Shown here in pieces: positions 1 to 64,000 of a stretch of DNA of 64,000 nucleotides (positions within the stretch are counted from its first letter, which is position 1; the number at the start of each line of letters is the position of its first letter). Made by a program: the position numbers and the translations under genes. The notes under the pieces were generated by a model. That model did no database searches. It saw nothing but the letters and a program-made list of their open reading frames with translations, and was not told the DNA's origin. This DNA comes from Clostridia bacterium (GTDB lineage: Bacteria; Bacillota; Clostridia; UBA1212; UBA1255): assembly GCA_045546695.1 (NCBI GenBank), contig JAZQDE010000008.1, forward strand, positions 27,782-91,781, in the 5' to 3' direction.

Positions 1-17
1 AGGATCATAGAATCATA

Positions 18-575
18 TTGATGCATTACGATACACTCCATCAGAGCACTGACTGGGAATATAAACATGGTAAAAATGGTTTGCCTGAGTCAGACTATAT
101 TATTGACTGGACATATGATGAAATTTGTCAATTGCGCCTTAAAGCCGGAAGGAATTTTAATAGTGAAGCTATAACAGAATATATTGTTCCAACGCTTGAA
201 GATGTCCTTATGGTATGTAATAACAGATCATTTTTTATAATGGATAAAATGAATCCGTGGGAAGAATGGGAAACAATATATAAATGTATCCTTGAAACAA
301 AATGTTATGAGCCATTTGCTTTTGCGTATAAGTTTCCGGAAGAAGAAGTATGTAGAATCAGGAAATTGATGCTAGCAGAATTTGGTAAAACAGGCCCATA
401 TTTTTATTGGCGCAGACATGCCGGATCTCTGGAACGGGAATGTCTTGGCCATGACGAGATGATAGAAGTTTTCAAACAATTTTCAGAAGGAAACAACACA
501 AACATTATGACAAATTATGTAAAAGAATTAGTTGAATATATTGATGAAAACTATAAGGAGGAAAATTTAGGATGA
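18..575 (+). CDS. Hypothetical cytoplasmic protein. It is probably truncated at the window start, because the reading frame is open back to nt 3.
   Basis: 185-aa ORF from an alternative TTG start with no in-frame stop upstream. No signal peptide. Its stop overlaps the start of the next gene (ATGA), which suggests translational coupling. I recognise no confident motif. Confidence 0.4.
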   Translation: MMHYDTLHQSTDWEYKHGKNGLPESDYIIDWTYDEICQLRLKAGRNFNSEAITEYIVPTLEDVLMVCNNRSFFIMDKMNPWEEWETIYKCILETKCYEPFAFAYKFPEEEVCRIRKLMLAEFGKTGPYFYWRRHAGSLERECLGHDEMIEVFKQFSEGNNTNIMTNYVKELVEYIDENYKEENLG

Positions 576-1732
576 AAAAACTGGTTAGTTTATTTGTTGT
601 TCTGACTTTAATTGCATCTTTTGCAATATCATCAGGTGCTGAAATCAATACAACAAGCTTTTCACAGGCAATATCAGAAATGAGTGTATTGTCATCGCAT
701 GATTTTGAAGCAGAAGACGTTGAGACAGAAGTAGCTGACACAGCTTTTGCAGATGATTGGGATGTTACACTTGGTACAGGTAATGCATTAATTTACGAAT
801 ACAATGGAAGTAAAGCTCTGATGTCATCCGGTAGCGCAATAACAGCAAACGGAACAATTAGCTACGAGCTTTCTGATGTGATTTTTGGTGAAGGTGATGC
901 ATATGCCGTTTCTATTAAGTCTACAATACCGGCAAGTGGCGCAAATTCAGTGGGACATCTCTATCTGAGGGGTTCTGAGATAATGGAACGTGATGGAAAT
1001 CCCATGAATTGGTATGACAATGACAGAAGCGGCGGTTCGTTCCGTGGAGCAAGTGGAATTGGTATCAGATGGCAGGCATCAAATGTAATTGAGGTCTCAA
1101 TAAGATTTTATGATGAAAACTCAAATACTCATGTAAATACTGCTTATGCGAGAATCAAATCTACAGGTTTCCCGTATGGCGAGACTCATACAATATCCGC
1201 TGTGGATGACGGGGAAGGAAACATAGTAATTTTCCTTAATGATGCGAAATATGCAACTATAAAATACAATAACGAGGTAAAATATGAAGATGATGATTTT
1301 GATGTTAATCAGGAAACATATTATAGTAACGTAACTGTATATGACAGTGCTGATGAGCAAGTGACACTTACATATATTGATGCAACCGATAAAAGCAATG
1401 TTAAAGTGGATAGTATTACAACAGCACTTGTTGCTAAAGAGGGTAGAGTTGCTATTGCGAATGCCGGAAGACAAGTGTATTACGATGAGATTACAGTGTA
1501 TGAAAAAGTTGAAACAGAACCCACTCCGACTCCTACTCCCGTACCTACAACAGCTCCTACCGCTACTCCTACTGTAGCACCAACAAGTGCACCGACTCAA
1601 GAGCCGACAACCGCACCGATAGAGCCGGAAGATCCTGAAACAGGTGATGGTATGTATTTCATAATACTGGCACTTGCTGTAGGCGTTATAATTTCAGGCC
1701 TTGTTATATATAATAAAAAAGTTAAGAACTAA
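572..1732 (+). CDS. Secreted, membrane-anchored surface protein: signal peptide, beta-rich ectodomain, Pro/Thr-rich linker and C-terminal TM anchor.
   Basis: N-terminus MKKLVSLFVVLTLIASFAISSGA resembles a signal peptide. The PT-repeat linker TEPTPTPTPVPTTAPTATPTVAPTSAPTQEPTTAP is encoded at about 1510-1620. The C-terminus is hydrophobic (FIILALAVGVIISGLVIY) followed by basic NKKVKN. Confidence 0.6.
   Translation: MKKLVSLFVVLTLIASFAISSGAEINTTSFSQAISEMSVLSSHDFEAEDVETEVADTAFADDWDVTLGTGNALIYEYNGSKALMSSGSAITANGTISYELSDVIFGEGDAYAVSIKSTIPASGANSVGHLYLRGSEIMERDGNPMNWYDNDRSGGSFRGASGIGIRWQASNVIEVSIRFYDENSNTHVNTAYARIKSTGFPYGETHTISAVDDGEGNIVIFLNDAKYATIKYNNEVKYEDDDFDVNQETYYSNVTVYDSADEQVTLTYIDATDKSNVKVDSITTALVAKEGRVAIANAGRQVYYDEITVYEKVETEPTPTPTPVPTTAPTATPTVAPTSAPTQEPTTAPIEPEDPETGDGMYFIILALAVGVIISGLVIYNKKVKN
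1510..1620 (+). repeat. Pro/Thr-rich low-complexity linker-coding repeat inside the surface-protein gene.
   Basis: Repeated cc(g/t)ac(t/a) codons encoding PTPTPTPVPTTAPTATPTVAPTSAPT. Confidence 0.6.
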
Positions 1733-1751
1733 TAATTCGTTCTTTGAAAAA

Positions 1752-1790
1752 AAGCCGTTATTTCAATATTGAATTAACGGCTTTTTTTAT
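1752..1790 (+). terminator. Rho-independent terminator after the surface-protein gene.
   Basis: Hairpin aagccgtta...taacggctt followed by TTTTTTT. Confidence 0.6.
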
Positions 1791-1869
1791 TGACATTATT
1801 TGTCATAATATGGTATTCTTGCAAAAAGCGACACAGATGTCGCAAATTTGAGGGAGAAGATGATACATA

Positions 1870-3297
1870 ATGCATAGCCTTGACAAAAAATGGAAAGAAC
1901 TCTTGTTTGCAGCAAACAGTTTCGGACCAAATCTATTGTTCGTTTTAATTGGCGCATATCTTACTGACGCCATAAATCCAATCGGTCTTACAGCTAATAT
2001 TGAAAATTGGAGTCTGACCGGCTATTGCCTGGTAATTCCAGTAATGTTTGGTATAACATGGGCACTTACGAAAGTATTTGACGGTCTTGTCGATATTCCG
2101 CTTGCGTATTTGACAGATAATATCCGTACGCGTTGGGGACGTCGCAGACCGATGTTTATAATTTCTCTGATACCGCAGATTATCAGCTTTGTTCTTGTAT
2201 GGACACCTTTACAGTTCCGCGAGAACAGCGTCCTCAACACATTGTGGATCGGACTTATGTTACTGATTTACTATAGTAGTTACACTTTATCGATGATTAC
2301 ATTTTTTGGATCGTCTTCATCAATCTGTAAAGACGAAGCGCAAAGAGTAAGAGTAGGTAATTTCAAATCGTTTTTTGATACAATCGGATATTGTATTGTT
2401 TACGCACTTCTGCCGATCTTCATCGGAAAAGGTATAAATATCCGCACAATTGCTTTGATTTCACTTCCTTTATTACTGACACTTCTTATACCTTTGTTCC
2501 TGATTAAAGAAGGCGAGAAATACGGTCAGGGCAAAGATTATCTTCCCGAAGCACGTGTTTCAATGAAAGACAGTTTCAGACTTACTCTTAAAAACAGACT
2601 GTTTTTAACGTGGATTATTCCAAATGGTTGCGCATATTTCGGACTTAATATGTTTTTGGCGTCACAAAATGCATTGATTTCAGGAGTAATGAATTTACCT
2701 GCACAATATGCCGCGGTTATGAACACGTGTGCTTTTGCACCTGTACCATTGATGCTTTTCATCTATTATAAAATGATTCAGAAAAAGGGCATAAGATTCA
2801 GCTATCGGGTGGCTTTGGGCACATTTGCTGTTGCAATTCTCAATTTCTGCCTTGCAAGTGAATATTTATTCCCGGACAGTATAACACCGCGAATTATAAT
2901 CGGCTGCATCGGTGGCTTCCTCGGTTCGTTTGGTATCGGTGCTTTTTTTGCAACTCCTTTCATGGTTCCGGCGCAGATTGCCGCTCTGGAATTCAAAGTA
3001 ACGGGCAAGGACCATACGGCTATGTATTTTGCGATACAGTCACTTGCAACGTCAGTAATGGCAGCTATTTCCACAGGACTGGTATACGAACAGATAAAAA
3101 ATATTGTTACACCAAAAGTAATCGATGGTGTTGCTGTTGCCGGTGAAACATGGAAAGTCGGTGCTTCTCTCGTTCCTGTAATTCTCAGTGCAACATGTAT
3201 CATTGGATTTATAATTGCAGGAAAAATGCCAAAACAATTTACACAGGAAATCGTAGAGAAAGAGATGTTACGTATTGAATCAAAAAATAAGGAGTGA
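1870..3297 (+). CDS. MFS transporter of the glycoside-pentoside-hexuronide (GPH):cation symporter family.
   Basis: About 12 predicted TM segments. The loop motif DNIRTRWGRRRP matches the GPH/MelB-type D-x-x-R-x-G-R-R-P signature. Confidence 0.75.
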   Translation: MHSLDKKWKELLFAANSFGPNLLFVLIGAYLTDAINPIGLTANIENWSLTGYCLVIPVMFGITWALTKVFDGLVDIPLAYLTDNIRTRWGRRRPMFIISLIPQIISFVLVWTPLQFRENSVLNTLWIGLMLLIYYSSYTLSMITFFGSSSSICKDEAQRVRVGNFKSFFDTIGYCIVYALLPIFIGKGINIRTIALISLPLLLTLLIPLFLIKEGEKYGQGKDYLPEARVSMKDSFRLTLKNRLFLTWIIPNGCAYFGLNMFLASQNALISGVMNLPAQYAAVMNTCAFAPVPLMLFIYYKMIQKKGIRFSYRVALGTFAVAILNFCLASEYLFPDSITPRIIIGCIGGFLGSFGIGAFFATPFMVPAQIAALEFKVTGKDHTAMYFAIQSLATSVMAAISTGLVYEQIKNIVTPKVIDGVAVAGETWKVGASLVPVILSATCIIGFIIAGKMPKQFTQEIVEKEMLRIESKNKE

Positions 3298-3334
3298 TAT
3301 ACTTTTCGTATAATTTGCGAATGAGGTTGTCACT

Positions 3335-3904
3335 ATGACTACAAAAGGCGAAACGTCCAGATTAAAGATTTTAAAAGCAGCGCATACTCTTTTCAGTAAA
3401 AAAGGGTATTGCGCTGTTACTATGAAAGATATTACAGATGCAACCGGATTTTCACGTGGCGGGCTATACAGGCACTTTTCATCAACTGAAGATATATTTC
3501 TCGAATTGATTGAAACAGAGCAAAAAAAGGCACTCGCGGCGCTTGAGGATGCTATAGAAATGGATTTACACCCTGACACAATAATACATACCTTTTTATT
3601 TAACAGAATGAAAAAAATCTGTAGTCCTGAAAAAAGCTTCGATAATGCTGTTTCTGAATTTGCTGCCAATAGTGAAAAAGGTCTTGCCGCACTAAGAAGA
3701 AGGGCGGAGATATCGATTCGGATTCTGACACGTTTGATTGAGAATGGTAATTCAAAAGGCTGTTTTTCTTGTGATAATCCCTTAGCTTCGGCAGAGCATA
3801 TTTTATGGCTTATGGAAGGCATATCAAAACATTCATCGCTCTTTGACGTAGATGACAATAAGATTAACGAACAGGTTGTATTGCTTGAAAAAATTCTTAA
3901 ATGA
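3335..3904 (+). CDS. TetR/AcrR-family transcriptional regulator.
   Basis: N-terminal HTH LFSKKGYCAVTMKDITDATGFSRGGLYRHFSSTEDIF is typical of TetR proteins. Length is 189 aa. Confidence 0.8.
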   Translation: MTTKGETSRLKILKAAHTLFSKKGYCAVTMKDITDATGFSRGGLYRHFSSTEDIFLELIETEQKKALAALEDAIEMDLHPDTIIHTFLFNRMKKICSPEKSFDNAVSEFAANSEKGLAALRRRAEISIRILTRLIENGNSKGCFSCDNPLASAEHILWLMEGISKHSSLFDVDDNKINEQVVLLEKILK

Positions 3905-3905
3905 T

Positions 3906-4997
3906 TTATTTATTCAATATATGATTTATAAATTTTTTCATTGGACAACCATCTATATCAGGACGCCAGACATCCTGCATTCTTCTGCAACCACCATTAC
4001 ACGCGCTTAAATACCGGCATGCTTTGCATTGATCAGCAAGCTTCGGTTTGTCAGTAATAAATTTTTTAATGCCGCTTGAGCAAAGCGTGTCATCAATTGA
4101 AGTATCTATTACATTTCCTGTGCAATATTCTGGTAAAACATAAAAATCACACGGATAAATGTTGCCATCTGATTCAATAACCAGTTGTGCATTACATTTT
4201 CCAGAGAAAACACAAGGGTCTGATATATTGCCCTGTAGTGCGTTAATTATTGCTGAAAACTCCCTGACTTCAAAAGGAGGACAGGAGTTTTTCCTGAAAT
4301 CATCTATCCAATAATTATAAAAATTCATAAGGAAATCCGCTAAAATATCTCTGTCTATAGTATCATTTTCACCGATGGGCGGCAGACAGGGGATAAGCTG
4401 AACATATTCAACATTAGATCTTTTGTAAAAATTATATAATTTACTTGGACTATTTAATACTGATTTAGAAAGTACAGTCAGGAAATTGACACATATGCCG
4501 GCATCAATCATCCTCCGGTATGCTTTCATAACTAAATGATGTGTAGGTGCACCATCATTAAACACTCTGTTTATATCATGACTGGAAGTATCACCGTCAA
4601 CTGATATACCGATTATACAATTGTGTCTTTTGAAAAGATCAATCCATTTTTCACCATTGATATCGTCGCTGATGCATATTCCGTTTGTCTGAAAAATGTA
4701 TTGTGCGTTAATGTTATGAATCGAAATTGCGTTAAAAAAGTAATTGTAAAATTCTATACCGGCAAGTAAAGGCTCGCCACCCTGAAAAGCAATAGTCACA
4801 ATACCCGAAGGTGATAACTTTGCTTTAATCATTAATATCAACGAATCAACGACAGTTCTTGTCATTATCATGCCGGGTTGCGCACCGCAAGACTCCATTT
4901 CTTTATAGAAACAATATTTACAGGACATCTGACAGAGTCCAGAGGCCGGTTTAACAAGAACTGTAAGTCGGTTTACTTTCAAAAAACAACACTCCAT
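3906..4997 (-). CDS. Radical SAM/SPASM-domain enzyme of the anaerobic sulfatase-maturase (anSME)-like family.
   Basis: KPASGLCQMSCKYCFY carries the CX3CX2C radical-SAM motif in an anSME-like context. The C-terminal SPASM cysteines are CNAQLVIESDGNIYPCDF and CKACRYLSACNGGC. The ORF track extends it to a TTG at 5042, but that codon lies inside the rplS promoter, so the ATG at 4997 is preferred. Neither start has a clear SD. Confidence 0.7.
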   Translation of the reverse strand: MECCFLKVNRLTVLVKPASGLCQMSCKYCFYKEMESCGAQPGMIMTRTVVDSLILMIKAKLSPSGIVTIAFQGGEPLLAGIEFYNYFFNAISIHNINAQYIFQTNGICISDDINGEKWIDLFKRHNCIIGISVDGDTSSHDINRVFNDGAPTHHLVMKAYRRMIDAGICVNFLTVLSKSVLNSPSKLYNFYKRSNVEYVQLIPCLPPIGENDTIDRDILADFLMNFYNYWIDDFRKNSCPPFEVREFSAIINALQGNISDPCVFSGKCNAQLVIESDGNIYPCDFYVLPEYCTGNVIDTSIDDTLCSSGIKKFITDKPKLADQCKACRYLSACNGGCRRMQDVWRPDIDGCPMKKFINHILNK

Positions 4998-5035
4998 GCA
5001 ATGAATTTTTTTTATTTTACATCTTTTTTTTGATG

Positions 5036-5065
5036 TTGACAAGCATAGCGCCCACGTGATATACT
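5036..5065 (+). promoter_or_regulatory. Sigma-A-type promoter of rplS.
   Basis: -35 TTGACA at 5036-5041, an 18-nt spacer, then an extended -10 TGaTATACT at 5057-5065. Confidence 0.4.
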
Positions 5066-5154
5066 TTCGAAGTTAGTGTTCAGCTACTATAGCTGACACT
5101 ATGAGTAATGGCGGTCCGCTGCATTCTTCGTAAGAACGTCAAGGTGGAAGGAGA
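5066..5154 (+). promoter_or_regulatory. Structured 5' leader of rplS (candidate L19-leader autoregulatory element).
   Basis: About 90 nt of untranslated leader with a perfect hairpin (TCAGCTActatAGCTGA at 5080-5097). A ribosomal-protein leader motif is known upstream of rplS in Firmicutes. Confidence 0.3.
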
Positions 5155-5508
5155 GTGAAGAAAATGAATAACATTATTAAAGCTGTTGAGGCTGAATACC
5201 TTAATGAATCTGCTACACCTACAGCAATCGGTGATTACGTAAAGGTTCACTTCAAGGTTAAAGAGGGTGCTCGTGAGAGAATTCAGATTTTCGAGGGTAC
5301 AGTTATTGGTAAACGCGGTCAGGGAGTATGCGAGACATTTACAGTTCGTAAACTTTCATTTGGTTGTGGTGTTGAGAGAATTTTCCCTGTACATTCACCT
5401 AAGATCGCTAAGATTGAAGTCGTAAGACACGGTAAAGTCAGAAGAGCTAAACTTTATTACCTTCGTGGTAGAGTTGGTAAAGCTGCTAAGGTTGCTGAAA
5501 AGATCTAA
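5155..5508 (+). CDS. rplS: 50S ribosomal protein L19.
   Basis: Sequence is classic L19: ...[64 protein letters not shown]... Confidence 0.95.
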
Positions 5509-5589
5509 TTGCGTTTATTCCACGCGTTGGGACATTTCGATTGAAATGTCCCAATTTGTTTTTATAGAGATTTTACAAAAATTGTCATT

Positions 5590-5967
5590 ATGCCCGGAAG
5601 ATACACAAATACAGAACTTGGTAATATCGGTGAAAATCTTACTTTAGATAAGTATGTATCAATGGGATACAGATTGGTTGCCAGAAACTGGCGATATTCA
5701 AAAGTAGGCGAGATAGACCTGATTCTTTCAAAACAATCGACGCTTGTTATATGTGAAGTTAAAACGAGAACGAGTGGTTTTCCGGAAGTACCGAGCCGCG
5801 CAGTCAACAAAGCAAAAAGACAAAGAATAATAAAACTTGCAAAGATTTTTGTACTTCAGAATTCACAATTCCGTAATTACAATATCAGATTTGATATTTC
5901 TCAGATTCTGATAAATAAAAACAACATTGCAACGATAGATTTGCTTGAAAATGCATTTTATAATTAA
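5590..5967 (+). CDS. yraN: YraN-family (UPF0102) endonuclease.
   Basis: RLVARNWRYSKVGEIDLILSKQSTLVICEVKTRTS matches the YraN core (ARNWR...GEIDLI...VEVKTR). Confidence 0.8.
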   Translation: MPGRYTNTELGNIGENLTLDKYVSMGYRLVARNWRYSKVGEIDLILSKQSTLVICEVKTRTSGFPEVPSRAVNKAKRQRIIKLAKIFVLQNSQFRNYNIRFDISQILINKNNIATIDLLENAFYN

Positions 5968-6035
5968 AAATCTTTAGTTGCTTTTCACCTGTATTTATGT
6001 TAAAAATGAAACAGCAATTTTTTTAGGAGCGCAAT

Positions 6036-7598
6036 ATGAATATCAAAAAAATATTAGCATTGGTTTTAGCAGTTATGATTATTTGTACTTTATTTGCATG
6101 TGGAAACGATGAAAACAAGCCCAGCCCAGAACCGGAGGCAACAATTACGCCTTTGCCGGAGCCGACAGCTCTTCCTACACTTGAGCCTCAGCCCGACATT
6201 ACAGATCCCGGCGAGCTCGTTGAATATACCGTATCACGCACGATTTCATCAAATATGGTTGTTCAAAGAAATGCATATTTCAATGTATTTGGTTGGTCTG
6301 AAAACAAAGGCGGCATTATTTATGCAGAATTTATGGGTGAAAAGCGCTACGCTGTTATAGATGATAACGGCGAGTGGTGCATTCAGTTCTCGTCACATGA
6401 AGCTACATGCGATGCACAGACTCTGAAGATTTATCCGACAAATGGTGAAGTTACTGAATATACAGATATTCTCGTCGGTGACGTATGGGTTATATCAGGA
6501 CAATCCAACGCAGAACTGACATTTTCATCAACTGTGTCTAAAACACCTGAATACAAAGACGAGATAAGCAAAGATGACAATATCAGAATTTTCACACAGA
6601 CAAGAATAGGTGTTCTGAATGTTCAGAACAAAATTGATATATCAGTTCCTCAGGCAGACGTAGTCACACGTGGATGGAAATGGCAAAGGACAACACTTGG
6701 TTCTGTAAATCCTTTTTCGGCACTTGGATATTACTTTGTAAAAGAACTCAGCAAAATTGTTACTGACGTTCCGCTTGGCGTTATTATGGCAGCTGCCGGT
6801 GGAGCAACATTACATGAACTTATGCCTGTTGAACTCGCAAAAGAATGTGGATTTTCAACAGGTCCTACAGTTCCGAACGGCGGTTTTTATAATACTCTTT
6901 TGCATCCTTTTACAAGAAATTCCATTACAGGTATGATTTACTACCAGGGCGAGAGCGAATCCAATGCAAATCAATACAAGAAATATGCTAACAATCTTAA
7001 ATTGACTGTTGAAGCATACAGAGAAGCATGGGGCGTTAATTTCCCGTTCATCAACGTTCAGCTCGCAACTCACAGGGGCGACAGTTATGCTCATTGGCCA
7101 CAGCTTATGAATTTGCGTATGGAACAGTATAATGCATACAAGATGATTGACAACTCATACATTGTTACGTCTATGGATCAGGATTTCAAAAAAGGCGATC
7201 CTGACTGGGCACATCCATATTACAAACTTGAACTCGGCCGCAGAGCTGCAACGATTGCCGCAAGTGCTATATATGAAAAGCTTGATGCAGAATATGCATT
7301 CTGCCCGGAACCATGCAATATAAAATGGGAAGGCGAATCAGTTCTTATTGAGTTCAAATATGTCGGTGACGGACTCAAATTATTGGACGGCGATGAGCTT
7401 TGTGGCTTCCAGGTTTATGATGAATTGGGAATTACATATTGTGATGCAGAGATTATAGATAAAAACACTGTTAAAATAACTGCAGATTTTGAAATAATCG
7501 GAATTGCATACGCTATGGAACATAATGCTTCACTCGATAAGGCAAATCTCGGAAACAGCATAGATTATCCGGCTCCGGCGTTTGAAATTATGAAATAA
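6036..7598 (+). CDS. Lipoprotein of the sialate O-acetylesterase-like (SASA/DUF303) carbohydrate-esterase family.
   Basis: Lipobox LFAC-G followed by a Pro/Thr-rich linker. GDVWVISGQSNAE matches the GQSN catalytic motif of 9-O-acetylesterase-type SGNH hydrolases. Confidence 0.6.
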   Translation: MNIKKILALVLAVMIICTLFACGNDENKPSPEPEATITPLPEPTALPTLEPQPDITDPGELVEYTVSRTISSNMVVQRNAYFNVFGWSENKGGIIYAEFMGEKRYAVIDDNGEWCIQFSSHEATCDAQTLKIYPTNGEVTEYTDILVGDVWVISGQSNAELTFSSTVSKTPEYKDEISKDDNIRIFTQTRIGVLNVQNKIDISVPQADVVTRGWKWQRTTLGSVNPFSALGYYFVKELSKIVTDVPLGVIMAAAGGATLHELMPVELAKECGFSTGPTVPNGGFYNTLLHPFTRNSITGMIYYQGESESNANQYKKYANNLKLTVEAYREAWGVNFPFINVQLATHRGDSYAHWPQLMNLRMEQYNAYKMIDNSYIVTSMDQDFKKGDPDWAHPYYKLELGRRAATIAASAIYEKLDAEYAFCPEPCNIKWEGESVLIEFKYVGDGLKLLDGDELCGFQVYDELGITYCDAEIIDKNTVKITADFEIIGIAYAMEHNASLDKANLGNSIDYPAPAFEIMK

Positions 7599-7700
7599 CA
7601 ACAGAATTTTATATTTAAAGGCTCTTATTTAATACTTTACTTTTTCACAGAATTAATCTATACTAAGTGGAATTTTATATATTAAAGGGAGCCTTTTTTT

Positions 7701-8984
7701 ATGTGCTATAATAATCTGTCAAAAGAAGAATTACAAAAAGAACTTGATGTTCAGCTTAAACGTTATTCTGAATATAAAGCAAAGAATCTCAATTATGATA
7801 TAACAAGAGGTAAGCCTTCAGTAGAACAGCTTCAGTTATCTCTTGATATTTTAAATACAGAATATATCGGTGATTGTAAATCAGACGGTATTGATTGTCG
7901 TAACTACGGTCAACTTGAAGGTATCCCACAAATCCGCAGATTTTTCGCGTGTGTACTTGGTACAAAAGAGGAGAACGTTATTGCGGGTGGTAATTCAAGT
8001 CTTAATATGATGTATGACATTATCGCAGATTATATGCTTTTCGGTACAGAATCAAGCGATAAACCCTGGTTCAAATACGACAAAATTAAATTCCTTTGTC
8101 CTGTACCGGGTTATGACAGACATTTCACTATCTGTGAAAAAATGGGTATCGAAATGATACCAATCCCAATGGTTTATGAGCCAAGTAATAAGATTGGTCC
8201 TGATATGGATATGATTGAAGAACTTGTTGCAAATGATCCTACAATTAAGGGAATGTGGTCCGTTCCAAAATATAGCAATCCTACAGGTATTACATATGCA
8301 GACGACGTTGTAAGACGTCTTGCTTCAATGAAATGTGCTGCTCACGATTTCAAAATTTTCTGGGATGATGCGTATGCAGTTCATTTTCTTGAAGGAGAGC
8401 CTGACAAGATTCTCAGCCTGATCGATGAATGTGAAAAGGCAGGTAACCCTGACAGAGCAATCTGCATTACATCCACTTCAAAAATAACATTCCCGGGTGG
8501 CGGTGTTGCTGCAATCGCAGGTAGTCTTAATACTGTAAATTATATTAAAAAATGTTTCACAACACAGACAATCGGTCCGGATAAATTAAATCAATTGAGA
8601 CATATTAATTATATTAAAGATTATCCGAGCCTTATGGAACATATGGCAAAGCATGCAAAAATCCTTGCTCCTAAGTTCAAGGCTGTTATTGACGTTCTTG
8701 AAGAAGAAGTAAAAGATTGCAATGCATTTACATTTACAAAACCTACAGGCGGATACTTTATAAGCGTTGATATGATGGTAGAAGGTGCTGCAAGAGCGGT
8801 TGGTCTTGCAAAAGAATGTGGTGTTGCATTTACACCGGCAGGTTCTACGTATCCTTACAGAAAGAACAACACAAATATCCGTGTTGCACCGTCATTCCCG
8901 CCGGTTGAACAGATTCCGGATGCTATCAGAGTTCTTAGTATATGTATGAAGATTGCAACGCTTGAAAAATTATTGGAAATATAA
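7701..8984 (+). CDS. PLP-dependent class I/II aminotransferase (Clostridial aspartate aminotransferase-like family).
   Basis: 427 aa. N-terminus ...YDITRGKPSVEQLQLS... is typical of this aminotransferase family. Size and fold are consistent with a class I aminotransferase. Confidence 0.6.
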   Translation: MCYNNLSKEELQKELDVQLKRYSEYKAKNLNYDITRGKPSVEQLQLSLDILNTEYIGDCKSDGIDCRNYGQLEGIPQIRRFFACVLGTKEENVIAGGNSSLNMMYDIIADYMLFGTESSDKPWFKYDKIKFLCPVPGYDRHFTICEKMGIEMIPIPMVYEPSNKIGPDMDMIEELVANDPTIKGMWSVPKYSNPTGITYADDVVRRLASMKCAAHDFKIFWDDAYAVHFLEGEPDKILSLIDECEKAGNPDRAICITSTSKITFPGGGVAAIAGSLNTVNYIKKCFTTQTIGPDKLNQLRHINYIKDYPSLMEHMAKHAKILAPKFKAVIDVLEEEVKDCNAFTFTKPTGGYFISVDMMVEGAARAVGLAKECGVAFTPAGSTYPYRKNNTNIRVAPSFPPVEQIPDAIRVLSICMKIATLEKLLEI

Positions 8985-9038
8985 TTGATTCGTTGTATAA
9001 TAAATATAATTTATAATCGTTTTTAGGAAGGTGCTACA

Positions 9039-10442
9039 ATGTCAGAAATTAACGTAGAGTTTAAAAGAGAATCCTCATGGAATACAATGACAGAAGAGAC
9101 AAAAGCAGCTGTATATGCTCACGCAGAAGGTTATATGAAGTTCCTTGATGCAGCAAAGACAGAAAGAGAATCTGTTGACGTTCTTATAGAAGGAGCAAAA
9201 GCAGCCGGTTTTGTTGATTTTGAAGATATAATTAAATCAGGTAAGAAGCTTGTTCCCGGTGATAAGATTTATTGGAACAACCGCGGCAAGGCATGCATGC
9301 TCGCAATCATTGGTAAAGACGATCCTGTAAACGGTCTTAATATGGTAGGCGCTCACGTTGATGCACCGAGATTCGATTTCAAACCAAATCCGATTTACGA
9401 GGATAAAGATTTTTGCTATGCAAAGACACATTACTATGGTGGTATTAAGAAGTATCAATGGGTTGCAATTCCTCTTGCTATACATGGTGTTATCAGAGAC
9501 AATGATGGTAAATGGATAAAGATTGCAATTGGCGAAGATGACGCTGATCCGTGCTTTGTTATTACAGATCTGCTTCCACATCTTGCATATGAACAGGTTG
9601 ACCGCAAGGCATCGGATGTTATGATTGCTGAAAATATGAATCTTCTTTTAGGCTCAATCCCATATACAGTTGGCGAAGAAGATAAAAAATCAGTCAAGAC
9701 TGCTATCCTTACTTTGCTTAATCAGAAATATGGTATTACAGAAAAAAGCTTTAACTTTGCTGAATTACAGATAGTACCTGCTTTCAAAGCACGTCATATT
9801 GGCTTTGACAGCTCACTTATCGGCGCATATGCACAAGACGACAGAGTATGTTCATACGCAGCATACAAAGCACTTCTTGACCTTGAGGAGATTCCTCAGA
9901 AGACTGCTGCATGTTACTTTTCAGACAGAGAAGAGATTGGCAGCGTAGGCAATACAGGTGCCCGCGCAAACTGGCTTGAAAACTTTACTCTTGAGCTTTG
10001 CAATGCAACTTCAGGCGGGGATATGGTTTCATGCAGAAGACTTATGAGAAACACAAAATTCCTTTCTGCAGACGTTACTGCAGGATTCGATCCTCTTTAC
10101 GCAGATGTATATGATACACTCAACGTAGCATATCTCGGAAAAGGTATTGCACTTGAAAAATATACAGGTCACAGAGGTAAATCAAGCGCAAGCGAAGCAT
10201 CATGCGAATTTATCGAAGATGTTACAAATGCATTTGAAAAGGAAAATATCCCATGGCAGATTACTGAAATGGGCAAACAGGATAAAGGTGGCGGTGGTAC
10301 AATCGCACAGTATATGACAGATCTTGGCATGGATGTTGTTGACTGTGGTGTACCGGTATTATCAATGCACGCTCCTTTCGAAGTAACATCCAAAGCTGAC
10401 GTTTATTGGACATATCGTGCTTATAAGGCATTTATGTCATAA
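9039..10442 (+). CDS. M18-family aminopeptidase (aminopeptidase I / aspartyl aminopeptidase-like).
   Basis: 467 aa. NMVGAHVDAPRFDFKPNP, ...SDREEIGSVGNTGA... and ...VPVLSMHAPFEVTSKADV match M18/M42 metallo-aminopeptidase motifs. Confidence 0.7.
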   Translation: MSEINVEFKRESSWNTMTEETKAAVYAHAEGYMKFLDAAKTERESVDVLIEGAKAAGFVDFEDIIKSGKKLVPGDKIYWNNRGKACMLAIIGKDDPVNGLNMVGAHVDAPRFDFKPNPIYEDKDFCYAKTHYYGGIKKYQWVAIPLAIHGVIRDNDGKWIKIAIGEDDADPCFVITDLLPHLAYEQVDRKASDVMIAENMNLLLGSIPYTVGEEDKKSVKTAILTLLNQKYGITEKSFNFAELQIVPAFKARHIGFDSSLIGAYAQDDRVCSYAAYKALLDLEEIPQKTAACYFSDREEIGSVGNTGARANWLENFTLELCNATSGGDMVSCRRLMRNTKFLSADVTAGFDPLYADVYDTLNVAYLGKGIALEKYTGHRGKSSASEASCEFIEDVTNAFEKENIPWQITEMGKQDKGGGGTIAQYMTDLGMDVVDCGVPVLSMHAPFEVTSKADVYWTYRAYKAFMS

Positions 10443-10478
10443 TACAACTGTCTGTCATACGTAGGAGGTTTTTGTTTA

Positions 10479-11498
10479 ATGGATAATTTAAGACGTTTTA
10501 TAATTGTTGTGTCTTTAATTCTGCTTTTCACGTTTGGTATCTGCGGATATTTTCTTGCATCATCATTCCATGAAAGCACTGAAAAGACACATACAGAAAA
10601 TCTTATTATAGATTTACCAACGTTTGATCCGAATTCACAGACAACTGAAGAAACAAAAACCTTTTACAACAATATATTGATAATCATCGGAGATAAGGAT
10701 AAGCCGGAGACAGAACTTCTTATGCTTATGAATATTGACTCTACAACGTCAAATATCAATATTACGTATATTCCAAAAGATATCAGATACGTTAATTACA
10801 GAGAAAATACAATATCTACGATTGGCAGTATTATGAATTCAAGAATAGCTATGTTCCCGGCGCTTGATGCAATACGTATATATGAATCAATACTTGATTT
10901 GTCCATACCGTATTTTATTTATTTCACAGAGGAAAACTTCCTTGAATTTATGCATACGTTTGCTGTAAATGGTATTAATTTCAACATACCGGTTGATATG
11001 TTTTACCAGGATGATTATTACAACATCAATCTCACAAAAGGCACGTCAATTATAAAGAAAGATCAGATTCTTCAACTTATTCAATTCTATAAAACAGTTG
11101 ATAATACGTATAACGGCGATCTTTTACAGTATTACGACGGTTCTGATGCAAAACGAATTGAAATGAGCCGACAGTTCTTTGATGCGTTTATGCAGCAGAC
11201 TTTTATCAATCCGACGAATGAATATTTCAAGTTGAGATTTTACGATGCCTTTTTACCATTTTTATCAAAATGTGAGACAAACATTTCACAGGAAATACTT
11301 TCAATAATTGCACCTGTTTTCTCAACTGTTCAGGATTCAAATATCAGATATTTTACACTGACAGGCGAGGAGCATTTCACAGATAAAATGTATATTTTAT
11401 TTGATCCTGACAGCGATGGTTCATTTGTTAACATGTCAGATGGCAGCAAAATGACTGCAACAGCAGGCTGGAAAACATATTTCCCATCAAATTCTTAA
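10479..11498 (+). CDS. LytR-CpsA-Psr (LCP) family cell-envelope phosphotransferase.
   Basis: N-terminal TM helix. ELLMLMNIDSTTSNINITYIPKDI resembles the LCP core (..TIML..ID..INLVSIPRD). Confidence 0.6.
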   Translation: MDNLRRFIIVVSLILLFTFGICGYFLASSFHESTEKTHTENLIIDLPTFDPNSQTTEETKTFYNNILIIIGDKDKPETELLMLMNIDSTTSNINITYIPKDIRYVNYRENTISTIGSIMNSRIAMFPALDAIRIYESILDLSIPYFIYFTEENFLEFMHTFAVNGINFNIPVDMFYQDDYYNINLTKGTSIIKKDQILQLIQFYKTVDNTYNGDLLQYYDGSDAKRIEMSRQFFDAFMQQTFINPTNEYFKLRFYDAFLPFLSKCETNISQEILSIIAPVFSTVQDSNIRYFTLTGEEHFTDKMYILFDPDSDGSFVNMSDGSKMTATAGWKTYFPSNS

Positions 11499-11503
11499 AA
11501 TGT

Positions 11504-12481
11504 ATGAAAGAAGATAACAATACATACAAATTACCATATTTTGGAGAAGATTTCCTTGTATATATGGAAACTATTCTTGGAAAGTCCAAAAATACCGTAC
11601 ATGAATACAGGTATGATCTTGTTATGTTCTTCAGATTTCTTAAAGTAAGATTCAATTTAGTTGCAAAAGACCGTGAATTTGAAGATATTGATGTTTCAGA
11701 CGTAGAACTTGATATAATCAGACGTGTAAAGCTTACTGATTTGTATGCTTTTCTTAATTATATCAGCCGTGACAGGCAAGATGGACCTGCAACAAGAGCT
11801 CGTAAAGTAGCTGCACTCAGGTCTTTTTTCAAATACGCTTGTAGCAAGGCGTCTTTAATTGATGAAAATCCTGCAATTGAACTTGAATCTCCTAAAATCA
11901 CTAAAAAGCTTCCTAAATATCTTGAGATAGAAGAGAGTATCCAGTTACTGGACAGTGTTGACGGCGATTTTGTTGAACGTGATTATTGTATTCTTACTTT
12001 ATTTTTAAATTGCGGAATGCGTCTGTCTGAACTTGTTTCAATAAATGTTGCTGATATCAGGGAGGATACTTTGACAGTAGTTGGTAAAGGTGCAAAGGAA
12101 AGGACCATTTATCTTAACGATGCGTGTCTTGAGGCTATCAATAGCTATCTTGCCGTAAGACCTGACATTACAGAAACAAGCGGAAAACAACCACTTTTTG
12201 TCAGCAAATTCAAGAAGAGAATCAGTAATAAAACGGTTCAATACACTGTAAAAAAATATATAAAACGTGCCGGGCTCGATCCGACAAAATATTCCACACA
12301 TAAATTAAGACATACTGCTGCAACGCTTATGTACACGCATGGCGAAGTAGATATAAGAACACTTCAGGAAATACTTGGACACGAGAGCGTCGCAACTACT
12401 GAGATTTATACGCATATAAACAATTCAAAGCTCAAAGATGCGGTTAGTAAAAATCCGCTTGCAGGACATAAAAAGAATTAA
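11504..12481 (+). CDS. Site-specific tyrosine recombinase of the XerC/XerD family.
   Basis: C-terminal HKLRHTAATLMYTHGEVDIRTLQEILGHESVATTEIYTHI carries the R..H..R..Y catalytic signature. The N-terminal domain matches the Xer core-binding region. Confidence 0.8.
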   Translation: MKEDNNTYKLPYFGEDFLVYMETILGKSKNTVHEYRYDLVMFFRFLKVRFNLVAKDREFEDIDVSDVELDIIRRVKLTDLYAFLNYISRDRQDGPATRARKVAALRSFFKYACSKASLIDENPAIELESPKITKKLPKYLEIEESIQLLDSVDGDFVERDYCILTLFLNCGMRLSELVSINVADIREDTLTVVGKGAKERTIYLNDACLEAINSYLAVRPDITETSGKQPLFVSKFKKRISNKTVQYTVKKYIKRAGLDPTKYSTHKLRHTAATLMYTHGEVDIRTLQEILGHESVATTEIYTHINNSKLKDAVSKNPLAGHKKN

Positions 12482-12504
12482 TTTTGATATAGAGGAGTAT
12501 TTAT

Positions 12505-14940
12505 ATGAAAAAACTTCACCTTATTTGCAATTCTCATCTTGATCCCGTATGGCAATGGGATTGGGACGAAGGCGCTGCTGCGGCACTGGCTACTTTTTAC
12601 AGTGCAGTCCGTCTTGCTGATAAATATGATTATATTTTTTGCCATAATGAAGTAATTCTCTACGAGTATATTGAACGATTTGATCCCGCTTTATTTAATG
12701 AAATTGCCGGTCTCGTCAAAGAAGGTAAATGGCATATTATGGGAGGTTGGTATGATCAGCCGGACTGCCTTGTACCATCCGGAGAGTCTTTTATCCGTCA
12801 GATATCGCTCGGCAAAGAATACTTCAAAGAGAAGTTCGATACATATCCAAAAACTGCAATTAATTTTGATTCCTTTGGTCATACTAAAGGACTTCCGCAG
12901 ATTCTTAAAAAATGCGGCTTTGAATCATACGTTTTCTGTCGTCCACTTAAATGGTTTGACTGGTTTAAACCACTTCCACACGGTCCGTTTACCTGGGAAG
13001 GGTATGACGGCAGCAAGATTATGGCTCTTCGTCAGGAAGATATGGAAATTTATTGTAATCAGCCCGGACAGGCCAAAGACAGCATAATCCGTAAGGCGGG
13101 TTTTTACGAAAATGACAAAGAAGATGATATTATCATTCTCTGGGGCGTTGGCAATCACGGTGGCATAAATTCGGCAAAGGATTTAGATGACATTATCACT
13201 TTGACTGATGAAAAGAAGGGAACATGGGAAATTGTACATTCCACACCCGATGATTATTTCAATGCAATTACTCCTACGCAAGACTTTTCAGACGAAATAA
13301 TCGCATTTATCAAATCATATTCATCTGCAAACGCAATCAAACTTGCTCATGACAGGCTTGAAAACGCAATATATCGTGCCGAAAGATTCTTATCAATGCT
13401 CGGAATTGCAGGTATATACGAATATAACAAAGAAGTATTCAAGAATGCTGAACGCATTTTGTGCCAGATTGAATTCCACGACGTACTGTCAGGCACATCA
13501 ATTAAAACAGGTACTGATTCATCAATTGAAAAAGCGATGTCAGCTATACAGCAAGTAAATGCTGAGTTCTATAACGGATATTTCAGATTCAGCGGAATGC
13601 TGCCAAAAGCAAAAGACGGCGACGATTGCTTTGTTGTACTTAACCCTCATCCATACGAGGTGACAACTGTTGTTGAAACAGAGCTTTTTGAACCCAGTCC
13701 TAACAATTTTGAGTTTAATATGTATGATTCAAATAATAATCCTGTTGATTGTCAGGTAATATTGGAAGAATCAATTATTAATATGACGCGCAGAGTCCGT
13801 CTGATTTATAAATACACGTATCCAGCAATGTCTGTAACACAATTTGGTATACATTCAAAAATTGTAGATTACAAAACAGAGCGGTTTACGGGCGACAATT
13901 CAGATGAAGATATAATCTTAAAAGACAAATACAAGCAGATAAAGATCAGCCGTGAAACAGGTCTGATTGAAAGTTATGTCAGCAATGGCACTGAATATGC
14001 TCACAGCGGTCTTTTTTCACCCGTGATGTTTGATGATAACGAAGATCCATGGGGATGGAGATTAAATAAACTCGGTGAAAATTATCGCAATATGCCACTT
14101 GATAAATCCGGTAAAGGTTTATTTGAAAATCTGAAAGGCGTGACTGTTTTAGAAAACGGTCCACTGCTCACACAAGTTGAATCATTATTTACTTTGGATG
14201 AATCACATGTTGTTGTAAATTACAAATTTTACCATGATTTGCCATATATTGATGTAAATATTCACGTAATTTGGAACAGCAAATGTAAAGGTCTTAAAAT
14301 TCAATTGCCACTTAATGGCAAACGAGGATTTTTCACCCAGGCTGCTTTTGGTACACAATATAATAAGAATGATGGCGATGAAAAGCCCGGAAACAGATTT
14401 GTCGGCGTTGAAAACGGTGAAAAAGCATTTGTTGTTTACAACAGAAGCGGAATTCATTCATATTCAATGCTGGGAAGAGATTTGTATCTGACGCTACTTA
14501 ATGGTTCTGCATATTGTGCGCACCCGACAGATCCCGGCACGCCGATTATCAAAGACAACACGCGTTATACAGGTTTTATTGAAATTGGCACACATGATTT
14601 TCAGTTACGGATTGGCACTAATGATGTATGTGAATGTGAAAAAACAGCACAGCAATTCAATCAGCCTTTATACAGCGTCCTGACGTTCCCGCACGGCAAT
14701 TCAACTCCGCCGGAGAAAATTATCACACTGTCGAACGAAAACGTCGTAATCAGTGCATTCAAGCGCAGAAATAACGGTACGTACGTTATAAGGCTCCATA
14801 ACAATTATAAAGCATCCACATCTACAACGATTAATATTAACGGAATATCAAAAGAAATTAAATTTAAAAAATATGGATTCAGGACGTTTATATACAACGG
14901 AAAGACAATACGCGAGTCAAAAGATGCGGCTTTATATTGA
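12505..14940 (+). CDS. Glycoside hydrolase family 38 alpha-mannosidase / mannosylglycerate hydrolase-like protein.
   Basis: N-terminus LICNSHLDPVWQWDWDE...GGWYDQPD...GESFIRQISLG parallels the GH38 (MngB-type) H-x-H-x-D...GPWY.Q.D motifs. Length is 811 aa. Confidence 0.75.
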   Translation: MKKLHLICNSHLDPVWQWDWDEGAAAALATFYSAVRLADKYDYIFCHNEVILYEYIERFDPALFNEIAGLVKEGKWHIMGGWYDQPDCLVPSGESFIRQISLGKEYFKEKFDTYPKTAINFDSFGHTKGLPQILKKCGFESYVFCRPLKWFDWFKPLPHGPFTWEGYDGSKIMALRQEDMEIYCNQPGQAKDSIIRKAGFYENDKEDDIIILWGVGNHGGINSAKDLDDIITLTDEKKGTWEIVHSTPDDYFNAITPTQDFSDEIIAFIKSYSSANAIKLAHDRLENAIYRAERFLSMLGIAGIYEYNKEVFKNAERILCQIEFHDVLSGTSIKTGTDSSIEKAMSAIQQVNAEFYNGYFRFSGMLPKAKDGDDCFVVLNPHPYEVTTVVETELFEPSPNNFEFNMYDSNNNPVDCQVILEESIINMTRRVRLIYKYTYPAMSVTQFGIHSKIVDYKTERFTGDNSDEDIILKDKYKQIKISRETGLIESYVSNGTEYAHSGLFSPVMFDDNEDPWGWRLNKLGENYRNMPLDKSGKGLFENLKGVTVLENGPLLTQVESLFTLDESHVVVNYKFYHDLPYIDVNIHVIWNSKCKGLKIQLPLNGKRGFFTQAAFGTQYNKNDGDEKPGNRFVGVENGEKAFVVYNRSGIHSYSMLGRDLYLTLLNGSAYCAHPTDPGTPIIKDNTRYTGFIEIGTHDFQLRIGTNDVCECEKTAQQFNQPLYSVLTFPHGNSTPPEKIITLSNENVVISAFKRRNNGTYVIRLHNNYKASTSTTININGISKEIKFKKYGFRTFIYNGKTIRESKDAALY

Positions 14941-15054
14941 TACTGCCAATTAATGTAAACAATGCGTAAAATAACTCATACGTTATTGATTTATTAAAAT
15001 TAAATCTGTATAATACTGATTTGGTTTTATACTAATTTTAACCGGAGGTAAACA

Positions 15055-16293
15055 ATGTATACAACAGACATAGTAAGAAAAATTGATCCCGAAGTTGCTG
15101 ACGCAATGGATCTGGAACTCGGAAGACAACGCAATAAGATTGAACTCATCGCTTCAGAGAACTTTGTAAGCGAAGCAGTTATGCAGGCTATGGGTAGCCC
15201 GCTCACAAACAAATACGCAGAAGGGTATCCGGGGAAGAGATATTATGGCGGTTGCGAATACGTTGATATCGTTGAAGACCTTGCAAGAGAAAGAGCAAAA
15301 CAGCTTTTCGGCGCGGAACATGCAAACGTTCAGCCTCACTCAGGTGCACAGGCTAATATGGCAGTATTCTTTGCATGCCTTCAGCCCGGTGACAAAGTTC
15401 TCGGTATGAACCTCGCTCACGGTGGCCACCTTACTCACGGTAGCCCTGTAAATATGTCAGGTAAATGGTTTGAGATTATTCCATATATGGTACGCGAAGA
15501 TGATCAGTATATTGATTATGAAAACGTAAGACAACTTGCCCTTGAAAATAAGCCAAAGCTTATCATCGCAGGTGCCAGCGCATATCCGAGAACGATTGAT
15601 TTTGCAAAGTTCAGAGAAATCGCTGATGAAGTTGGCGCATATCTCATGGTTGATATGGCTCACATCGCAGGTCTTGTTGCTGCAGGACTCCATCCGAATC
15701 CTGTTCTGTATGCTGACTTTACAACTACAACAACACACAAGACATTAAGAGGTCCAAGAGGCGGACTTATTCTTTGCAAAGAAGAGTATGCAAAGATGAT
15801 TGACAAAGCCGTATTCCCAGGAATTCAGGGCGGTCCTTTAATGCACGTTATCGCAGGTAAAGCAGTATCATTCAAAGAAGCTTTATCAGATGATTTCAAA
15901 GCATACCAGACTAACATCATCAAGAATGCAAAAGCTCTTGCTGAAGGTCTTACAAAAAGAGGCTTCAATCTCGTAAGTGGCGGTACGGACAACCATCTCA
16001 TTCTTATCGACCTCAGAAATATGAACGTAACAGGTAAACAGGCTCAGCTGCTTCTTGATGAAGTTAATATTACATGTAACAAGAATGGCATCCCATACGA
16101 TCCGGAAAGTCCTTTTGTAACAAGCGGTATCAGACTTGGTACACCGGCCGTTACAACAAGAGGCATGGATGAAAAAGCTATGGACAAGATTGCAGAATTC
16201 ATCTACATGACTATTTCTGATTTTGATAATAATAAAGAGGCAGTTATCAAAGGCGTTGCAGATTTACTTGCTGAATATCCTTTATATAACTGA
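15055..16293 (+). CDS. glyA: Serine hydroxymethyltransferase.
   Basis: ...[43 protein letters not shown]... and the [17 protein letters not shown]-lysine region. Confidence 0.95.
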
Positions 16294-16315
16294 TAATTAA
16301 ACGAAAGAAACAATA

Positions 16316-17617
16316 ATGAATAACAGTAAAGAGCCACTGGCATATAGAATGTGCCCCCGCAACTTAGATGAATATGTGGGACAGGAACATATTTTGTCCC
16401 AGGGTAAGCTGCTTTATAGAATGATTAAAGCAGACAGGCTCTCTTCTGTTATTTTTTTTGGACCTCCCGGCACAGGCAAAACATCTTTGGCAAGATTAAT
16501 TGCAAAAGTAACCAACATGCCATTTGCAAAACTTAATGCAGTGAGTGCCGGTGTAGGAGATATAAAACAAATTGTTGCCGACACACAGAACTCATTGCTT
16601 AATCCGCAGGGCAGAACTCTTTTATTTATAGACGAAATTCATCGTTTTAACAAACTTCAGCAAGATGCACTTCTTCCTTACGTAGAAGATGGTACAATAG
16701 TACTGATAGGAGCTACGACAGAGAATCCTTTCTTTGAAGTAAACAAGGCTATTATTTCAAGGTCGACTGTTTTTCAGCTCCATCCGCTTACAGAAGACAA
16801 CATAAGAACTGTCATTCACAACGCACTTACAGATGCTGAAAGGGGATATGGCAATCTTGAAATATCAATAACAGACGATGCAATTGATTTTCTTGCACAA
16901 TCTTCTTCCGGAGATGCCAGAGTTGCCCTGAATGCTATTGAACTTGCTGTTTTAACATCAAAATCAATTGACGGCAGTTTTAAAATAGACAGGAATACAA
17001 TTGAAGATTGTGTTCAGAAAAAAGCATATAGATTTGATAAAAAAGGCGAATCTCATTATGATATTATCAGTGCGTTTATTAAGTCTATGAGGGGAAGCGA
17101 TCCCGACGGCGCTGTTTATTATCTTGCACGTATGTTAGAAGGCGGGGAAGATATAAACTTCATAGCACGCAGAATTGTGATATGCGCAGCAGAAGACGTT
17201 GGCACGGCCAATCCGAACGCCCTTGTTGTTGCACAGGCCGCATGTGAGGCTGTACGTATGATAGGAATGCCTGAGGCACGCATAATCCTCGCAGAGGCAT
17301 GCATAATAGTCGCAACAAGTCCGAAATCAAATGCTTCATATATGGCGATTAACAATGCTATAGCCGACATCAATAACCGTTACACAGGTGAAGTTCCGAT
17401 GCACCTTCGCAACGCAGAGACAAGCGGTATGAAGGATCTTGGATATGGAAACGGATATAAATATGCACACGACTATCCCGGAAACGTTGTTGCACAACAA
17501 TTTTTACCGGATGAAATAAAAGACACCGTGTACTACAAGCCATACGGCAATGGTCACGAAAGAAATATAATTGACTACCTTAATTGGAAAAAGAAGAAAG
17601 AAGATGGTAATAAATGA
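16316..17617 (+). CDS. rarA: Replication-associated recombination protein A (AAA+ ATPase RarA/MgsA).
   Basis: Walker [16 protein letters not shown] plus the full RarA C-terminal domain. Confidence 0.9.
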   Translation: MNNSKEPLAYRMCPRNLDEYVGQEHILSQGKLLYRMIKADRLSSVIFFGPPGTGKTSLARLIAKVTNMPFAKLNAVSAGVGDIKQIVADTQNSLLNPQGRTLLFIDEIHRFNKLQQDALLPYVEDGTIVLIGATTENPFFEVNKAIISRSTVFQLHPLTEDNIRTVIHNALTDAERGYGNLEISITDDAIDFLAQSSSGDARVALNAIELAVLTSKSIDGSFKIDRNTIEDCVQKKAYRFDKKGESHYDIISAFIKSMRGSDPDGAVYYLARMLEGGEDINFIARRIVICAAEDVGTANPNALVVAQAACEAVRMIGMPEARIILAEACIIVATSPKSNASYMAINNAIADINNRYTGEVPMHLRNAETSGMKDLGYGNGYKYAHDYPGNVVAQQFLPDEIKDTVYYKPYGNGHERNIIDYLNWKKKKEDGNK

Positions 17618-18786
17618 GTAAATTTGTATATATGGATCACTCTGCTACGACTGCTCTTTCAAAAGAAGTATTAAGCAGCATGATGCCTTACTTAACAGAA
17701 AATTACGGTAATCCTTCCAGTATTTATTCAATCGGAAGAAAAAACCGCGCAGCTATAGAAGAAGCAAGAAAAACAGTCGCTGATTGTCTTAAATGTAGTG
17801 AAAAAGAAGTATTTTTCACAGCATCGGGTACAGAAAGTGACAACTGGGCTATAAGAGGCGTTGCAAAAGCACTGTCAATAAAAGGTAAACATATTATCAC
17901 GTCTGCAATCGAACATCCCGCAATTCTTGAGACATGTAAAGATATGGAAAAACAAGGATATGAGGTTACGTATCTGCCTGTTGACAAAGACGGTTTAATT
18001 AGTTTAGAAGACCTTAAATCTGCAATCAGAAAAGACACGGTAATTGTTTCAATAATGACAGCAAACAACGAAATAGGCACAATTCAGCCCGTTTCAGAGA
18101 TAGGACAGATATGTAAGCAGGCAGGCGTTTATTTTCACACGGACAGCGTACAGGCTATCGGAAATATGCATATCGACGTAAACAAAATGAACGTTGACCT
18201 TATGTCGGTTTCAGGCCACAAATTCTATGGTCCAAAGGGTGTCGGCGTGCTCTACATCCGCAAGGGTACAAAGATCAAGCCTTTTGTGACAGGCGGTCAC
18301 CAGGAGTCAGGCAAGAGAGCTGCCACAGAAAACGTTGCCGGTATCGTCGGTCTTGCAACTGCAATGAAAATTGCAACTGATAATATTGATATTAATGGTG
18401 AAAAGCTACGTGAGTTAAGAGACTATATGATATCAAGAATCGAAAATGAAATTCCTTACGTAAGACTCAACGGCCACAGAACAAACAGAATGCCGGGACA
18501 CGTCAATTTTTCATTCCAGTATATTGAAGGTGAAGCACTTCTTCTTATGCTCGACGCAAATGGAATTGCAGGTTCAAGCGGCTCCGCATGTACGTCAGGA
18601 TCTCTTGATCCGTCACACGTTTTACTTGCAATCGGCCTTCCGCACGAGATTGCTCACGGCTCTTTAAGACTGTCTATGGGCACAGAAAATACGAAAGAAG
18701 ACGTTGACTACGTTGTAGATAAATTGAAAATTATTGTACAGAGATTAAGAGATATGTCTCCTCTTTACGATGCAATCAACAAATAA
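17614..18786 (+). CDS. nifS: Cysteine desulfurase (NifS/IscS).
   Basis: YMDHSATTAL..., SVSGHKFYGPKGVGVLY with the PLP lysine, and SSGSACTSGS with the active-site Cys. Overlaps rarA by 4 nt. Confidence 0.9.
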   Translation: MSKFVYMDHSATTALSKEVLSSMMPYLTENYGNPSSIYSIGRKNRAAIEEARKTVADCLKCSEKEVFFTASGTESDNWAIRGVAKALSIKGKHIITSAIEHPAILETCKDMEKQGYEVTYLPVDKDGLISLEDLKSAIRKDTVIVSIMTANNEIGTIQPVSEIGQICKQAGVYFHTDSVQAIGNMHIDVNKMNVDLMSVSGHKFYGPKGVGVLYIRKGTKIKPFVTGGHQESGKRAATENVAGIVGLATAMKIATDNIDINGEKLRELRDYMISRIENEIPYVRLNGHRTNRMPGHVNFSFQYIEGEALLLMLDANGIAGSSGSACTSGSLDPSHVLLAIGLPHEIAHGSLRLSMGTENTKEDVDYVVDKLKIIVQRLRDMSPLYDAINK

Positions 18787-18804
18787 GAAAGAGAGGTAAT
18801 ATAT

Positions 18805-19239
18805 ATGTATTCAGATAAAGTAATGGACCATTTTTCAAATCCGAGAAATGTCGGTGCTATAGAAGATGCTGACGGAGTAGGCGAGGTCGGCAATGCAAAA
18901 TGTGGCGATATAATGCGTATTTACCTTAAGGTAATCGACGACGTTATCGTTGATGTTAAATTCAAGACTTTCGGTTGTGGTGCAGCAATTGCAACAAGCA
19001 GTATGGCTACAGAAATGATTCTTGGAAAAACAATTGATGAAGCCTTAGAGCTTACAAATAAAGCTGTAGTAGAGGCACTCGACGGACTTCCGCCGGCTAA
19101 AATACATTGCAGTGTTCTTGCTGAAGAAGCTGTAAAGGCTGCTATTATTGATTATAAGAAAAAGAACGGTCTTTACATCGGAGACGAGCTGTCATCAAGC
19201 GAATGTGACGGCTGCTGCAGTTCATGCGGAAAACACTAA
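18805..19239 (+). CDS. nifU: Fe-S cluster assembly scaffold NifU/IscU.
   Basis: DHFSNPRNVG...NAKCGDIMRIYL...FKTFGCGAAIATSS...IHCSVLA carries the three conserved Cys of IscU. Confidence 0.9.
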   Translation: MYSDKVMDHFSNPRNVGAIEDADGVGEVGNAKCGDIMRIYLKVIDDVIVDVKFKTFGCGAAIATSSMATEMILGKTIDEALELTNKAVVEALDGLPPAKIHCSVLAEEAVKAAIIDYKKKNGLYIGDELSSSECDGCCSSCGKH

Positions 19240-19247
19240 AATTTTAT

Positions 19248-19276
19248 TTGACGATTTTTTTCACAGATGATATACT
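19248..19276 (+). promoter_or_regulatory. Sigma-A-type promoter for the riboswitch/ATPase transcript.
   Basis: -35 TTGACG at 19248-19253, a 17-nt spacer, then an extended -10 TGATATACT at 19268-19276. Confidence 0.4.
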
Positions 19277-19282
19277 GCGAAA

Positions 19283-19436
19283 GTAGTCATTTTATGAGGG
19301 AGTAGTAGGCATATAAGTCCACGGCGCCTTATATGTTTCAAGTTCAACATCATGGTACCTTAGTACTTGGCTTGGATTAAATTACCAGACTCATGGATTT
19401 ATGCATTAAGTCATACGTCCATGAGTCTTTTTTATA
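19283..19436 (+). promoter_or_regulatory. Candidate yybP-ykoY (Mn2+-sensing) riboswitch with intrinsic terminator, upstream of the P-type ATPase.
   Basis: The leader contains GAGGGAGUAGUAGGC, resembling the conserved GGGGAGUAG element of yybP-ykoY. An internal 8-bp helix CATATAAG/CTTATATG follows. A terminator hairpin agactcatgga...tccatgagtct plus T-run sits at 19388-19436, just before the ATPase start. The class assignment is by eye only. Confidence 0.45.
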
Positions 19437-19464
19437 AGTAATATTTAAGAAAGGATCCTATGAA

Positions 19465-22119
19465 ATGAAGCATTTTTTAAAGGAAACAGCAGATGTGTTA
19501 AAAGAATTTAACACTACGGAAAACGGATTGACTTCAGAAGAGGCTGCAAAAAGGGAAGAACAGTATGGTAAAAACAAGTTAAGAGAAGCTAAAAAGACTT
19601 CACTTATCAAAAGATTTTTCCAACAGCTTGCAGACCCGATGATCATTATCCTGATTGCTGCTGCAGCTATATCAGCAATTACTGCTACAATTGAAGGCGG
19701 CGAAGGTTATGCAGACGTAATTATTATTATGATCGTTGTTCTTATCAATGCAATCCTCGGCGTTGTACAGGAGAGCAAAGCAGAAGCTGCTATCGAAGCA
19801 CTTCAGCAGATGTCGGCAGCTACCAGCAAGGTTATGAGAAATGGTCATATTGCTATCGTTAAGAGCGAAGATCTTGTTCCGGGCGATATCGTATTATTAG
19901 AAGCCGGAGATGCTGTTCCTGCAGATGGTAGAATTATAGAATCAGCAAGCCTGAAGATAGAAGAAGCTGCTCTTACAGGTGAGAGTGTTCCTGTCAATAA
20001 ATTTGTTGATACTCTTGAAGAAGACGGCTCTGGCAAAGAAGTTCCGCTTGGTGACAGAAAGAATATGATTTATATGGGCAGCACCGTTGTTTATGGCCGC
20101 GGTAAAGCTGTTATCACTGAGATCGGTATGGATACAGAAATGGGTAAGATTGCTGATGCTCTTACTCAGGCTGAAGAAGGCAAGACTCCTTTGCAGATCA
20201 AGCTTGCTCAGTTGAGTAAAGTACTGACTTGGATTGTATTGGGTATCTGCTTATTTATTTTCGCATTCAATATTATTAAAGCCGGCGATTTCCATTTCAA
20301 GCCAATTCTTGAATCATTTATGGTGGCAGTAAGTCTTGCTGTTGCTGCTATTCCCGAAGGACTTGCGACAGTTGTTACAATCGTTCTTTCGATCGGTGTT
20401 ACGAAAATGTCAAAGCGTAATGCCATTATCCGTAAATTGACTGCTGTTGAGACACTTGGTTGTGCGCAGATTATCTGTAGCGATAAGACAGGTACTCTTA
20501 CACAGAACAAGATGACAGTAGTTGATCATTTTGGTGATGACGAATCGCTCCTTGCACGTGCTATGGCTCTTTGTAGTGATGCAGAGATTGAGCCTGAAAA
20601 GAATGAAGCGACAGGCGAGCCTACAGAATGTGCACTTGTAAACTATGCTAATTCTTTATCACTTCCAAAAGACAATCTTAAAGCTGAATATCCAAGAGTA
20701 GCAGAGCTTCCTTTTGACAGCATGAGAAAGATGATGTCCACATATCATTCATTCGACGGCAAAGTTATTCAGTATACAAAGGGTGCTCCTGACGAGATTC
20801 TCAAGAGATGTACATCATATATTGAAAATGGCGTTGTTCATGAAATGACAGAAGACTTCAGAAACAAGATTCTTGCGGCTAACAAAGCAATGGCTGACAA
20901 GGCATTGCGCGTTCTGAGCGCCTCAATGCGTGTTTATAACGCTGTTCCCGAAGAACCTACAACAGAAGCAAATGAATGTGATCTGACATTTATCGGCCTC
21001 ACAGGTATGATAGATCCTATCAGACCTGAAGTTAAAGATGCTATTACAGAATGTAAGGGCGCAGGTATCAGAGCTATTATGATTACAGGCGACCACAGAG
21101 ATACTGCTATTGCAATTGCAAAAGAGCTTGGTATCATCGAAGATGCTTCACAGGCTATCACAGGTGCTGAACTTAATGAGATCAGCGACGAAGAGCTTGA
21201 CAGACGTATTGCTGAGTTCGGCGTGTATGCAAGAGTACAGCCTGAACATAAGACACGTATTGTAAATGCATGGCGTAAAAATGGTTATATCACTGCCATG
21301 ACAGGTGATGGTGTAAACGACGCTCCAAGTATTAAAAATGCCGACATCGGTATCGGAATGGGTATTACAGGTACAGACGTTACAAAGAACGTTGCAGACA
21401 TGGTACTTGCTGATGACAACTTTGCTACAATCGTTGGCGCTGTAGATGAAGGACGTAGAATATACGACAACATCAGAAAAGCAATCCAGTTCCTGCTTGG
21501 CTCAAATATGAGTGAAGTTCTGAGTGTATTCTTTGCAAGCGTGTTTGGTTTTGTTATCTTAAAACCTGTACACCTTCTTTGGATTAACCTTATCACTGAC
21601 TGTTTCCCGGCACTTGCTTTAGGTGTTGAAAAGGGTGAGCCTGATCTCATGCAGAGAAAACCAAGAAATCCTAAAGATGGTATTTTCGCAGGTGGTCTCG
21701 GCGTTGACGTAGTATACCAGGGTCTTTTAGTATCAGTTCTTACCATACTTGCGTTTATGATCGGACATTTCTTTGAAAATGGCGCATTTACTTTAATGAA
21801 CATTTCTGAAAGCACACACGGTATGACAATGGCATTCCTTACAATGAGTATGGCAGAAGTATTCCACAGCTTTAACATGAGAAGCCAGCGTGGCAGTATC
21901 TTTAAGCTCAAGTCACAAAATAAGATTCTCTGGGCTGCCGGTATCCTCAGCTTACTTCTTACAACAGCCGTTATCGAGATTCCGTTCCTTGCAAACGCTT
22001 TCGGTTTTGCCGTTATCGGTTGGGAAGAGTATGCAATCGCTTTAGGTCTTGCAATTGCTGTAATTCCGATTGTTGAGATTGTTAAATTCTTCCAGAGACT
22101 TGTTAAAAAGAACAAATAA
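19465..22119 (+). CDS. P-type cation-transporting ATPase, type IIA (Ca2+/Mn2+).
   Basis: Phosphorylation motif CSDKTGTLTQN, hinge MTGDGVNDAPSIKNADIGIGMG, and 10 predicted TM helices. Length is 884 aa. Confidence 0.9.
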   Translation: MKHFLKETADVLKEFNTTENGLTSEEAAKREEQYGKNKLREAKKTSLIKRFFQQLADPMIIILIAAAAISAITATIEGGEGYADVIIIMIVVLINAILGVVQESKAEAAIEALQQMSAATSKVMRNGHIAIVKSEDLVPGDIVLLEAGDAVPADGRIIESASLKIEEAALTGESVPVNKFVDTLEEDGSGKEVPLGDRKNMIYMGSTVVYGRGKAVITEIGMDTEMGKIADALTQAEEGKTPLQIKLAQLSKVLTWIVLGICLFIFAFNIIKAGDFHFKPILESFMVAVSLAVAAIPEGLATVVTIVLSIGVTKMSKRNAIIRKLTAVETLGCAQIICSDKTGTLTQNKMTVVDHFGDDESLLARAMALCSDAEIEPEKNEATGEPTECALVNYANSLSLPKDNLKAEYPRVAELPFDSMRKMMSTYHSFDGKVIQYTKGAPDEILKRCTSYIENGVVHEMTEDFRNKILAANKAMADKALRVLSASMRVYNAVPEEPTTEANECDLTFIGLTGMIDPIRPEVKDAITECKGAGIRAIMITGDHRDTAIAIAKELGIIEDASQAITGAELNEISDEELDRRIAEFGVYARVQPEHKTRIVNAWRKNGYITAMTGDGVNDAPSIKNADIGIGMGITGTDVTKNVADMVLADDNFATIVGAVDEGRRIYDNIRKAIQFLLGSNMSEVLSVFFASVFGFVILKPVHLLWINLITDCFPALALGVEKGEPDLMQRKPRNPKDGIFAGGLGVDVVYQGLLVSVLTILAFMIGHFFENGAFTLMNISESTHGMTMAFLTMSMAEVFHSFNMRSQRGSIFKLKSQNKILWAAGILSLLLTTAVIEIPFLANAFGFAVIGWEEYAIALGLAIAVIPIVEIVKFFQRLVKKNK

Positions 22120-22145
22120 TTTAATGGTCTATTAAATAAATAAAT

Positions 22146-22177
22146 CAGTCCTGATCATACAGGGCTGATTTTTTTAT
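22146..22177. terminator. Bidirectional intrinsic terminator between the convergent ATPase and PHP genes.
   Basis: Hairpin cagtcctg-atcata-cagggctg followed by TTTTTTT, with an A-rich tract on the other side. Confidence 0.6.
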
Positions 22178-22193
22178 ATAGCAAGACAAATAA

Positions 22194-22985
22194 TTATATC
22201 TTATATCCAACAGGCTTTCTCTTTTTATAATAATAAAGCTCTGAAAAACCACATTTCTTGATTGCCTGAACGTGTTCAGTAAAAAGCTGACCGATTCGGT
22301 CTGTAGAATGTGCATCAGATCCGATTGTAAGGAGTTTTCCGCCTAATTCCTTATATCGTTTCAAAATATTAAAATCAAACGGAACTTTTCTATATGTACC
22401 CGTATTGATTTCAAGTGCAATATCTTTCTTTATAATAAACTTCAATATTTCATCAAAATACTCGGAAAACTCATTATAATAGAATTTAGGGTCCTCGAAA
22501 GGGGAGTAGCGTATCAGATAATCAATATGTCCGATACAATCGTAATCAGAATACAAGTTAATGTTTTTAATAATTTCCTCAAGATACTCTGAATAACTAT
22601 CTTGTTTAACAGAATCCGGTGAAAAGTAATTGTAATAATAAGGATCTTTTCTGTTAATCAAATGAGTCGATCCAATCTTATAATCAAAATCAAAACCGGA
22701 AGTTCTCTTAATAGTTTCATCAACAACATGAGGCTGCAGGCCGACTTCAACAGCTTTTATAATATCAAGCTTGTCTCCAAATTTTTCAATAATATTATCA
22801 ATCGTAGTAAAATACTCATTGAAGTCATAAAAGAAATCATCAGGATAATTAACGTAGTCGACGTCAAGATGATCTGTAAAAGCAATACCTGTTAAATTTT
22901 TATCAATTGCAACTAAGCAAGCCCGGTCCATAGACATCTGGCTGTCTGTAGAAAAATCAGAATGAGTGTGCATATCGTAAAACAT
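22194..22985 (-). CDS. PHP-domain metal-dependent phosphoesterase (histidinol-phosphatase HisJ-like family).
   Basis: N-terminus MFYDMHTHSDFS...IAFTDHLD carries the H-x-H and DH motifs of PHP/HisJ phosphatases. Confidence 0.7.
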   Translation of the reverse strand: MFYDMHTHSDFSTDSQMSMDRACLVAIDKNLTGIAFTDHLDVDYVNYPDDFFYDFNEYFTTIDNIIEKFGDKLDIIKAVEVGLQPHVVDETIKRTSGFDFDYKIGSTHLINRKDPYYYNYFSPDSVKQDSYSEYLEEIIKNINLYSDYDCIGHIDYLIRYSPFEDPKFYYNEFSEYFDEILKFIIKKDIALEINTGTYRKVPFDFNILKRYKELGGKLLTIGSDAHSTDRIGQLFTEHVQAIKKCGFSELYYYKKRKPVGYKI

Positions 22986-23177
22986 AAAAAAACCTCTGTA
23001 GGAAATTACCGATAAATATTACAATAATTTGACAGGGGATTCAAGTATATGTTATATTAAACCTGTTATGCAATTGCGCAAAATAATAATTTTGTATAAT
23101 TAGAGTACAGGTTTAAGCATGCTTTTGGAGGTATTATATCAAATATGTCCTTTTTTGCGCCATTACATTATAATCTA

Positions 23178-23501
23178 TTATAATAATAGATATACCAGTG
23201 CCAACATAATTAAATCAATATCTTTAGATTCTTTCTTATCAGAATTATTAGAATCTTTTGTATTTCTTTCAATCATAAATATAATTATTAATCCAATCAG
23301 AATTATGTCATCAAGCTCAATATTTATATTGAAATTTCTATTTAATACATTTTTTAATTTCTGCAGTACATTATTCGTGTTATCTTCTTTTTTTCGTGAA
23401 AAACTTTCTTTTTTATTTTTCTCCAATGAACGTACACTCATTGGAGAAATTTCTGTTGGATATGAAAAATTGTATTTTTTTACAATTCGGCGTCTTTTCA
23501 T
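23178..23501 (-). CDS. Hypothetical small protein with a basic N-terminus and a C-terminal TM helix. Third gene of a three-gene cassette.
   Basis: Start ATG overlaps the stop of the upstream ORF (ATGA). Lys/Asn-rich with hydrophobic IILIGLIIIFMI. The overlapping + strand ORF 23119..23505 is F/L/I-rich, the typical antisense of an AT-rich gene. Confidence 0.45.
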   Translation of the reverse strand: MKRRRIVKKYNFSYPTEISPMSVRSLEKNKKESFSRKKEDNTNNVLQKLKNVLNRNFNINIELDDIILIGLIIIFMIERNTKDSNNSDKKESKDIDLIMLALVYLLL

Positions 23502-23872
23502 TTAATTTCTACCATCTTAGCCAGAGTCAGCATCGTTACACAGTTTTTTATTTTGCTTTTTCTTTTGTCATTTAAAAACGGGCTTAGCGCATATAACAAT
23601 TTAATCTTATCGTCATTTTTAGCGAGCATTGTTGATTGTCTGTATTTATTCAGTAATTCAATTATTTTACTGATATCAATATCACCGGGCAGATCATTCT
23701 GATCATTACTTGTGTTTACGTTTTGTTCACAATTTATTTTGTCTAATTGTGAATTGTTATTACCAAGATTATTCAGAACGGAATTAACTATTTCATCCAT
23801 ATTATCCGGCAGCTCATTTAGTCCGAACAATGAGCCTATTTCCTTAATTTTATTATTAAGCTCAGCGTCCAT
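23498..23872 (-). CDS. Hypothetical small soluble protein (124 aa). Second gene of the cassette.
   Basis: Reading frame is open in a 30%-GC region where stops are frequent. 14-nt gap to the upstream ORF. No motif recognised. Confidence 0.5.
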   Translation of the reverse strand: MDAELNNKIKEIGSLFGLNELPDNMDEIVNSVLNNLGNNNSQLDKINCEQNVNTSNDQNDLPGDIDISKIIELLNKYRQSTMLAKNDDKIKLLYALSPFLNDKRKSKIKNCVTMLTLAKMVEIK

Positions 23873-23886
23873 ATAAATTCCTCCAA

Positions 23887-24192
23887 TTATTTTTTATTAT
23901 AAAGTATTTCATTAATTTTGCTCATAATCTGAGTCTGATTATTACCGGCAAGAACTTTAATTTTTTCAATATCCTGCGGAGATAAATTTTTACGAATACT
24001 TTCTAAATCGATATTCATTTCACGTATTTTTTCAGTATCAAGATCGTTTATTTTTTTCAAAAGTTCTTCACGGTTTACTTTAGATAGTTTTTGTGCAAGC
24101 TCCTGAGTTGATTTATTTTTTAATTCATTTAAACCGTACTCAATCTTATTAGCCATAATTTTGTTATCGATACTCTTTTTTATGTTTGACAT
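23887..24192 (-). CDS. Hypothetical coiled-coil small protein (101 aa). First gene of the cassette.
   Basis: Heptad-like K/E/L-rich sequence. An AT-rich promoter region lies upstream at 24193-24310. Confidence 0.5.
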   Translation of the reverse strand: MSNIKKSIDNKIMANKIEYGLNELKNKSTQELAQKLSKVNREELLKKINDLDTEKIREMNIDLESIRKNLSPQDIEKIKVLAGNNQTQIMSKINEILYNKK

Positions 24193-24310
24193 TATATGCC
24201 TCTGAAAATATGTCGTTTATGTTTTATTGTATGCTACTCTCCCCTTTCGTAGTTCATAATAAATTATAAAAACGGGAATATCTTCCAATTAAATATCCAA
24301 TAATAAGCTT

Positions 24311-24844
24311 ATGAAAAATTTTATTTATTTTGTAATATACAGTTTTATAGGGTTTATTATTGAAACATTATACCGGCTCGTTACAAAAGGTGTTTTTATG
24401 ATTAAAAAGTGCTTTTTGTTTAATTGTTTATGTCCGGTGTATGGTGTTGCTGCATTATTGATAATATATACAACACAAAATATTAAAAATAAGCCTTTGA
24501 CATTCTTGATCGGAAGCCTTGTATCAAGCGCAACAGAGCTGATTTTCGGTATGATTTATTTTAATTTACTGAATGTCAGAATCTGGAATTATTCTGATAT
24601 GTATTTAAACTTGTATGGCCATGTAAATCTGATTTATTCACTATTTTGGGGTATTTTATCATTAATTTTAGTATATAAAGTCCATCCGGTTGTAAAAAAT
24701 ATCGTCTCAGAAATTAAAATTCCAAAGTCAGTATTTGCTTGTATTATAATAATCTTTATAATTGACGTACTTTTCAGTAGTTTTTTCATGAAAAAATATA
24801 AAACAGCCAATGCTTTATCGCTCAGTTGGCTTATTAATCATTGA
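24311..24844 (+). CDS. Small polytopic membrane protein (DUF1113 / putative ABC-transporter type IV CmpB-like family).
   Basis: N-terminus FIYFVIYSFIGFIIETLY and 4-5 TM helices resemble PF06541-type proteins. This is a tentative call. Confidence 0.5.
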   Translation: MKNFIYFVIYSFIGFIIETLYRLVTKGVFMIKKCFLFNCLCPVYGVAALLIIYTTQNIKNKPLTFLIGSLVSSATELIFGMIYFNLLNVRIWNYSDMYLNLYGHVNLIYSLFWGILSLILVYKVHPVVKNIVSEIKIPKSVFACIIIIFIIDVLFSSFFMKKYKTANALSLSWLINH

Positions 24845-24910
24845 CTAATCTTAATTTAGGTTGTAAAATGTACAGGTATAAATTTTGTACTTAAATTTTG
24901 GAGGTTATTT

Positions 24911-25468
24911 ATGATATCAGCAGGCGATTTTAGAAACGGCATGACATTTGAGATGGATGGCGGAGTTTTTCAGGTTGTTGAATTCCAGCATGTAAAGCCC
25001 GGTAAAGGCGCAGCTTTCGTTCGTACAAAGATCAGAAACGTTATTACAGGTTCAACAGTTGAACGTACATTCAACCCTACAGATAAGATGCCACCCGCTC
25101 ATGTAGATCGCAGAGACATGCAGTACTTATATAATGATGATGGTCTTTACTACTTTATGGACGTTGAATCATATGAGCAGATTCCTGTTAGCCAGGATAC
25201 TGTTGGTTCAGCTCTTAAGTTTGTTAAAGAAAACGACATTTGCAAGATTCTTTCTTTCAAAGGCAACGTATTTGGTATTGAGCCACCTATTTTTGTTGAA
25301 CTCGAAGTTACAGATACAGAACCCGGCTTCAAGGGTGATACAGCTACAGGCGCTACAAAGCCCGCTACTGTAGAGACAGGCGCTATGGTTAAGGTTCCCC
25401 TCTTCATTAACATCGGTGATAAGATCAGAATCGATACAAGAACTGAAGAATACATGGAAAGAGCATAA
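24911..25468 (+). CDS. efp: Elongation factor P.
   Basis: [44 protein letters not shown]... is canonical EF-P. Confidence 0.95.
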
Positions 25469-25489
25469 TTTATTTTTGGAGGTAATATT

Positions 25490-25954
25490 ATGGGTTATTT
25501 ATCAGAAAGAGTTAGTTATTTAAGAGGCCTCGTTGATGGTCTTGGTATTGACAAGACTACAAAAGATGGCAAGATTTTAGATATTATCGTTGATTTACTC
25601 GACGATATGGCTATTTCAATTGAAGATGTTGAAGCATCAAACAACGATCTTCTCGAAGCAGCTGATGAGACAGATGAGAGACTTTGCGACATCGAAGATT
25701 ATCTTTATGATGAAGAAGACGAAGATGACGACGAGTGCGATTGCTGTGACTGCTGTGATTGCGAAGATTGCGAAGATTGCTATGCAGAAGTTGAATGCCC
25801 CGGCTGTGGCCAGGTAATTGAGCTTGAAGAAGTTCTTGCAGAAGGCGCTGATTCTATTATCTGCCCTAACTGCAAAGAAAAGATCGAAATCGAATGGGAA
25901 GACGACGAAGATGAATGTGATTGCGGTTGCTGCTGCCACTGTGAAGAAGAATAA
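25490..25954 (+). CDS. Highly acidic, cysteine-cluster-rich zinc-ribbon protein of unknown function, coupled to efp.
   Basis: Strong RBS GGAGGT 8 nt upstream, 21 nt after the efp stop. The helical N-terminal domain is followed by ECDCCDCCDCEDCEDC, a CPGCG...CPNC zinc ribbon, and CDCGCCCHCEEE. Confidence 0.7.
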   Translation: MGYLSERVSYLRGLVDGLGIDKTTKDGKILDIIVDLLDDMAISIEDVEASNNDLLEAADETDERLCDIEDYLYDEEDEDDDECDCCDCCDCEDCEDCYAEVECPGCGQVIELEEVLAEGADSIICPNCKEKIEIEWEDDEDECDCGCCCHCEEE

Positions 25955-25975
25955 TCACCAAATTTATTGATTTTA

Positions 25976-26009
25976 ACGGTGTGACAATATAAGTTGCACC
26001 GTTTTTTTA
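25976..26009 (+). terminator. Intrinsic terminator after the efp/Cys-rich gene pair.
   Basis: acggtg...caccgt stem followed by TTTTTTT. Confidence 0.55.
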
Positions 26010-26032
26010 TAAGTAATTGAGGAGTAAGAAAC

Positions 26033-27346
26033 ATGTTAATGGAAAAATTTTCACAAATGAATGGTAAAAAATGTGCCTGTGGCAAAATTCACATGCATAC
26101 AATTAAGGATATTATTACGGGCTGCGGAGTAATCAACACACTCCCCTCTTTATTAAAATCTAATAAAAAAGCATTTGTTTTATGTGATCTGAATACGTAT
26201 GAAGCTGCCGGTAAGAAGGTTTGCAATATTCTTGAAGATGCAGATCTTCTTTATACATGTTATGTTCTTCCTGAAAATAACCCGGAGCCGTATGAAAAAA
26301 GCGTCGGTTCTGTCATTATGCATTACGATACATCATGTGATGTAATTATAAGCGTTGGCTCAGGCGTAATGAATGATATAGGCAAAATACTTGCAAACGT
26401 CAGCAATAATCCATATATAATTGTTGCAACAGCGCCTTCAATGGATGGATACGCATCTGCCACTTCATCGATGACACGTGATGGTCTTAAAGTGTCACTG
26501 CCCAGTAAAAATGCAGATTATATCATCGGCGATTCTGATATTTTATGTAATGCGCCGACAAAAATGCTTGCGTCCGGCCTCGGTGATATGATTGCAAAAT
26601 ATGTCAGCATCTGTGAATGGCGTATATCAAATATAATCACAGGTGAATATTATTGCGATGAAATAGCAGCTCTCGTGCGTGCTTCGTTAAAAAAGTGTAC
26701 AGATAATGCCGATGGTCTCATGAAACGCTCTCCTGAGGCCGTATTAGCCGTTTTCGAAGGATTGGTAATATGTGGAGCCGCAATGACGTATGCCGGCTTA
26801 TCACGCCCTGCATCAGGCTGTGAACACTATCTGTCTCATATATGGGATATGCGCGGCGTTGAGTTCAATACAAACGTTGATTTTCACGGTGTACAGTGCG
26901 CCCTTGGCACGTTAATTATAAGCCGTCTTTACGAACAGATTCTGAATACAAGTCCTGATAAAAACAAGGCTCTGCTATACGCTGAAAATTTTGATGTTGA
27001 TAATTGGTACGAGGAATTAAAGACATTTCTTGGAAAAGGTGCCGAAAGCATGATTCAGCTTGATAAAAAAGAGCAAAAATATAATACCAAAGCGCATAAA
27101 GAGCGCCTTGATATTATAATTGAAAACTGGAATAAAATTATGTCTGTTATCAGGGAAGAAATCCCCTCTTCAGACTTTATCTATAATTTACTCGTGACAC
27201 TTAATCTGCCTGTAACTGTTGAAGGTATCGGTCTGCCCGGCGACATATTGCCGATGACTTTTAAAACTTCAAAAGATATCAGAGATAAATACGTGTTGTC
27301 ACGTCTTGCATGGGATATTGGAATAATTGATGAATTAACATTCTGA
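26033..27346 (+). CDS. Iron-containing alcohol dehydrogenase-fold enzyme (sn-glycerol-1-phosphate dehydrogenase / AraM-EgsA-like).
   Basis: VIISVGSGVMNDIGKILANVS and APSMDGYAS are typical of the dehydroquinate-synthase-like G1PDH family. Confidence 0.6.
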   Translation: MLMEKFSQMNGKKCACGKIHMHTIKDIITGCGVINTLPSLLKSNKKAFVLCDLNTYEAAGKKVCNILEDADLLYTCYVLPENNPEPYEKSVGSVIMHYDTSCDVIISVGSGVMNDIGKILANVSNNPYIIVATAPSMDGYASATSSMTRDGLKVSLPSKNADYIIGDSDILCNAPTKMLASGLGDMIAKYVSICEWRISNIITGEYYCDEIAALVRASLKKCTDNADGLMKRSPEAVLAVFEGLVICGAAMTYAGLSRPASGCEHYLSHIWDMRGVEFNTNVDFHGVQCALGTLIISRLYEQILNTSPDKNKALLYAENFDVDNWYEELKTFLGKGAESMIQLDKKEQKYNTKAHKERLDIIIENWNKIMSVIREEIPSSDFIYNLLVTLNLPVTVEGIGLPGDILPMTFKTSKDIRDKYVLSRLAWDIGIIDELTF

Positions 27347-28162
27347 TTATTCCCATCTGTTCCACAGCCAGCAAGAAGCCATGTCTGTCCACTTGGCAAA
27401 ATCTTTATCAACCCATGTAGTTCTTCTGTCACCTACTGATAGACCATGTGTACCATTCTGGAAAATGTGAAGTTCAAAATCAATATTGTTCTCGCATAAT
27501 GCATTTGTGAAAACAAGTGCATTTTTTACAGGTACGGCCTGATCTTTTCTTGTGTGTACAATAAATGTAGGAGGCGTGTGTGGGCCAACATTCTTTTCAC
27601 AAGAGAAATAATTATACTGTTCTTCAGTAAATTCTTCTTTAGAAATGCCGGCATTGTTCACGATTGAACCACCATGCGTGAATGAAAAGTCTGCAGAAAT
27701 AACTGGATAACCGAGAATAAGAGCGTTAGGTTTATTTTCACCATTAGGACAAGCTGCAAGCTCCATAATCTGTGGGTCGTTCCAATGAACACCAAGCATT
27801 GCAACGAGATGTCCGCCTGCCGAAAAGCCGCATACGGCAATCTTATCAGGATCAATAAAGTATTTTTCATGATTTTCACGGATAATTCTAAGAGCCTTTG
27901 AAACGTCAACGAGTGGAGCAGGATGTACAGCATCAGCACCAACTGAATATCTTACGATTGCTACATTAAAGCCAGAATTAAGAAAATGAAAAGCAACAGG
28001 TTCTGCCTCTCTGTCAGATGTCATGGCATATCCGCCACCCGGACATACAACAACCATAGGACGAAGATTTGAAAGAGGAATCTCCGGGCTCTTTGTCTGT
28101 GCAAATACAGTTAACTTTACGTAGTCGCGGTCTTCTCTGAGATTAAATGTCTCAACTAACAT
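27347..28162 (-). CDS. Alpha/beta-hydrolase fold esterase (acetyl-esterase/lipase type).
   Basis: VVCPGGGY oxyanion region, nucleophile elbow GFSAGGHL (G-x-S-x-G), and a C-terminal His. Confidence 0.75.
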   Translation of the reverse strand: MLVETFNLREDRDYVKLTVFAQTKSPEIPLSNLRPMVVVCPGGGYAMTSDREAEPVAFHFLNSGFNVAIVRYSVGADAVHPAPLVDVSKALRIIRENHEKYFIDPDKIAVCGFSAGGHLVAMLGVHWNDPQIMELAACPNGENKPNALILGYPVISADFSFTHGGSIVNNAGISKEEFTEEQYNYFSCEKNVGPHTPPTFIVHTRKDQAVPVKNALVFTNALCENNIDFELHIFQNGTHGLSVGDRRTTWVDKDFAKWTDMASCWLWNRWE

Positions 28163-28185
28163 ATTAAAAACCTCCTTAATTACAC

Positions 28186-28221
28186 AAAAGAGCGTGTAGT
28201 AATAAACTCACACGCTCTTAA
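28186..28221 (-). terminator. Probable terminator of rpsT.
   Basis: Hairpin aagagcgtgt...acacgctctt. The minus-strand sense has a U-rich tail. Confidence 0.4.
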
Positions 28222-28239
28222 AAGTGCTGATATACTAAA

Positions 28240-28506
28240 TTATTGATTAGCAGCAGCCTTACTTGCCTTAGCCAATCTTGACTTCTTCCTTGCTGCCTGA
28301 TTCTTGTGAATGAGACCTTTTTGAGCTGCTTTGTCAAGGTTAACAGATGCAGTCTTAACTGTCTTATCCATATTAGCGTCATTAGTAGCAATAGAAACCT
28401 TTGCTTTTTTAATTGAAGTACGAAGAGCAGACATTGCTGATGCGTTATTTGCAGCCTTCTTTTCTGCAACTAAAACTCTCTTTTTAGCTGATTTGATATT
28501 TGGCAA
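28240..28506 (-). CDS. rpsT: 30S ribosomal protein S20.
   Basis: MPNIKSAKKRVLVAEKKAANNAS... is canonical S20. Confidence 0.9.
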   Translation of the reverse strand: MPNIKSAKKRVLVAEKKAANNASAMSALRTSIKKAKVSIATNDANMDKTVKTASVNLDKAAQKGLIHKNQAARKKSRLAKASKAAANQ

Positions 28507-28572
28507 TGTAATTCACCTCCTGCTAATTCTAAATGCCATTTATTTTTGGCACGCTGACGATTATAACACACA

Positions 28573-31533
28573 CTACTTACCATTGCAAGCAGATTTTTTA
28601 ATTCCACAGATGCTTTTTGCATTACAAAATTTACAAGGATCAACGTCTTCGGTTGCATTCGGATATGGTGAAAATTTGCCATCGAGAACATTTGTAATCA
28701 TCGTTTTTACATGCTTTTCAAATGAATCAAACAAGTTGTTGAATTCCTCTTCTGATATTGTATTGTTGTCTCTTCTTTTTTTACCGGAAGCAGTCATAAT
28801 ATCTTCGTCATCCAGCGTAAAACCCTTCATTGAGTACTTGTTTTTCACATCATTTTTATTGGCAAAATCCTCAGCTTTGCCTGACACAATGTCGCTGTCA
28901 AATACAAAATAATTTATAGCCGCCGGCTTATATTCAGGGAAATTCTTTAAAAATGCATATAAATACGAAATGAGCTGGAGCTTAATTCCGCGATATATTT
29001 CCCCTGCAGAGATTGCGTGATCAGACGATTTGTAATCTATAACCCTGATATATCTGCCACTCTCATTTTCAAGAACGTCACATCTGTCAATGCGGCCTAT
29101 AAGTGATATATCTTTACAGTTTTTGTAATCAATACTGATACTTACAGGATCATATGCATACTCATACATAAATGGAACAAAATGGTTGCTACGCGCTTTT
29201 TCAAAAACATACCACAAAATGCTTCCTGAAAAATCGCGTAACCGTTCAATCAATCGTAAATTTCTATTATTTTTCAATATATATTTGTACTTCTGCGAAG
29301 AAATAATTGACTCAAAAACAGAATCAGCCGTTTCAACACATAGTTCTTTTGTAATATCATCAATCTTATATGTACTTAACTTGTCACAGCTTGCACTTAC
29401 AGCATCATGCATTACATTACCAATGTCAGAATTCAGCAGCTCAGCACTTTCTCTTTCGTCAATATACATACCGGACTCTATAAAGAACTTATATGGGCAC
29501 TGTATATATTTTTCAATAGTCGAAACACTGTACTTCTTTTTATCAGGATGAAAAAGAGTGTTTACCAATTCATCGTTCAATATAACCGGCTGCAAAACAG
29601 TTTCTGTTGTATGATATTTAAGATCACTGCTGAAATTTATTTTTTCATGTGGATATTCATTAATTTTTGAAATAAGTGCAGCCGACGGGTGCATTTCGTC
29701 CCCTGTCAGCGTTGACAATGAATAAGATACAATTAAATTATCAACTTTGTTTTTAACAAGATTGTCGATGAAAAAATATTCTTTGCAACTTCTTTGTTGA
29801 GTATCATCTGCAAGAGCAACGCCGACAGCTGATAATGCATCTCTTTCTTTATCTTTCAGTAATCCGCCATCATCAAACTTCTTTGGTAAAAACTCTTCAT
29901 TTGCGCCTAAGAAAAAGAGGTATTTTTTGTTCTGCGTTCTGAGGCGTTCAATATTGATTACGTTGACACAACTGTTCATTTGAGGAATAAATCCGATTTT
30001 ACTGCCTGAAAAACCGCTGTCCAGAAATCTTTTCAAAGTGTTCAGGGCGTTATGAACGCCACTTACTTTAATATCGCCAAGAAATGCATCGATCTGATTG
30101 AAAATCTCAATTACAATATTCCACGTTCTGTAATATTCATTTGCATAATCAAGCATATTCAGCCTGAGGAATTCATCTGCTTTTTCTTTAATAATCTTAT
30201 CAAATCTGTTTTTTTGCATAAAATCGCATAAAACACAGATTACTGTATGAATATCTTTAGCCTCTTTAAGTGAAGTTTCAAACGGAATTATTTTATTGAA
30301 AAGATACAGACAGTCTCTGTCCTCACACTCTTCCCATGATTTTTTTCCTTTAAGTCCAAATCGAAGAATATTGTTTTCGAGTTTATCCGGATTTACATTG
30401 AACATACCGGTTTTTAAAAGTGACAGTACATCGTCCGGTCTCCAGTTGTTCAGAATAATATTTACTATAGACATAATCGCTTTTATAAGTGGATTGCTGT
30501 CGATTGTTTTCTTTGAATCAATATGCACCGGGATGCCGTATTTATTAAAAACAGACATAATTAACGTATCATAATCTGATATTTCACGACAACATATTAC
30601 AAAATCATTATAGTCCGTACCATTTTTGTTTAATTCTACAATTCGTTCGGCACAACTACGTACTTCTGCAAACATATCGCTGTGTGTAACAAGTGATATG
30701 TTTTTGTCATCGTGGCGGGGTTCAGGAAGATTAATGTTTTTATATGGTGTATTCGTTTTTTTACAAATATTTACAAGAGCGCGATAAGTATTATCAATCG
30801 GATCGTATATCATGTCGTTATCAAGTGATGTAGATAAAGTAATATTCACACTGTGGGCATTTTTAATCATCAGTGTAATAAATTTATACTCAATATTTGT
30901 AAATCCTGTAAAATTATCAATCCATATATTGCAATCATCAAAAATATTGTTCTTTTCAATTATTTCAAGTGCAGTCTTATAAATCGTTCTGTCGTCCGAA
31001 TAGGAGTTTAAAATGTTATTGCGATAAGACTCAAGAATCAGTGCTAAATCGTCGAATTTGGACGCTGAGGAGCTGAGAAGTGCATTCCTGACCTCGGGAT
31101 TCAATAAATCTTCCGGCGAAACGTCATATTTATTGAATTCATCAATCAAACTCATTACAAGAGCTAATTGTCTTGGCGACTCAAGAAGTTCAGTAAAATA
31201 CTGTAGATTGTGTGAATTATCATTTATAACTTTAGTAAGAAGCATAACAGAACCCGCAGGTGTCAGCTGTTTCTTTGTGTCAACTCCGCCATATTCTGAT
31301 ATTAATCTGTACGCAAAGCGTTTGAAATTGGTTATTTCATATCCGGCAAGAGGCTTGTCAGTCATGTTCAGGAGCCTTTTTTCTTCTGTAACGGCAAACT
31401 GTTCAGGTACAAAGTAGTATGCATCTGTCCTGTCGTTAAAAAAAGAAGTAAAATTTATGATATGCTCTGAAAAAGCTTCAAGGCACATCTTACTTTTACC
31501 ACTACCAGTTTTTCCTGTGATTATATTAAGCAT
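28573..31533 (-). CDS. AddB/RexB-like helicase-nuclease subunit (N-terminal Walker-A domain plus C-terminal RecB-family PD-(D/E)xK nuclease with Fe-S cluster).
   Basis: The start was trimmed to MLNIITGKTGSGKS (M at 31533, 4 nt after the yhaM-like stop). The C-terminal domain has the motifs CPYKFF...GRIDRCDV...VIDYKSS...QLISY. The C-terminal cysteines CKFCNAKSIC fit CX2CX5C as in AddB. Confidence 0.7.
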   Translation of the reverse strand: MLNIITGKTGSGKSKMCLEAFSEHIINFTSFFNDRTDAYYFVPEQFAVTEEKRLLNMTDKPLAGYEITNFKRFAYRLISEYGGVDTKKQLTPAGSVMLLTKVINDNSHNLQYFTELLESPRQLALVMSLIDEFNKYDVSPEDLLNPEVRNALLSSSASKFDDLALILESYRNNILNSYSDDRTIYKTALEIIEKNNIFDDCNIWIDNFTGFTNIEYKFITLMIKNAHSVNITLSTSLDNDMIYDPIDNTYRALVNICKKTNTPYKNINLPEPRHDDKNISLVTHSDMFAEVRSCAERIVELNKNGTDYNDFVICCREISDYDTLIMSVFNKYGIPVHIDSKKTIDSNPLIKAIMSIVNIILNNWRPDDVLSLLKTGMFNVNPDKLENNILRFGLKGKKSWEECEDRDCLYLFNKIIPFETSLKEAKDIHTVICVLCDFMQKNRFDKIIKEKADEFLRLNMLDYANEYYRTWNIVIEIFNQIDAFLGDIKVSGVHNALNTLKRFLDSGFSGSKIGFIPQMNSCVNVINIERLRTQNKKYLFFLGANEEFLPKKFDDGGLLKDKERDALSAVGVALADDTQQRSCKEYFFIDNLVKNKVDNLIVSYSLSTLTGDEMHPSAALISKINEYPHEKINFSSDLKYHTTETVLQPVILNDELVNTLFHPDKKKYSVSTIEKYIQCPYKFFIESGMYIDERESAELLNSDIGNVMHDAVSASCDKLSTYKIDDITKELCVETADSVFESIISSQKYKYILKNNRNLRLIERLRDFSGSILWYVFEKARSNHFVPFMYEYAYDPVSISIDYKNCKDISLIGRIDRCDVLENESGRYIRVIDYKSSDHAISAGEIYRGIKLQLISYLYAFLKNFPEYKPAAINYFVFDSDIVSGKAEDFANKNDVKNKYSMKGFTLDDEDIMTASGKKRRDNNTISEEEFNNLFDSFEKHVKTMITNVLDGKFSPYPNATEDVDPCKFCNAKSICGIKKSACNGK

Positions 31534-32497
31534 CGAAGAAACACCTTGGCTTGTATACACTTCTGTTTTCAAGTGACCAGATTTTGTCACTGAATGTACC
31601 GGGTTCTGTTGTTGAATACGCAGCATTCATGTCATACATTCTGGCATCAAGAATATCCAGATAATGTAATAACTCTGCCTCCGGAAACTGTGGTGCCTTA
31701 GGGCTGCCATGCTCCGGAATATAATGATGTGAGATAATCATATGCTGAAGAAGAAGTGATTTTTCATTGTCAATGCTGAGCTCTTTTGATTTCCCTGCAA
31801 TGTATGCAACGCCCTGCACAAGATGGCCGAGCATAATACCCTCTGTGGAATATTCATTTACAAGGCCAAGATCGTTTACCTGCATCTCAAAGAGCTTGCC
31901 GATATCATGAAGCATAACACCTGCAAATAAAAGGTCTGTATTTAAGAATGTGTATACAGTAGCAAGCGCGTGTGCAGATTTAAGCATTGTGGCTGTATGA
32001 TACAAAAGACCCGATCTGAGTGCGTGATGATTCTTCTTGGCAGCAGGTGCTATCATAATCTTTTCTTTGTTTTCCTCGTAAATATTAAGAACAATCTTTC
32101 TTATATCATCGTCTTTTATCTTTGTGGCTGTATTAATTATATAATCATACATGCTCTGTGCAGAATAAGGTGCGGATGGAATATAATCTTCAATCTTAAC
32201 ATCATCTGTCGGTGAAATATTGCCGATAAAATCGATTTTCATCTGAAGCTGTCCCTGCCATTCAACTACACTTGCCTGGACTTTTACAATTGTTCCTACC
32301 TTGAAACGGTTGGCATTTTCTTCATCCCAGTCCCATAATTTGGCATTTATATCCCCTGTCTTGTCAGAAAGAGTGAAATTCATATATTTATTATTTGTAG
32401 TCGTTGTTTTTACATCGGCTTCTTTGATGTAATAATATGACTTTACGGCATCTTTTGCTCTTAAATCTACAATTTTTTTATCAACAAAGTTTGGCAT
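31526..32497 (-). CDS. yhaM: YhaM-like 3'-5' exonuclease (OB-fold plus HD domain).
   Basis: An N-terminal OB-fold region, then the HD motif VMLHDIGK and additional His/Asp metal ligands (ISHHY). Length is about 320 aa, as for YhaM. Confidence 0.7.
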   Translation of the reverse strand: MPNFVDKKIVDLRAKDAVKSYYYIKEADVKTTTTNNKYMNFTLSDKTGDINAKLWDWDEENANRFKVGTIVKVQASVVEWQGQLQMKIDFIGNISPTDDVKIEDYIPSAPYSAQSMYDYIINTATKIKDDDIRKIVLNIYEENKEKIMIAPAAKKNHHALRSGLLYHTATMLKSAHALATVYTFLNTDLLFAGVMLHDIGKLFEMQVNDLGLVNEYSTEGIMLGHLVQGVAYIAGKSKELSIDNEKSLLLQHMIISHHYIPEHGSPKAPQFPEAELLHYLDILDARMYDMNAAYSTTEPGTFSDKIWSLENRSVYKPRCFFDA

Positions 32498-32507
32498 AAT
32501 ATAACTC

Positions 32508-33128
32508 CTATCTTAAAAATTTATCTATCATGTTTCCGGCAACGTTTTTAATTTCAAGAAGAACGTCATCAGAAACGGTAAAACTGTATAATTTATTTAT
32601 ATCACATTCAAGAATATATGTAATAGCTTTTAATGTCGATAGCTTATATCCTTTATCACTCAGTTCTTCTATATCAGGCGTCCAACCGGATATATCAAGC
32701 AATTTGATATAATAAACAGCTTCAACAAAGTCCGGTTTTTTTATATTTTTATTAAGACAACTGAGTGTCTGCACGTATAATTCAAAACATTCCGGATCTT
32801 CGAGATCCTCCTGTATAACAGGAATTGTTCTGGCTGTAATGTTACAGGCAATATTATATGTATCATAATCCTGAGTTATGTCAAAAAATGAATCAATAAT
32901 TTCAGCTCCGATTAATGTATACATATTTCCTCTGCCTTTGACTATACGCATGTTGCTGAAAGCAAACAGCTGTGCTGCTGCAGATAATTTTCCTGTAATC
33001 TTTTTTACGCCGTTGACAGCAATGCTGATTCTGCCAAGCTTCTGTGTAAAGCATACAGCTGCTTTACTACTCTCGCCTAAGGCGGAAGTTCTCATTATTA
33101 CTCCCATTGTGCGTATTTCTTCACTCAT
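32508..33128 (-). CDS. recO: DNA repair protein RecO (short form lacking the C-terminal zinc finger).
   Basis: N-terminus GVIMRTSALGESSKAAVCFTQKLGRISIAVNGVKK matches the RecO OB-fold N-terminus. Position after era is as in B. subtilis. Only 206 aa and no CxxC pairs. Confidence 0.6.
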   Translation of the reverse strand: MSEEIRTMGVIMRTSALGESSKAAVCFTQKLGRISIAVNGVKKITGKLSAAAQLFAFSNMRIVKGRGNMYTLIGAEIIDSFFDITQDYDTYNIACNITARTIPVIQEDLEDPECFELYVQTLSCLNKNIKKPDFVEAVYYIKLLDISGWTPDIEELSDKGYKLSTLKAITYILECDINKLYSFTVSDDVLLEIKNVAGNMIDKFLR

Positions 33129-34021
33129 TTTTTGTATCCAAGCTCCCTGAGAACGCCGCTGTTGTTACGCCAGTCTTCTCTTACTTTAACCCATAATTGA
33201 AGGTTTACTTTAGAGTCAAGTATTTTTTCAATATCAACTCTTGCTTTTGATCCGATTTTCTTGAGCATTGTGCCGCCTTTACCTATCAGGATTGCTTTGT
33301 GTGAATTCTTTTCACAAATGATATTGACTTCAATTGACGTAACACCGCCGGCCTTGCGGGCTTCGTCAAATTTAATAATCTCAACTCCGATACCGTGAGG
33401 CACCTCGTCTCTGTAGAAGAGAAGAATTTTTTCACGGATTATATCTGAAACTATATCACGCAGATTTGTGTCTGTCAGTATGTCATCCGGGTAATATTTG
33501 GGTCCTTCCGGCAAATATTTTTGTATTTCATCAAGCAGCTCATCAAGACCATCGTTTTTAAGGGCTGAGATGGGGTAAATCGACGCGAATTCCATTTTTG
33601 GGGAAAGTATGCTTATCTTCTCTAATATCGTCTCTTTTGCCACTGCGTCGACCTTGTTGATAACAAGTATAACCGGCTTCTTTACGAGTCTGAGAGAATC
33701 GATGATGCGAAGATCGCTTTGTGTAATCGTCTTGTCTGTTGCATCACAGAGAAAAAGTATTACGTCTACTTCGCTGAACGTGCCTTTTGCAACGTCAATC
33801 ATGTACTCGCCCAGTTTGTTTTTCGGAGTATGAATACCGGGTGTGTCGATGAAAATAATCTGTGCATTTTCATTTGTGATAATTGCATTTAGATTTGTTC
33901 TTGTAGTCTGAGGTTTTGGTGATGTTATTGCAATTTTTTCACCAAGAAAACCATTTATTAATGTTGATTTGCCAACATTTGGTTTGCCGACAACTGTTAC
34001 GAAGCCTGATTTGAATCCCAT
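33125..34021 (-). CDS. era: GTPase Era.
   Basis: G1 motif VGKPNVGKSTLIN, FIDTPG, NKVD, and a C-terminal KH domain. Confidence 0.9.
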   Translation of the reverse strand: MGFKSGFVTVVGKPNVGKSTLINGFLGEKIAITSPKPQTTRTNLNAIITNENAQIIFIDTPGIHTPKNKLGEYMIDVAKGTFSEVDVILFLCDATDKTITQSDLRIIDSLRLVKKPVILVINKVDAVAKETILEKISILSPKMEFASIYPISALKNDGLDELLDEIQKYLPEGPKYYPDDILTDTNLRDIVSDIIREKILLFYRDEVPHGIGVEIIKFDEARKAGGVTSIEVNIICEKNSHKAILIGKGGTMLKKIGSKARVDIEKILDSKVNLQLWVKVREDWRNNSGVLRELGYKK

Positions 34022-34560
34022 TATTTGTCTCCTGTTCTTGTATAACCTATGTCTGTCAATATTTCTTCTGTAATCTTATTCATTACATCAAATTCTTCGT
34101 CTGTCATATGGTCGTAGCCATATAAATGTAACATTGAGTGGCAAGTAAGGAATGCAATCTCTCTGTCTGTGCTGTGACTGTATTCATCTGCTTGTCTGAA
34201 TGCCGTATCAAGCGAAATAATTATATCTCCGAAAGGAATTACATTATCTGTAATCTCAACTGCATCTGTACTTGCTGTATATTCTCCGTTAAAAAAGTCA
34301 AGATATGGAAAAGAAAGAACGTCTGTTGCTTTATCGATATCGCGGTTTTCACGATTGATTGTCCTGATGCTTTCATCATCTGTAAAAGTAACAGCAACAT
34401 AAGAAGCCTTTTTAAAATGATCCAGTTCAGGAATCAATTTAATATACTTTGAATCATTTACTGCCTCAACGACGTTTTTAACAATCTTTTTTATTTTGTT
34501 TTTTTGTGAAAAACCAAGTTTGTCATTGTATTCAAATTCAAATTCAATTTTCAAATTCAA
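34021..34560 (-). CDS. ybeY: rRNA maturation endoribonuclease YbeY.
   Basis: ATDVLSFP and the zinc-binding motif HSMLHLYGYDH. Confidence 0.85.
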   Translation of the reverse strand: MNLKIEFEFEYNDKLGFSQKNKIKKIVKNVVEAVNDSKYIKLIPELDHFKKASYVAVTFTDDESIRTINRENRDIDKATDVLSFPYLDFFNGEYTASTDAVEITDNVIPFGDIIISLDTAFRQADEYSHSTDREIAFLTCHSMLHLYGYDHMTDEEFDVMNKITEEILTDIGYTRTGDK

Positions 34561-34626
34561 TCGCCTCTTTTCGCATATGCAAACTATCCTAAAAATTATA
34601 TCATAATCATAAAAAAAAAAATAGTC

Positions 34627-35295
34627 TCAGAAATCACGCCTTCCTGATGCAATCACAGCCCCGAATACACTTTTTGCACCATTATTTTTTAATAATGCCG
34701 CACACTCTTCAATCGTAGATCCGGTCGTAAGAATATCATCAAGTAGTAATATTTTCTTATTATAAATCTGAATATTATCTTTAATTATAAATTTGCTCTT
34801 TTTTCTGTCTTCAAGATTCTTGGAGCTTGTTTTTTCATCATTATTTTTTTTACGCTCAAGCAGTTCAGATATTGTGAATTTACCGGGATTCAGATGATAT
34901 AGCTCTTTAGCTATCAGATATGCCTGGTTGTACCCTCTTGTTGCGAATCTCTTTTTACTTATGGGAATATATGTCAGAATATCTATCTGATTATAAACAT
35001 TATGTTTTTTTAGATGGTTGTTGAGAATAATTGAAAAATTCTTGTATAAATATGGTTTATCATTGAATTTATATGAGATCATTTTATCTTTTACAGGACC
35101 GAAATATTTAAGAGCACAATACATACGGTCGCAAGAAGGATAATTGACATTTTTTTCCAGTGAAACATATCCACTGTACGGGGCAAGTTCTTCAGCGCAC
35201 AAAGAGCACATGCCGTGATTTTTATATTGATTTTCGTTAATTACTACACCGCAAAAGGGACAGACTGCCGGAAAAATTGCCGATAGTATATTCAA
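34627..35295 (-). CDS. comFC: ComF-family protein (ComFC; N-terminal zinc finger plus phosphoribosyltransferase domain).
   Basis: CPFCG...CSLCAEEL zinc finger and the PRTase motif LLLDDILTTGSTIEE. Confidence 0.8.
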   Translation of the reverse strand: MNILSAIFPAVCPFCGVVINENQYKNHGMCSLCAEELAPYSGYVSLEKNVNYPSCDRMYCALKYFGPVKDKMISYKFNDKPYLYKNFSIILNNHLKKHNVYNQIDILTYIPISKKRFATRGYNQAYLIAKELYHLNPGKFTISELLERKKNNDEKTSSKNLEDRKKSKFIIKDNIQIYNKKILLLDDILTTGSTIEECAALLKNNGAKSVFGAVIASGRRDF

Positions 35296-35301
35296 TTGTT
35301 T

Positions 35302-37500
35302 TTAATCCTCCAGATATTTAATTATTTTGTCGTTAAGACCTGTAAATCTTTTTTGCTCTGTATTGTTTTCAATCATTTTACGGACAATATACGTGCTGCC
35401 AACGAGAATAACCATTTTCTTCGCTCTTGTAATTGCCGTATATAAAATATTTCTTGTAAGCAGGAAGTCTGACGTTGAAAACAGAGGAATGATGCAATAA
35501 TCAAACTCACTTCCCTGACTTTTATGTATTGTAATTGCGTAACAATGTTCAAGTGAAATAAGCGACGGAGAATCGTATGTTACTTCTTTTTCATCGTCGA
35601 ACAATACAGTAAGTTTCCTGTTTTTTACATCAACGTCTGTAACCGAGCCCATTTCACCGTTGAAAACTCCGGTACCTTCAACGCCTACTTTATCTTTGTG
35701 ATGCCATTCAAGCTCATAATCGTTTTTAATCTGCATAACACGGTCACCTTGCCTGAATACCACATTCTGGAAGGGAATCTCACCTTTTGAACGATCTGCC
35801 GGATTAAGGCTGCTTTGAAGCATTTTATTGACTTCTATTGTACCGCATGCGCCTTTCTTTGTTGGGATAAGAACCTGAATATCTTTAATAGGATCGATAT
35901 TGTATTTGCTGACAAGTCTTTTTTCACATAGTTCCTGTACGATATTGCGGCATTGAACCGGTGATTGAGAATTCAGAATGAAAAAGTCTCTTTCTTTTAC
36001 ATTGAACTCAGGCATATCACCCGAATTGATTTTATGAGCATTTGTATTTATGATGCTATTTGCGTCACGTCTGTAAATATTTTCCAGAAAACATACGTTG
36101 AATTTACCTGTATTAATTATATCTCTTAATATTCTTCCGGGACCGACTGATGGAAGCTGATCCTTATCGCCGACAAAAATAAGTTGAATTTTTACAGGAA
36201 GCGCGCGAAGCAAATGATACGTAAGAAAAATGTCCATCATTGAAGATTCATCAATTATCAGTACATCACATTCAAGTAAATTGCTTTCGTTACGTCCGAA
36301 ATACATTTTCTGACCTTCCCCACCATTGAACTCAAGCAATCTGTGTATTGTTTTTGCATTTGAATCACATGCTTCTGACATTCTCTTTGCAGCTCTGCCT
36401 GTAGGTGCTGCCAGCAGACATTTTTTACCGGATGCACGCAGAAGACGAAGCAGTGCCATAATTACAGTAGTTTTACCGGTTCCGGGACCGCCGGTTATAA
36501 CGCTGAAGCCACTTGTGGCCGCCTTTTGTATACTGCCGACCTGAAGTTCATCCGGTGTATATCCCGTTATATCTGAAAAATCACGGATTGTTTTTTCAAA
36601 GAGCTTATCATCAATATCATAACTCATCTGTGAAATATCACATAATTTCTTTGCAATGTAGTCCTCGCATTGATAAACGTAGAAAATATAAATATTCAAA
36701 TCATCATCATTTTCAACACACATTACTTTGAAGGTTGAACGTAAAAAGTCTATACCGCCGAGAATTTCTTCTTCTGTGACCTCAAGGAGTTCGATACTTT
36801 TTGATACAAGTATTTTCATCGGTAGGTAAACGTGACCGGCCGACATAGCAGATTTTAGCACGTGTAAAATTCCGTATGATATTCTTGACCCGGAATTCTG
36901 GGAATACCCCATTGATTTTGCTATCGCATCAGCTTTAATAAATGAGACTTCGTCAAGTTTATCAATCAATTCATATGGATTATCTTTAATCTTATCGATT
37001 GCGTTGCAACCATACATGTTATAAATTTTGACTGCAAGATTTGTTGATAAACCATATTTTTTCAAAAAAACAATAACGTCCTGCATTACCATATGTTCAG
37101 AAAAAGTTTCAGCTATACGTATTGCCTTTTTATGAGATATACCTTTTATTTTTTCAATTCTTTCAGGTTCATAAAGTAGAACGTCAAATGTATCTTCTTT
37201 AAACTCTGAAACAATTGCATGTGCGGTCGCATTACCAACGCCTTCAATAAGGCCAGATGCAAGGAATGCTTCCATATCATCCAATGTCTGAGGAAGCTCT
37301 TTTGTATATGATTCAACGATAAATTGTTCACCATAAAGCTGATGAGATACCATATGTCCTTCGACGTTGATTACCTCACCCGGATACAAAAAAGGAAGAG
37401 ACCCCTTGATTGTAACAAGATCGCCGTTTACGTCGATGTCACAAATCTTGAAGCCGGTCTCTTCATTTTCATAAATTACTTCTACAACTGTACCCTGCAT
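35302..37500 (-). CDS. recD2: ATP-dependent RecD-like DNA helicase (RecD2).
   Basis: SF1 helicase Walker A VITGGPGTGKTT, DEXX LIIDESSMMD, and an N-terminal HhH region. Length is 732 aa. Confidence 0.85.
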   Translation of the reverse strand: MQGTVVEVIYENEETGFKICDIDVNGDLVTIKGSLPFLYPGEVINVEGHMVSHQLYGEQFIVESYTKELPQTLDDMEAFLASGLIEGVGNATAHAIVSEFKEDTFDVLLYEPERIEKIKGISHKKAIRIAETFSEHMVMQDVIVFLKKYGLSTNLAVKIYNMYGCNAIDKIKDNPYELIDKLDEVSFIKADAIAKSMGYSQNSGSRISYGILHVLKSAMSAGHVYLPMKILVSKSIELLEVTEEEILGGIDFLRSTFKVMCVENDDDLNIYIFYVYQCEDYIAKKLCDISQMSYDIDDKLFEKTIRDFSDITGYTPDELQVGSIQKAATSGFSVITGGPGTGKTTVIMALLRLLRASGKKCLLAAPTGRAAKRMSEACDSNAKTIHRLLEFNGGEGQKMYFGRNESNLLECDVLIIDESSMMDIFLTYHLLRALPVKIQLIFVGDKDQLPSVGPGRILRDIINTGKFNVCFLENIYRRDANSIINTNAHKINSGDMPEFNVKERDFFILNSQSPVQCRNIVQELCEKRLVSKYNIDPIKDIQVLIPTKKGACGTIEVNKMLQSSLNPADRSKGEIPFQNVVFRQGDRVMQIKNDYELEWHHKDKVGVEGTGVFNGEMGSVTDVDVKNRKLTVLFDDEKEVTYDSPSLISLEHCYAITIHKSQGSEFDYCIIPLFSTSDFLLTRNILYTAITRAKKMVILVGSTYIVRKMIENNTEQKRFTGLNDKIIKYLED

Positions 37501-37512
37501 ATATTATGAGAA

Positions 37513-39324
37513 TTATTGAGCCATCAGCTCGTTAAATTCTTCACCTTCTATTCTTTCTTTTTCAAGTAAGACTTTTGCAATTGATGTCAATTTGTCAACG
37601 TGATCCGTAAGGACAGCTTTAACATTGGAGTAAGCAATATCGATGATTTTCTTTGCTTCAGCATCAATAATTGCAGCAGTTTTCTCGCTGTACGTACGTG
37701 TGTTTCCGTACGTTTTACCAAGGTAAACTTCACCGCCGCCGGTTTCAAATACCATGTTGCCAATCTCATCACTCATACCATATTTTGTAACGATATTAAA
37801 AGCAGTGTGGTTTGCACTCTTAAGATCAGAACTTGCACCTGTGCTGACCTCGTTGAGCACAATCTCTTCTGCAGCTCTGCCGCCGAGTGATACCATGATA
37901 TCTTCAATCAATTGATTCCTTGTAACGTATGTTTCATCTTCCTCAGGTCTGAATGCAGTATATCCGCCTGCCTCGCCGGCCGGAACAATTGAAATTCTGT
38001 CAACCTTATTTCTTGAAGATAAGAGTTTAACTGCAAGCGCATGGCCAACTTCATGAACAGCTGTAAGCCATTTGTCTTTTTCTGTCATTACGCGACTCTT
38101 CTTTTCAGGGCCAACCATTACTCTGAATACAGCTTCTTTAATATTTGCAGTTGAAATTTTTTCTGCATCATCTCTTGCTGCAAGCAGTGCAGCTTCATTC
38201 AGGAGGTTAGCAAGATCTGCAGCAGTAAATCCGGATGTTATTTTAGCAATATCTGCAAAAGAAACCTCTTCATCAACAGGCTTGTTTTTTGCATGTACTT
38301 CCAAAATAGCCTGACGGGCTTTGATATCAGGATATCCGATAATAACTTTTCTGTCGAAACGGCCCGGTCTTGTAAGCGCCGGATCGAGGATGTCAGGTCT
38401 GTTTGTTGCAGCAATTACAATAACACCTTCATTAATACCAAAACCATCCATTTCAACGAGAAGCTGGTTAAGCGTCTGTTCTCTTTCGTCGTGTCCGCCA
38501 CCAAGACCTGAACCACGATGTCTGCCGACTGCGTCAATCTCGTCGATGAAAATAATACACGGAGAGTTTTTCTTTGCCTGTTCAAACAAATCTCTTACAC
38601 GTGAAGCGCCGACACCAACATAAAGCTCTACAAAGTCAGAACCACTGATTGAGAAAAATGGTACGCCGGCTTCTCCTGCAACAGCTTTTGCAAGATATGT
38701 TTTACCTGTACCGGGAGGGCCAACCATAAGTACGCCTTTAGGAATCCTGGCACCAATCTGTGTATATTTTTTAGGATTCTTCAGGAAGGAAACAATCTCT
38801 GCCATCTCTTCCTTTTCTTCCTCAGCGCCTGCAACATCCTGGAATTTAATTCTGCTGGTTGTATAAAGTCTTGCACGGCTCTTACCGAAATTCATAGCCT
38901 TATTGCCGGCCCCCTGAGCCTGACCAAGCAACATGTAAAATACAAATACAAGCATAAGAATTATAAGAATATACGGAACAAGACGAAGCAAGAAAGGAAC
39001 TTGTTTTATAACAGCTTTGTAAACTACAGGATTGCCTGCATCAACGGCCTCTTTGATTGTTTCTTCAAATTCAGTTTGAGAAAGAATCTTAACAATGTAC
39101 TTTCCTTTTTTCAGTTCAGAATTGTCGGCACTGTCTGCTTTTAATTTTATTGTGGCAACGTTACTTTCAAGCTCTACAGTCTCAACATTCTGGGCTGTCA
39201 GCTCGTTTAAGTAATCTGTATAATTAATCTCTTCCGGCTGAATCAGCGAAGAAATTATCATGACAATGAATACAATAATACCGATAATTACGATATACGG
39301 TGATATAGTTCTTAAAAATTTCAA
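37513..39324 (-). CDS. ftsH: ATP-dependent zinc metalloprotease FtsH.
   Basis: AAA motif [26 protein letters not shown], and the HEVGHAL zinc site. Confidence 0.95.
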
Positions 39325-39339
39325 TTATAAATCCTCCGA

Positions 39340-39879
39340 TTATTTTTTATGATATTCTTCATTTAATACGCATAAATCAGGCAAGTTTCTGTAAAGGCCT
39401 CCGCAATCAAGTCCGTATCCGATTACATATTCATTCGGAATTGTTATACCACTGTATTCCGGAACGATTTCTGTGACACGACGTGAAGGTTTGTCAAAAA
39501 TTGAACAGATTTTTACGCTTAACGGGTTGCGTGTTTCAAATAATTCTTTAAGATATTTCAGTGTAAGTCCTGTGTCAACAATATCTTCTACGATAATAAC
39601 GTGTTTGTCATTTATCGGAACGTCAATATCCTTTATAAGTCTTACAACACCTGAAGATTTAGTTGAAGCACCATAGCTTGATACTGCTATAAAATCCATC
39701 TGGAATGTAAGATCAATCTCTCTGATGAGATCTGCCATGAAAACAAAACCACCCTTTAAAACACATATAAGAAAAAGGTTTTTATCCTTGTAATCTTCTG
39801 TAATTTGTTTTCCTAAGCGTTTTACAGCTTCAGCTATTTCTTCTTTGCTGATTAATACTCTTTCAACATAATCTTTCAT
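39340..39879 (-). CDS. hpt: Hypoxanthine-guanine phosphoribosyltransferase.
   Basis: VIIVEDIVDTGLTL PRPP-binding motif. Gene order tilS-hpt-ftsH is conserved. Confidence 0.9.
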   Translation of the reverse strand: MKDYVERVLISKEEIAEAVKRLGKQITEDYKDKNLFLICVLKGGFVFMADLIREIDLTFQMDFIAVSSYGASTKSSGVVRLIKDIDVPINDKHVIIVEDIVDTGLTLKYLKELFETRNPLSVKICSIFDKPSRRVTEIVPEYSGITIPNEYVIGYGLDCGGLYRNLPDLCVLNEEYHKK

Positions 39880-39894
39880 AACAAACCTCCAAAA

Positions 39895-41283
39895 TTAAAT
39901 TACTCTTAATACTAATACATTTAAAGTAGTTTCGTCAATCCTCGCAATATCACTTCTTCTGAGTCCCGGGACCCATAACACATTATTGTCTATACATACA
40001 TTTTTCCGTACCTGCCGTTCAGACTGTGGTATTTTTTCATCTATATAGAATCTTCTGAGGGGTTTTGAACCATTTGCTCCAAACGGGTGAAAAATATCCC
40101 CTTCTTTAATTGTCCTATATTCCAAATTACTATTCAGAACGAAAATATCATGTATTTTATCATAATCAAAATATTCAACAAAAGGATTTTTTTCACAAAT
40201 CAGGTTTTTGTATTCGCCCTCTAAAACTGACCGGACTGAAACATCAAGTGATAAATTATTAGTGGACGGCATGGCGTTTTTATGCATAAATACTGCCCTG
40301 TCATATTCCGTTATACACACGATATCTGATAAAGCATCGTATGTTTTACCACTTCTTCTTGCCTGAATGCCGGATAATATTCTGAGAACTGCTTTTCTGT
40401 CGATATTAACGTATTCGGGAAAAACAGGCTTTTCATCAATTATCAGAGAAGCAAGACACATTCTGATAATTCTGTATTTAATTGCATCGTGAAAAGTGTC
40501 GAACAACTCGGTATTCAGGAAAACAAATGAAGAATCCTCTGAAATATTTGAACATTCACCAAATGCTTTTTTTGCTTCTTCTTCTATAAAGCTGTTGTCA
40601 CATGTCGCAGCTTCTGAAAGACTTAATATTTTATCGTCAATCTGCCCGGAAAGATTTTCTCGAAGAAAAGGAAGTACAACGTTGCGGATATTATTTCTCT
40701 TATATGAATTATCGGTGTTCGTGCTGTCAAAAGCAACCTGAACACCTGCTTTTTTACATATGTTGTTAATTTCTTCTTTTGAATAATCAAGTAAAGGCCT
40801 GATAATTTTATCACGACAATAGCTGATTCCTTTAAGACCGTTTATAGATGTTCCTCTTGCAATATTTCCGATAATTGTTTCAACATTATCATTTTTGTTG
40901 TGTGCAATGGCAATCTTAAGTCCACCATTTTCCATTGAAACGTTATTCAAAAACTCGTAACGCATATTACGGGCGCATTCTTCAAGGCCAAGCCCTCTTT
41001 GGGCTGCAATCTCAGGAATATTACCGTGCTGAACGACAAAACGGATATCATATTTTTTACATAAATTTCTGACAAGCAGCTCGTCGGCATCGCTCTCGAT
41101 ACCGCGTATCATATGATTATAATGGGCACAAATAATATGATTCTTATAATCTTCACCATAAAAATCAATCATAAGTAACAATAAACAAACAGAGTCCGAA
41201 CCGCCTGATACGGCAAGAACAACATCTTCTGTTTTTGTCAGCATTTTATGTTTTGAAATTGTATCAAAAAACTTACTTTGCAT
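39895..41283 (-). CDS. tilS: tRNA(Ile)-lysidine synthetase.
   Basis: PP-loop LAVSGGSDSVCLL (SGGxDS). Confidence 0.85.
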   Translation of the reverse strand: MQSKFFDTISKHKMLTKTEDVVLAVSGGSDSVCLLLLMIDFYGEDYKNHIICAHYNHMIRGIESDADELLVRNLCKKYDIRFVVQHGNIPEIAAQRGLGLEECARNMRYEFLNNVSMENGGLKIAIAHNKNDNVETIIGNIARGTSINGLKGISYCRDKIIRPLLDYSKEEINNICKKAGVQVAFDSTNTDNSYKRNNIRNVVLPFLRENLSGQIDDKILSLSEAATCDNSFIEEEAKKAFGECSNISEDSSFVFLNTELFDTFHDAIKYRIIRMCLASLIIDEKPVFPEYVNIDRKAVLRILSGIQARRSGKTYDALSDIVCITEYDRAVFMHKNAMPSTNNLSLDVSVRSVLEGEYKNLICEKNPFVEYFDYDKIHDIFVLNSNLEYRTIKEGDIFHPFGANGSKPLRRFYIDEKIPQSERQVRKNVCIDNNVLWVPGLRRSDIARIDETTLNVLVLRVI

Positions 41284-42592
41284 ATGATATATTTCTGAAT
41301 GTCATTGTCTCGCCTTCGAAAGCAAGCTGTACAGTACCTGTAGAACCATTTCTGTGCTTTCCGACAATAACTTCAGCTACGTTTTTAAATTCACTTTCTT
41401 TGTTGTAGTAGTCGTCTCTGTAAAGGAACAATACTACGTCTGCATCCTGCTCAATCGCACCTGATTCACGAAGGTCACTGAGCATAGGTCTTTTATCGCC
41501 ACGTTTCTCAACTTCTCGGCTAAGCTGCGAACCAACAATTACCGGTACATTCAGCTCACGGGCGAGCAACTTAAGTCCTCTTGAAATATCAGATACTTCT
41601 GTTGTTCTGTTATCTGATTTTGATCCGCTCTGCATAAGCTGCAGATAGTCGATGAAAATCATCTGAATGTCTTTTTCAACTTTAAGTTTTCTGCATTTTG
41701 CTCTTATACCTGAAATTGTAACGTCAGTTGAATCATCAAAATAAATCGGTGCATTTCCGAGTGTGTTAAATACGTTACCCAGCTTAACCCAGTCTTCTTC
41801 AAGGAATTGTTTACCTCCACGGAGCTTTTCTGACTCAATCTTAGTATCAGAACTGATCATACGTTTAATGAGCTGGTTTGCTGACATTTCCAGGTTAAAA
41901 ATAGCAACAGGAATGTTATTTTTAACGGCAGCATATTGAGCAATATTGAGCATTATAGCTGTCTTACCCATACCCGGTCTTGCAGCAATCAATACAAGAT
42001 CCGAATTCTGGAAACCAAGAAGCAATTTATCAAGATCATAAAATCCTGTCATAATTCCGGGAAGCTGACCTGAGCTGGCTGTAACACTGATATCTTCGTA
42101 TACAGATGATAATGCATCACCTAATTTAACGTATGATTTTGATGATTTATTCTGTGAAACGTTAAATATTGCCTGTTCACTGCTTTCAAGAAGTCCTGAT
42201 ACATCATCTAACGACTGGTAAGAATTCTTTGCAATATCACCTGCTGCTTTGATAAGCTTTCTCTGAATAGATTTATTCAGAATGATATTTACATATTGCA
42301 CTGCATTTGAAACAATCGCAACGTCATCTGTAAGTGAAATAAGGTATTGAAGTCCGCCTGCTTTGTCAAGTTCGCCAGTTGTCGTGAGCTTTTCAGATAC
42401 TGTTATAACGTCAATCGGAACATTCTGGTTGAAAAGCTGACACATTGCCGAAAAAATAAGTTCATGGTCATTTCTGTAAAAGTCGTCAGGCTTAATCATA
42501 TTGACAACATCATACATAACTGATGAGTCAACAAGGATTGAACCTAAAACAGATTTTTCCGCGTCTATATTCTGAGGAGGCAACATTTTCAT
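41273..42592 (-). CDS. dnaB: Replicative DNA helicase (DnaB family; DnaC in the B. subtilis nomenclature).
   Basis: N-terminus PQNIDAEKSVLGSIL, Walker A ARPGMGKTA, and the RecA-like fold. Confidence 0.9.
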   Translation of the reverse strand: MKMLPPQNIDAEKSVLGSILVDSSVMYDVVNMIKPDDFYRNDHELIFSAMCQLFNQNVPIDVITVSEKLTTTGELDKAGGLQYLISLTDDVAIVSNAVQYVNIILNKSIQRKLIKAAGDIAKNSYQSLDDVSGLLESSEQAIFNVSQNKSSKSYVKLGDALSSVYEDISVTASSGQLPGIMTGFYDLDKLLLGFQNSDLVLIAARPGMGKTAIMLNIAQYAAVKNNIPVAIFNLEMSANQLIKRMISSDTKIESEKLRGGKQFLEEDWVKLGNVFNTLGNAPIYFDDSTDVTISGIRAKCRKLKVEKDIQMIFIDYLQLMQSGSKSDNRTTEVSDISRGLKLLARELNVPVIVGSQLSREVEKRGDKRPMLSDLRESGAIEQDADVVLFLYRDDYYNKESEFKNVAEVIVGKHRNGSTGTVQLAFEGETMTFRNISYAK

Positions 42593-42622
42593 ATTATCAA
42601 CCTGAATCCTTTCGTAATTACA

Positions 42623-43060
42623 TTATACCTTAACGACAATTTTGGCACTTACACCTGTGTAAAGTTTAATCTCTACGTCATATGAACCTACGTTTTTAAT
42701 AGGATCGTTTAAAACGATTTTCTTTTTATCAACGTCGAGTCCGTACTGCGCTTTAATTGCATCCTGAATATCCTTATTGCTGATTGCACCGAAAAGTTTG
42801 CCATTTTCTCCAACTTTTGCGTTGATAGAAACAACTTTTTCGTTTAATTTATCAGCATATTCTTTTGCTGCCGCAAGTTCTCTTTTGGCTTTATTGTCAA
42901 GAGAATCTTTACGTTGCTTTACTTCGTTCATGTTACCTGCAGTAGCAGCAACAGCCAATTTGCGCGGCAAGAGATAGTTCTGGCCATAACCGTCGCTTAC
43001 TTCTACAATAGCATCTTTTTTTCCTAAACTTTTAACATCCTGTAATAAAATAACTTTCAT
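42623..43060 (-). CDS. rplI: 50S ribosomal protein L9.
   Basis: MKVILLQDVKSLGKKDAIVEVSDGYGQNYLLPRKLA is canonical L9. Confidence 0.9.
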   Translation of the reverse strand: MKVILLQDVKSLGKKDAIVEVSDGYGQNYLLPRKLAVAATAGNMNEVKQRKDSLDNKAKRELAAAKEYADKLNEKVVSINAKVGENGKLFGAISNKDIQDAIKAQYGLDVDKKKIVLNDPIKNVGSYDVEIKLYTGVSAKIVVKV

Positions 43061-43078
43061 TATCGAACCCTCCGATTT

Positions 43079-45139
43079 TTATTGCTTCATATAATCAGCA
43101 ATATTCAATATTAATTGAGCTTCTGCATCTTCAACCGTTATATCTTTCATGAATGTAGCAGCAGCTGTAAAATGACCTCCGCCATGGTTCATTTTTTCAA
43201 GAATAAGCTGAACATTAATTTTTCCTTTCGAACGACCTTTAATTTTCACAACGTTCCCGTTTTCTTCTGCAAGAACAAAGGATGCTTCTACACCAAGAAC
43301 ATCAAGCATCTGGTCACTTGCAATCGAGGCGACCATATCTTTATTGTCCATGCTAAGCGGTACTCGTGAGATCGATATTTTATTAAGCACAATCCTTGCA
43401 TTTGACGTTACGCGTGAAATATCAATAAATGTCTGCATGTCAGGCTGGCAATACTTTCGTACGCTGATTGTATCAACACCTTGTTTTCTTAAAAATGCAG
43501 CCGCATCAAAAGTACGTGTACCTGTCTTAAATGTGAAATATTTCGTATCTATCAGAATACCGGCATACATTGCTTCGACCTCAAGTGGATGAAGGTTGAT
43601 ATTCTGAACCATATAATTCAATAATTCTATAATCAATTCACTGGTAGAAGACGCATAAGTTTCTGAATAGTCAATAATAGCACCTTTGATATGATCGGCA
43701 CTTTTTCTGTGATGATCGATAACAACAACTCTGTCAATGTGTTCGAATAACTCAGGACACTCTGTCTTATCTTTGCTGAAAACGTCCACGACAACAAGCA
43801 AAAGATTTGTCATATTTGTCTCAGTAAGAGCTCTGCTTGTTCCTATAAATACATCTTCAAAATCGCCACTTTTTTTCAGGTTATCCATCATAATATCAAT
43901 TGTTGGATTTGAAGAATTTAATATGATATTTGACGGAATACCCAGCTCTGTACAAGCCCTGTATATTGCAAGAGCTGAACCAAGCGCGTCCATATCAGGA
44001 AAACGATGACCTACGATAAAGACTTTTTTGCTGGCTAATATTTCTTTTTTGAGCAGATCGGCTGTAAGTCGTGATTTAACCTTATTCAGACTCTCAAGTT
44101 CAATATCACTCGCGCCATAGAACGTATCTTTATTATCAATTCTGACAATTGCCTGGTCACCGCCTCTGTCAAGAGCAAGTTCAAGAGCTGAAGCAGCTGC
44201 GTTATAATTATCTTCTACTGTATTGTTATATGATGCAATACCGATACTCAATGTAACCGGTATATTATTTCCGACGTTGATTTTTTTAGCTTCATTAAGA
44301 ACTGAAAATTTATCTTTTTCAAGCTGATGGAGCTCATCGTCCTCGATAACAAGTAAATATTTATCTCTTGTTCTTTTCTTGAGAATAGCCTTTTTGCCTT
44401 CAAGCCATTTATCGAAAATTTTCGACAGCTCAACTGTTATCTGATTCATAACAGCCTCACCGCTTTGCTGATAGATTTCCTCGTAGCTGTCTACGACAAT
44501 CTCTCCGATTGCTGTACGACGTTTTTTATACAACTTCTGCAAATCAGTAAATTCTGTAGTCTCCACAAAATAAATCATGATAGCAAATTCAGGCTTATCT
44601 TCATCAACAGTATCAACTATTGAATAATAAATTATAAAAGAACGGTCATTTATCGTTTCTGTAAAAATCTTATCTTTGTTGTTATATTCAATCTGCGGGC
44701 GTAATTTTATTGAAAAAAATTCATACAAATAATTTTTTAATTGGCTTTTATTCGTAAAAACGGCAGTAAGCTCTTCATTTGCCCATATAAGTTTTCCTTT
44801 TGGAGTAATAAACGCAATGGGCAGCTTAAATTGTGTAATCGAACCTGCGCCAATACGCATGTCGTCTCCGTACAGATAGTATGAAAGATTTTTTACTGTT
44901 CTGAGGTTAATTTTTCTGTTAATAAGATAAACGGCAACGTTAATAAAAGAAAACGCAAGGAAAAAGATAAGAACTCCTGTGAAAGCAGCATATTGCTTTA
45001 TTGACAAGAGTGAAAAAGCAGAAATAATTGCCATAATCATTACGACAATAAAGTTTACAATCTGCATGTTTATCTTTTTAAAAAGCCTGTCTTTCATAAA
45101 ATAACCTCTTTTGCAATAAGAAAAATAAGTGCTTATCAA
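43079..45139 (-). CDS. gdpP: Cyclic-di-AMP phosphodiesterase GdpP (DHH/DHHA1 with N-terminal TM plus degenerate GGDEF).
   Basis: Two N-terminal TM helices, the VVIDHHR DHH motif, and a C-terminal DHHA1 GGGH. The gdpP-rplI-dnaB order is conserved. Confidence 0.85.
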   Translation of the reverse strand: MISTYFSYCKRGYFMKDRLFKKINMQIVNFIVVMIMAIISAFSLLSIKQYAAFTGVLIFFLAFSFINVAVYLINRKINLRTVKNLSYYLYGDDMRIGAGSITQFKLPIAFITPKGKLIWANEELTAVFTNKSQLKNYLYEFFSIKLRPQIEYNNKDKIFTETINDRSFIIYYSIVDTVDEDKPEFAIMIYFVETTEFTDLQKLYKKRRTAIGEIVVDSYEEIYQQSGEAVMNQITVELSKIFDKWLEGKKAILKKRTRDKYLLVIEDDELHQLEKDKFSVLNEAKKINVGNNIPVTLSIGIASYNNTVEDNYNAAASALELALDRGGDQAIVRIDNKDTFYGASDIELESLNKVKSRLTADLLKKEILASKKVFIVGHRFPDMDALGSALAIYRACTELGIPSNIILNSSNPTIDIMMDNLKKSGDFEDVFIGTSRALTETNMTNLLLVVVDVFSKDKTECPELFEHIDRVVVIDHHRKSADHIKGAIIDYSETYASSTSELIIELLNYMVQNINLHPLEVEAMYAGILIDTKYFTFKTGTRTFDAAAFLRKQGVDTISVRKYCQPDMQTFIDISRVTSNARIVLNKISISRVPLSMDNKDMVASIASDQMLDVLGVEASFVLAEENGNVVKIKGRSKGKINVQLILEKMNHGGGHFTAAATFMKDITVEDAEAQLILNIADYMKQ

Positions 45140-45172
45140 TTTATTCTTAATTGATAAGCACCTTTATGTTTA

Positions 45173-45466
45173 TTAGTCAGCTGAGAACGGCATTAAGGCA
45201 ACATGTCTTGCTCTCTTAATAGCTATTGTAAGCTGTCTTTGGTGCTTAGCGCAGCAACCTGAAACACGTCTTGGGAGAATCTTACCTCTCTCTGAAACGA
45301 ACTTCTTAAGCTTTGCAATATCTTTATAATCAATATCCTGTGCTTTATCTACACAGAAAGGACATACCTTTTTATGCGGTCTTTTTGCTCTTACGCCAAC
45401 CTTGGAATCGCCTTTATCAAAGCCTTCCTTGCCGGACTTTTCATTTTTAGCATATGGCATAACCAC
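45173..45466 (-). CDS. rpsR: 30S ribosomal protein S18.
   Basis: ...CPFCVDK...[14 protein letters not shown]...ARHVALMPF. Confidence 0.9.
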
Positions 45467-45486
45467 TAACCTCCTTACTTAATAAA

Positions 45487-45954
45487 TTAAAATGGAACTC
45501 CCTCATCGTCAACAGCGAAATAGCCGTCATCAAATGAATCGGGTCCGTTATTCTGCGGTGCAGAATATGTTTGCTGTGTTCTGTCAACATTGTTGGAATA
45601 TGGTTGTTGTGTGCCTGCCGGCATGCCATTACTATCCTGGCGCTTGCTCTCACAGAATTCTACTTCATCAGCAATAACTTCTGTAACGTAGTGACGTTTT
45701 CCGTCGTTATCATCCCATGAACGAGTCTGAATTGAACCTACAACGGCAATTCTGCTGCCTTTTGTAAAGTATTTGCTGACAAATTCTGCTGTCTGTCTCC
45801 AGGCAACAACAGGAATAAAATCTGCCTGATTCTGGCCGTCTGTCTTAAATCTTCTGTCAACAGCGACTGTAAACTGACATACTGCGACGTTATTCGGAGT
45901 ATATCTGAGCTCAGGCTCTTTGGTTAATCTACCCATTAATACAACTTTATTCAT
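45487..45954 (-). CDS. ssb: Single-stranded DNA-binding protein.
   Basis: MNKVVLMGRLTKEPELRYTPNNVAVCQFTVAV OB-fold and the acidic C-terminal DDEGVPF. Confidence 0.9.
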   Translation of the reverse strand: MNKVVLMGRLTKEPELRYTPNNVAVCQFTVAVDRRFKTDGQNQADFIPVVAWRQTAEFVSKYFTKGSRIAVVGSIQTRSWDDNDGKRHYVTEVIADEVEFCESKRQDSNGMPAGTQQPYSNNVDRTQQTYSAPQNNGPDSFDDGYFAVDDEGVPF

Positions 45955-45958
45955 ATAA

Positions 45959-46252
45959 TCATTCCCTTCTTAATGTAAGATATCTCAATACACCATCTGT
46001 TATCTTGAACACTCTTTCAAGCTCTTGAGGGAACTCAGGACTTGATTCAAACGTAGCCAAAACATAATATCCTTCTGTATAATCATCGATAGGATATGCA
46101 AGACGACGTTTACCCCATTCAGCAAAAGTATCAACAGTACCTGAAGCCTCCAACATTGCCTTGAATTTGTCGACAACAGACTTGATCTCTTCCTCACTTA
46201 ACTGAGGATTTACAATAAACATAACTTCGTACTTATTCATCTTTCTTTTCAC
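45959..46252 (-). CDS. rpsF: 30S ribosomal protein S6.
   Basis: MNKYEVMFIVNPQLSEEE... The true start is probably the internal MNKYE. Confidence 0.85.
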   Translation of the reverse strand: MKRKMNKYEVMFIVNPQLSEEEIKSVVDKFKAMLEASGTVDTFAEWGKRRLAYPIDDYTEGYYVLATFESSPEFPQELERVFKITDGVLRYLTLRRE

Positions 46253-46326
46253 CTCCTTCTGGACTCATGGCCCCTTCCTTTATGGATGGAGCAAGGAATA
46301 ACTGCTAAAGTATATCACATTGTTTT

Positions 46327-47430
46327 TTATAAAACAAGCAGTTTTTTAGGAATTCCAGGCGATAAATTTACTAATTTATAATCCACTATCGTAAACAAAT
46401 CTTCTATTCTGACACCGCCGAGATTTTCAATATATATACCAGGTTCAATGCTGAAAACATATCCGTTTTCAAGAACATTATCCCCTCTTTTGTTAACGCT
46501 GATATGTTCGTGTACTTCAAGTCCGACTCCATGACCGAGACCGTGCGCGAAATATTCTCCGTATCCTTTTGATGCTATGTAGTCTCTTGCAATCGTGTCA
46601 AGATCGATGCCGGTCATGCCATATCTGAAGTTGTCGATTGCATACTGCTGTGACTGACGTACTACTTCATATATTTCACTGAGCTTGTCAAATTCTTCTT
46701 TTCTTGATTCCGGAGCTTCTCCGACAAAAAAAGTTCTTGTGTGATCAGAACAATATTTGTTATAAACTGCGCCAAAATCAATCGTTACGATATCGCCTTG
46801 TTCAATTATTTTATCAGAAGCAGTGGCATGTGGCATTGATGATCGAACACCGGATGCAACAATAGTATCAAATGACGGACCGTCAGCGCCTTTTTTACGC
46901 ATTTTATATTCAAGTTCTGTTGCAACTTCACGCTCGCTCATACCGGGCTTAATAAAGCTCATAAGCTCAATAAAAGACTCTTCTGCTATAGCGCACGCTT
47001 TTTTTATTCTGGAGATTTCATCAGAATCCTTGTAATTTCTTAATGTATTTTCGATGAAATAATCAAACTCACGTAGTTCTATACCTTTTTCACCGGCAAT
47101 TTCTGTCAGTAATTTATACTCGCTGTACATAACTGACATATTTTCAAAAGCAAGTGTTCTGATATTCTCTTTTTCAAGGATAGTCGATATGGAATTGCGA
47201 TTGAGGGCAGATGTAATCTCAGCTTTAAAATCAGGGCATTGTTCTGCAACCTGAAACGTATATCTTGAGTCGGTAATTATATACTGCTTGTCGGCTGTAA
47301 TTATAAGTCTTGCATCGTCTCCGCCTGTAAAGCCTGAAAAATAATAGACGTTATGCTGAAAAGATATAAAAGCAGCATCGATTTTATTTTCACTCAGATA
47401 TTCTCTTAATTTATTTATTCTTCTTAACAT
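46327..47430 (-). CDS. pepP: Xaa-Pro aminopeptidase (M24 family, PepP/YqhT-like).
   Basis: Metal-ligand motifs DHTRTF, HGLGHGVGLEVHE and SIEPGIY. The ATG at 47430 (MLRRINKLREYL...) fits the PepP N-terminus better than the TTG at 47472. Confidence 0.8.
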   Translation of the reverse strand: MLRRINKLREYLSENKIDAAFISFQHNVYYFSGFTGGDDARLIITADKQYIITDSRYTFQVAEQCPDFKAEITSALNRNSISTILEKENIRTLAFENMSVMYSEYKLLTEIAGEKGIELREFDYFIENTLRNYKDSDEISRIKKACAIAEESFIELMSFIKPGMSEREVATELEYKMRKKGADGPSFDTIVASGVRSSMPHATASDKIIEQGDIVTIDFGAVYNKYCSDHTRTFFVGEAPESRKEEFDKLSEIYEVVRQSQQYAIDNFRYGMTGIDLDTIARDYIASKGYGEYFAHGLGHGVGLEVHEHISVNKRGDNVLENGYVFSIEPGIYIENLGGVRIEDLFTIVDYKLVNLSPGIPKKLLVL

Positions 47431-47923
47431 ACGCTGCAAACGGCCTTTCAAAAAATCTTTTAAATCTAACAAACCCGGGTTCGATTTTAAGGTTGATAGG
47501 TCTTACCGCAATTGATAAACAACCGTAATTATTACCACCCAATATATCGGTGAAAACCTGGTCTCCGACCATTGCGATCTCTTCCGGTTTGAGATTAAGC
47601 TTCTCAGCCAGATATTTATAACCTTTTTTCTTTGGCTTGAGAGCTTCAAAAACATAATATACTTCAGGAAAATCTTCCTTCGGAAAACCACTTATAAATC
47701 TAAGTACACGTGGTTCTTTTGCATTTGAAATAATTGCAACAAAAAAACCTTCACCTGCCATTTTGCGGAAAAGCGAAATGGAATTTTCTGTCGGTAAAGG
47801 CGTGGAATATTCTTCTAATGTATTATCGATATCAAAGAAGAAGGCCTTGATACCACGGGCCTTCATATCATCTAAATCAATATCAAAAACTGTTTCAACA
47901 AAAACGTCAGGACGTAATTTCAA
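47411..47923 (-). CDS. HAD-superfamily phosphatase of the YqeG family.
   Basis: FFFDIDNTL (DxD) and VGDQVFTDILGGNNYG. The start was reassigned to the TTG at 47923, which is preceded by RBS AAAGGAGA immediately after the aroK stop. The ORF track's upstream extension would overlap aroK. Confidence 0.65.
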   Translation of the reverse strand: MKLRPDVFVETVFDIDLDDMKARGIKAFFFDIDNTLEEYSTPLPTENSISLFRKMAGEGFFVAIISNAKEPRVLRFISGFPKEDFPEVYYVFEALKPKKKGYKYLAEKLNLKPEEIAMVGDQVFTDILGGNNYGCLSIAVRPINLKIEPGFVRFKRFFERPFAAYVKKNK

Positions 47924-47936
47924 ATTGATTCTCCTT

Positions 47937-48488
47937 TTATTCTTCTGTTGTCTGCTTTTCCATAGCAACGAGGCCCTGGTCTTCGAGCAAACGAATAATT
48001 GCATTGATAGCATCTTCTTTATTTGCGTCATTCGGAACTTCGAAATTGCAATATTTTTTATAAAGAGGAAGCCTGGTCTTATATAAAGTAAGTAATTTAT
48101 CAAGACTTGGCTGTCTTAAAAGCGGTCTTTTGTCCATTACTCTTTTTGGTGTTGTAATAAATCTGGCAAAATGTCTGTGTATGAAAATAACGGCAGTCTC
48201 ATCAGACTTGAAAAAAGCCATATTGTTTTCACGCGTGACAACGCCGCCACCTGTTGCTACTACTGCATTTTTAACTTCTGAAAGATTCCTGGCAACCTGT
48301 GTCTCTATCTCGCGGAAAGCCGGCTCCCCTTTTTCTTCAAAGATGCTCTGAATGCTCATACCTGCCGTATTTACAATCTCTTCATCCATGTCGTAAAAAG
48401 TAAAGCCAAAGTAATCAGCAACAGCACGACCTATTGCTGATTTACCTGAACATGGCATACCAATAAAAATTACTCTTTCAATTGCCAT
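47937..48488 (-). CDS. aroK: Shikimate kinase.
   Basis: P-loop GMPCSGKSAIGR and MDEEIV. Its start overlaps the korC stop by 1 nt. Confidence 0.85.
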   Translation of the reverse strand: MAIERVIFIGMPCSGKSAIGRAVADYFGFTFYDMDEEIVNTAGMSIQSIFEEKGEPAFREIETQVARNLSEVKNAVVATGGGVVTRENNMAFFKSDETAVIFIHRHFARFITTPKRVMDKRPLLRQPSLDKLLTLYKTRLPLYKKYCNFEVPNDANKEDAINAIIRLLEDQGLVAMEKQTTEE

Positions 48489-49063
48489 TAATAGTCAAAA
48501 CCTGCCTTTAATGCTTTCATTTCATCAGGAATGAGGAAATGCTTTGATGGTTTAAGAACGTCGTAAAGTGACTTTTCAAAGCTCTCAAAACCGATAATTG
48601 AAGTCTCTTTAATGAGTTTACCAAGCAAAATGATACCTGCAAACGTTGCATTGCCGTATTCATCTGCCATGCGTGTTGCCGGGATACCAAAATACTTGAT
48701 ATCATCTCTTGTCTTTACGTCATCACTTACAAGACTGCTATCGTAAATAACAATACCGCCTTCTTCAACGTATGATTCAAACTTTTCAAATGAAGGTCTG
48801 TTCATTACGATAATAGCTGTTGCTCTTGTAACGATTGGTGAACCAACTTCTTCATCACCAACGATTACGCTACAGTTTGCTGTGCCGCCTCTTTTTTCCG
48901 GTCCGTATGACGGAAGCCATGATACGTTTTTATTTTCAATCAGTCCGGCATGAGCGATAAAATGTCCCATTGACAAAATACCTTGTCCACCGAAACCTGC
49001 CAATATTAACTGGTTCACAAAAATCATCCTTTCTATCAGATATTGCTTGTATCTTTGTAGCAT
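48488..49063 (-). CDS. 2-oxoacid:ferredoxin oxidoreductase, gamma subunit.
   Basis: LILAGFGGQGILSMG is typical of the PorC/KorC/VorC gamma subunit. Confidence 0.85.
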   Translation of the reverse strand: MLQRYKQYLIERMIFVNQLILAGFGGQGILSMGHFIAHAGLIENKNVSWLPSYGPEKRGGTANCSVIVGDEEVGSPIVTRATAIIVMNRPSFEKFESYVEEGGIVIYDSSLVSDDVKTRDDIKYFGIPATRMADEYGNATFAGIILLGKLIKETSIIGFESFEKSLYDVLKPSKHFLIPDEMKALKAGFDY

Positions 49064-49785
49064 CCCAAAGGATAATGCTCCATCATGTTTTCACGAAGCC
49101 ATTCTAAAGACTTCTGAGGCTTCATACCCCAGTTTGTGGGACATGTGGAGAGAACTTCTACAAGTGCAAAGCCTTTGCCTTCAAGCTGAACCTGGAAAGC
49201 CTTTTTGATTGCAGCCTTTGCCTTCTTTATATTCTTTACAGTATCAACAGATACTCTTTCGATATATACTGCACCTTCAAGTGTCGAGAGCATCTCTGAT
49301 ACTCTTACGGGATAGCCGTGAAGCTCCGGCTTACGGCCAAAAGGTGTTGTTGTACTTACCTGACCTACGAGTGTTGTAGGCGCCATCTGGCCGGATGTCA
49401 TACCGTAAATTGCGTTGTTTACGAAGATTGTAGTAATCTTTTCACCGCGAGTAGCAGCATGAACGATCTCTGCTGTACCGATAGCTGCAAGGTCGCCGTC
49501 GCCCTGGTATGTGAAAACAACGTTTTCAGGAAGAGAACGTTTGATACCTGTAGCTACTGCCGGAGCACGTCCGTGAGCTGCCTGTACCATGTCACAGTTA
49601 AAATATAAATAGTTATTATATGTACAACCTACAGGTGAAACACCTACTGTCTTGCCTTCAATGCCGAGTTCGTCGATAACTTCAGCAACGAGTCTGTGAA
49701 TAATACCGTGTGTGCAACCGGGACAATAATGTGTAGGTACGTCTACAAGTGCGTGTGGTCTGTCAAAAACAATGCTCATTATCAA
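49036..49785 (-). CDS. 2-oxoacid:ferredoxin oxidoreductase, beta (TPP-binding) subunit.
   Basis: CPGCTHG and the GDGDLAAIG TPP motif. Confidence 0.85.
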   Translation of the reverse strand: MIMSIVFDRPHALVDVPTHYCPGCTHGIIHRLVAEVIDELGIEGKTVGVSPVGCTYNNYLYFNCDMVQAAHGRAPAVATGIKRSLPENVVFTYQGDGDLAAIGTAEIVHAATRGEKITTIFVNNAIYGMTSGQMAPTTLVGQVSTTTPFGRKPELHGYPVRVSEMLSTLEGAVYIERVSVDTVKNIKKAKAAIKKAFQVQLEGKGFALVEVLSTCPTNWGMKPQKSLEWLRENMMEHYPLGCYKDTSNI

Positions 49786-50855
49786 TTACCTCCTTTAGCA
49801 ATTTTTCTGATAACTTCCATAATCTCATCAGGAAGCGGCACGTTACCACCGGTTCTGCCATAGAAATCAACAGTATTTTTGCCATTTACTGCAAGTCTTA
49901 CGTCTTCTACCATCTGTCCGGCACTCATCTCAACGCATAAGAAGCCCTTAGGTGTTGTAGCATATTTTTCAAATGATGCCTTCGGGAATGGCCAAAGTGT
50001 AATAGGTCTGATAAGACCAACTTTAATGCCTTCTTTTTCAGCATCTTTGATAACGTTTTTAACAATTCTTGCTACTGTACCGTAAGCGGTTACGATAACA
50101 TCAGCATTTTCACAATTGTATTCTTCCACAAGAGTCTCTTTAGCTTCGATTTCTCTGTATTTTGCCTGAAGTTTATTATTGTGAGCTTCAAGTGTATCTG
50201 CTTCGATATAAATTGATGTGATTGTGTTGTGTTCACGTTCCATCTTGCTGCCGCAAGCTGCCCATGGCTTGTCAACCTTAACGATAGGCTCAACGTCTCT
50301 GAATTCAACAGGCTCCATCATCTGTCCTAAGTAGCCGTCACCGAGTACTACAACGGGATTCCTGTAAATATCAGCGAGGTTGAATGAATGTACAACGAGC
50401 TCATAAAGCTCCTGAACTGTAGAAGGAGCAACAACGATAAGATTATAGTCGCCGTGTCCGCCGCCTTTTACAATCTGGAAATAGTCGCACTGTGCCGGAA
50501 GAATACCGCCAAGACCGGGGCCGCAACGAACGATATCAATGATTACCATAGGAAGCTCAGCACATGCGCTATAGGAAATACCTTCCTGTTTTAAGCTGAT
50601 TCCCGGGCTTGATGATGATGTCATAACACGTACACCGGCACTTGCTGCACCATATACCATGTTGATAGCTGCAACTTCACTCTCGGCCTGCACGAATGCG
50701 CCGCCGATTTGTTCCATCTTTTTTGCAAGATAATGTGATATTTCGGTCTGAGGTGTTATCGGATAGCCAAAGTAGCGTGTACAGCCTGCTCTTAAAGCAG
50801 CTTCCGCGATAGCCTCATTACCTTTCATAAGTAATTTTTCACCCATTATATTCAC
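49782..50855 (-). CDS. 2-oxoacid:ferredoxin oxidoreductase, alpha subunit.
   Basis: Por/Kor alpha architecture, about 357 aa. Overlaps the beta subunit by 4 nt. Confidence 0.85.
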   Translation of the reverse strand: MNIMGEKLLMKGNEAIAEAALRAGCTRYFGYPITPQTEISHYLAKKMEQIGGAFVQAESEVAAINMVYGAASAGVRVMTSSSSPGISLKQEGISYSACAELPMVIIDIVRCGPGLGGILPAQCDYFQIVKGGGHGDYNLIVVAPSTVQELYELVVHSFNLADIYRNPVVVLGDGYLGQMMEPVEFRDVEPIVKVDKPWAACGSKMEREHNTITSIYIEADTLEAHNNKLQAKYREIEAKETLVEEYNCENADVIVTAYGTVARIVKNVIKDAEKEGIKVGLIRPITLWPFPKASFEKYATTPKGFLCVEMSAGQMVEDVRLAVNGKNTVDFYGRTGGNVPLPDEIMEVIRKIAKGGN

Positions 50856-50862
50856 CTCTTTA

Positions 50863-51075
50863 TTATTTCTCTACTTTAATTACGCAATCAGGACACATTG
50901 TCGCACAAAATGCACAACCGATACAATTTGCCATATCTTCTTCTCTGACTGTCGCAACGTGATAACCCTTCTGATTCAGAACGCTCTTGTCGATCATTAC
51001 TATCTTTTTAGGGCATACATCAACGCAAAGGCCGCAACCCTTACATCTGTCATTTCTGAAACTAACTTTTGCCAT
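50863..51075 (-). CDS. 2-oxoacid:ferredoxin oxidoreductase, delta subunit (2x[4Fe-4S] ferredoxin).
   Basis: Two cysteine clusters, CKGCGLCVDVCP and CIGCAFCATMCP. Length is 70 aa. Confidence 0.8.
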   Translation of the reverse strand: MAKVSFRNDRCKGCGLCVDVCPKKIVMIDKSVLNQKGYHVATVREEDMANCIGCAFCATMCPDCVIKVEK

Positions 51076-51194
51076 ATAGTATCTACCTCTTTTTTATGTA
51101 ATTTACTTCTCATTGTGAAAAATAAAATTTATTTATTTATTATATTATATCCGTTTAAATCTGTAAAGAAAAACGAAATCCTTCATTTGAAAAA

Positions 51195-52463
51195 TCAAAG
51201 ATATTTCTCAATATATTTTTTGCCATCGCCATAAGTGTCAATGATATAATCCATGTCTTTGTCGCCTCTGCCTGACAGACAAACAAGAATTGATCCTGTA
51301 TTGTGCGTTTTTGCATACTTAATAGCGTATGCAAGTGCATGTGAACTCTCAATAGCAGGAATAATACCTTCAAATCTTGACAACAGATAAAAAGCTTCAA
51401 GTGCTTCTTCATCATCAGCTGTAACATAATTAACTCTGCCACAGCTATGCAGATATGCGTGTTCAGGACCTGCAGCAGGATAATCAAGTCCGCTGGCAAC
51501 TGAATATACAGGAGCCGGCTCGCCATTTTCATCCTGAAGCATAATACTCTCAAAGCCATGCATAATGCCCTTTGTACCATATGTTATAGAAGCTGCATGA
51601 TCACCCATCTGTGTACCTCTTCCAAGAGGTTCAACTCCATAAATGTTTACAGGTTCATTTAAGAATGCTGAAAACATACCCATAGAGTTTGAGCCGCCTC
51701 CAACACAAGCAACAACATTATCAGGAAGAAGTCCTGTCATCTCAACGAATTGATCCTTTGCCTCATATCCTACAACTGACTGGAAATCTCTTACCATCAT
51801 CGGGAACGGATGCGGTCCTACGCATGAGCCGATACAATAAATAGCATCCTTATACTCATTTTTATATGCTTCAAATGCACTGTCAACAGCTTCTTTAAGC
51901 GTCTTAAGACCATGTGTAACCGGAACAACGTTTGCACCGAGGAGCTTCATTCTTGCAACGTTAGGTGCCTGTTTTGCGATATCTACTTCGCCCATATATA
52001 CGTCACATTCCATACCAAAATATGCAGCCGCAGTAGCGATAGCAACACCATGCTGTCCTGCACCTGTCTCTGCAATCAGCTTCTTTTTACCCATAAATTT
52101 TGCAAGTAAGCCTTCGCCCATGCAGTGATTGAGCTTATGTGCTCCTGTATGGTTCAAATCTTCTCTTTTAAGATAAATCTGACATTTTCCAAACAAATTG
52201 GAAAGTCTATCACAATGATATACAGGAGTAGGTCTTCCCTGGAATTCTTTTCTGATTCTTCTGAGCTCGCTTATGAACTTTGCACTGTGACAGATAGTTT
52301 CATAGCTGTCAGTAATTTCCTGCATAGCAACCTGCAGATCAGCAGGTAAAAAAGAACCGCCGAAATCACCGAATTTACCATCTTCTGACGGGAAATCTTT
52401 TAAATAATTATCAAAATCTTTATAAGTCTTTTTATCCATATATATTACCTCCGTTAAATTCAA
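51195..52463 (-). CDS. trpB: Tryptophan synthase beta-chain-type PLP enzyme (stand-alone TrpB).
   Basis: HTGAHKLNH carries the PLP lysine. GGGSNSMG and the glycine-rich loops are typical of TrpB. Preceded by a T-box leader. Confidence 0.75.
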
Positions 52464-52519
52464 TTATAATTAGTTAAACAAATATAATTAAATCGCCATC
52501 GTATTAATCCCATGTAAAA

Positions 52520-52845
52520 CACCTCTTGTTAAAAAAAGTCTTTGTCCTTAAAACCATAGGACAAAGACTGATAATCTCTGCGGTGCCACCTAAATTGACG
52601 TTTGTCACGCCCACTCATTAGTATACAAACATATACTGTCCAACTTACGTATGGAAACACGTCGACCATTACTCGCTTTAATGCTTTCCTGTCGCCCTCA
52701 TAAGTCCATTCACAGATATAATGCATATAACCTCACACCGGCCGGCTACTCTCTGAAATGATAAACATCTGCTACTCTTCTTAATCACAGGTTTTCAATA
52801 TTCGATTTTTTTAATTAAACAACATTAAATATTCGTTGTCAAGCA
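52520..52845 (-). promoter_or_regulatory. T-box riboswitch leader (probably tRNA-Trp-responsive) with terminator, upstream of trpB.
   Basis: Minus-strand sequence AATTTAGGTGGCACCGCAGAG (reverse complement of 52566-52586) matches the T-box consensus AATTAGGGTGGTACCGCG. The terminator hairpin agtctttgtcc...ggacaaagact plus U-run is at 52520-52559. A candidate promoter (TTGACA -35 and TTTAAT -10 on the minus strand) is at about 52842-52814. Confidence 0.65.
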
Positions 52846-52854
52846 TTAAATTGA

Positions 52855-54483
52855 TTATTTTTTAATGAAAACCCGTCTGATTTTTGCCGGTAAAACAAGT
52901 GAAATATCCTCTTCGTCTATTCCCTTCAATTTATACATAACAAAGAAGTAAATAACGACACCGGCTATTGCTGCAAACACAAGAGAAATCAGCGAAGTAA
53001 TGTAATTATTAAATACTTTTTCACAAAGAAAATCAAAAAGCAGATATGCAAGACTTGCGCCGGCAATCATCACGCCTGATGACAGTACAGGTTTTAAAAT
53101 GAGCATCGCATGATCAATTTTAATATTTCTCTTTTTTATCATAAATATATGGTTTAAAATCATCGGAATGAGATACGAAATGTATGTTGCAAAGATAGCA
53201 CCATAAATATTTATTTCGGGAATAGCAATAAGGACATAGTTGAGAATCAACTTTACACTAACACCTATCGCCATAAATAACGTTGACGTGAAAAGTTGGT
53301 TTACGCTCTGCATTACTGAGCTTTGCAAGTGTACGATCGCTAGAAACAATACACTGAATGACATGTAACAAAGTAATTTGTATCCGTCTCCGAGACCAAG
53401 AATTGTATAAATCGGTTCAGCAAAAACACACATTGCGATTGATATCGGAATAGCAAGAATATAGCATAGTTTAAAGGCATAATTTGCTTTGTCCTTTGCT
53501 TCATCAAGCTTTTTCATTGCATATAAACCTGCAATAACAGGAAGAAGACTGATACACAAAGAACTTACAAGTGCATTAGGCACGTTTAATACTTGTCTTG
53601 TTGCCCCCATCATTCCATGAAGTGCTCTGGCATTAACATCTGAAAAACCTGCAACAATCAATCTCCCTTTTAAAACAGAAGTATCTATCATGTTTCCGCC
53701 ATATTGAATACCGGAGTTTATTGTAATCGGAAGGCTGTAAAATAATATTCTGAGCAGAAGCTGTTTAGTTGACATCTTATCGGACTGAATCTCATTGTGA
53801 GTCATCAGATAACGATCTTCATTGTTTTTATATGCAAGATAGTATTTATATACAATCAGCAAAGCGACAATTGCACCTGCAAGTGTACCTATTGAACCGC
53901 CTGCAACCGCCCATTCGATTCCCTTTCCTCTTAAAACAAGTATCATGATAAGAGCAACAATTACGTGAACAATCTGTTCTACTACTTGTGAAAGCGCGGT
54001 CGGGGTCATGTTCTTCATGCCCTGCAGATATCCTCTGTACGCACTCAGAAGTGAACAAGTAAGTACTGTTGGTCCTAAAAACATTACACCAAGCCAGCAA
54101 TCTTCGTTGTTCATGAGTCTTGCAATCGGCTTTGCATATATCATCATCAAGGAACCAAAAATCGTTCCGATAACAAGCATTATTCTGCGACACATAAGGA
54201 ATGCCTGCTTTGCCTGTGCTCTGTTTTCAGTGGATGTGAGTTCTGTAACAAGTTTTGATATTGCAACAGGAAGTCCGGCTGTTGTCAGTACGTAAACAAA
54301 TGAAAAAACCTGGTTTGCAGAATAATATATACTGTAATTTTCACTTCCGTCAAGAAGCATTATTACTACAGGTACAAAAATCAGAGATAATGCCTTGACT
54401 AATATGTTTGAAACAGACAGTACAACGAAGCCCCTGCCCATAGATTGCTCTTTTATGTTGTTTTCATTAGAGAATAATCCCAT
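52855..54483 (-). CDS. MOP-superfamily polysaccharide/oligosaccharide flippase (Wzx/SpoVB-like).
   Basis: 14 predicted TM helices. The N-terminus ...VVLSVSNILVKALSLIFVPVV... is typical of the polysaccharide biosynthesis protein family. Confidence 0.7.
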   Translation of the reverse strand: MGLFSNENNIKEQSMGRGFVVLSVSNILVKALSLIFVPVVIMLLDGSENYSIYYSANQVFSFVYVLTTAGLPVAISKLVTELTSTENRAQAKQAFLMCRRIMLVIGTIFGSLMMIYAKPIARLMNNEDCWLGVMFLGPTVLTCSLLSAYRGYLQGMKNMTPTALSQVVEQIVHVIVALIMILVLRGKGIEWAVAGGSIGTLAGAIVALLIVYKYYLAYKNNEDRYLMTHNEIQSDKMSTKQLLLRILFYSLPITINSGIQYGGNMIDTSVLKGRLIVAGFSDVNARALHGMMGATRQVLNVPNALVSSLCISLLPVIAGLYAMKKLDEAKDKANYAFKLCYILAIPISIAMCVFAEPIYTILGLGDGYKLLCYMSFSVLFLAIVHLQSSVMQSVNQLFTSTLFMAIGVSVKLILNYVLIAIPEINIYGAIFATYISYLIPMILNHIFMIKKRNIKIDHAMLILKPVLSSGVMIAGASLAYLLFDFLCEKVFNNYITSLISLVFAAIAGVVIYFFVMYKLKGIDEEDISLVLPAKIRRVFIKK

Positions 54484-54491
54484 TCGTTACC

Positions 54492-55730
54492 TCATATTCC
54501 AAGTAATTTTCTTCTTATTATTTCAAGTGCGTTTACGACGCAAAGCATCCTAATTCTGTCACGGTTGCCGGAAAATTTAAACTCATGTACTTCGTCGCAA
54601 TCAGGTGTTTTAATACCGATAAAAACCTTTCCAACCGGTTCGTCTGAATTTTCTGCTGCAGGTCCGGCGTATCCTGTTATTGATACTGCAAAATCTGCTC
54701 CGGTCTTAACTACAACTCCGTTTACCATTTCAGCAGCAGTCTCACGGCTGACAGCTGTATGTTTTTCAATTGTCTCAGATGATACACCAAGAAGATTGAT
54801 CTTTGCATTATTACTATACGTAATAAAACCACCATAAAAAACTTCCGAGGCGCCAGGTATTGACGTTATCCTGTCTGCCAACAGACCGCCGGTACATGAC
54901 TCAGCACAAGAAAATTTGTATCCCTTATCTTTCATCAGATCGAGTACGTACTTTTCAAGATCTATATTTTCCGTTGTATATACTGCATCTCCCAATATAT
55001 CACATATCTTGCCGCACATATCATCTACGAGTTCTTCTGCCGACTTATTTTCTTCTTCGTGTGCTGTAACACGAATCGTTATTATACAATCTTTTGCATA
55101 AGTTGCCAATGTCGGATTATCCTGATTTTCAACTAATTTCATAAGTTGTTGTTCAATCATTGACTCGCCAATACCAACAATTTTTAAAAATTTAGAAAAT
55201 AACGGTCTTTCTGATACTTCCTTGAGATATTTCATAACATATTTGTCAAATATTGGAATCAATTCCCTGGGTGGTCCAGGAAGCATAACAATGATTTTTG
55301 TGCCTGTATCAATAATGCAGGCAGGTGCTGTTCCCCACTCATTTTCAATTATAATTGATCCTTCGGGAAAATATGCCTGTCTTAAATTATTTTCAGTCAT
55401 TGTTTTTCCGCTTTTTTTAAAATATTCGATTATTTTATTTTTACTAGGCTCGTGTAATTGCATTTCAAGGCCAAGTGCGCTTGCTATTGTTTCTTTTGTA
55501 AGGTCATCCAACGTTGGTCCGAGTCCGCCTGTTGTAATTATAATATCGCTTCGTGACATGGACAAAGCAAACGATTCTTTAAGTCTTACCGGGTTATCTC
55601 CGACAACACTATGATAAAAAACACCCATTCCAAGTTCAGGAATTCTCTGTGAAATATATTGTGCATTTGTATTGGCAATCTGCCCCATTAAAAGCTCTGT
55701 ACCAACAGATAAAACTTCAACCTTTTTCAA
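54492..55730 (-). CDS. cinA: Competence/damage-inducible protein CinA (MoCF-binding plus CinA C-terminal domain).
   Basis: MKKVEVLSVGTELLMGQIANTNAQYIS is the canonical CinA N-terminus. Confidence 0.85.
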   Translation of the reverse strand: MKKVEVLSVGTELLMGQIANTNAQYISQRIPELGMGVFYHSVVGDNPVRLKESFALSMSRSDIIITTGGLGPTLDDLTKETIASALGLEMQLHEPSKNKIIEYFKKSGKTMTENNLRQAYFPEGSIIIENEWGTAPACIIDTGTKIIVMLPGPPRELIPIFDKYVMKYLKEVSERPLFSKFLKIVGIGESMIEQQLMKLVENQDNPTLATYAKDCIITIRVTAHEEENKSAEELVDDMCGKICDILGDAVYTTENIDLEKYVLDLMKDKGYKFSCAESCTGGLLADRITSIPGASEVFYGGFITYSNNAKINLLGVSSETIEKHTAVSRETAAEMVNGVVVKTGADFAVSITGYAGPAAENSDEPVGKVFIGIKTPDCDEVHEFKFSGNRDRIRMLCVVNALEIIRRKLLGI

Positions 55731-55840
55731 GATTAGAACCTCCGTAACATTCTATCAATTTATTTTACATCATAAGCAATAAAAAGCAAGAAAAAAACAC
55801 CTGATTATAGCAATCAGGTGTTTTAAAAATTTATAATTTA

Positions 55841-58105
55841 TTATTTGTTATACGGGCAATTGTTGAATGCAGTCTCATCAATCTCAACGCCGGCCGGAAT
55901 ATTAACTTCTTCAAGTGCAAAGCAATTGTTGAATGCTTTATATCCAATCTTTGTGATTGTTGAAGGAAGAGTAATCTTTGTAACGGCTGTGCAGCCTGAG
56001 AATGTGTATTCATCAATCAATGTAATTCCTTCAGGAATAACAATTGAAGTGATAAAGTCTGAATCAAACACACCACCTGCGATAGCTTTAACTTCTGCAG
56101 GGATTACAACGTCACCGATAGCATTTACTTTAATGAGAACGCCATCACCAACAATTACAAAATCATCTGTATTGTAGTAGTGCCATGTAGTATTTGTAAA
56201 CGCATATGCGCCAACATATGTAACTGTTGCAGGAATCTCAAGTTCAGTAATCTTGTAGCAATCATAGAATGCATATTTACCGATTGACTGGAGATTTGCA
56301 GGTAATGTAACCGACTCAAGATTTGTACAACCATAGAATGCATAATCCTTAATCTCTGTGAGGTTTGTAGGTAAATCGATAAATTTGATAGATGAGCAAC
56401 CATAGAATGCATATTCACCGATTGATTCAACACTCTCAGGAATAAATATAGTCTGAAGATTTGTACAATAGTAGAATGCATAATCACCAATTGATGTAAC
56501 GCCCTCAGGTATTGTAACACTGTACGGGAGGCTTGAACCATAGAACTCGCGGTCGCCAATCTCTTTCCAGCCATTGAATGTAAATGCAGCAATCAATTTA
56601 ACTTCTTCAGGAATTACGATTGTATCTTCGAATATGTCTGCTTTAATAAGGATACCATCACCATAGATATGGAACTGGTTTTCAGTAGGTGTAACGTCAT
56701 AATTGCTGAGATTATCATACCACGGAGTAGCGTCGAAAGCTTTTACACCGATTGTGCTGAGCTTGAGCGGAATAACAACTCTCTCAAGTGAAGTACAATT
56801 AATAAATGCATAATCTCCGATAGACTGAATAGCATCAGGAAGATTTACTTCTGTAAGAGATGTACAACCATAGAATGCATTGTCTCCGATTGTTGTAATA
56901 GTATCACAGAAAACAATAGTCTCTAATGATTCGCAACCATAAAACGCATTGCTTCCGAGATAAGTAATCTTGTTCTGACTGATGTCAATGTTTTCAAGCT
57001 TTACACAGCCTGCAAACAAGTTGTCATTAATAACTGATACTCTGTTAGGAAGTAAGAATTCTTTAAGATTTACAGCACCTTCAAAAACGCCGACACCAAT
57101 GTATGTAAGTTTACTGCCTTTTTGTGAAAGCTGAACTTCTGAAATCCTGTCAACGAATGAATCAAATGCGCCTTCTGCAATTGAATATGCTGTATCAGGA
57201 AGGTCGAGCACCAGCAAATCATTTTCTGAAGCAGGAACATATGCAATAACAGTACCCTGGCCTACAAGAATATATCTGTCAGTATCTGCCTCTGCAGCTG
57301 ATGCCTTTGCATAAGCATCTGCAAACCACTTTGTACTGTCAAAAGCTTTATCACCGATAATGTAAAGTGATGACGGATACGTAATATCTGCAAGAGCAGT
57401 ACATTCTCCGAAACAGAAACTGCCAACTGTTGTAATCTTATTTGGAAGAACAATCTTTTCTAATGAAGAACAACCATAAAATGCTGATTCGCCAACTTCT
57501 GTAATATCTGTACCGATTTCAACTTCCTTAAGTGATGAACAACCATAGAAGAAATAATCAGGAATCACAAGCATTGTATCAGGACAATTTGACTTCTGTA
57601 AGGATGTACAGCCATAAAATACATTTGTGCCTACTGTCTGTAATTTGTTCTGGAAAATAAATTCAGTGATACCTGTACATCCGGCAAAAGCATAATCGCC
57701 GATGTGGTTAAGGTTGTTCGGGGGTGTAAACGGTCCTGTAAAGCCTGTACAATTTTCGAAAGCATATGCACCGATTGTTGTAATATCCTTCGTGAAAGTG
57801 ATGCTTGTCACGTCACTTCTGTTACTGAAAGCCATATCGCCGATAGCAGTAACTTTTTCAGGTATAACAACGTCTCCACCCTTGCCTAAATACTCAACTA
57901 TAGTAGTATCAACAATGTGAAATTCTTCAGGGTCATATTCAATCTCTTCGCTGGGTGCAAAAGTCGATGATGGCGTTGACTCAGGTGCTGCGGTCGGTGT
58001 AGCAGAAGGTTCTTCTTCGCTACATGCAGCAAAAGTAAAAATCAACGCTAGAACGAACAGTGTCGCCAGAGTCAATTTGAATACTGAACTAAAACGTTTT
58101 ACCAT
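55841..58105 (-). CDS. BspA-type leucine-rich-repeat surface lipoprotein.
   Basis: Lipobox FAAC-S after the signal peptide. More than 15 tandem LRR units of about 22 aa of the form IGDYAFYGCTSL.xV.LP..L..IG..AF. Confidence 0.75.
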   Translation of the reverse strand: MVKRFSSVFKLTLATLFVLALIFTFAACSEEEPSATPTAAPESTPSSTFAPSEEIEYDPEEFHIVDTTIVEYLGKGGDVVIPEKVTAIGDMAFSNRSDVTSITFTKDITTIGAYAFENCTGFTGPFTPPNNLNHIGDYAFAGCTGITEFIFQNKLQTVGTNVFYGCTSLQKSNCPDTMLVIPDYFFYGCSSLKEVEIGTDITEVGESAFYGCSSLEKIVLPNKITTVGSFCFGECTALADITYPSSLYIIGDKAFDSTKWFADAYAKASAAEADTDRYILVGQGTVIAYVPASENDLLVLDLPDTAYSIAEGAFDSFVDRISEVQLSQKGSKLTYIGVGVFEGAVNLKEFLLPNRVSVINDNLFAGCVKLENIDISQNKITYLGSNAFYGCESLETIVFCDTITTIGDNAFYGCTSLTEVNLPDAIQSIGDYAFINCTSLERVVIPLKLSTIGVKAFDATPWYDNLSNYDVTPTENQFHIYGDGILIKADIFEDTIVIPEEVKLIAAFTFNGWKEIGDREFYGSSLPYSVTIPEGVTSIGDYAFYYCTNLQTIFIPESVESIGEYAFYGCSSIKFIDLPTNLTEIKDYAFYGCTNLESVTLPANLQSIGKYAFYDCYKITELEIPATVTYVGAYAFTNTTWHYYNTDDFVIVGDGVLIKVNAIGDVVIPAEVKAIAGGVFDSDFITSIVIPEGITLIDEYTFSGCTAVTKITLPSTITKIGYKAFNNCFALEEVNIPAGVEIDETAFNNCPYNK

Positions 58106-58179
58106 GATAAAATTCTCCTTAAGAAAGTTTGTCGATGTTTCAAAACATAATCACCAACAATTATAGAACTTATACCTTG

Positions 58180-60297
58180 TTAAGTCAACAATTTTTCAAA
58201 CATTTCGAGCATGTTTCCCATAAGGTCTTTTGCATATTCTTCATTAAAACTTTCAACGAAAATATTGAATGTATTTCCGCTTTCATCACATGAAATATGT
58301 GCGTCAGCTTGCGGTTTTTCTATGCAAATACCGTCAATAATTTCTCCTTCACACATATTTTTCAACTCTTTTAACAACTCTGAAGGGTTTCTTGATGTGT
58401 TTATACGTGTTGCGGTAAATTTATAAATTTTAGGTGACAATTGCGTGAATGTGTAAAAATTTTCACCTTCATTATTCAAATAATATTCAAGACATGACAG
58501 TCCGAGATCAAAAGCAAGGTCATCTGTCATCATTAAATATTGTGAATACACACCGGGAATATGCATAAATTTTTCCATTTCCGCCATAATATCTCCCCTG
58601 TTATTTCCACATTTTATAATGTATTTATCATATTTTTTACATATATACGTGGTTGTGAGCAATGAATTTACAGGAGCAAACAATGGTGCATCAGGATACA
58701 TTTTTACAGTAAGGAAACCGATTATTGCCTGTTTTTGTGAAGAAGAAAAATTATTACCGACATAATTCAGATTCCTGTACGGGCAACTGAAAATTTTCAT
58801 AAGTTCGGCAATATAATAATCCTCTGCATCACTTAGTTGTTCAACAGGAAGTATTCCATTTTTAGGTGCATAAGAATAATCTCCTATACGATATATTGAT
58901 AAAAGCTTTTTTCTTTCATTTTTTGACAAATCATTTCCTTTATTGTTTAAAAAAATAACTCTGCTGTTTTTTCCACCCGATATATAAACACCGCCGTCAG
59001 CAAGACCGCTTCTTATCATCCATCTGACAACCGGTAGCGAATTTATACTTGTTTTAACCTGAACTGATGTGGCCGCAAGTCCTGTTTTTATTCCATATGA
59101 AATCATCTGCGCAGCTCCATCATTATCATTTCCAACAATGCATGAACTTGAATTGCGAAGAAAAGTACCAAAAGCTGCACCAAGCTTTACAGTAAAATCA
59201 GGCGAATAGTTGCCTACCGCAGAGACGCCATCATTTTCAAAAACAGGAGTTTTGGCATCAAAAGAATCTTTAATAACACCATTGATTATTGTGTCTTTCA
59301 ATATTATGGTTGCCGGCCAGACTTTCGTACGAGGTTTTGTTTTTACATTGTTTTCCAATGTGGAATCAGAGCCGATTATTGATGAATCAAGATTGCAGCC
59401 GGACATAATGGTTACATTATTACAAATAATAGAATCCGTTATATTTACATCGTTTTCAATTTTTGAATTTTGCCAGATAACAGTATCCTTTATTATAACG
59501 TTTTCGCCGATTGTACACTCGTCACCGATTATACAATTCTGAATTAAAGCACTGTCTGATATATGACAATTCTTACCAACGAATGCTCTTTCTCCGGTCT
59601 CATTGAGTAATAACAAATTAGTGTTTTTATATGATTTATAATCTCCTATATCACACCAGAATGCGGGAGTTTCAAAAGTGTTTATTCTATCATTGTTTAT
59701 AAGCATTGCAGGGAAAATATCTCTTGCAAAGTCCTGTTCTTTCTTTTCTTCACAATAACTCATCACAGCCGGATTGACTATATATATCCCAGTGTTAACA
59801 AGATTTCCCAATGTTTCATTTGTCGCAGGTTTTTCAGTAAATCCAACAACACAATTATTTTTATCTGTCAGAACAACACCATATTCAGACGGATAATTGA
59901 CCTTTTTGGTAATTATTGTAATTTTATTATCGTTTTTCAGATGGAAGTTTATAGCAGCAGATAAATCAATATCTGTCATTGCGTCACCACTGATTACAAG
60001 AAAATCAGAATCAATGAAATCCTTACAGTTTCTGACACTTCCGGCTGTACCAAGCGGTGTGTTTTCAATGTAATATTCTATGTTATTTTCCGGAAAATAA
60101 AGTTCAATCGTATCTTTTACAGTCTGTGGTAAATATTTTAATGTTATTGCAATATCCGTGATGCCGTTTTTATAAAGTAAATCTATAATATGAACTATAA
60201 CAGGTTTGTTCATTACCGGTACAACAGGTTTTGCTATGTTTACAGTAAGAGGTCTTAATCTTGTACCTTCCCCGCCTGCCAATATTATTGCTTTCAT
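58180..60297 (-). CDS. Multidomain sugar-1-phosphate nucleotidyltransferase (NTP-transferase plus hexapeptide beta-helix plus phosphohexomutase-like C-terminal region).
   Basis: N-terminus MKAIILAGGEGTRLRPLT is the G-x-G-T-R-L signature. A central left-handed-helix repeat region follows. Length is 705 aa. Confidence 0.7.
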   Translation of the reverse strand: MKAIILAGGEGTRLRPLTVNIAKPVVPVMNKPVIVHIIDLLYKNGITDIAITLKYLPQTVKDTIELYFPENNIEYYIENTPLGTAGSVRNCKDFIDSDFLVISGDAMTDIDLSAAINFHLKNDNKITIITKKVNYPSEYGVVLTDKNNCVVGFTEKPATNETLGNLVNTGIYIVNPAVMSYCEEKKEQDFARDIFPAMLINNDRINTFETPAFWCDIGDYKSYKNTNLLLLNETGERAFVGKNCHISDSALIQNCIIGDECTIGENVIIKDTVIWQNSKIENDVNITDSIICNNVTIMSGCNLDSSIIGSDSTLENNVKTKPRTKVWPATIILKDTIINGVIKDSFDAKTPVFENDGVSAVGNYSPDFTVKLGAAFGTFLRNSSSCIVGNDNDGAAQMISYGIKTGLAATSVQVKTSINSLPVVRWMIRSGLADGGVYISGGKNSRVIFLNNKGNDLSKNERKKLLSIYRIGDYSYAPKNGILPVEQLSDAEDYYIAELMKIFSCPYRNLNYVGNNFSSSQKQAIIGFLTVKMYPDAPLFAPVNSLLTTTYICKKYDKYIIKCGNNRGDIMAEMEKFMHIPGVYSQYLMMTDDLAFDLGLSCLEYYLNNEGENFYTFTQLSPKIYKFTATRINTSRNPSELLKELKNMCEGEIIDGICIEKPQADAHISCDESGNTFNIFVESFNEEYAKDLMGNMLEMFEKLLT

Positions 60298-60487
60298 ACA
60301 ATCACATCCTTTATGACATATTTTGGGAAGGTTCGTGATTTAATATGTGTGGCAATTCATGGAAAAAAAGCTTGTACTTTATTCCATAATGGTGTAAAGT
60401 GTGTAAGTCATCAATTGATGTACCGACAGTTCGTTTGTACCATCCTGTCGCAAATAAAAACCAGGACTGCTTACTATATAAATTTTT

Positions 60488-60532
60488 GTAGCCCTGCATA
60501 TTGATGCAAGGCTATTTTTTTTGAAAGGTATT
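60488..60532 (+). terminator. Intrinsic terminator/attenuator immediately upstream of the VUT transporter gene.
   Basis: 9/10-bp hairpin tagccctgca-tattga-tgcaaggcta followed by TTTTTTTT, 5 nt before the ATG at 60537. No + strand gene ends here, so it is a leader attenuator. Confidence 0.45.
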
Positions 60533-60536
60533 TAAA

Positions 60537-61274
60537 ATGTTTATACGCCGGGTAAAAAACGAAATAAATGAAACAAAAATCTTGTTGAGATCTATTCCTG
60601 CAACAGTTGTTTCTCTTTTTGTCGTAAGTGTAATATGTATGAATCTACTTGCAAACAAAACGCTTGTTCAAACTGAATGGATTGCCCTTGACGGCGGTAT
60701 TTTAGTATCGTGGCTTTCTTTTATGTGCATGGATATAATTACCAAATATTTCGGTCCGAAAGCCTCAAACAGAATTGCAATCCTTGCATCAGGTATAAAC
60801 CTTCTGACATGTCTGATTTTTTATATTGCAAGTATCATTCCGTCAAACGCTGATGATTACGCGGCTTTTGACAGGATTCTCGGAGGCACGTGGTTTATTC
60901 TGCTGGGAAGCACAATCGCATTCTTGTCTTCTGCGGTTATCAACAATTTTCTTAATTGGATAATCGGAAGTGCGTTCAGGAAGAATCCGGATGGAAAGGC
61001 CGCTTTTGCAACACGCACGTACGTTTCTACTTTTATCGGGCAATATCTCGACAATTTTATATTCTCAATAATTGTATTTGTTATATTCGCACCCATTTTC
61101 TGGAATGGTTTCCATTGGACTATTCTTCAATGCGCGATGTGTGCCCTTACTGGCGCAGTTGCCGAACTGATAATGGAAATCATCTTTTCACCGATTGGAT
61201 ATCGCACAGTAAAACGCTGGCAAAATAAAAAAATCGGTCAGGAATATCTGAATTTTGTTAAAAAGGAGCAGTAA
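60537..61274 (+). CDS. VUT-family (YhhQ-like, DUF165) queuosine-precursor transporter.
   Basis: 245 aa with 6 TM helices. The N-terminal pattern ...TVVSLFVVSVICMNLLANK... resembles YhhQ/Vut_1 proteins. Confidence 0.6.
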   Translation: MFIRRVKNEINETKILLRSIPATVVSLFVVSVICMNLLANKTLVQTEWIALDGGILVSWLSFMCMDIITKYFGPKASNRIAILASGINLLTCLIFYIASIIPSNADDYAAFDRILGGTWFILLGSTIAFLSSAVINNFLNWIIGSAFRKNPDGKAAFATRTYVSTFIGQYLDNFIFSIIVFVIFAPIFWNGFHWTILQCAMCALTGAVAELIMEIIFSPIGYRTVKRWQNKKIGQEYLNFVKKEQ

Positions 61275-61275
61275 T

Positions 61276-61926
61276 ATGAATGTTTTGATCACTGGTACAT
61301 CACAAGGAATCGGTCAGGCTATCGCAACAGCTTTTTTACGTGAAAATCACGTTGTATATGGTATCGACAGGCAAAAACAGACAATTTTTCACGATAATTA
61401 TATTCACTATTGTATGGATATTAGAGATTATGAATATTTGCCGGAAATTTCCAATCTGAACATTTTAATCAACAACGCAGGCACTCAGAACGAAGCAGAT
61501 ATTGATATCAATCTAAAAGCTTTAATTCATATAACTGAAAAATACGGAATTCAGGAAAACATTAAGTCAATTCTCAACATCGGCTCCGCAAGTGGACACA
61601 CCGGTTCTGAATTTCCGGAATATTGCGCGAGCAAAGGCGGTGTGCTGGCTTATACTAAAAATGTTGCAATGAGAGTCGCTGTATATGGAGCGACGTGCAA
61701 CAGTCTTGATCCGGGCGGCGTAATCACTCCTTTAAATGAATGCGTTATTAATGACGAAATTTTGTGGAAACAAATTATGGATGAGACTCCACTTAAAAAA
61801 TGGGCAACTACAGAAGAAATAGCTGACTGGGCATATTTTCTTACACTAAAAAATACTTTTTGCACAGGTCAGTGCATCGTCGTCGACGGCGGAGAGTCTA
61901 TAAACAGACATTTTATCTGGAAATAA
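61276..61926 (+). CDS. Short-chain dehydrogenase/reductase (SDR) family oxidoreductase.
   Basis: MNVLITGTSQGIGQAIA is the Rossmann TGxxxGIG motif. NNAG and the catalytic Y...K (YCASK) are present. Start moved to the ATG at 61276, which has RBS AAAGGAG. Confidence 0.7.
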   Translation: MNVLITGTSQGIGQAIATAFLRENHVVYGIDRQKQTIFHDNYIHYCMDIRDYEYLPEISNLNILINNAGTQNEADIDINLKALIHITEKYGIQENIKSILNIGSASGHTGSEFPEYCASKGGVLAYTKNVAMRVAVYGATCNSLDPGGVITPLNECVINDEILWKQIMDETPLKKWATTEEIADWAYFLTLKNTFCTGQCIVVDGGESINRHFIWK

Positions 61927-62061
61927 CTTACAAATCTCCTTTTCTGAAATATGTGATTTTGTCACAGACGGATATTACATTTACTGGTAAACTTACAAAC
62001 GTAAAGGTGATAAACCAATACAAATACACATAGATATTATAAAGAAAAGGAGATTTTTATT

Positions 62062-62736
62062 ATGAGCGAAACAAGAAATTATATGCCAATGATCGGTGAA
62101 GCAGCCCCCGCCTTTGAAGCTGTTACTACACAAGGAAAAATTAACTTCCCGGAGGATTATAAAGGAAAATGGGTTATCTTATTTTCACACCCTGCTGACT
62201 TCACACCTGTATGTACAACTGAATTCATGACTTTTGCCTCTATGGCTGATGAATTTAAAGCTATGAATACTGAGCTTATCGGCTTGTCGGTGGATTCACT
62301 TTACGCACATATCGCATGGCTCCGTAAGATTCAGGAGCTTAACTGGAAAGGTATGAAGAATATTGAGGTTAAGTTCCCTCTTATCGAAGACATCCGTATG
62401 GAAGTGGCAAACAAGTATGGTATGATTCAGCCCGGTCAGTCAAACCAGCAAGCTGTCAGAGCCGTATTTATCATCGACCCTAAAGGAATTATCCGCCTGA
62501 TTATCTACTACCCTCTTACAACAGGTCGTAATTTTGATGAGATCAAGCGTGTAATCCAGGCTCTTCAGAAAGCTGACGAAGATAACATCGCAACACCTGC
62601 TGACTGGCGTCCGGGAGATGACGTAATCGTTCCTACTGCAGGTAGCTGCGGCACTGCAAAGGACCGCATGGAAAATCAGACAGATGATCAATATTGCCTC
62701 GATTGGTTCATGTGCTTCAGAAGAGAAAAGAAATAA
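62062..62736 (+). CDS. Peroxiredoxin (AhpC/TSA family, probably 1-Cys/Prx6-like).
   Basis: Peroxidatic Cys motif FTPVCTTEF. Confidence 0.85.
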   Translation: MSETRNYMPMIGEAAPAFEAVTTQGKINFPEDYKGKWVILFSHPADFTPVCTTEFMTFASMADEFKAMNTELIGLSVDSLYAHIAWLRKIQELNWKGMKNIEVKFPLIEDIRMEVANKYGMIQPGQSNQQAVRAVFIIDPKGIIRLIIYYPLTTGRNFDEIKRVIQALQKADEDNIATPADWRPGDDVIVPTAGSCGTAKDRMENQTDDQYCLDWFMCFRREKK

Positions 62737-62750
62737 ATACATAAAAAGTT

Positions 62751-62780
62751 CAGGGCTGTAAATTACAGCCCTGTTTTTTA
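62751..62780. terminator. Bidirectional terminator between the peroxiredoxin and the convergent GNAT gene.
   Basis: cagggctgtaa-a-ttacagccctg hairpin followed by TTTTTT. Confidence 0.6.
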
Positions 62781-63269
62781 TAGTGTGCAATAATATGGAC
62801 AAATATCTTCATACGACCCGTCTTTTAGTCTGAAGCCGCCGGGTATTGTCCCGAGTTGTCTGAAACCCAATCGTTCATATAAATGACGCGCATGCACGTT
62901 TGTTTTCACGACCGCATTGAATTGTAAAATTAAAAAACCATGTATTTTTCCCTGCGTCATGCAATCAAGAACGAGCTTTTCACCAATATGAAGTCCCCTG
63001 CTTCCGGATTCAACAGCGTAGCTTGCGTTACAAATATGTCCGCATCTGCCGATATTATTCGGATGAAGGATATAAAGTCCCCGGATAGTGCCGGAATCTA
63101 CGTCCTGCGCAACACCGCAATACGTTTGCGAGGAAAAAAAAGCTTTACCTGTATCAATATCCAGTATTTCTTCCTGCGGAAAAGCAATACCTTCTTCAAC
63201 TATCTCATTCCATATTCTGTTCATCTCAGATATGTCTTCATCTTTATATTTACGAATTATCAGATTCAT
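62778..63269 (-). CDS. GNAT-family N-acetyltransferase.
   Basis: 163 aa with acetyl-CoA-binding-like region (...TQGKIHGFL...RHLYERLGF). Confidence 0.65.
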   Translation of the reverse strand: MNLIIRKYKDEDISEMNRIWNEIVEEGIAFPQEEILDIDTGKAFFSSQTYCGVAQDVDSGTIRGLYILHPNNIGRCGHICNASYAVESGSRGLHIGEKLVLDCMTQGKIHGFLILQFNAVVKTNVHARHLYERLGFRQLGTIPGGFRLKDGSYEDICPYYCTL

Positions 63270-64000
63270 TTTTTAAGACGCTCCGTAAAATCACTCATCA
63301 TTTCACTGATTTTAATATTCTGCGGGCAAACCGACTCACATGAGCGGCAACCGATGCATGCAGAAGGCTTCTTATCGTCCGGAAGCGATTTGATTACCAT
63401 TGGAGGCAGGAATCCACCGTTGAAATAAACATATTCGTTATACAATTCAATGATTTGTGGGATATTCAGTTCCATAGGACAATCTGTCACACAATAACGA
63501 CAGGCAGTACATGGAAGCATGTCCTTTTCTGTCATTTTTCTGGCAACTTCAAAAAGCTTCGTTTTCTCATCATCAGTCAGTGGCTTTTCACTCTCAAATG
63601 TTGCTATGTTTTCAGTAAGTTGTTGCATGTCGGACATACCAGAGAGTGTCATAACAACTTCAGGAATTGATTGTGTAAATCTGAAAGCCCATTCAGGCAC
63701 AGAAACAGGTCTTACAGCCTTTAACATTTCTTCGTATTCAGGCTCAAGGCGCGCCAGTTTGCCGCCGCGTACAGGTTCCATAACCCATACAGGCAGATTA
63801 TATTCATTCAGTAGATCAACTTTTCCTTTTGCATTCTGCACTTTCCAGTCAAGCCAGTTTAACTGAATCTGGCAAAATTCCATATCTTTCCCATACGCAT
63901 CAAGAAAACGCTTCATAGTCTCCAAAGTGCCATGCGTTGAAAAGCCAAGATGACGGATACGTCCGTTTTTCTTCTGTTCCACAAGATATTCATATACTCC
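63266..64000 (-). CDS. Aldo/keto reductase fused to a C-terminal 2x[4Fe-4S] ferredoxin domain. 5' part lies beyond the window end.
   Basis: The frame is open to nt 64000 (...GVYEYLVEQKKNGRIRHLGFSTHG resembles the AKR region). C-terminus has CTACRYCVTDCP and CIGCRSCESVCP. Confidence 0.6.
   Translation of the reverse strand, partial: GVYEYLVEQKKNGRIRHLGFSTHGTLETMKRFLDAYGKDMEFCQIQLNWLDWKVQNAKGKVDLLNEYNLPVWVMEPVRGGKLARLEPEYEEMLKAVRPVSVPEWAFRFTQSIPEVVMTLSGMSDMQQLTENIATFESEKPLTDDEKTKLFEVARKMTEKDMLPCTACRYCVTDCPMELNIPQIIELYNEYVYFNGGFLPPMVIKSLPDDKKPSACIGCRSCESVCPQNIKISEMMSDFTERLKK

Follow-up and report, generated by a model that had tools for sequence, protein, structure and literature searches.

We analysed a 64-kb stretch of DNA, referred to here as the window, in which a gene for a radical SAM (rSAM)/SPASM protein lies near the left edge, between an MFS-TetR gene pair and rplS. 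The features that bear on this gene are the following, by position in the window:

3..575, forward strand: GDPD-family gene truncated at the window edge, encoding the C-terminal ~190 residues; fourth gene of a conserved sulfatase cluster
572..1732, forward strand: 386-aa surface protein, homologous to but shorter than the product of the last cluster gene(s) in relatives
1747..1788, no strand assigned: terminator-like hairpin with A-run and T-run flanks (bidirectional), 21-nt arms that are 95% complementary, AAAAAAAGCCGTTATTTCAAT / ATTGAATTAACGGCTTTTTTT
1790..1819, forward strand: promoter-like site of the MFS-TetR pair, TTGACA, 18 nt, TATTCT, with TG before the second hexamer (10/12; a consensus match only)
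1828..1843, no strand assigned: palindrome GCGACA-N4-TGTCGC, candidate TetR operator, 6-nt arms that are 100% complementary, 4 nt apart
1870..3297, forward strand: MFS_2 (GPH-like) transporter, 475 aa (PF13347, 98.4 bits against a cut-off of 27)
3335..3904, forward strand: TetR-family regulator, 189 aa (PF00440, TetR_N, E 1.4e-16, profile positions 1-47 of 47)
3906..4982, reverse strand: predicted anaerobic sulfatase-maturating enzyme (anSME; rSAM/SPASM), 358 aa from TTG 4982, the maximal ORF reaching to TTG 5042
5014..5042, reverse strand: promoter-like site of the rSAM gene, TTGTCA, 17 nt, TAAAAT (10/12; a consensus match only), its -35 hexamer covering TTG 5042
5036..5065, forward strand: promoter-like site of rplS, TTGACA (5036-5041), 18 nt, TATACT, with TG (11/12; the best site in the scanned region)
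5155..5508: rplS, after a gap of 112 bp from 5042

In the list of open reading frames, the rSAM/SPASM gene is the maximal ORF 3906-5042 on the reverse strand, encoding 378 aa from the first TTG. The ORF matched the Pfam families Radical_SAM (E 9e-12) and SPASM (E 4.6e-10), and the protein contains KPASGLCQMSCKYCFY together with both SPASM cysteine groups. The top three NCBIfam models were all anSME models (257, 215, and 140 bits), with TIGR03942 the best at 256.8 bits, and the protein aligned with the anSMEcpe structure 4K37 at E 6e-53 (32% identity, 324 aligned positions). These matches and the retained cysteines bear out the anSME-type identity proposed by the initial annotation. The curated equivalog cut-offs were not reached for either TIGR03942 (257 against 349.45 bits) or NF010321 (215 against 441), as might be expected of an anSME-like enzyme that is uncoupled from sulfatases at this locus and acts on another protein or a small molecule tied to the MFS transporter and TetR. 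Sub-threshold TIGR03942 scores are common, though, among relatives that lie directly beside Cys-type sulfatases (261-332 bits), so that the cut-off of 349.45 bits excludes the whole clostridial clade and is no sign of a different function.

The closest characterised counterpart in our comparison was anSMEcpe from Clostridium perfringens (PDB 4K36-4K39; NF010321/TIGR03942). Both are single-polypeptide rSAM and SPASM proteins (358 versus 370 aa) with a CX3CX2C motif, eight auxiliary-cluster cysteines, and a Cys-Asp pair at the third Aux I ligand. The alignment spans structure residues 4-336 and places C37-x3-C41-x2-C44 (378-aa numbering) on Cys15/19/22 of anSMEcpe, the CX3CX2C radical SAM cluster motif. 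In anSMEcpe, Aux I is held by Cys255/261/276/330 and Aux II by Cys317/320/326/348 (PMC5715301). The residues C277/C283/C298/C352 aligned directly with the four Aux I ligands, and C339/C342/C348 with Cys317/320/326, while C366 lies just beyond the aligned stretch, at the place expected for Cys348, and is invariant in the clade alignment. Y46 and D299 aligned with Tyr24 and Asp277; D299 is the retained Asp after the third Aux I cysteine and is likewise invariant in the clade alignment. According to the 2013 anSMEcpe structure paper, Tyr24 and Asp277 are reportedly active-site residues near the substrate C-beta, and we take Y46 and D299 to play the equivalent role. The retention of all anSME cluster ligands, along with this Asp, argues against an enzyme that has been uncoupled from sulfatases. 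The protein differs from anSMEcpe in that the identity is only 32% and the last two cysteines are separated by a linker 4 residues shorter.

AtsB of Klebsiella pneumoniae is a Ser-type anSME that serves a periplasmic Ser-type sulfatase. Its family, NF010308, matched far less well (140 bits, cut-off 484), and the sulfatases neighbouring the relatives of our protein differ from the AtsB client in being of the Cys-type, carrying C-x-P-x-R or C-x-A-x-R in 17 of the 17 inspected. In the closest of these sulfatases, the Sulfatase domain begins at residue 6, which leaves no room for a signal peptide. The reaction class and the three-cluster architecture of AtsB are the same as those of the enzyme described here (PMC10114670).

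The initial annotation had set aside TTG 5042 as a start because of the rplS promoter, and this TTG indeed immediately adjoins the -35 hexamer TTGACA at 5036-5041. The ATG at 4997 that was preferred instead is the poorer choice compared with a third start, TTG 4982, which has GGAG 9 nt upstream and gives 358 aa. Relatives conserve this start too, as TTG-AAA preceded by a GGTGA SD, and the gene callers on contigs of the same species also picked TTG 4982 (358 aa). Translation is therefore likely to begin at TTG 4982, and not at 5042 or 4997, which would place the N-terminus 16 residues ahead of the first cluster cysteine. The promoter-like sites of rplS and the rSAM gene stand back to back. As the region contains 13 such sites against 13.2 in shuffled sequence and is thus not enriched in them, the promoter assignments rest on position. 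Rfam gave no ribosomal-protein leader between the rplS promoter and rplS, the sole match in the window being a T-box.

The product of 1870-3297 did not reach the cut-off of the GPH model TIGR00792 (47.4 against 231.35 bits). Of the neighbours initially described, the convergent TetR gene and a transporter are both present, the latter as a member of the broader Pfam family MFS_2. The TetR gene, whose product reached no specific NCBIfam equivalog, begins 37 bp past the MFS stop codon on the same strand and is probably co-transcribed with the MFS gene. The palindrome at 1828-1843, which follows the promoter-like site and precedes the MFS start, may serve as the TetR operator. With a promoter-like site and a candidate operator of its own, the pair would form a separate, self-regulated transcription unit. 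Its GC content (0.37-0.40) is no different from that of the flanks, and composition thus gives no support for a recent horizontal acquisition.

The direct abutment of the MFS-TetR pair on the 3' end of the rSAM gene would favour a substrate connected with the transporter. No homologue of either gene was found in the cluster of any relative locus, however, and the two genes are therefore no guide to what the rSAM clade does. The MFS gene occurred at the rSAM locus only on contigs of the same species (L006, L087, and L090), and the trio of MFS, TetR, and rSAM genes, for which synteny in relatives had been suggested as a check, is not syntenic there. At this position, relatives have further surface-protein genes, whose place the pair takes in this species. 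We consider that the pair lies outside the maturase function, but it might import the substrate of a cytoplasmic sulfatase.

An ORF signature scan of the 64 kb and phmmer/jackhmmer searches with the window ORFs identified no sulfatase, as the initial annotation had stated for the part in view and as would fit an uncoupled enzyme. The gene cut by the left edge changed this picture. The partial GDPD at 3-575 matched the 366-aa GDPD of locus L005 with a phmmer E of 1.3e-88, with equivalent matches in L001, L004, L007-L010, and L012, and a full-length near-orthologue, P0121 (368 aa), carries PF03009. The adjacent 572-1732 product begins, as read from its translation, with a signal-like segment, ends in a membrane anchor, and has a linker rich in Pro and Thr. 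A Pfam scan returned no family for it at the family cut-off, and phmmer related it to the proteins of 523-546 aa encoded directly next to the rSAM gene in L001, L004, L005, L007-L009, and L012 (E 1e-39 to 2e-45). The hairpin at 1747-1788 is intrinsic-terminator-like and is predicted to end the sulfatase-cluster transcript.

In the GTDB representative genomes, the best match to the rSAM protein was 54% identical. The eight closest relative loci (rSAM identity 50-54%) comprise six distinct arrangements (L001/L010, L004, L005/L012, L007, L008, and L009), and all eight have the same cluster order: GDPD, sulfatase, LysR, GDPD, a 562-aa protein, in some a 641-aa protein, and a 523-546-aa protein, with the rSAM gene convergent. 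The client of an anSME, a sulfatase with a C/S-x-P/A-x-R motif, is encoded in the same genome and usually close by. Over a wider set, a sulfatase was present at 74 of the 86 loci with a relative of the rSAM gene and directly adjacent to it in 62. The 12 loci that had none in the sequence covered, which are consistent with uncoupling, include several short contigs.

The region beyond the left edge could be approached through a metagenome contig, L091, which comes from a different sample and overlaps the window by only 144 bp (window 1-144, 99.3% identity). L091 is 99.7% identical to L006 over a 320-bp overlap, and L006 is 99.8% identical to the window over 3.6 kb. Leftward, L091 encodes a LysR protein and an 81-residue C-terminal piece of a sulfatase, the motif region of which lies off the contig. 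Residues 388-467 of the L005 sulfatase match this fragment at 53% identity (E 3e-30), and Pfam SGSH_C matched it at 29.9 bits. The stop codon of the fragment maps to about position -1506 of the window, approximately 5.4 kb from the stop codon of the rSAM gene. Another contig, L093, came up when metagenome contigs were searched with the GDPD fragment, but it was given no weight as evidence on the left flank. The similarity of its GDPD is confined to the catalytic core (75% DNA identity over 315 bp), and the gene ahead of it encodes a DEAD-box helicase in place of LysR and a sulfatase; we regarded this GDPD as a more remotely related paralogue or orthologue. An exact 44-nt pattern from L091 had no match in the JGI metagenomes, the 81-aa fragment gave no candidates in the protein database, and an exact look-up of the MFS protein returned no record. 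Exact look-ups of the 386-aa protein and TetR returned only contigs of at most 4.1 kb, reaching at most 176 bp left of the window.

From the conserved cluster order and L091, the partner sulfatase lies very probably about 1.5 kb past the left edge of the window; the genome of the window would then have an L091-like left flank, and the same-species sulfatase presumably carries a Cys-type motif. A sulfatase gene just outside the window was the very finding that the initial annotation had named as capable of overturning its view of an anSME lacking a substrate gene, and that view very probably does not hold. The rSAM gene would have appeared orphaned because the window edge cuts its gene cluster. 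The cluster would read GDPD, sulfatase (ending near -1506), LysR, GDPD (3-575), and surface protein (572-1732). Maturase and sulfatase would lie ~5.4 kb apart in separate convergent transcription units, unlike an arrangement in which the client is adjacent; in this respect, with the presumed client ~5 kb off in a convergent operon, the locus would also differ from that of anSMEcpe.

Taken together, we consider it highly probable that the gene at 3906-4982 on the reverse strand encodes a Cys-type anSME with the cytoplasmic sulfatase of the edge-cut cluster as its client. Its sequence features identify it as a divergent yet conventional member of the anSMEs. In these enzymes, the N-terminal CX3CX2C motif holds a [4Fe-4S] cluster at which SAM is reductively cleaved to a 5'-deoxyadenosyl radical. 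This radical removes a C-beta hydrogen from the C-x-P-x-R cysteine while the sulfatase is still unfolded. As the electron is passed on through the two SPASM [4Fe-4S] clusters, the cysteine is converted to formylglycine, which serves the sulfatase as its catalytic residue. Here, the protein modified in this manner would be the cytoplasmic sulfatase encoded in the cluster.

Against this background, an anSME-like enzyme working on an unrelated substrate seems improbable, given that the window opens inside a sulfatase cluster and that a 99%-identical contig bears the sulfatase C-terminus. We also considered whether this rSAM/SPASM enzyme could instead mature a RiPP or another peptide, with a precursor gene that is located at a distance or so short as to escape notice, since RiPP pathways rely heavily on rSAM/SPASM enzymes (PMC10114670). 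The protein shares the rSAM/SPASM fold and cysteine motifs with such maturases (DynA, YhhB, GrrM/OscB, PapB, and the SCIFF maturase; matches of 54-135 bits), and these matches are significant though weaker than those to anSMEs (DynA 135 bits, TIGR04083 128 bits). All peptide-maturase NCBIfam models stayed at or below 135 bits, far under their cut-offs, and the top anSME model scored about twice as high as the best of them (257 versus 135 bits). Moreover, RiPP maturases have a precursor peptide gene beside them and usually an N-terminal peptide-recognition domain; the start only 16 residues before the first cysteine leaves, judged by length, no room for such a domain. Consistent with the earlier observation that no small precursor ORF is visible, no conserved small ORF accompanied the rSAM gene in the window or at the loci of relatives, where sulfatases were found instead at 74 of 86. 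Lacking a precursor gene and an N-terminal extension and having a sulfatase as the genomic partner, the enzyme differs from rSAM/SPASM RiPP maturases, and we regard this function as very improbable.

Equally hard to credit is a decaying or non-functional remnant of a cluster rearrangement (insertion of MFS-TetR and loss of surface-protein genes): the cluster is rearranged compared with the closest relatives and the start codon is TTG, but the ORF is intact and of homologue-like length, all invariant columns of the clade alignment and all cluster ligands are kept, the relatives show TTG with an SD to be ancestral, and near-identical copies occur across many metagenome samples, with the adjacent TetR gene on 15 contigs.

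As a predicted routine anSME, the enzyme alone is of little importance. For an apparent orphan enzyme near the edge of a window, our analysis suggests that a truncated ORF at that edge should be checked first. A whole clade of sulfatase-adjacent maturases in gut Clostridia escapes the curated anSME models TIGR03942 and NF010321, and gut-microbiome surveys of sulfatase maturation capacity that apply these cut-offs would therefore undercount it. Proteins of the missed clade are annotated merely as 'SPASM domain-containing protein'.

The cluster served by the predicted maturase combines a Cys-type sulfatase devoid of a signal peptide, two GDPD-like phosphodiesterases, LysR, and two to three paralogous surface proteins that belong to no Pfam family. 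We found no described counterpart for it, and it has so far been seen only in MAGs of ruminant-gut Clostridia. One speculative idea, which we hold to be rather unlikely, is that the cluster constitutes a new pathway for the use of a phosphodiester-linked compound that bears sulfate, for example a sulfated glycerophospho-glycan or the head group of a lipid, for which MFS_2/TetR was recruited as an importer in this species. The GDPD-sulfatase-surface-protein cluster may merit study of its own.

The initial annotation had placed a transporter gene, a TetR gene and a convergent radical SAM gene side by side, and all three open reading frames were recovered together with their Pfam families.

1870-3297, plus strand: MFS gene, 475 aa (MFS_2)
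3335-3904, plus strand: TetR gene, 189 aa (TetR_N)
3906-5042, minus strand: radical SAM gene as longest ORF, 378 aa, convergent (Radical_SAM and SPASM)
5155-5508: rplS, beyond the radical SAM gene

One base separates the convergent TetR and radical SAM stop codons (3902-3908). Because no terminator-like hairpin was found between these stops, transcription of each gene probably runs on into the other.

The radical SAM/SPASM protein had been assigned to the type of anaerobic sulfatase-maturating enzymes (anSMEs), and this identity was borne out. anSME models took the top three places in the NCBIfam ranking (TIGR03942, 256.8 bits; NF010321, 215 bits; NF010308, 140 bits) and the best peptide-maturase model, DynA, reached 135 bits, the protein staying below the curated cut-offs of all four. 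The alignment with the structure sequence of the Clostridium perfringens anSME (anSMEcpe, 4K37) covered residues 4-336 at 32% identity (E 6e-53). In the 378-aa numbering, the radical SAM cluster ligands Cys15/19/22 of anSMEcpe corresponded to C37, C41 and C44, the Aux I ligands Cys255/261/276/330 to C277, C283, C298 and C352, and the Aux II ligands Cys317/320/326 to C339, C342 and C348 (ligand list from PMC5715301). C366 was found at the expected position of Cys348 in anSMEcpe. The Tyr following CX3CX2C and the Asp following the third Aux I Cys are likewise kept; according to a 2013 anSME structure paper, these two residues reportedly sit at the substrate C-beta. All the listed Cys residues, the Tyr and the Asp were unchanged throughout an alignment that included 15 close homologues, and nothing in the sequence suggests a pseudogene or altered chemistry.

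Relatives of the radical SAM protein were encoded in 86 loci. A sulfatase gene was present in 74 of these, several of the 12 loci lacking it being short contigs. It was directly adjacent in 62 of the 86, mostly immediately downstream on the same strand (57/62). A Cys-type signature stood where expected in all 17 neighbouring sulfatases that were aligned (CCPAR, CCPSR, CGPMR, CMPAR, CLPAR, CIPAR, CGPCR, CAPTR, CSPAR, CGPAR, CTPSR or CAASR). Sulfatase-adjacent relatives (L005, L009, L019, L030, L032 and L039) scored 261-332 bits with TIGR03942 against a cut-off of 349.45; the low score of the window protein thus characterizes its clade and does not point to another function. Public records give these relatives no name beyond 'SPASM domain-containing protein'.

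Clostridia MAGs of ruminant and other animal guts supplied the closest homologues (50-54% identity). In all eight such loci (L001/L010, L004, L005/L012, L007, L008 and L009, amounting to six distinct arrangements), one conserved operon faces the radical SAM gene in convergent orientation. It encodes, in order, a GDPD-like (phosphodiesterase-like) protein, a Cys-type sulfatase of 467 aa, a LysR regulator, a second GDPD-like protein, a protein of 562 aa, in some loci one of 641 aa, and finally one of 523-546 aa, whose gene meets the radical SAM gene 3' end to 3' end. The operon spans 8307-16174 in L005, and the part of it that falls within the window lies at 3-1732. The other flank differs, being rpoB, a thioredoxin-like gene or, in the window, rplS, so that the sulfatase operon is the only conserved linkage of the radical SAM gene. 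The last two or three operon proteins (523-641 aa) are paralogous and secreted or anchored, and they matched no Pfam family. In the closest-cluster sulfatase, the Sulfatase domain starts at residue 6 and leaves no space for a signal peptide; the client would thus be cytoplasmic, which suits a maturase that acts in the cytoplasm. A more distant GDPD gene on a JGI metagenome contig (L093, 545-3805) is preceded by genes for a DEAD-box helicase and a secreted alpha/beta-hydrolase-like protein, not by LysR and sulfatase genes, and the GDPD gene thus occurs outside the sulfatase cluster as well.

That no sulfatase was in view holds within the 64-kb window: the sulfatase signature occurred in no real ORF, and neither phmmer nor jackhmmer found a sulfatase match among the window ORFs. 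The window, however, begins mid-operon, since the edge-truncated ORF 3-575 matched the C-terminal half of the second operon GDPD (E 1.3e-88) and ORF 572-1732 encodes a surface protein of 386 aa that is homologous to, but shorter than, the product of the last operon gene (E 1e-39 to 2e-45). A Logan metagenome contig of 1,922 bp (L091) extends the cluster leftwards beyond the window edge. It is 99.3% identical to window positions 1-144 and 99.7% identical over 320 bp to the same-species contig L006, itself agreeing with the window at 99.8% across 3.6 kb. Two genes lie upstream of the GDPD start in L091, a LysR gene of 293 aa and another represented by its final 81 codons. The 81 encoded residues align with residues 388-467 of the L005 sulfatase at 53% identity (E 3e-30) and attain the Pfam SGSH_C cut-off over the profile end. 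The sulfatase stop would lie at about -1506 in window coordinates. Its distance to the radical SAM stop would then be 5.4 kb, matching the 5.40-5.49 kb in L004, L005 and L008. The notion of a radical SAM gene lacking a sulfatase partner was thereby very probably overturned, in the manner that the initial annotation itself had foreseen. We infer that the window's own genome carries this left flank and that its sulfatase bears the Cys motif. The final 24 bases of L091 (1899-1922) differ from the window and L006 and cut the GDPD reading frame short with a stop codon; misassembly at the end of the contig is the probable cause.

A RiPP maturase reading was rejected: the protein has neither a precursor gene nor an N-terminal extension, and peptide-maturase models gave half the anSME scores. 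By every testable sequence feature, the protein is very probably a Cys-type anSME with predicted maturase activity. The sole membership feature lacking is a score above the curated cut-off, which the sulfatase-adjacent relatives miss likewise.

The MFS-TetR pair occupies the site taken in the relatives by the gene for the 562-aa protein and, in some loci, also that for the 641-aa protein. Homologues of both genes were found in the same-species contigs only (L006 and L087-L090) and were absent from every cluster of the relatives, and synteny of the whole trio thus did not extend to these. The label 'GPH symporter' did not hold, since the GPH model gave just 47 bits where its cut-off is 231, making 'MFS_2 family, substrate unknown' the better label. 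Three elements precede the MFS start at 1870.

1747-1788: strong bidirectional terminator-like hairpin, after the 386-aa gene
1790-1819: promoter-like site (consensus match), after the hairpin
1828-1843: perfect palindrome GCGACA-N4-TGTCGC, between the promoter-like site and the MFS start

This series suggests that the pair forms a unit of its own, and the palindrome is a reasonable candidate for the operator of the downstream TetR. Base composition did not differ between the pair and its flanks. The transporter might conceivably supply the cytoplasmic sulfatase with substrate.

The start of the radical SAM gene is most likely TTG 4982, giving 358 aa. Homologues are 355-364 aa long and span just 94-96% of the 378-aa ORF; the relatives start at a conserved TTG-AAA preceded by GAAAGGTGA, and L005 has an in-frame TGA two codons upstream of this TTG. 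The window has the equivalent TTG-AAA at 4982 with GGAG 9 nt upstream, and gene callers picked the same codon in the same-species contigs. ATG 4997, preferred in the initial annotation, overlaps the Shine-Dalgarno-like element and is a possible but less favoured start. TTG 5042 is unlikely, forming the first three bases of a promoter-like -35 hexamer.

5042-5014, minus strand: radical SAM promoter-like site, TTGTCA, 17 nt, TAAAAT
5036-5065, plus strand: rplS promoter-like site, TTGACA, 18 nt, TATACT

Shuffled sequence gave such consensus matches at least as often, and the promoter argument therefore leans on site position. The two sites stand back to back (5014-5065), their -35 hexamers overlapping on a near-palindromic TTGACAA/TTGTCAA, and the divergent genes could thus compete for RNA polymerase. 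The rplS leader of about 90 nt (5066-5154), between promoter-like site and rplS start, contains a small hairpin (5109-5121) and matched no Rfam family at the gathering threshold, ribosomal-protein leaders included.

The remaining window encodes housekeeping functions (glyA, iscS/iscU, efp, addB, recO, era, ybeY, ftsH, tilS, dnaB, rplI, ssb and aroK), a 2-oxoacid:ferredoxin oxidoreductase and others. The gene for a PLP-dependent enzyme of the PALP family (51195-52463) has a T-box leader upstream (52554-52797, minus strand; RF00230, 112.8 bits). Amid the housekeeping genes are those for a lipoprotein-like SASA-family carbohydrate esterase (6036-7598), a tyrosine recombinase (Phage_integrase, 11504-12481) and a GH38 alpha-mannosidase (12505-14940); this set hints at a glycan-foraging capacity of the organism.

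For the family, the sub-cut-off scores of proteins with sulfatase neighbours indicate that the curated anSME models undercall this clostridial clade. The GDPD-sulfatase-LysR-GDPD-surface-protein cluster of animal-gut Clostridia MAGs is apparently undescribed, and this uncharacterised cluster is perhaps worth a separate look.

Follow-up and report, generated by a model that had tools for sequence, protein, structure and literature searches.

A probable three-way-junction yybP-ykoY riboswitch ahead of a P-type ATPase gene in an uncultured gut clostridial lineage

What controls the gene for a type II P-type ATPase that lies downstream of nifU in an uncultured gut clostridial lineage? The initial annotation of the locus, made on the same 64-kb stretch of DNA that was analysed here (the window), read the region between the two genes as a probable Mn2+ (yybP-ykoY) riboswitch that, together with a terminator, controls a Ca/Mn P-type ATPase. 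This reading is supported by the L1, L3 and UUAAA features of the leader, by its covarying helices and by the association of the RNA with genes for MntP. We consider it highly probable that the leader 5' of the ATPase gene belongs to the yybP-ykoY (Mn2+) class, as a three-way-junction member that switches transcription ON. The comparative evidence outweighs the missing match to RF00080, the Rfam model of the class, and the riboswitch reading is therefore retained.

The structured leader of roughly 105 nt that had been proposed is present as an aptamer of about 107 nt, and its elements are collected together with those of the flanking sequence in Table 1. The helices P1.1, P1.2, P2, P3.2 and P3.1 are found in the topology of the class and with covariation, and all pairs in the window are standard. 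P1.1 comprises eight such pairs, two of them G-U, and the six modelled pairs covary; one G-C pair, for example, is replaced by A-U in 6 of 44 and in 12 of 68 sequences. Compensatory changes occur at all four pairs of P1.2, where 92-96% of cells are paired. The 8-bp internal helix noted earlier is the stem of P2, with every pair standard. The pairs of P2 covary, and the length and the sequence of the helix differ between homologues. Within the P3 arm, compensatory changes are found in six to seven of the seven pairs of P3.2 and in all five pairs of P3.1.

The segment GAGGGAGUAGUAGGC is located at 19297-19311 and overlaps GGGAGUAG at 19298-19305, of which GGGAGUA is invariant in all 44 aligned sequences. 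The conserved GGGGAGUAG lies in the 5' strand of L1 and contains the G-G-A of the metal site and of the A-minor contact; by the numbering of PMC6649816, G19299-G19300-A19301 of the window correspond to G16-G17-A18 of Streptococcus pneumoniae (metal site and A-minor). On the 3' side of L1, A19387-G19388-A19389 has an invariant A and G, and its last A is kept in at least 98% of sequences. In L3, C19348-A19349 correspond to C49-A50 of S. pneumoniae and to C40-A41 of Lactococcus lactis, and the N7 atom of L. lactis A41 contacts Mn2+ (PMC6649816). An extra U (U19344) stands before CAACA, as it also does in L001-L003, L007, L009 and L011. The UUAAA strand sits directly between P3.2 and P1.2, without a P4 helix, which is the arrangement of the three-way variant; the UNAAA element has been described as invariant in Streptococcus (PMC6649816).

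Table 1. Elements of the leader and of the gene that follows it, with their positions in the window.
Feature	Positions	Strand	Pairing, basis or remarks
Sigma-A/sigma-70-type promoter match	19248-19276	+	10 of 12 consensus positions, TG present; -35 TTGACG 19248-19253, 17-nt spacer, -10 TATACT 19271-19276; extended -10 TGaTATACT 19268-19276, with TG at 19268-19269
Probable yybP-ykoY-class aptamer, P1.1 5' strand through P1.1 3' strand	19291-19397	+	Model R2, 75.0 bits; covariation
P1.1 5' strand UUUAUGAG	19291-19298	+	Pairs with CUCAUGGA 19390-19397
L1 5' strand GGAGUA	19299-19304	+	Invariant in 44 of 44 aligned sequences
P1.2 5' strand GUAG	19305-19308	+	Pairs with UUAC 19382-19385
P2 hairpin, 8-bp stem, 10-nt loop	19310-19335	+	Standard pairs throughout; CAUAUAAG 19310-19317 with CUUAUAUG 19328-19335
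P3 arm: P3.2, L3 internal loop, P3.1 hairpin	19337-19376	+	All pairs standard; P3.2 19337-19343 with 19370-19376, P3.1 19354-19358 with 19363-19367
L3 core CAACA	19345-19349	+	Invariant in 44 of 44 alignment sequences
Junction strand UUAAA (UNAAA element, in place of helix P4)	19377-19381	+	U(U/G)AAA conserved across the family
L1 3' strand C-AGA (variable nucleotide and invariant AGA)	19386-19389	+	S. pneumoniae positions 101-104
Intrinsic terminator, 11-bp stem and U-run	19387-19433	+	Hairpin of -21.2 kcal/mol; AGACUCAUGGA 19387-19397 with UCCAUGAGUCU 19418-19428; six-T run 19428-19433
Candidate ribosome-binding site AAAGGA	19450-19455	+	9 nt 5' of the start codon; predicted from sequence
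Type II P-type ATPase gene, 884 aa, putatively regulated	19465-22119	+	Open reading frame and domain matches

Comparison across genomes provides the main evidence that this structure is real. Of 80 orthologous loci surveyed in diverse Clostridia, 66 have a leader of this kind 5' of the ATPase gene. Covariation was analysed on 44 of the sequences in an unfitted MAFFT alignment. On this alignment RNAalifold returned only P1.2, along with an alternative register of invariant bases in which GAGU pairs with ACUC. The variable hairpins are poorly aligned, and the structure was therefore specified by hand and examined with slid-partner and shuffle controls in place of RNAalifold. In the 44 sequences 89.3% of cells are paired, as against 30-43% with slid partners, compensatory changes are found in 22 of 27 pairs, and each of the five helices varies in both strands. 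The covariation score was 0.459, against 0.148 or less in the controls, and it was reached by none of 500 shuffles. When 68 sequences were aligned by the model, 92.5% of cells were paired and 25 of the 27 pairs showed compensatory changes. The covariance model R2, from which the window and L001-L004 had been left out, gives its sole match in the 64 kb at the window copy, with 75.0 bits, an E-value of 6.4e-18 and zero non-standard pairs. Neither the aptamer (by model R2) nor an Rfam riboswitch is present at ten of the ATPase loci, namely L015, L027 (for which just 73 nt of upstream sequence was available), L038, L050, L051, L055, L059, L077, L078 and L079. Single-sequence folding of the aptamer region is no better than that of shuffled sequence (z = 0.10), so thermodynamics alone lends the aptamer no support.

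The same survey bears on a simpler explanation of the locus, in which the hairpin at 19387-19433 is just the terminator of a nifS-nifU operon and follows an unstructured 3' untranslated region, and the likeness to GGGGAGUAG arose by chance. No other terminator is found between the nifU stop at 19239 and the hairpin, and both the folding z-score and the missing RF00080 match are in keeping with this explanation. It is nevertheless barely credible, and was rejected, as the covarying leader precedes the ATPase gene in 66 loci whereas nifU lies upstream in none of the leader-bearing loci among the 80 surveyed, so that the leader travels with the ATPase and not with nifU. Moreover, in metagenomes the RNA is also found 5' of unrelated transporter genes, and within the window the promoter match falls between nifU and the leader. 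The hairpin may additionally stop transcripts that read through from nifU, a role that would leave the aptamer unexplained.

The failure of the standard Rfam model to report such a conserved RNA appears to have a structural cause. A covariance search of 19280-19440 with RF00080, which had been proposed as a check, gave no match even at E<=10, nor did a search of 19200-19520, and the model found nothing in the whole window at its gathering threshold (45 bits). No other leader class provided a better match. With all of Rfam at E<=10, the region yielded only snoRNA and miRNA models on hairpins, and no riboswitch. Leaders of the T-box, M-box, NiCo and Na+/Li+ riboswitch types were rejected, as none of them scored on the window; a match of the Na+ riboswitch model to the relative L005, at 10.4 bits, was judged to be noise. 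RF00080 does detect relatives of the leader below its threshold (L005 at 22.9 bits, L066 at 31.1 and L010 at 14.7), aligning confidently over L1, P2 and P3/L3 and finding nothing to fill P4, which shows the shortfall in score to stem from this missing helix. None of the 17 leaders tested reached the RF00080 threshold.

The leader closely resembles a riboswitch that has been studied experimentally. The mgtA (SN44) riboswitch of S. pneumoniae is a three-way-junction yybP-ykoY riboswitch (Martin et al. 2019, PMC6649816), and it shares with the window copy the three-way junction, the UNAAA element in place of P4, and a terminator that follows directly on the aptamer. Both also carry GGGAGUAG on the 5' side of L1 and the invariant AGA opposite it on the 3' side, the CAACA of L3 with its C-A ligands, and a downstream gene for a type II P-type ATPase. 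The positions validated by mutation in S. pneumoniae, G16/G17, A18, C49/A50 and A102-A104, are all identical in the window when matched through the numbering and description in PMC6649816. The window copy differs in its host, in having a longer P2 (8 bp with a 10-nt loop), in having C rather than G before AGA, and in the extra U before CAACA. With the canonical four-way members of the class (RF00080; L. lactis yoaB, Escherichia coli mntP and alx, Bacillus subtilis yybP and ykoY) it has in common the P1/P2/P3 topology, the L1 and L3 consensus (GGGAGUAG, GUCAACAU and UGGC), the ON logic in which P1.1 is set against a terminator, and the association with Mn exporters (MntP and P-type ATPases). 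In contrast to these, the window form is without the P4 helix, and L3 in the ATPase-linked group reads CAACAUCAU rather than the canonical CAACAUACU.

The terminator provides the second half of the proposed switch. The strong hairpin described earlier, with an 11-bp stem and U6, is confirmed at -21.2 kcal/mol. Its apical part is 20 nt long and contains a small inner stem, and the first T of the six-T run also takes part in the final base pair of the stem. The run ends 31 nt 5' of the ATG at 19465, a correction of the 29 nt given initially. A simple terminator scan did not report it because the loop limit of the scan is 8 nt and the loop here is 20 nt. The 5' arm of the terminator consists of the AGA of the aptamer together with the 3' strand of P1.1, and this reuse is what gives the element the logic of an ON switch. 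The overlap is kept in 66 of 68 homologous leaders, in which the hairpin with its U-run begins at a distance of 0-5 nt from the A in AGAC. In the window, folding energies are -18.6 kcal/mol for the aptamer and -26.7 and -28.1 kcal/mol for the terminator folds.

By analogy with the known members of the class, the switch would operate as follows. Transcription from the promoter match would begin near 19283, and in the nascent RNA P1.1, L1 and P1.2 would be stacked below P2, with the P3 arm bearing L3 and with UUAAA standing for P4. A metal ion bound between L1 (GGA on one strand, AGA on the other) and the C-A of CAACA in L3 would dock the two legs and keep P1.1 closed. With 19387-19397 thereby kept unavailable, the terminator could not form, and polymerase would read through into the ATPase gene. 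When the metal is absent, the 11-bp terminator, favoured by about 8-10 kcal/mol, would take over AGA and the 3' strand of P1.1, and transcription would halt at the U-run.

The sigma-A promoter (TTGACG...) of this scheme is present as a consensus match at 10 of 12 positions, a level at which the shuffled region yields a mean of 2.6 such sites. In many of the orthologous loci TTGACA...TATAAT is found at an equal distance 5' of the aptamer. Further downstream, the candidate ribosome-binding site AAAGGA is left free by the modelled structures, and homologues have GAAAGGA or GGAGG at the matching position.

As the terminator is strong, a short transcript should accumulate, and it could be proposed that the element is mainly a trans-acting small RNA of about 150 nt (approximately 19283-19433), whose place before the ATPase gene is incidental. 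The comparison here is with SSRC10 (RF02617, "sRNA 10" of Streptococcus), which Rfam types as an sRNA gene and not as a riboswitch, and for which Northern blots in S. pyogenes showed a discrete terminated transcript. SSRC10 has the same GGGAG start, three stems, UgAAA, gaGaC and a terminator, and in S. pyogenes it lies 5' of a putative calcium-transporter gene. Its model gave no match on the window copy and matched relatives (L074 at 42.6 bits, L061 at 28.9 and L042 at 25) below its gathering score of 56 bits. A purely trans-acting role is very improbable, however, as a terminated leader is the expected product of a riboswitch in its OFF state, and the RNA is always co-oriented with a transporter gene and directly 5' of it, at 25-90 nt in most loci, leaving that gene no space for its own promoter past the terminator. 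The overlap of terminator and P1.1 in 66 of 68 leaders is a hallmark of a cis-acting switch, and the S. pneumoniae counterpart acts in cis (PMC6649816). SSRC10 itself probably represents the leader of this riboswitch after termination, and a secondary role in trans may exist for the leader RNA.

The gene that the riboswitch would control encodes a pump with the domains Cation_ATPase_N, E1-E2_ATPase, Cation_ATPase, Hydrolase (HAD) and Cation_ATPase_C, at E-values from 1e-18 to 1e-55. It had been described as PMCA-like, which is inaccurate, as both the PMR1-type (663.7 bits; equivalog cutoff 798.3) and the SERCA-type (639.8 bits; cutoff 703.4) NCBIfam models of type IIA score higher than the PMCA-type model (504.5 bits; cutoff 507.05), and the closest solved structure, with 708 bits over the full length, is LMCA1 of Listeria monocytogenes (lmo0841; 6zhf). 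None of these three equivalog cutoffs is reached, so the subtype can be given as nearest IIA and no further; judged by sequence, the closest relatives of the pump appear to be Listeria LMCA1, SPCA/PMR1 and SERCA. LMCA1 is a Ca2+ pump, whereas pumps of the PMR1/SPCA type transport Mn2+ besides Ca2+. The most likely role of the pump is the export of Mn2+, of Ca2+ or of both.

Riboswitches of the class are associated with genes of Mn homeostasis and efflux (MntP, TerC and P-type ATPases), and evidence on the ligand comes in part from the genes that these RNAs precede. In a scan of metagenomes for the RNA, without selection on genes, 54 matches had scorable downstream DNA; about 23 of them were followed by genes for MntP (PF02659) Mn exporters and 14 by P-type ATPases. 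Two aptamers of the three-way form precede genes of the Na_Ca_ex family. The ATPase-linked and MntP-linked aptamers differ systematically in L3, 2-3 nt beyond the metal contacts on their 3' side, in that the base two positions past CAACA is C in the ATPase-linked and other non-MntP-linked aptamers and A in 20 of the 23 that are MntP-linked.

The physiological ligand is most likely Mn2+. In S. pneumoniae, half-maximal read-through is reached at 0.23 mM Mn2+ as against 1.1 mM Ca2+, activation by Mn2+ is far larger than by Ca2+, and the switch is Mn-specific and ON in vivo (PMC6649816). In vitro the same aptamer has a higher affinity for Ca2+ than for Mn2+, and its SHAPE and SAXS signature is alike with either ion (PMC6649816). 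These binding properties speak for a variant of the riboswitch reading, in which architecture and ON mechanism are unchanged and the ATPase-linked subgroup senses Ca2+, or Ca2+ and Mn2+ jointly, and signals the calcium load to an LMCA1-like calcium pump. The 708-bit likeness to a Ca2+-ATPase, the two aptamers before Na_Ca_ex genes and the C that follows CAACA in non-MntP aptamers are consistent with such a ligand. We nonetheless think it unlikely, as in S. pneumoniae Mn2+ activates at one-fifth of the concentration and more strongly, and the known metal-contacting nucleotides are all unchanged in the window. In addition, the three-way form is also found before genes for MntP Mn exporters, the best NCBIfam match of the pump is to the PMR1/SPCA type, which carries Mn2+ too, and the difference in L3 could be a mere lineage effect. 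It is distinctly unlikely that the three-way aptamers before ATPases and other non-MntP transporters (the Na/Ca-exchanger family, OAD_beta and others) make up a subclass with a function of its own and with selectivity perhaps shifted towards Ca2+ or towards Ca2+ and Mn2+ jointly, for which the marker would be C for A two positions after CAACA (CAACAUCAU as against CAACAUACU). If such a subclass were true, it would represent a natural calcium-responsive riboswitch.

The leader is an ordinary yybP-ykoY riboswitch, of the three-armed form described earlier from Streptococcus. Both the mechanism and the class were known before, and the window copy adds one member. More widely, RF00080 appears to be blind to an entire group of Mn riboswitches with three-way junctions in gut Clostridia. 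The form that it misses is common, being found at 66 of 80 ATPase orthologues and before many metagenomic MntP genes, and automated annotation would pass over the window leader. Such leaders would be recovered if the RF00080 seed also included sequences with the three-way junction. For the organism itself, the result supports labelling the pump as a metal-induced Mn2+/Ca2+ exporter, not as a generic calcium ATPase.

The 225-nt spacer between the nifU-like gene and the ATPase gene harbors a leader RNA that, judged by its sequence, is a riboswitch of the yybP-ykoY class in its three-way-junction form. The initial annotation had correctly classified it, from sequence alone, as a yybP-ykoY riboswitch with a terminator preceding the ATPase, and this assignment is borne out by covariation, by the score of a covariance model built without it, and by identity with a characterized Streptococcus leader at the positions validated there by mutation. 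The promoter match, the conserved leader string and the 8-bp internal helix are all present as first described, as is the 11-bp terminator stem with its U-run, except that 31 nt, rather than 29 nt, separate the end of the run from the start codon. The U that opens this run also takes part in the final base pair of the stem. A two-codon mini-ORF across the ATPase start is probably incidental.

Positions of the features in the window and in related loci (L-numbers)
Sequence	Feature	Position	Detail
Window	nifU-like gene	18805-19239	PF01592
Window	Promoter match	19248-19276	TTGACG, 17 nt, TATACT; TG upstream of TATACT
Window	Leader RNA	19291-19397 (+)	
Window	Conserved string	19297-19311	GAGGGAGUAGUAGGC
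Window	Counterpart of mgtA G16-G17-A18	G19299-G19300-A19301	
Window	Hairpin stem	19310-19317 with 19328-19335	8 bp
Window	Counterpart of mgtA C46 to A50	19345-19349	CAACA
Window	Counterpart of mgtA C49-A50	C19348-A19349	
Window	Counterpart of mgtA UNAAA	19377-19381	UUAAA
Window	Counterpart of mgtA A102-G103-A104	A19387-G19388-A19389	
Window	Terminator hairpin	19387-19397 with 19418-19428	11 bp, running into U-tract ending 19433
Window	Ribosome-binding site	19450-19455	Outside modelled structures
Window	Mini-ORF AUG AAA UGA	19460-19468	Overlaps ATPase start (AUGAAAUGAAG; ATPase AUG at 19465)
Window	Type II P-type ATPase gene	19465-22119	884 aa
Window	T-box leader, RF00230	52554-52797 (-)	112.8 bits, E 3.9e-24, full length
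L037	Tandem three-way aptamers	2575-2688; 2768-2903	58.6 bits; 56.1 bits
L014	Four-hairpin leader	2689-2803	
L016	Four-hairpin leader	2832-2946	
L076	Four-hairpin leader	2834-2947	
L042	Four-hairpin leader	2837-2948	
L074	RF02617 match	1515-1631	42.6 bits
L061	RF02617 match	2838-2971	
L042	RF02617 match	2842-2971	
L036	Lysine riboswitch	2458-2627 (-)	105.4 bits
L031	c-di-GMP-I riboswitch	2652-2737 (-)	50.1 bits
L081	Aptamer before OAD_beta	1572-1683 (-)	
L127	Aptamer before OAD_beta	1192-1315 (+)	
L128	Aptamer before OAD_beta	4443-4565 (+)	

In searches with the covariance models of Rfam release 15, the yybP-ykoY model RF00080 gives no match at its gathering threshold across the whole window, nor at E<=10 on 19200-19520 or on the exact range 19280-19440, where the initial annotation had proposed this check. 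No rival leader class in Rfam matches the leader in the same searches, and the predicted fold of the RNA 5' of the terminator is no more stable than that of shuffled sequence (z = 0.10). In isolation, the Rfam null and the unremarkable folding would point to an error in the initial reading. The sole gathering-level Rfam match across the 64-kb window is a T-box leader.

Evidence for the class comes from 80 loci with orthologues of the ATPase (67-88% protein identity), drawn from both uncultured and cultured Clostridia. Of 81 upstream regions, 70 contain the block GGGAGUA, about equally far from the start codon and embedded in a shared layout of cAUGA-GGGAGUAGUU-(variable hairpin)-CAAGUCAACAU-(variable hairpin)-UGGCUUG-aU(U/G)AAA-nnnn-nAGACUCAUG-(terminator). 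Aligning 44 of these regions with MAFFT shows no variation in GGGAGUA, CAACA, the middle A of UNAAA or AG-C-U. On this unfitted alignment a five-helix structure (P1.1, P1.2, P2, P3.2 and P3.1; 27 pairs) was written by hand, giving standard pairs in 89.3% of cells, as against 30-43% when the 3' partners are slid by 1-3 columns, and compensatory changes in 22 of 27 pairs, as against 10-13. The covariation score is 0.459, compared with at most 0.148 when slid, and was equalled by none of 500 shuffles. A covariance model made from the alignment, R1, finds one copy in the window and copies in 66 of the 80 loci, around 23 of them outside the training set. In the resulting 68-sequence set 92.5% of cells are paired and 25 of 27 pairs show compensatory changes, but fitting to the model biases that alignment in favor of the structure, and the independent measure is the 44-sequence count. 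A second model, R2, was built without the window and its four closest relatives so as to avoid circularity; it scores the window copy at 75.0 bits (E ~6e-18 over 64 kb), as the sole match in the window and with all modelled pairs standard.

The mgtA leader of S. pneumoniae is a three-way-junction member of the yybP-ykoY riboswitches, in which UNAAA (N = U or G), itself invariant, stands in place of P4, the 3' side of L1 carries an invariant AGA after a variable base, L3 holds an invariant C-A, and a terminator lies directly 3', ahead of a PII-type ATPase (Martin et al. 2019, PMC6649816). The mgtA positions validated there by mutation are all identical in the window. This three-way form explains both the sub-threshold RF00080 scores and the matches to a second family, RF02617. 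The RF00080 consensus includes a long P4 region that these leaders lack, and its gathering score of 45 bits is reached by none of 17 three-way leaders tested (the window and 16 loci); only three appear at all (L005, 22.9 bits; L066, 31.1; L010, 14.7), while the home-made model gives the same RNAs 40-99 bits. In L005, alignment is confident over the model's GGGGAGUAG, P2, and P3 with GUCAACAUAC...UGGC, whereas L005 has no equivalent of P4, the final helix of the model, which is instead made to align with the terminator. Since the published class definition explicitly allows a single strand to replace P4, we read the missing RF00080 match as a shortcoming of the present model.

RF02617 (SSRC10; gathering score 56) matches relatives at 25-42.6 bits. 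It is typed as a Streptococcus sRNA gene and carries GGGAG...UgAAA...gaGaC plus a terminator; SSRC10 was described in S. pyogenes as an 'sRNA' directly preceding a gene for a putative calcium transporter (PMC3675131). For the leaders studied here a purely trans-acting sRNA is unlikely, given their constant cis position before a transporter gene and a terminator that always overlaps P1.1.

Upstream of four ATPase orthologues the leader has four hairpins (GGGGAGUAGC..., the additional one preceding AGCAAGAC) and looks like the canonical four-way junction. These leaders score only 17-22 bits under the three-way model and are not reported by RF00080, for L014 and L042 even at E<=10. At L037, two complete three-way aptamers, each with a separate terminator-like hairpin 3' of it, lie upstream of one ATPase gene, which suggests a tandem riboswitch. 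Divergent lysine and c-di-GMP-I riboswitches sit just upstream of the Mn-riboswitch leader at L036 and L031, respectively.

In 66 of 68 homologous leaders the hairpin and U-run start at a distance of 0-5 nt (0-1 nt in most) from the A of AGAC, so that the 5' arm of the terminator is the 3' strand of L1 together with that of P1.1. For 19288-19433, the consensus aptamer fold is predicted at -18.6 kcal/mol, terminator-forming folds that keep P2 and P3 at -26.7 and -28.1, and the unconstrained minimum, with the terminator formed, at -41.5. The greater stability of the terminator folds would make termination the default state, the terminator forming and transcription ending. Metal-dependent docking of L1 and L3 would then have to keep P1.1 closed for read-through, an ON logic demonstrated for mgtA. 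Control would be transcriptional, as the ribosome-binding site lies outside the modelled structures. Anatomy and the Streptococcus homologue make these steps the most likely ones. The hairpin is not a mere nifU operon terminator, as none of the 80 loci carries nifU in the 1.5 kb ahead of the ATPase, although 66 have the leader. No terminator separates the end of nifU (stop codon, 19239) from the promoter of the riboswitch (19248); nifS-nifU read-through would thus enter the riboswitch and face its terminator, which may additionally stop it.

As the 80 loci were picked through the ATPase, a separate RNA-only pattern scan of metagenome contigs was made for the three-way form. The pattern forced GGGAGTA, CAACA, KAAA and AGAC, whose invariance in this set carries no weight, and R2 confirmed 56 of 80 matches. 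Downstream lie the manganese efflux pump MntP (PF02659; ~23 loci) and P-type ATPase homologues (14 loci). Further aptamers, scoring 48-86 bits, stand before genes with no usual connection to Mn: three for OAD_beta, the beta subunit of a Na+-transporting decarboxylase, two of the Na_Ca_ex family (L146, L157), and one each for a CitMHS transporter (L130), an ABC ATPase (L101) and a Band_7/SPFH protein (L092). The remaining aptamers have too little downstream DNA for scoring or a gene without a family call. The MntP loci indicate that the three-way form is not peculiar to the ATPase pumps and that it controls genuine Mn exporters. In vivo the mgtA switch behaves in a Mn-specific way, and on both counts Mn2+ is the most likely ligand of the window RNA.

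Ca2+ is a live alternative, as the Streptococcus aptamer binds it more tightly (PMC6649816) and the closest solved relative of the ATPase is the Listeria Ca2+-ATPase LMCA1 (708 bits), followed by SPCA1 and SERCA. ATPase-linked and MntP-linked aptamers also differ at an L3 position that the search pattern did not force, 2-3 nt 3' of the metal contacts. Two positions after CAACA, 20 of 23 MntP-linked aptamers have A (canonical CAACAUACU), reading A-C or A-A after CAACA-N (A4 columns 95-96), whereas ATPase-linked aptamers, the window included (19351-19352), mostly have C (CAACAUCAU), as do most aptamers before the Na_Ca_ex, OAD_beta, ABC, CitMHS and Band_7 genes. This difference, however, may reflect lineage alone. 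AGA is preceded by G in 95% of the MntP-linked aptamers and by a mixture of G, C and A in the ATPase-linked ones. The pump itself had been called PMCA-like, yet the NCBIfam PMCA-type model (504.5 bits) scores below the PMR1-type (IIA2; 663.7) and SERCA-type (639.8) models, all below their equivalog cutoffs. PMR1/SPCA pumps carry Mn2+ as well as Ca2+, which would accord with a role for this ATPase in Mn2+/Ca2+ efflux.

Mn riboswitches preceding P-type ATPases are already known in C. difficile, L. lactis and Streptococcus, and the window riboswitch thus adds to a class whose association with such pumps is on record. The main by-product concerns annotation: RF00080 misses the clostridial three-way-junction group at gathering level, and RF02617 is probably not an independent sRNA but the terminated leader of the same three-way-junction Mn riboswitch.

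Follow-up and report, generated by a model that had tools for sequence, protein, structure and literature searches.

The coat basement layer of Bacillus subtilis and Clostridioides difficile spores, formed by SpoVM, SpoIVA and SpoVID (SipL), consists of small components that the mother cell makes under sigmaE/sigmaK-type promoters; its soluble morphogenetic partners are attached to the outer forespore membrane through a short membrane anchor, which is either hydrophobic or amphipathic. Other sets of small genes, namely yabP-yabQ, yqfC-yqfD and cotJA-cotJB-cotJC, are confined to endospore-formers and driven by mother-cell promoters, their mechanism being unknown. Endospore formation is far less mapped in clostridia than in Bacillus and, to our knowledge, many of the Bacillus coat and envelope assembly factors have no clostridial counterpart.

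Three small genes, pA, pB and pC, were analysed in a window, i.e. the whole 64-kb stretch of DNA from a Clostridia bacterium under study. Their positions, together with that of one ribosome-binding site, are as follows:

23887..24192, minus strand: pA, gene 1 of the operon, 101 aa, K/E-rich and all-helical in its model (ORF listing)
23498..23872, minus strand: pB, 124 aa, soluble, member of a large undescribed family (ORF listing and profile search)
23178..23501, minus strand: pC, 107 aa, with a basic N-terminus and a predicted C-terminal hydrophobic hairpin (ORF listing)
23880..23884, minus strand: GGAGG, Shine-Dalgarno of pB, 7 nt ahead of the pB ATG (read from the sequence)

A gap of 14 nt separates pA from pB, while the pB stop and the pC start share 4 nt (ATGA); the three packed minus-strand ORFs of the initial annotation are the same as those of the ORF listing. 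The DNA of the trio, put at about 30% GC in that annotation, has 26-30%, and the values across 23000-24400 were 24-29%, vs. ~40% in the flanks. Both neighbours it had named were also found: a PHP/HisJ-family gene (22194..22985, minus strand), located 192 nt downstream of the trio, and a divergent upstream gene (24311..24844) for a membrane protein of PF06541 (CmpB, formerly DUF1113). Concerning the PHP gene, its membership of the operon was rejected, because it has a sigmaA-like promoter of its own and because a rhamnosidase gene is interposed between it and the trio in one close relative (L004).

pA, pB and pC are genuine, coupled genes that evolve under purifying selection, stay together as a unit and fit no curated family. 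Sequence searches recovered orthologues of all three ORFs at 52-79% identity, with ranges of 67-98% for pA and 52-95% for pC, and the dN/dS values were 0.08-0.15 for pA, 0.11-0.13 for pB and 0.21-0.41 for pC. Together with the syntenic trio in relatives, these figures agree with the earlier view that the ORFs are more than random AT-rich frames. That view also held that no family could be recognised for any of the three proteins, and this stands for the distant members as well. The window proteins had no match at the curated cutoffs of Pfam-A 2025 and NCBIfam 20.0; 62 pB-family members had none in Pfam, NCBIfam or the PDB; and the distant versions of pA and pC had none at cutoff in Pfam or NCBIfam. 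The best matches in all these scans were chance-level helical families. PDB sequence-profile searches with pB and pA returned only chance matches or designed helical repeats. The PADLOC scan of the trio gave 0 matches and PHROGs nothing meaningful, no relatives were present in a scan of 2.9 million viral contigs, and no description of a pA-pB-pC operon was found in the literature.

As a whole, the pB family comprises 163 representatives of 50%-identity clusters, mostly full-length and of 100-160 aa, as retrieved by an exhaustive profile search (E<=1e-3), from which a 62-sequence alignment (A4) was made. Loci were found by a genome scan led by a central member of the family; a scan with the close alignment A1 matched nothing. 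A small helical protein, followed by pB and then by a protein ending in the pC hallmark, was encoded in this order in ~57 loci of distant Clostridia, belonging to Acetivibrio, Ruminiclostridium, Pseudobacteroides, Oscillospiraceae and Clostridium-type metagenome-assembled genomes (MAGs). The co-occurrence of the trio in related Clostridia, raised as a check in the initial annotation, is thereby established. A pA homologue lies directly upstream of pB in ~47 of 51 loci (E 1e-16 to 1e-58), and a pC-type ORF of like architecture directly downstream in nearly all loci, with gaps of -62 to +44 nt. Six additional distant pB branches (L052, L054, L056-L059) all display a small helical gene, pB and a gene with a pC-hallmark end, and the synteny is stable on the chromosome across species. 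The cassette, described from the outset as translationally coupled, is one coupled unit: pA-pB-pC is a single operon, shared by spore-forming clostridial orders, that encodes three undescribed protein families. Most loci come from MAGs, and the distribution in spore-formers rests on the named carriers Acetivibrio, Ruminiclostridium and Pseudobacteroides, which we take to be spore-forming genera.

As for the immediate surroundings of the trio in other genomes, tiny Cys/Gly-rich hydrophobic ORFs were observed just upstream of it in some loci.

The architecture of pB and pC can be broken down into the following features:

23801..23872, minus strand: pB N-terminal motif MDAELNNKIKEIGSLFGLNELPDN, consensus MxxDLxxKIKQIxxxLGxxxxPDN, invariant in A1 and conserved in A4 and A5
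23693..23764, minus strand: pB N/D/E-rich low-complexity linker, residues 37-60, predicted to be disordered (pLDDT <50)
23507..23674, minus strand: pB C-terminal three-helix module, residues 67-122, with NDDKIKLLYALSPFLNDKRKSKIKNCVTMLTLAKMV, confident in the model
23466..23501, minus strand: pC basic N-terminus MKRRRIVKKYNF; residues 1-40 hold 13 K/R and 5 D/E
23268..23312, minus strand: pC hydrophobic segment 1 with its acidic cap, DDIILIGLIIIFMIE, a hydropathy peak; [DE][DE]hhLhGLIxLLhxE is kept in 52 distinct tails
23214..23267, minus strand: pC charged loop RNTKDSNNSDKKESKDID, between the hydrophobic segments
23181..23213, minus strand: pC hydrophobic segment 2, LIMLALVYLLL, at the extreme C-terminus, a hydropathy peak; hLLIhLhYLLL is kept in the 52 tails

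For pA, AF2 gives a low-confidence model (pLDDT 68, pTM 0.26) made up entirely of helices, several of them short; of the K/E-rich coiled coil initially proposed, the K/E-richness holds, the coiled coil being conjectural. The N-terminal motif of pB was modelled with moderate confidence as a helix and a turn. Its linker varies from ~20 to >100 residues across the family and is highly variable in sequence; long pB homologues, considered as possible fusions, merely have longer low-complexity linkers. In pC, the basic N-terminus had been correctly noted, but the single C-terminal TM helix gives way to two short hydrophobic segments, the hydropathy profile having two peaks of ~11-12 residues each (66-77 and 97-107) separated by the charged 18-residue loop. 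Each segment is too short for a canonical, bilayer-crossing transmembrane helix, and the membrane insertion and topology of pC are therefore uncertain. In most lineages, the loop is a short acidic IEDE-type turn, and its expansion to 12-18 residues is confined to the window clade and L047/L048. Distant pC proteins have comparable R/K/Y-rich N-termini (MxYRKRPP..RRY and similar), and the N-terminal region of the Clostridium-type pC (L052) is rich in Tyr/Pro/Ser, a composition typical of coat proteins.

Two candidate promoter elements were located upstream of the operon:

24225..24233, minus strand: candidate -10 box for a mother-cell sigma factor, CATACAATA, with CATAcAnT at 24226..24233, lying 41 nt ahead of the pA start codon
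24252..24253, minus strand: AC, candidate sigmaK-type -35, 18 nt upstream of the -10 box

Of 17 dereplicated lineages, 9 have a strict CATA[ACG]A[ACT]T box ahead of the trio, vs. 6 of 157 control intergenic upstream regions (3.8%; Fisher p about 3e-7). The leading C of CATA is shared even by lineages in which the rest of the intergenic DNA can no longer be aligned. An AC occurs at 16-18 nt from the box in the window clade (L001-L006, N18), in L047/L048 (N17) and in L052 (N16), a two-base element being weak evidence in itself; the promoter candidates read AC-N18-CATACAATA in the window, where the 18-nt spacer is at the long end for sigmaK, and AC-N16-CATACAATA in L052. Acetivibrionales-type loci have sigmaE-like -35 candidates (TCATAwn-N13 and ACATAwT-N15). 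In C. difficile, the consensus -35 is ATA for sigmaE and AC for sigmaK, with a common -10 of the CATATTAT/CATATAAT type (PMC3789822), and the putative -35 classes and -10 box of the trio match this consensus.

On these sequence features, we put at about even probability the reading that we favour, namely that, in sporulation, the mother cell expresses the operon under a sigmaK/sigmaE-type promoter and that its products form an undescribed membrane-anchored small-protein complex of the spore envelope. This reading gains support from the promoter box, from SleB- and GerM-like neighbours and from the distribution in spore-forming genera. In 23 loci, the same-strand DNA downstream of the trio includes a gene for a SleB-type cortex hydrolase (Hydrolase_2 + PG_binding_1), and in 19 a GerM-like Germane lipoprotein gene lies near the trio; both linkages were seen only in Acetivibrionales-type loci and could be inherited synteny. 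A sporulation or division accessory complex was among the roles first suggested for the trio, of which the sporulation half draws on the same box, neighbours and genera, while nothing was found in favour of division.

A somewhat unlikely alternative is a role in vegetative growth or general stress (e.g. envelope homeostasis) for a conserved module of small membrane-associated proteins, served by the housekeeping sigma factor, the CATA box and the sporulation neighbours being coincidental or lineage-specific. Neither the 64-kb window nor the flanks of its nearest relatives (L001-L004, L047, L048) contain an unambiguous sporulation gene, the sole hint being the SpoVB-like flippase of the window, which scores 200 bits, below its 372-bit cutoff; the neighbours in the window clade are of the housekeeping kind (efp, Ca-ATPase, and PHP/HisJ and CmpB family genes). 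The divergent neighbour in four distant loci is likewise a Metallophos_2 phosphoesterase gene, not a sporulation gene. At the promoter, the strict box is missing ahead of pA in 8 of the 17 lineages, among them the Acetivibrio, Pseudobacteroides and L027-type groups, and the TACAAT within the box would be a fair sigmaA -10. However, no sigmaA -35 accompanies it; where a -35 is expected, the lineages have suitably spaced ATA- or AC-type candidates rather than TTGACA, and a vegetative role would also leave aside the conserved leading C, the strong enrichment of the box over control upstream regions, the linkage to SleB and GerM in 19-23 loci, and named carriers that all belong to presumed spore-forming genera.

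The two other roles initially proposed fare less well. That the trio is a membrane-anchored anti-sigma or regulatory module, in which the pC anchor would sequester a regulator and pA and pB would be partner or antagonist, is very improbable, since a sigma-factor or transcription-factor gene is never a conserved neighbour in ~60 loci and since no anti-sigma, STAS or kinase family was matched. A horizontally acquired toxin-antitoxin-like, defence or mobile-element cassette would suit small, overlapping genes lying in a block (22000..24900) of 24-33% GC between flanks of ~40%; yet the PHP and CmpB genes, of housekeeping type, share the low GC, which also agrees with a K/N/E/I-rich composition, and integrase genes, repeats and tRNA genes are absent at the borders. 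With the defence, phage and viral-contig searches empty, as reported above, with the chromosomal synteny constant across species, and with the trio kept across orders under purifying selection, we regard such a cassette as extremely unlikely. Finally, the idea entertained earlier, that in such AT-rich DNA the three frames are open by chance or that the plus-strand ORF 23119..23505 is the real gene, has a practically negligible probability: this 128-aa antisense frame does stay open in the closest relatives, but it is broken in distant loci and is a compositional by-product, 27% of the synonymous resamplings of pC still leaving 100 aa or more open in antisense, whereas the minus-strand proteins are kept across orders down to 25-50% identity, motifs included, with dN/dS well below 1.

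Returning to the mother-cell reading, we infer sporulation-specific expression, membrane insertion, complex formation and an envelope role for the trio. The C-terminal hairpin of pC, with its two short acid-capped hydrophobic helices, would be inserted in a membrane, plausibly the outer forespore membrane, leaving the basic Tyr/Arg/Lys-rich N-terminal tail in the mother-cell cytoplasm. Through translational coupling, pB would be made in a fixed ratio to pC; it may bind via its C-terminal three-helix module and/or its N-terminal helix, with the acidic disordered linker as a spacer, and pA may be a small helical-repeat partner. The trio could then act as a membrane-anchored scaffold or adaptor, either for the assembly of the spore envelope (coat/cortex) or for readying the germination apparatus.

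Conserved across several orders, preceded in many lineages by a putative mother-cell-type promoter and missing from all curated libraries, the trio is a concrete candidate for a missing clostridial sporulation function, and its carriers include cultivable, genetically tractable genera (Ruminiclostridium and Acetivibrio). The three new protein families and their hallmarks, now defined, would make it possible to group thousands of 'hypothetical protein' annotations. Should the link to sporulation prove wrong, the trio would still form a small-protein complex that is widespread and associated with membranes.

Concerning likeness to described proteins, the Clostridium-type equivalent of pA in L052 aligns weakly to profile positions 66-98 of YlbD_coat (PF14071), a putative B. 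subtilis coat protein (E 0.0076); this match was rejected as chance, its 16.9 bits being below the 27-bit gathering threshold and only 2 of 32 pA-like sequences reaching E<=1. pC shares short, very hydrophobic L/I-rich segments with the YjcZ-type tiny sporulation proteins and with TatA-like helices, but it has no NCBIfam or Pfam match at E<=1 and differs by its long polar N-terminal region and its acid-capped double segment. The yabP-yabQ, yqfC-yqfD and cotJA-cotJB-cotJC sets are likewise compact small-protein operons with one membrane-embedded member, although gene sizes and motifs differ and the trio matches none of their families (Pfam/NCBIfam, E<=1).

For the SpoVM/SpoIVA/SpoVID(SipL) system, a functional analogy is proposed, with pC in the place of the anchor and pB and pA in that of the soluble partners; it is drawn from promoter and architecture and involves neither a sequence or fold relationship nor a family match. 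SpoVM consists of one amphipathic helix of 26 residues; pC, by contrast, has a pair of 11-12-residue hydrophobic segments with an acidic loop between them, and the trio has no ATPase partner like SpoIVA. In its boldest form, which we consider distinctly unlikely, the proposal is that of an unrecognised, Clostridia-wide morphogenetic module of the spore envelope, where pC would be a new membrane-targeting element, an acid-capped hairpin with its half-length hydrophobic helices lying in one leaflet and marking the forespore surface, and would bring in pB and pA to build a scaffold tied to SleB deployment or to coat attachment. In function, such a module would correspond to SpoVM-type anchoring, and it would have no equivalent in Bacilli.

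The initial annotation placed three small ORFs on the minus strand, packed with a 14-nt gap followed by an ATGA overlap, and the ORF listing matches this arrangement exactly:

24192..23887, minus strand: pA, ORF of 101 aa
23872..23498, minus strand: pB, ORF of 124 aa
23501..23178, minus strand: pC, ORF of 107 aa

GGAGG lies 7 nt ahead of the pB start, within the pA-pB gap, and the ATGA is shared by pB and pC. All three are real genes. Codon-level comparison with two orthologous loci gave dN/dS values of 0.08-0.15 for pA, 0.11-0.13 for pB and 0.21-0.41 for pC, which are approximate because dS is near saturation; the lowest orthologue identities were 67, 54 and 52%, respectively. On the plus strand, the ORF 23119..23505, earlier raised as the alternative, is interrupted in distant loci, and at least 100 aa remained open opposite pC in 27% of synonymous resamplings of pC; this ORF is a by-product of K/E/N-rich, AT-biased sense codons. 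The GC content of the trio is 24-29% vs. about 40% in its flanks. A larger low-GC block (22000..24900, 24-33% vs. about 40% in the flanks) spans the downstream phosphoesterase gene, the trio and the upstream CmpB-family gene; no signs of mobile elements were seen in it, and its low GC may be a mere effect of amino-acid composition.

The trio does co-occur as a unit in related Clostridia, the pA-pB-pC order recurring in close relatives, in scan loci and in six distant branches. The close relatives share the order CmpB(-), pA, pB, pC, PHP, Ca-ATPase(-), and two MAGs have it too: L048 (Oscillospiraceae) and L047 (Clostridia, buffalo gut). Genome scanning with a central pB-family sequence as lead query gave 45 loci; their carriers include Acetivibrio mesophilus, A. 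straminisolvens, Ruminiclostridium papyrosolvens, R. cellobioparum, R. hungatei and Pseudobacteroides. Local HMMs place a pA homologue (E 1e-16 to 1e-58) directly before pB in some 47 of 51 loci, and in nearly all loci an ORF of 100-137 aa begins within a few tens of nt of the pB stop. As for the six further pB-family branches sampled singly, including the Clostridium-type (L052) and long-linker (L054, L058) ones, all possess the three-gene layout. In the farthest branches, the proteins encoded ahead of pB have only borderline similarity to pA and were treated as its positional equivalents. Several clades retain the translational coupling.

Both neighbours proposed from the sequence were found in place: the DUF1113-like gene divergent upstream is a PF06541 (CmpB) membrane-protein gene, and the downstream phosphoesterase belongs to the PHP/HisJ family.

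22985..22194, minus strand: PHP/HisJ-family phosphoesterase gene (PHP), 192 nt downstream of the trio
23204..23177, minus strand: near-consensus sigmaA promoter, TTGGCA-16-TATAAT (11/12 matches), within the final pC codons and directed towards PHP

Since this putative promoter faces PHP, the gene would form a separate transcription unit; independent transcription is thus suggested, and a rhamnosidase gene between pC and PHP in the close relative L004 is consistent with it. The phosphoesterase near the trio differs by lineage, PHP being downstream in the window clade and a Metallophos_2 (PF12850) gene directly upstream, on the opposite strand, in four distant lineages (L054, L056, L057 and L058). 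The conserved neighbours in Acetivibrionales-type loci are as follows:

Downstream, same strand: SleB-type hydrolase (Hydrolase_2 + PG_binding_1), 23 loci
Upstream, opposite strand: GerM-like Germane lipoprotein, 19 loci
Downstream, opposite strand: Tex, 34 loci
Upstream, opposite strand: Thioredoxin reductase fusion, 32 loci

No family had been recognised for any of the three proteins, and this view held: against Pfam, NCBIfam, PADLOC and PHROGs, neither the window proteins, nor 62 diverse pB relatives, nor distant pA and pC versions had a match at or near threshold. PDB-sequence profile searches gave only chance or designed-repeat matches, source annotations read 'hypothetical protein' throughout, and no description of the operon was found in the literature searched. 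A weak YlbD_coat match of one Clostridium-type pA equivalent (16.9 bits) was rejected for want of recurrence, with only 2 of 32 sequences matching. The trio proteins are covered by no curated family, and three new families were defined.

With the pB alignment as query, an exhaustive HMMER search (E<=1e-3) yielded 163 representatives of 50%-identity clusters, nearly all of 100-160 aa and matched over their full length. Three parts make up the family alignment: the motif MxxDLxxKIKQIxxxLGxxxxPDN at the N-terminus, a low-complexity, acidic linker whose length varies widely, and the block NDPRIxLLxALKPFLxxxRQxKxxNCIxxL at the C-terminus.

Concerning pC, the annotated basic N-terminus stood: it is often Tyr-rich as well (MKRRRIVKKYNF in the window, MxYRKRPP..RRY elsewhere) and strongly Tyr/Pro/Ser-rich in the Clostridium type. 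The 'single C-terminal TM helix' did not. Alignment of 52 distinct C-termini gave the order [DE][DE]hhLhGLIxLLhxE, a short acidic loop (typically IEDE) and hLLIhLhYLLL, the last at or near the C-terminus. The acidic segment is enlarged to 12-18 charged residues in the window clade and L047/L048, which identifies it as a loop and the two hydrophobic stretches as distinct elements. As each stretch spans 11-12 residues by hydropathy peaks, fewer than a canonical transmembrane helix needs, the C-terminus is better described as a predicted hairpin formed by a pair of short, acid-capped hydrophobic helices.

pC also contains, at 23418..23449 (minus strand), a perfect inverted repeat of 12-13 nt, TTTCTCCAATGA-N8-TCATTGGAGAAA, in the codons for EISPMSVRSLEKN, with a predicted RNA hairpin of -16 to -21 kcal/mol. 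Between the window and the close relatives L001-L003, its stem codons have no synonymous differences, vs. about 62% divergence at the gene's synonymous sites; L004, L047 and L048 lack the repeat. It may act as an mRNA structure or as a palindrome bound by a protein.

A candidate promoter precedes pA, and matching sites in other lineages lie in intergenic DNA that is otherwise unalignable:

24233..24225, minus strand: candidate -10 box CATACAATA, 41 nt upstream of the pA start
24253..24252, minus strand: AC dinucleotide, 18 nt further upstream
L047/L048: AC-N17-CATA(C/G)AAT
L052: AC-N16-CATACAATA
L007/L008/L018/L049 (Acetivibrionales-type loci): TCATAwn-N13-CATAGACT
Ruminiclostridium-type: ACATAwT-N15-CATA(C/A)ACT

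In C. difficile, the sigmaE and sigmaK -10 sequences are very similar, with canonical boxes CATATTAT/CATATAAT, and the difference lies at -35, where sigmaE has ATA and sigmaK has AC, the same as in B. subtilis (PMC3789822). With loci dereplicated to 17 lineages, the strict motif occurred at -160..-20 of the first gene in 9 lineages vs. 6 of the 157 remaining upstream intergenic regions in these loci (Fisher p ~3e-7); a further three lineages carry CATATAAT/CATATAGT boxes, left out by the strict pattern. No clear box match was found upstream in the Acetivibrio, Pseudobacteroides and L027-type groups, so that the putative sigmaE/K-type signal is strong but not universal. In many Acetivibrionales-type loci, the trio is closely preceded by tiny, very hydrophobic ORFs on the same strand (L023 4219..4494, plus strand, with equivalents in 17 loci; L008 3616..3987, plus strand, in 7). 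Some are Cys/Gly-rich, others have two LLFFIIIFLLLFY-type segments, and none matched a family; they may share the trio's transcription unit where no box directly precedes pA.

The window genes are otherwise housekeeping, with a sole sporulation-flavoured exception:

52855..54483, minus strand: SpoVB-like flippase (542 aa), best match stage V sporulation protein B (TIGR02900), 200 bits, far under the 372-bit equivalog cutoff

Adjoining efp, a 154-aa protein (25490..25954, plus strand) begins with a CD1247 domain (68.8 bits against a cutoff of 30), followed by an extremely acidic, Cys-rich tail with runs of CDCC/CEDC, and keeps its position in relatives. A 422-aa gene (52463..51195) is preceded by a T-box leader (52554..52797, minus strand; 112.8 bits against a gathering score of 93).

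From these sequence data, the chances that the trio acts in sporulation appear even. The best-supported reading would be a mother-cell-expressed, membrane-anchored small-protein complex acting on the spore envelope, in which pC would be the membrane anchor, pB its stoichiometric partner and pA a helical-repeat partner; the path to an envelope assembly complex, starting from the operon's conservation and its sigmaE/K-type box, is inferred, and any specific anchoring mechanism is far less probable. The main rival, a vegetative or general membrane-associated module, seems rather unlikely. An anti-sigma module, a toxin-antitoxin/defence cassette (no match at or near threshold in PADLOC and PHROGs) and chance ORFs (dN/dS of 0.08-0.41 across the three genes) are poorly supported or refuted. 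For clostridial sporulation biology, the trio offers a solid lead that can be tested. As a small mother-cell sporulation module, it would be alike in kind, without homology, to SpoVM-type anchoring, the yabP-yabQ operon and the cotJ operon.

Follow-up and report, generated by a model that had tools for sequence, protein, structure and literature searches.

Which function is carried by a short, extremely acidic and cysteine-rich protein whose gene directly follows efp, the gene of elongation factor P (EF-P), and why is it encoded at this place? The accessory and modification systems of EF-P, a universal translation factor, vary between bacterial lineages; to our knowledge, those of Clostridia are essentially unknown. 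The gene was analysed in a stretch of 64,000 nucleotides of contig JAZQDE010000008.1 from a Clostridia bacterium, which is called the window below.

Organization of the efp locus

The locus contains the following features.

24841..24869, + strand: sigma-70-like promoter candidate upstream of efp, TTGACT-17-TAAAAT, with 10/12 consensus matches; it is a consensus match only, and such sites are no commoner than in shuffled sequence
24911..25468, + strand: efp, encoding elongation factor P (185 aa) with the Lys-type loop HVKPGKG (open reading frame; Pfam EFP_N, EFP and Elong-fact-P_C on the identical gene)
25478..25483, + strand: Shine-Dalgarno sequence GGAGGT of the CD1247-family gene, 6 nt before its ATG
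25490..25954, + strand: CD1247_Nterm-family gene, 154 aa plus stop, ATG at 25490
25975..26013, + strand: intrinsic terminator 3' of the CD1247-family gene, with an 11-bp stem, a 7-nt loop and a T-run (hairpin 25975-26003)

A single terminator-like site was detected within 24200-26200, and it lies 3' of the CD1247-family open reading frame (ORF). With one promoter-like site 5' of efp and one terminator 3' of the ORF, efp and the CD1247-family gene therefore probably form a two-gene transcription unit in the window. The preliminary description had reported a 154-aa ORF 21 nt after efp with its own GGAGGT and a common terminator, and this arrangement was recovered. The two genes do not overlap; the 21-nt gap and the separate Shine-Dalgarno sequence suggest co-transcription, not strict translational coupling. 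The pair is flanked by genes for a CmpB-like membrane protein upstream and a Fe-ADH-type dehydrogenase downstream, and Rfam and tRNA scans gave no match near the locus.

Composition and parts of the protein

The window protein contains 19 Cys (12% Cys), 56 Asp and Glu, 8 Lys and Arg and one His, with a pI of about 4.05 and a net charge of about -48. The strongly negative charge described earlier was confirmed, but the earlier count of 23 Cys was too high. The Cys residues are located at positions 66, 83, 85, 86, 88, 89, 91, 94, 97, 103, 106, 125, 128, 143, 145, 147, 148, 149 and 151. Along the chain, the segments follow each other in the order DEEDEDDDE, CDCCDCCDCEDCEDC, CPGCG...CPNC and CDCGCCCHCEEE, and the C-terminal end is CHCEEE. 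The coding region is divided into the following parts.

25499..25708, + strand: N-terminal helical domain, aa 4-73 (NF045650 match, AlphaFold2 pLDDT 87-97)
25709..25780, + strand: acidic run and Cys/Asp cluster 1, aa 74-97, DEEDEDDDECDCCDCCDCEDCEDC, predicted to be disordered without metal
25781..25891, + strand: zinc ribbon, aa 98-134, CPGCG-x17-CPNC, with invariant C103, C106, C125 and C128 (alignment, AlphaFold2 model)
25892..25951, + strand: acidic tail with Cys cluster 2, aa 135-154, region of WEDDEDECDCGCCCHCEEE (sequence; pLDDT <50 for aa 139-154)

A layout of four parts in this order had been proposed before; the order is correct and is found family-wide, but the N-terminal domain is about 73-75 aa long instead of about 60 aa. 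The ribbon spacer, previously given as 16 residues, counts 17 after CPGCG.

Family membership and distribution

The protein matched the NCBIfam model NF045650 (CD1247_Nterm) with 68.8 bits, against a cut-off of 30, and an E value of 4.5e-19; aa 4-73 aligned end to end with model positions 1-70 of 70. NF045650 is described as 'CD1247 N-terminal domain-containing protein' after CD1247 of Clostridioides difficile, and the homologues named by NCBI (P0010 and P0044) bear the same name. The window protein is thus a bona fide member of the NF045650 family, which is already catalogued, and this family corresponds to the Clostridial proteins with low-complexity Cys/acidic tails, named after nothing but their conserved N-terminal domain, that the preliminary description had mentioned. 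A Pfam scan of the window protein gave no family at E<=1, and a literature search returned no relevant paper on CD1247 or on a gene downstream of efp in Clostridia, and no published function.

The word-indexed search found 231 homologues. With a profile of the N-terminal domain, 2,979 clusters were obtained at E<=1e-3 and 1,976 at E<=1e-10 among 1.84 billion representative proteins. Relatives were present in at least 584 species genomes in a scan of one genome per GTDB species, for which a 12-sequence alignment served as the query and from which the 80 best-scoring loci were retained. These 80 loci are mostly labelled Clostridia-type, and three oddly labelled bins among them are probably contaminated. 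The family as a whole is large and was seen only in Clostridia-type genomes. The named hosts are Oscillospiraceae, Ruminococcus, Pseudoflavonifractor, Acetivibrio, Caproicibacter, Lutispora, Thermoanaerobacterium and Caldicoprobacterales.

In almost all listed homologues the N-terminal domain is located at the extreme N-terminus of a protein of about 130-170 aa, and shorter entries may be contig-end fragments. Other domain architectures were considered and rejected, as the long outliers look like frameshifts, wrong starts or chimeras: P0248, with the N-terminal domain, a His-rich stretch and CobW_C, comes from one 1,149-bp contig only, P0259 is fused to BacA, and P0261 continues on from efp. 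The chimeras among these outliers seem to be joined within the low-complexity tract.

Conserved architecture

The alignment comprised 31 sequences that are 36-85% identical to the window protein, 25 of the 30 homologues being only 36-51% identical. Residues M1, E6, Y10, G13, G17, the four ribbon Cys and P126 are invariant, and C83, the first Cys of cluster 1, is kept in at least 90% of the aligned sequences. Conservation within the protein is highest in the N-terminal helix motif.

A recognisable ribbon was found in 113 of 119 homologues. Almost all of these (112/113) possess at least two Cys outside the ribbon, with two or more before it in 94 and after it in 91. There is no Cys before the ribbon in 12/113 and none after it in 16/113, so neither cluster appears to be individually essential. 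The cluster length spans 0 to 12 Cys across the family, and in one subgroup (P0059, P0066, P0073 and P0086) the tail is replaced by C-x3-C-x2-C-P. The family median per protein is 14 Cys, 54 acidic and 6 basic residues, and 72 of 115 homologues have a C-terminal Glu. The succession of N-terminal domain, acidic Cys cluster, CPxC...CPxC ribbon and, in most members, a second Cys cluster is therefore the architecture of the whole family.

Linkage to efp

By tblastn with the window EF-P, efp was found directly upstream and on the same strand in 77/77 informative loci; in the other three of the 80 the contig stops about 200 nt or less upstream of the CD1247-family gene, which makes them uninformative. 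Three further diverse contigs again carried efp directly upstream (3/3), and their downstream genes encode an M29 peptidase, an ECF transporter component and a nitroreductase. The window EF-P is 61-87% identical to the EF-Ps encoded upstream of the homologues. The synteny refutes the idea of strain-specific drift. Together with the operon structure in the window, it supports the earlier claim of co-expression with EF-P.

The gap between efp and the family gene has a median of 59 nt (range 12-436, 77 loci). In 72/77 loci a Shine-Dalgarno-like site precedes the start by no more than 20 nt, and only 4/77 have a terminator-like hairpin inside the gap. With such a median, and with the gap and Shine-Dalgarno sequence of the window gene, the expression 'translationally linked' used earlier is too strong, and strict coupling is not indicated.

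Neighbouring genes were clustered for 65 loci. An M24 Xaa-Pro peptidase was located at -2 in about 35 of them and aroQ at -3 in about 21, and spoIIIAA, AB and AC were located at +1 to +3 in about 25. The order aroQ, M24 peptidase, efp, spoIIIA is an old Firmicutes arrangement. None of aroQ, the M24 peptidase and spoIIIA is invariant, and the position directly behind efp is the sole invariant genomic feature of the CD1247 family. Since efp is kept while the other neighbours change, the gene travels with efp and not with spoIIIA. This adjacency is an empirical feature found here and stands outside the curated definition of NF045650.

The EF-P loop is of the Lys type (HVKPGKG) in 60 of 62 loci, and EF-P itself is acidic with a pI of 4.93. 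The mirror-tree distance-matrix correlation of the N-terminal domain was r 0.67 with EF-P and 0.61 with the M24 peptidase as a control; the value for EF-P is barely above that of the control, so no specific co-evolution signal was obtained.

Predicted structure

An AlphaFold2 model was built from the 31-sequence alignment, with a mean pLDDT of 75. In the model and the alignment, a short helix of aa 3-17 carries the conserved motif E6/Y10/G13xxxG17, and a GxxxG-type motif of this kind is a classic close-packing motif. A single long helix of 49 residues (aa 25-73) follows, with a pLDDT of 91-97 over residues 21-70, and the ribbon is predicted as four short strands in aa 100-133. The pLDDT is <50 in aa 79-97 and aa 139-154, which are exactly the two Cys/Asp clusters.

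In the long helix, the family-averaged hydrophobicity is strongest at a period of 3.5 residues, and positions 47, 54, 58, 61, 65, 68 and 72 show the heptad a/d spacing (3-4). From this periodicity and spacing, the C-terminal half of the helix is a canonical coiled coil as judged by its sequence, and on the basis of the coiled coil we infer that the protein is very probably an oligomer.

Foldseek against the PDB gave no match below E 0.2, and the PDB sequence-profile search gave only weak generic zinc-ribbon and coiled-coil matches (best E 0.0011). Nothing beyond generic zinc ribbons and helices was thus found in the PDB by sequence or fold.

Patterning of the Cys/Asp clusters

Motifs were counted in the Cys/acid segments of the homologues and compared with shuffles within these segments. 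In sequences that are related, and hence not independent, and that were drawn from different 90%-identity clusters, C-D-C was observed 333 times versus 54.8 +/- 7.0 in shuffles and C-G-C 67 times versus 8.9, and C-E-C was depleted with 7 observed versus 33.3. The depletion of C-E-C is notable because these segments contain nearly as much Glu as Asp. The clusters are patterned beyond mere composition.

In the DNA of the Cys region only short 9-nt repeats of 2.3-2.8 copies were found, and the relative P0003, which is 97% identical, is without exactly one EDC unit. Slippage operates at this locus, and part of the pattern is mutationally driven. Slippage accounts for the length variation, but not for the preference for a short side chain between cysteines. 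At least 20 metagenome contigs encode the identical protein; four of them were inspected and derive from four different samples. This recurrence shows that the low-complexity part is not an assembly artefact, a possibility that had been raised in the preliminary description.

It might be argued that the clusters are nevertheless slippage-driven junk or an artefact, and that only the N-terminal domain and the ribbon matter. The short repeats, the different copy number of the unit between 97%-identical strains and the broad range of cluster lengths would agree with this explanation. However, the recurrence of the identical protein in several metagenome samples, the retention of extra Cys in 112/113 diverse homologues, and the preference for C-D-C and C-G-C with avoidance of C-E-C, which slippage alone does not predict, make it hardly credible.

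Comparison with known proteins

Metallothioneins are defined by Cys-X-Cys and Cys-Cys motifs, and alternating acid-Cys is the phytochelatin pattern. Like metallothioneins (including SmtA/BmtA), the window protein is dense in Cys, contains both motifs and has clusters predicted to be disordered without metal, and its alternation of acid and Cys resembles the (gamma-Glu-Cys)n of phytochelatin-like (Glu-Cys)n peptides. However, no sequence or fold homology to either group was found. The protein differs from metallothioneins in its charge of about -48, its folded coiled-coil N-terminal domain and its discrete Cys4 ribbon; metallothioneins known to us are not polyanionic and have no folded coiled-coil domain. 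It does not belong to Metallothio_Pro (SmtA/BmtA), as the window protein hit no Pfam family at E<=1. By analogy, its way of working may be most like that of a metallothionein or phytochelatin, without a family match.

The ribbon has the CPxCG-x16-20-CPxCG pattern with short beta hairpins in common with the MJ0042/Zn_ribbon_4, YjdM (PhnA) and LysW ribbons. Homologues scored 33.0 vs 30.8 with the Pfam model YjdM, 27.5 vs 30.3 with Zn_ribbon_4 and 24.4-25.1 vs 27 with LysW, and in the PDB profile search LysW matched the family profile at E 0.0027, but the window protein itself reaches no Pfam ribbon model. LysW is acidic like the CD1247-family proteins, which usually end in Glu. An identity as a LysW carrier protein was rejected: the domain cut-off was not reached, the EDWGE tail is absent (the window protein ends in CHCEEE), and no LysX-type ATP-grasp or lysine/arginine biosynthesis neighbours were found at the loci examined.

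DksA/TraR and HP0958/CT398 (DUF164) resemble the window protein in size (about 150 aa), in their acidic coiled coil and in a Cys4 finger whose spacer measures about 17-18 residues. A DksA/TraR regulator was also rejected, with no PF01258 match, an hhalign probability of 2.3% and a single long helix in the AlphaFold2 model instead of a hairpin. Dph3/Kti11, the electron donor in diphthamide synthesis on eEF2, is likewise a small acidic Cys4 knuckle protein that is functionally tied to a translation elongation factor, and it recurs among the weak matches. These matches are non-significant (E 0.11-1.2), however, and the window protein has no CSL motif and no nearby Dph1/2-like partner. For Zn_ribbon_CSL of Dph3/Kti11, the best result was E 0.0024 in one homologue, with 18 bits against a cut-off of 29.2, and this assignment was not accepted.

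Possible function

We propose that the product would be a soluble cytoplasmic polyanion whose N-terminal domain mediates oligomerisation by its heptad coiled coil. In the oligomer, the structural Cys4 zinc ribbons and the two flexible Cys/Asp clusters would be brought together, and the C-D-C, C-C and C-G-C units of which the clusters are built could bind divalent or soft metal ions in a multidentate manner with thiolate and carboxylate groups. The most plausible metals in anaerobes would be Zn(II) or Fe(II)/Fe-S. Thiols are free to bind metal in a strictly anaerobic cytoplasm, and ligand-rich segments with no order of their own typically become folded when they bind metal ions. The role of the protein might resemble that of a metallothionein, or of a phytochelatin-like (acid-Cys)n buffer or donor that is encoded by a gene, and its place on the efp transcript would tie its level to the translation capacity.

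The preliminary description had likened the tails to those of metal-storage or metallochaperone proteins. From composition and motif pattern, metal binding as such has about an even chance of being correct. The whole reading, an oligomeric metal-thiolate binder co-expressed with EF-P in a buffer or donor role, is more tentative, and we rate it at somewhat under even. No homology to a known metallothionein, metallochaperone or Fe-S scaffold was found in Pfam (E<=1) or in the PDB sequence and fold searches. The absolute linkage to efp is not accounted for by a pure buffer, neither Cys cluster seems individually essential across the 113 members, and part of the pattern is driven by 9-nt slippage.

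In the main rival reading, the protein would be a dedicated accessory factor of EF-P or the ribosome that regulates, chaperones or helps to modify EF-P rather than storing metal, which we consider possible but rather unlikely. Docking on EF-P, the ribosome or an enzyme that modifies EF-P would take place through the E6/Y10/G13xxxG17 surface or the ribbon. The polyanionic coiled coil and tails would mimic a nucleic acid or shield charge, and through the Cys clusters the interaction would be sensitive to redox or metal state. In favour of this reading are the efp linkage, the one invariant feature of the family, and the highly conserved N-terminal helix motif, which suggests a specific partner. 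The nearest Pfam ribbons (MJ0042-, ZitP- and LysW-type) are known protein-protein modules. The EF-Ps concerned are of the Lys type, and in Bacillus a Lys-type EF-P undergoes post-translational modification by a pathway that is known only in part. A profile match of the acidic coiled coil to the DNA mimic T7 gp5.9 (E 0.09) points in the same direction but is not significant, and EF-P is itself acidic, the mirror-tree comparison gave no specific signal, and no modification enzyme occurs among the conserved neighbours of the 65 loci. A narrower form, in which a Clostridia-specific EF-P partner senses metal or redox state as a polyanionic adaptor, or acts as a Dph3-like cofactor, and controls EF-P activity or the modification of Lys32, is distinctly unlikely. 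Dph3 is also the parallel for a redox or iron protein, in which the CPxCG knuckles would bind Fe as in rubredoxin or Dph3/Kti11, or the CDC/CGC clusters would carry Fe-S, with a role as electron donor or Fe-S carrier, possibly for a radical-SAM-type modification of a translation factor. Rubredoxins, HypB and A-type Fe-S carriers are known to contain CPxCG knuckles and C-G-C motifs, and Zn and Fe are not separable by sequence alone at CPxCG knuckles. The tail C-x3-C-x2-C-P of the one subgroup, the weak matches to Kti11/Dph3 (profile E 0.11; Foldseek rank 3, E 0.49) and the CSL zinc finger hit of one homologue would be in line with such a protein. These matches are nonetheless below significance and typical of any zinc ribbon, the aromatic core of rubredoxin is not evident, and the conserved neighbours in the 65 loci and the three contigs include no radical-SAM or other redox enzyme, which makes the redox or iron protein improbable.

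A last explanation connects the gene with sporulation, as a functional part of the spoIIIA locus, for instance a Cys-rich accessory protein of the spore or the feeding tube. Spore coats and exosporia often contain Cys-rich proteins, and spoIIIA homologues follow the gene in about 25/65 loci. Against this, those loci only retain the old Firmicutes gene order, efp is kept and spoIIIA is lost where the neighbourhood breaks (the window and the three contigs), and the terminator of efp is common to the gene in the window. In the accessible part of the supplementary tables on the C. difficile sporulation sigma-factor regulons (PMC3789822), CD1246, CD1247 and CD1248 were absent, a weak negative as locus-tag formats may differ. 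The accessible part of the C. difficile Tn-seq essentiality supplementary tables (PMC4358009) likewise had no entry, with the same weakness. A sporulation role is very improbable.

Significance

The linkage to efp in every locus examined, in a family of thousands of clusters, is a strong guilt-by-association lead. The two points that should be passed on are this invariant linkage (77 loci, three contigs and the window) and the non-random C-D-C patterning. If metal binding is true, the family would be a new, unusually acidic type of bacterial thiolate-cluster protein of gut and rumen anaerobes. If the protein acts on EF-P, it would offer a route to how Clostridia tune polyproline translation, and as an EF-P partner it would be the first EF-P accessory factor in this anaerobic lineage, with polyproline translation tied to metal or redox status. 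The family, including CD1247 of C. difficile, is now a well-defined target.

Length and layout of the Cys-rich clusters

Within the gene of the CD1247 family, which lies directly 3′ of efp, part of a cysteine cluster is encoded by a short tandem repeat.

25757-25780: 2.7 copies of the 9-nt unit GATTGCGAA, coding for EDC repeats

A relative with 97% identity (P0003) is without exactly one such 9-nt EDC unit, and therefore the length of the cluster varies by slippage among near-identical strains. A different layout was found in a subgroup of four homologues (P0059, P0066, P0073 and P0086; e.g. L086 5001-5450), which is nearly Cys-free ahead of the zinc ribbon and carries a fixed C-x3-C-x2-C-(P/K) tail motif (e.g. 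ECDGDCENCP) in place of the CDC repeats; efp is still located directly upstream. Of 115 homologues, 72 end in Glu and 19 in Asp, even though the two residues have about the same abundance in the family tails overall. This preference for a C-terminal Glu recalls the LysW-type carriers; no enzymes matching such carriers were found near the family genes.

Other features of the window

Two further features were recognized in the window.

23178-24192, minus strand: three consecutive small ORFs (107, 124 and 101 aa), rich in Lys, Asn and Glu
52554-52797, minus strand: T-box leader, scoring 112.8 bits with the Rfam model RF00230 (gathering score, 93)

The three small ORFs, for which no Pfam match is on record, are located just upstream of the CmpB-like membrane-protein gene, which then precedes efp, and they are also called on two independent metagenome contigs (L081 and L084). 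Downstream of the T-box leader lies an ORF of 422 aa (51195-52463, minus strand), presumably an aminoacyl-tRNA synthetase or amino-acid gene.

Bin labels, gene calls and a possible fusion

Clostridia-type pairs of efp and the CD1247-family gene were found on three contigs (L025, L062 and L076) whose bins are labelled Bacteroides sp., thaumarchaeote and Sodaliphilus sp.; these labels likely reflect contamination of public MAG bins. On a metagenome contig (L082, 124-1230) the CmpB-like membrane protein and EF-P were called as one 368-aa product upstream of the same CD1247-family gene; the probable cause is a frameshift, sequence variant or artefact of gene calling.

One homologue of 202 aa (P0248, L085 145-753) joins the CD1247 N-domain through a Cys/His-rich stretch to a CobW_C domain of the COG0523 metallochaperone type, which scores 25.3 bits (cut-off, 22). 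It is known from a single contig of 1,149 bp only, and its N-terminus is identical to that of an ordinary family member (P0104); the protein is probably an assembly chimera formed via a low-complexity tract. If the fusion were real, it would support a metal role for the family.
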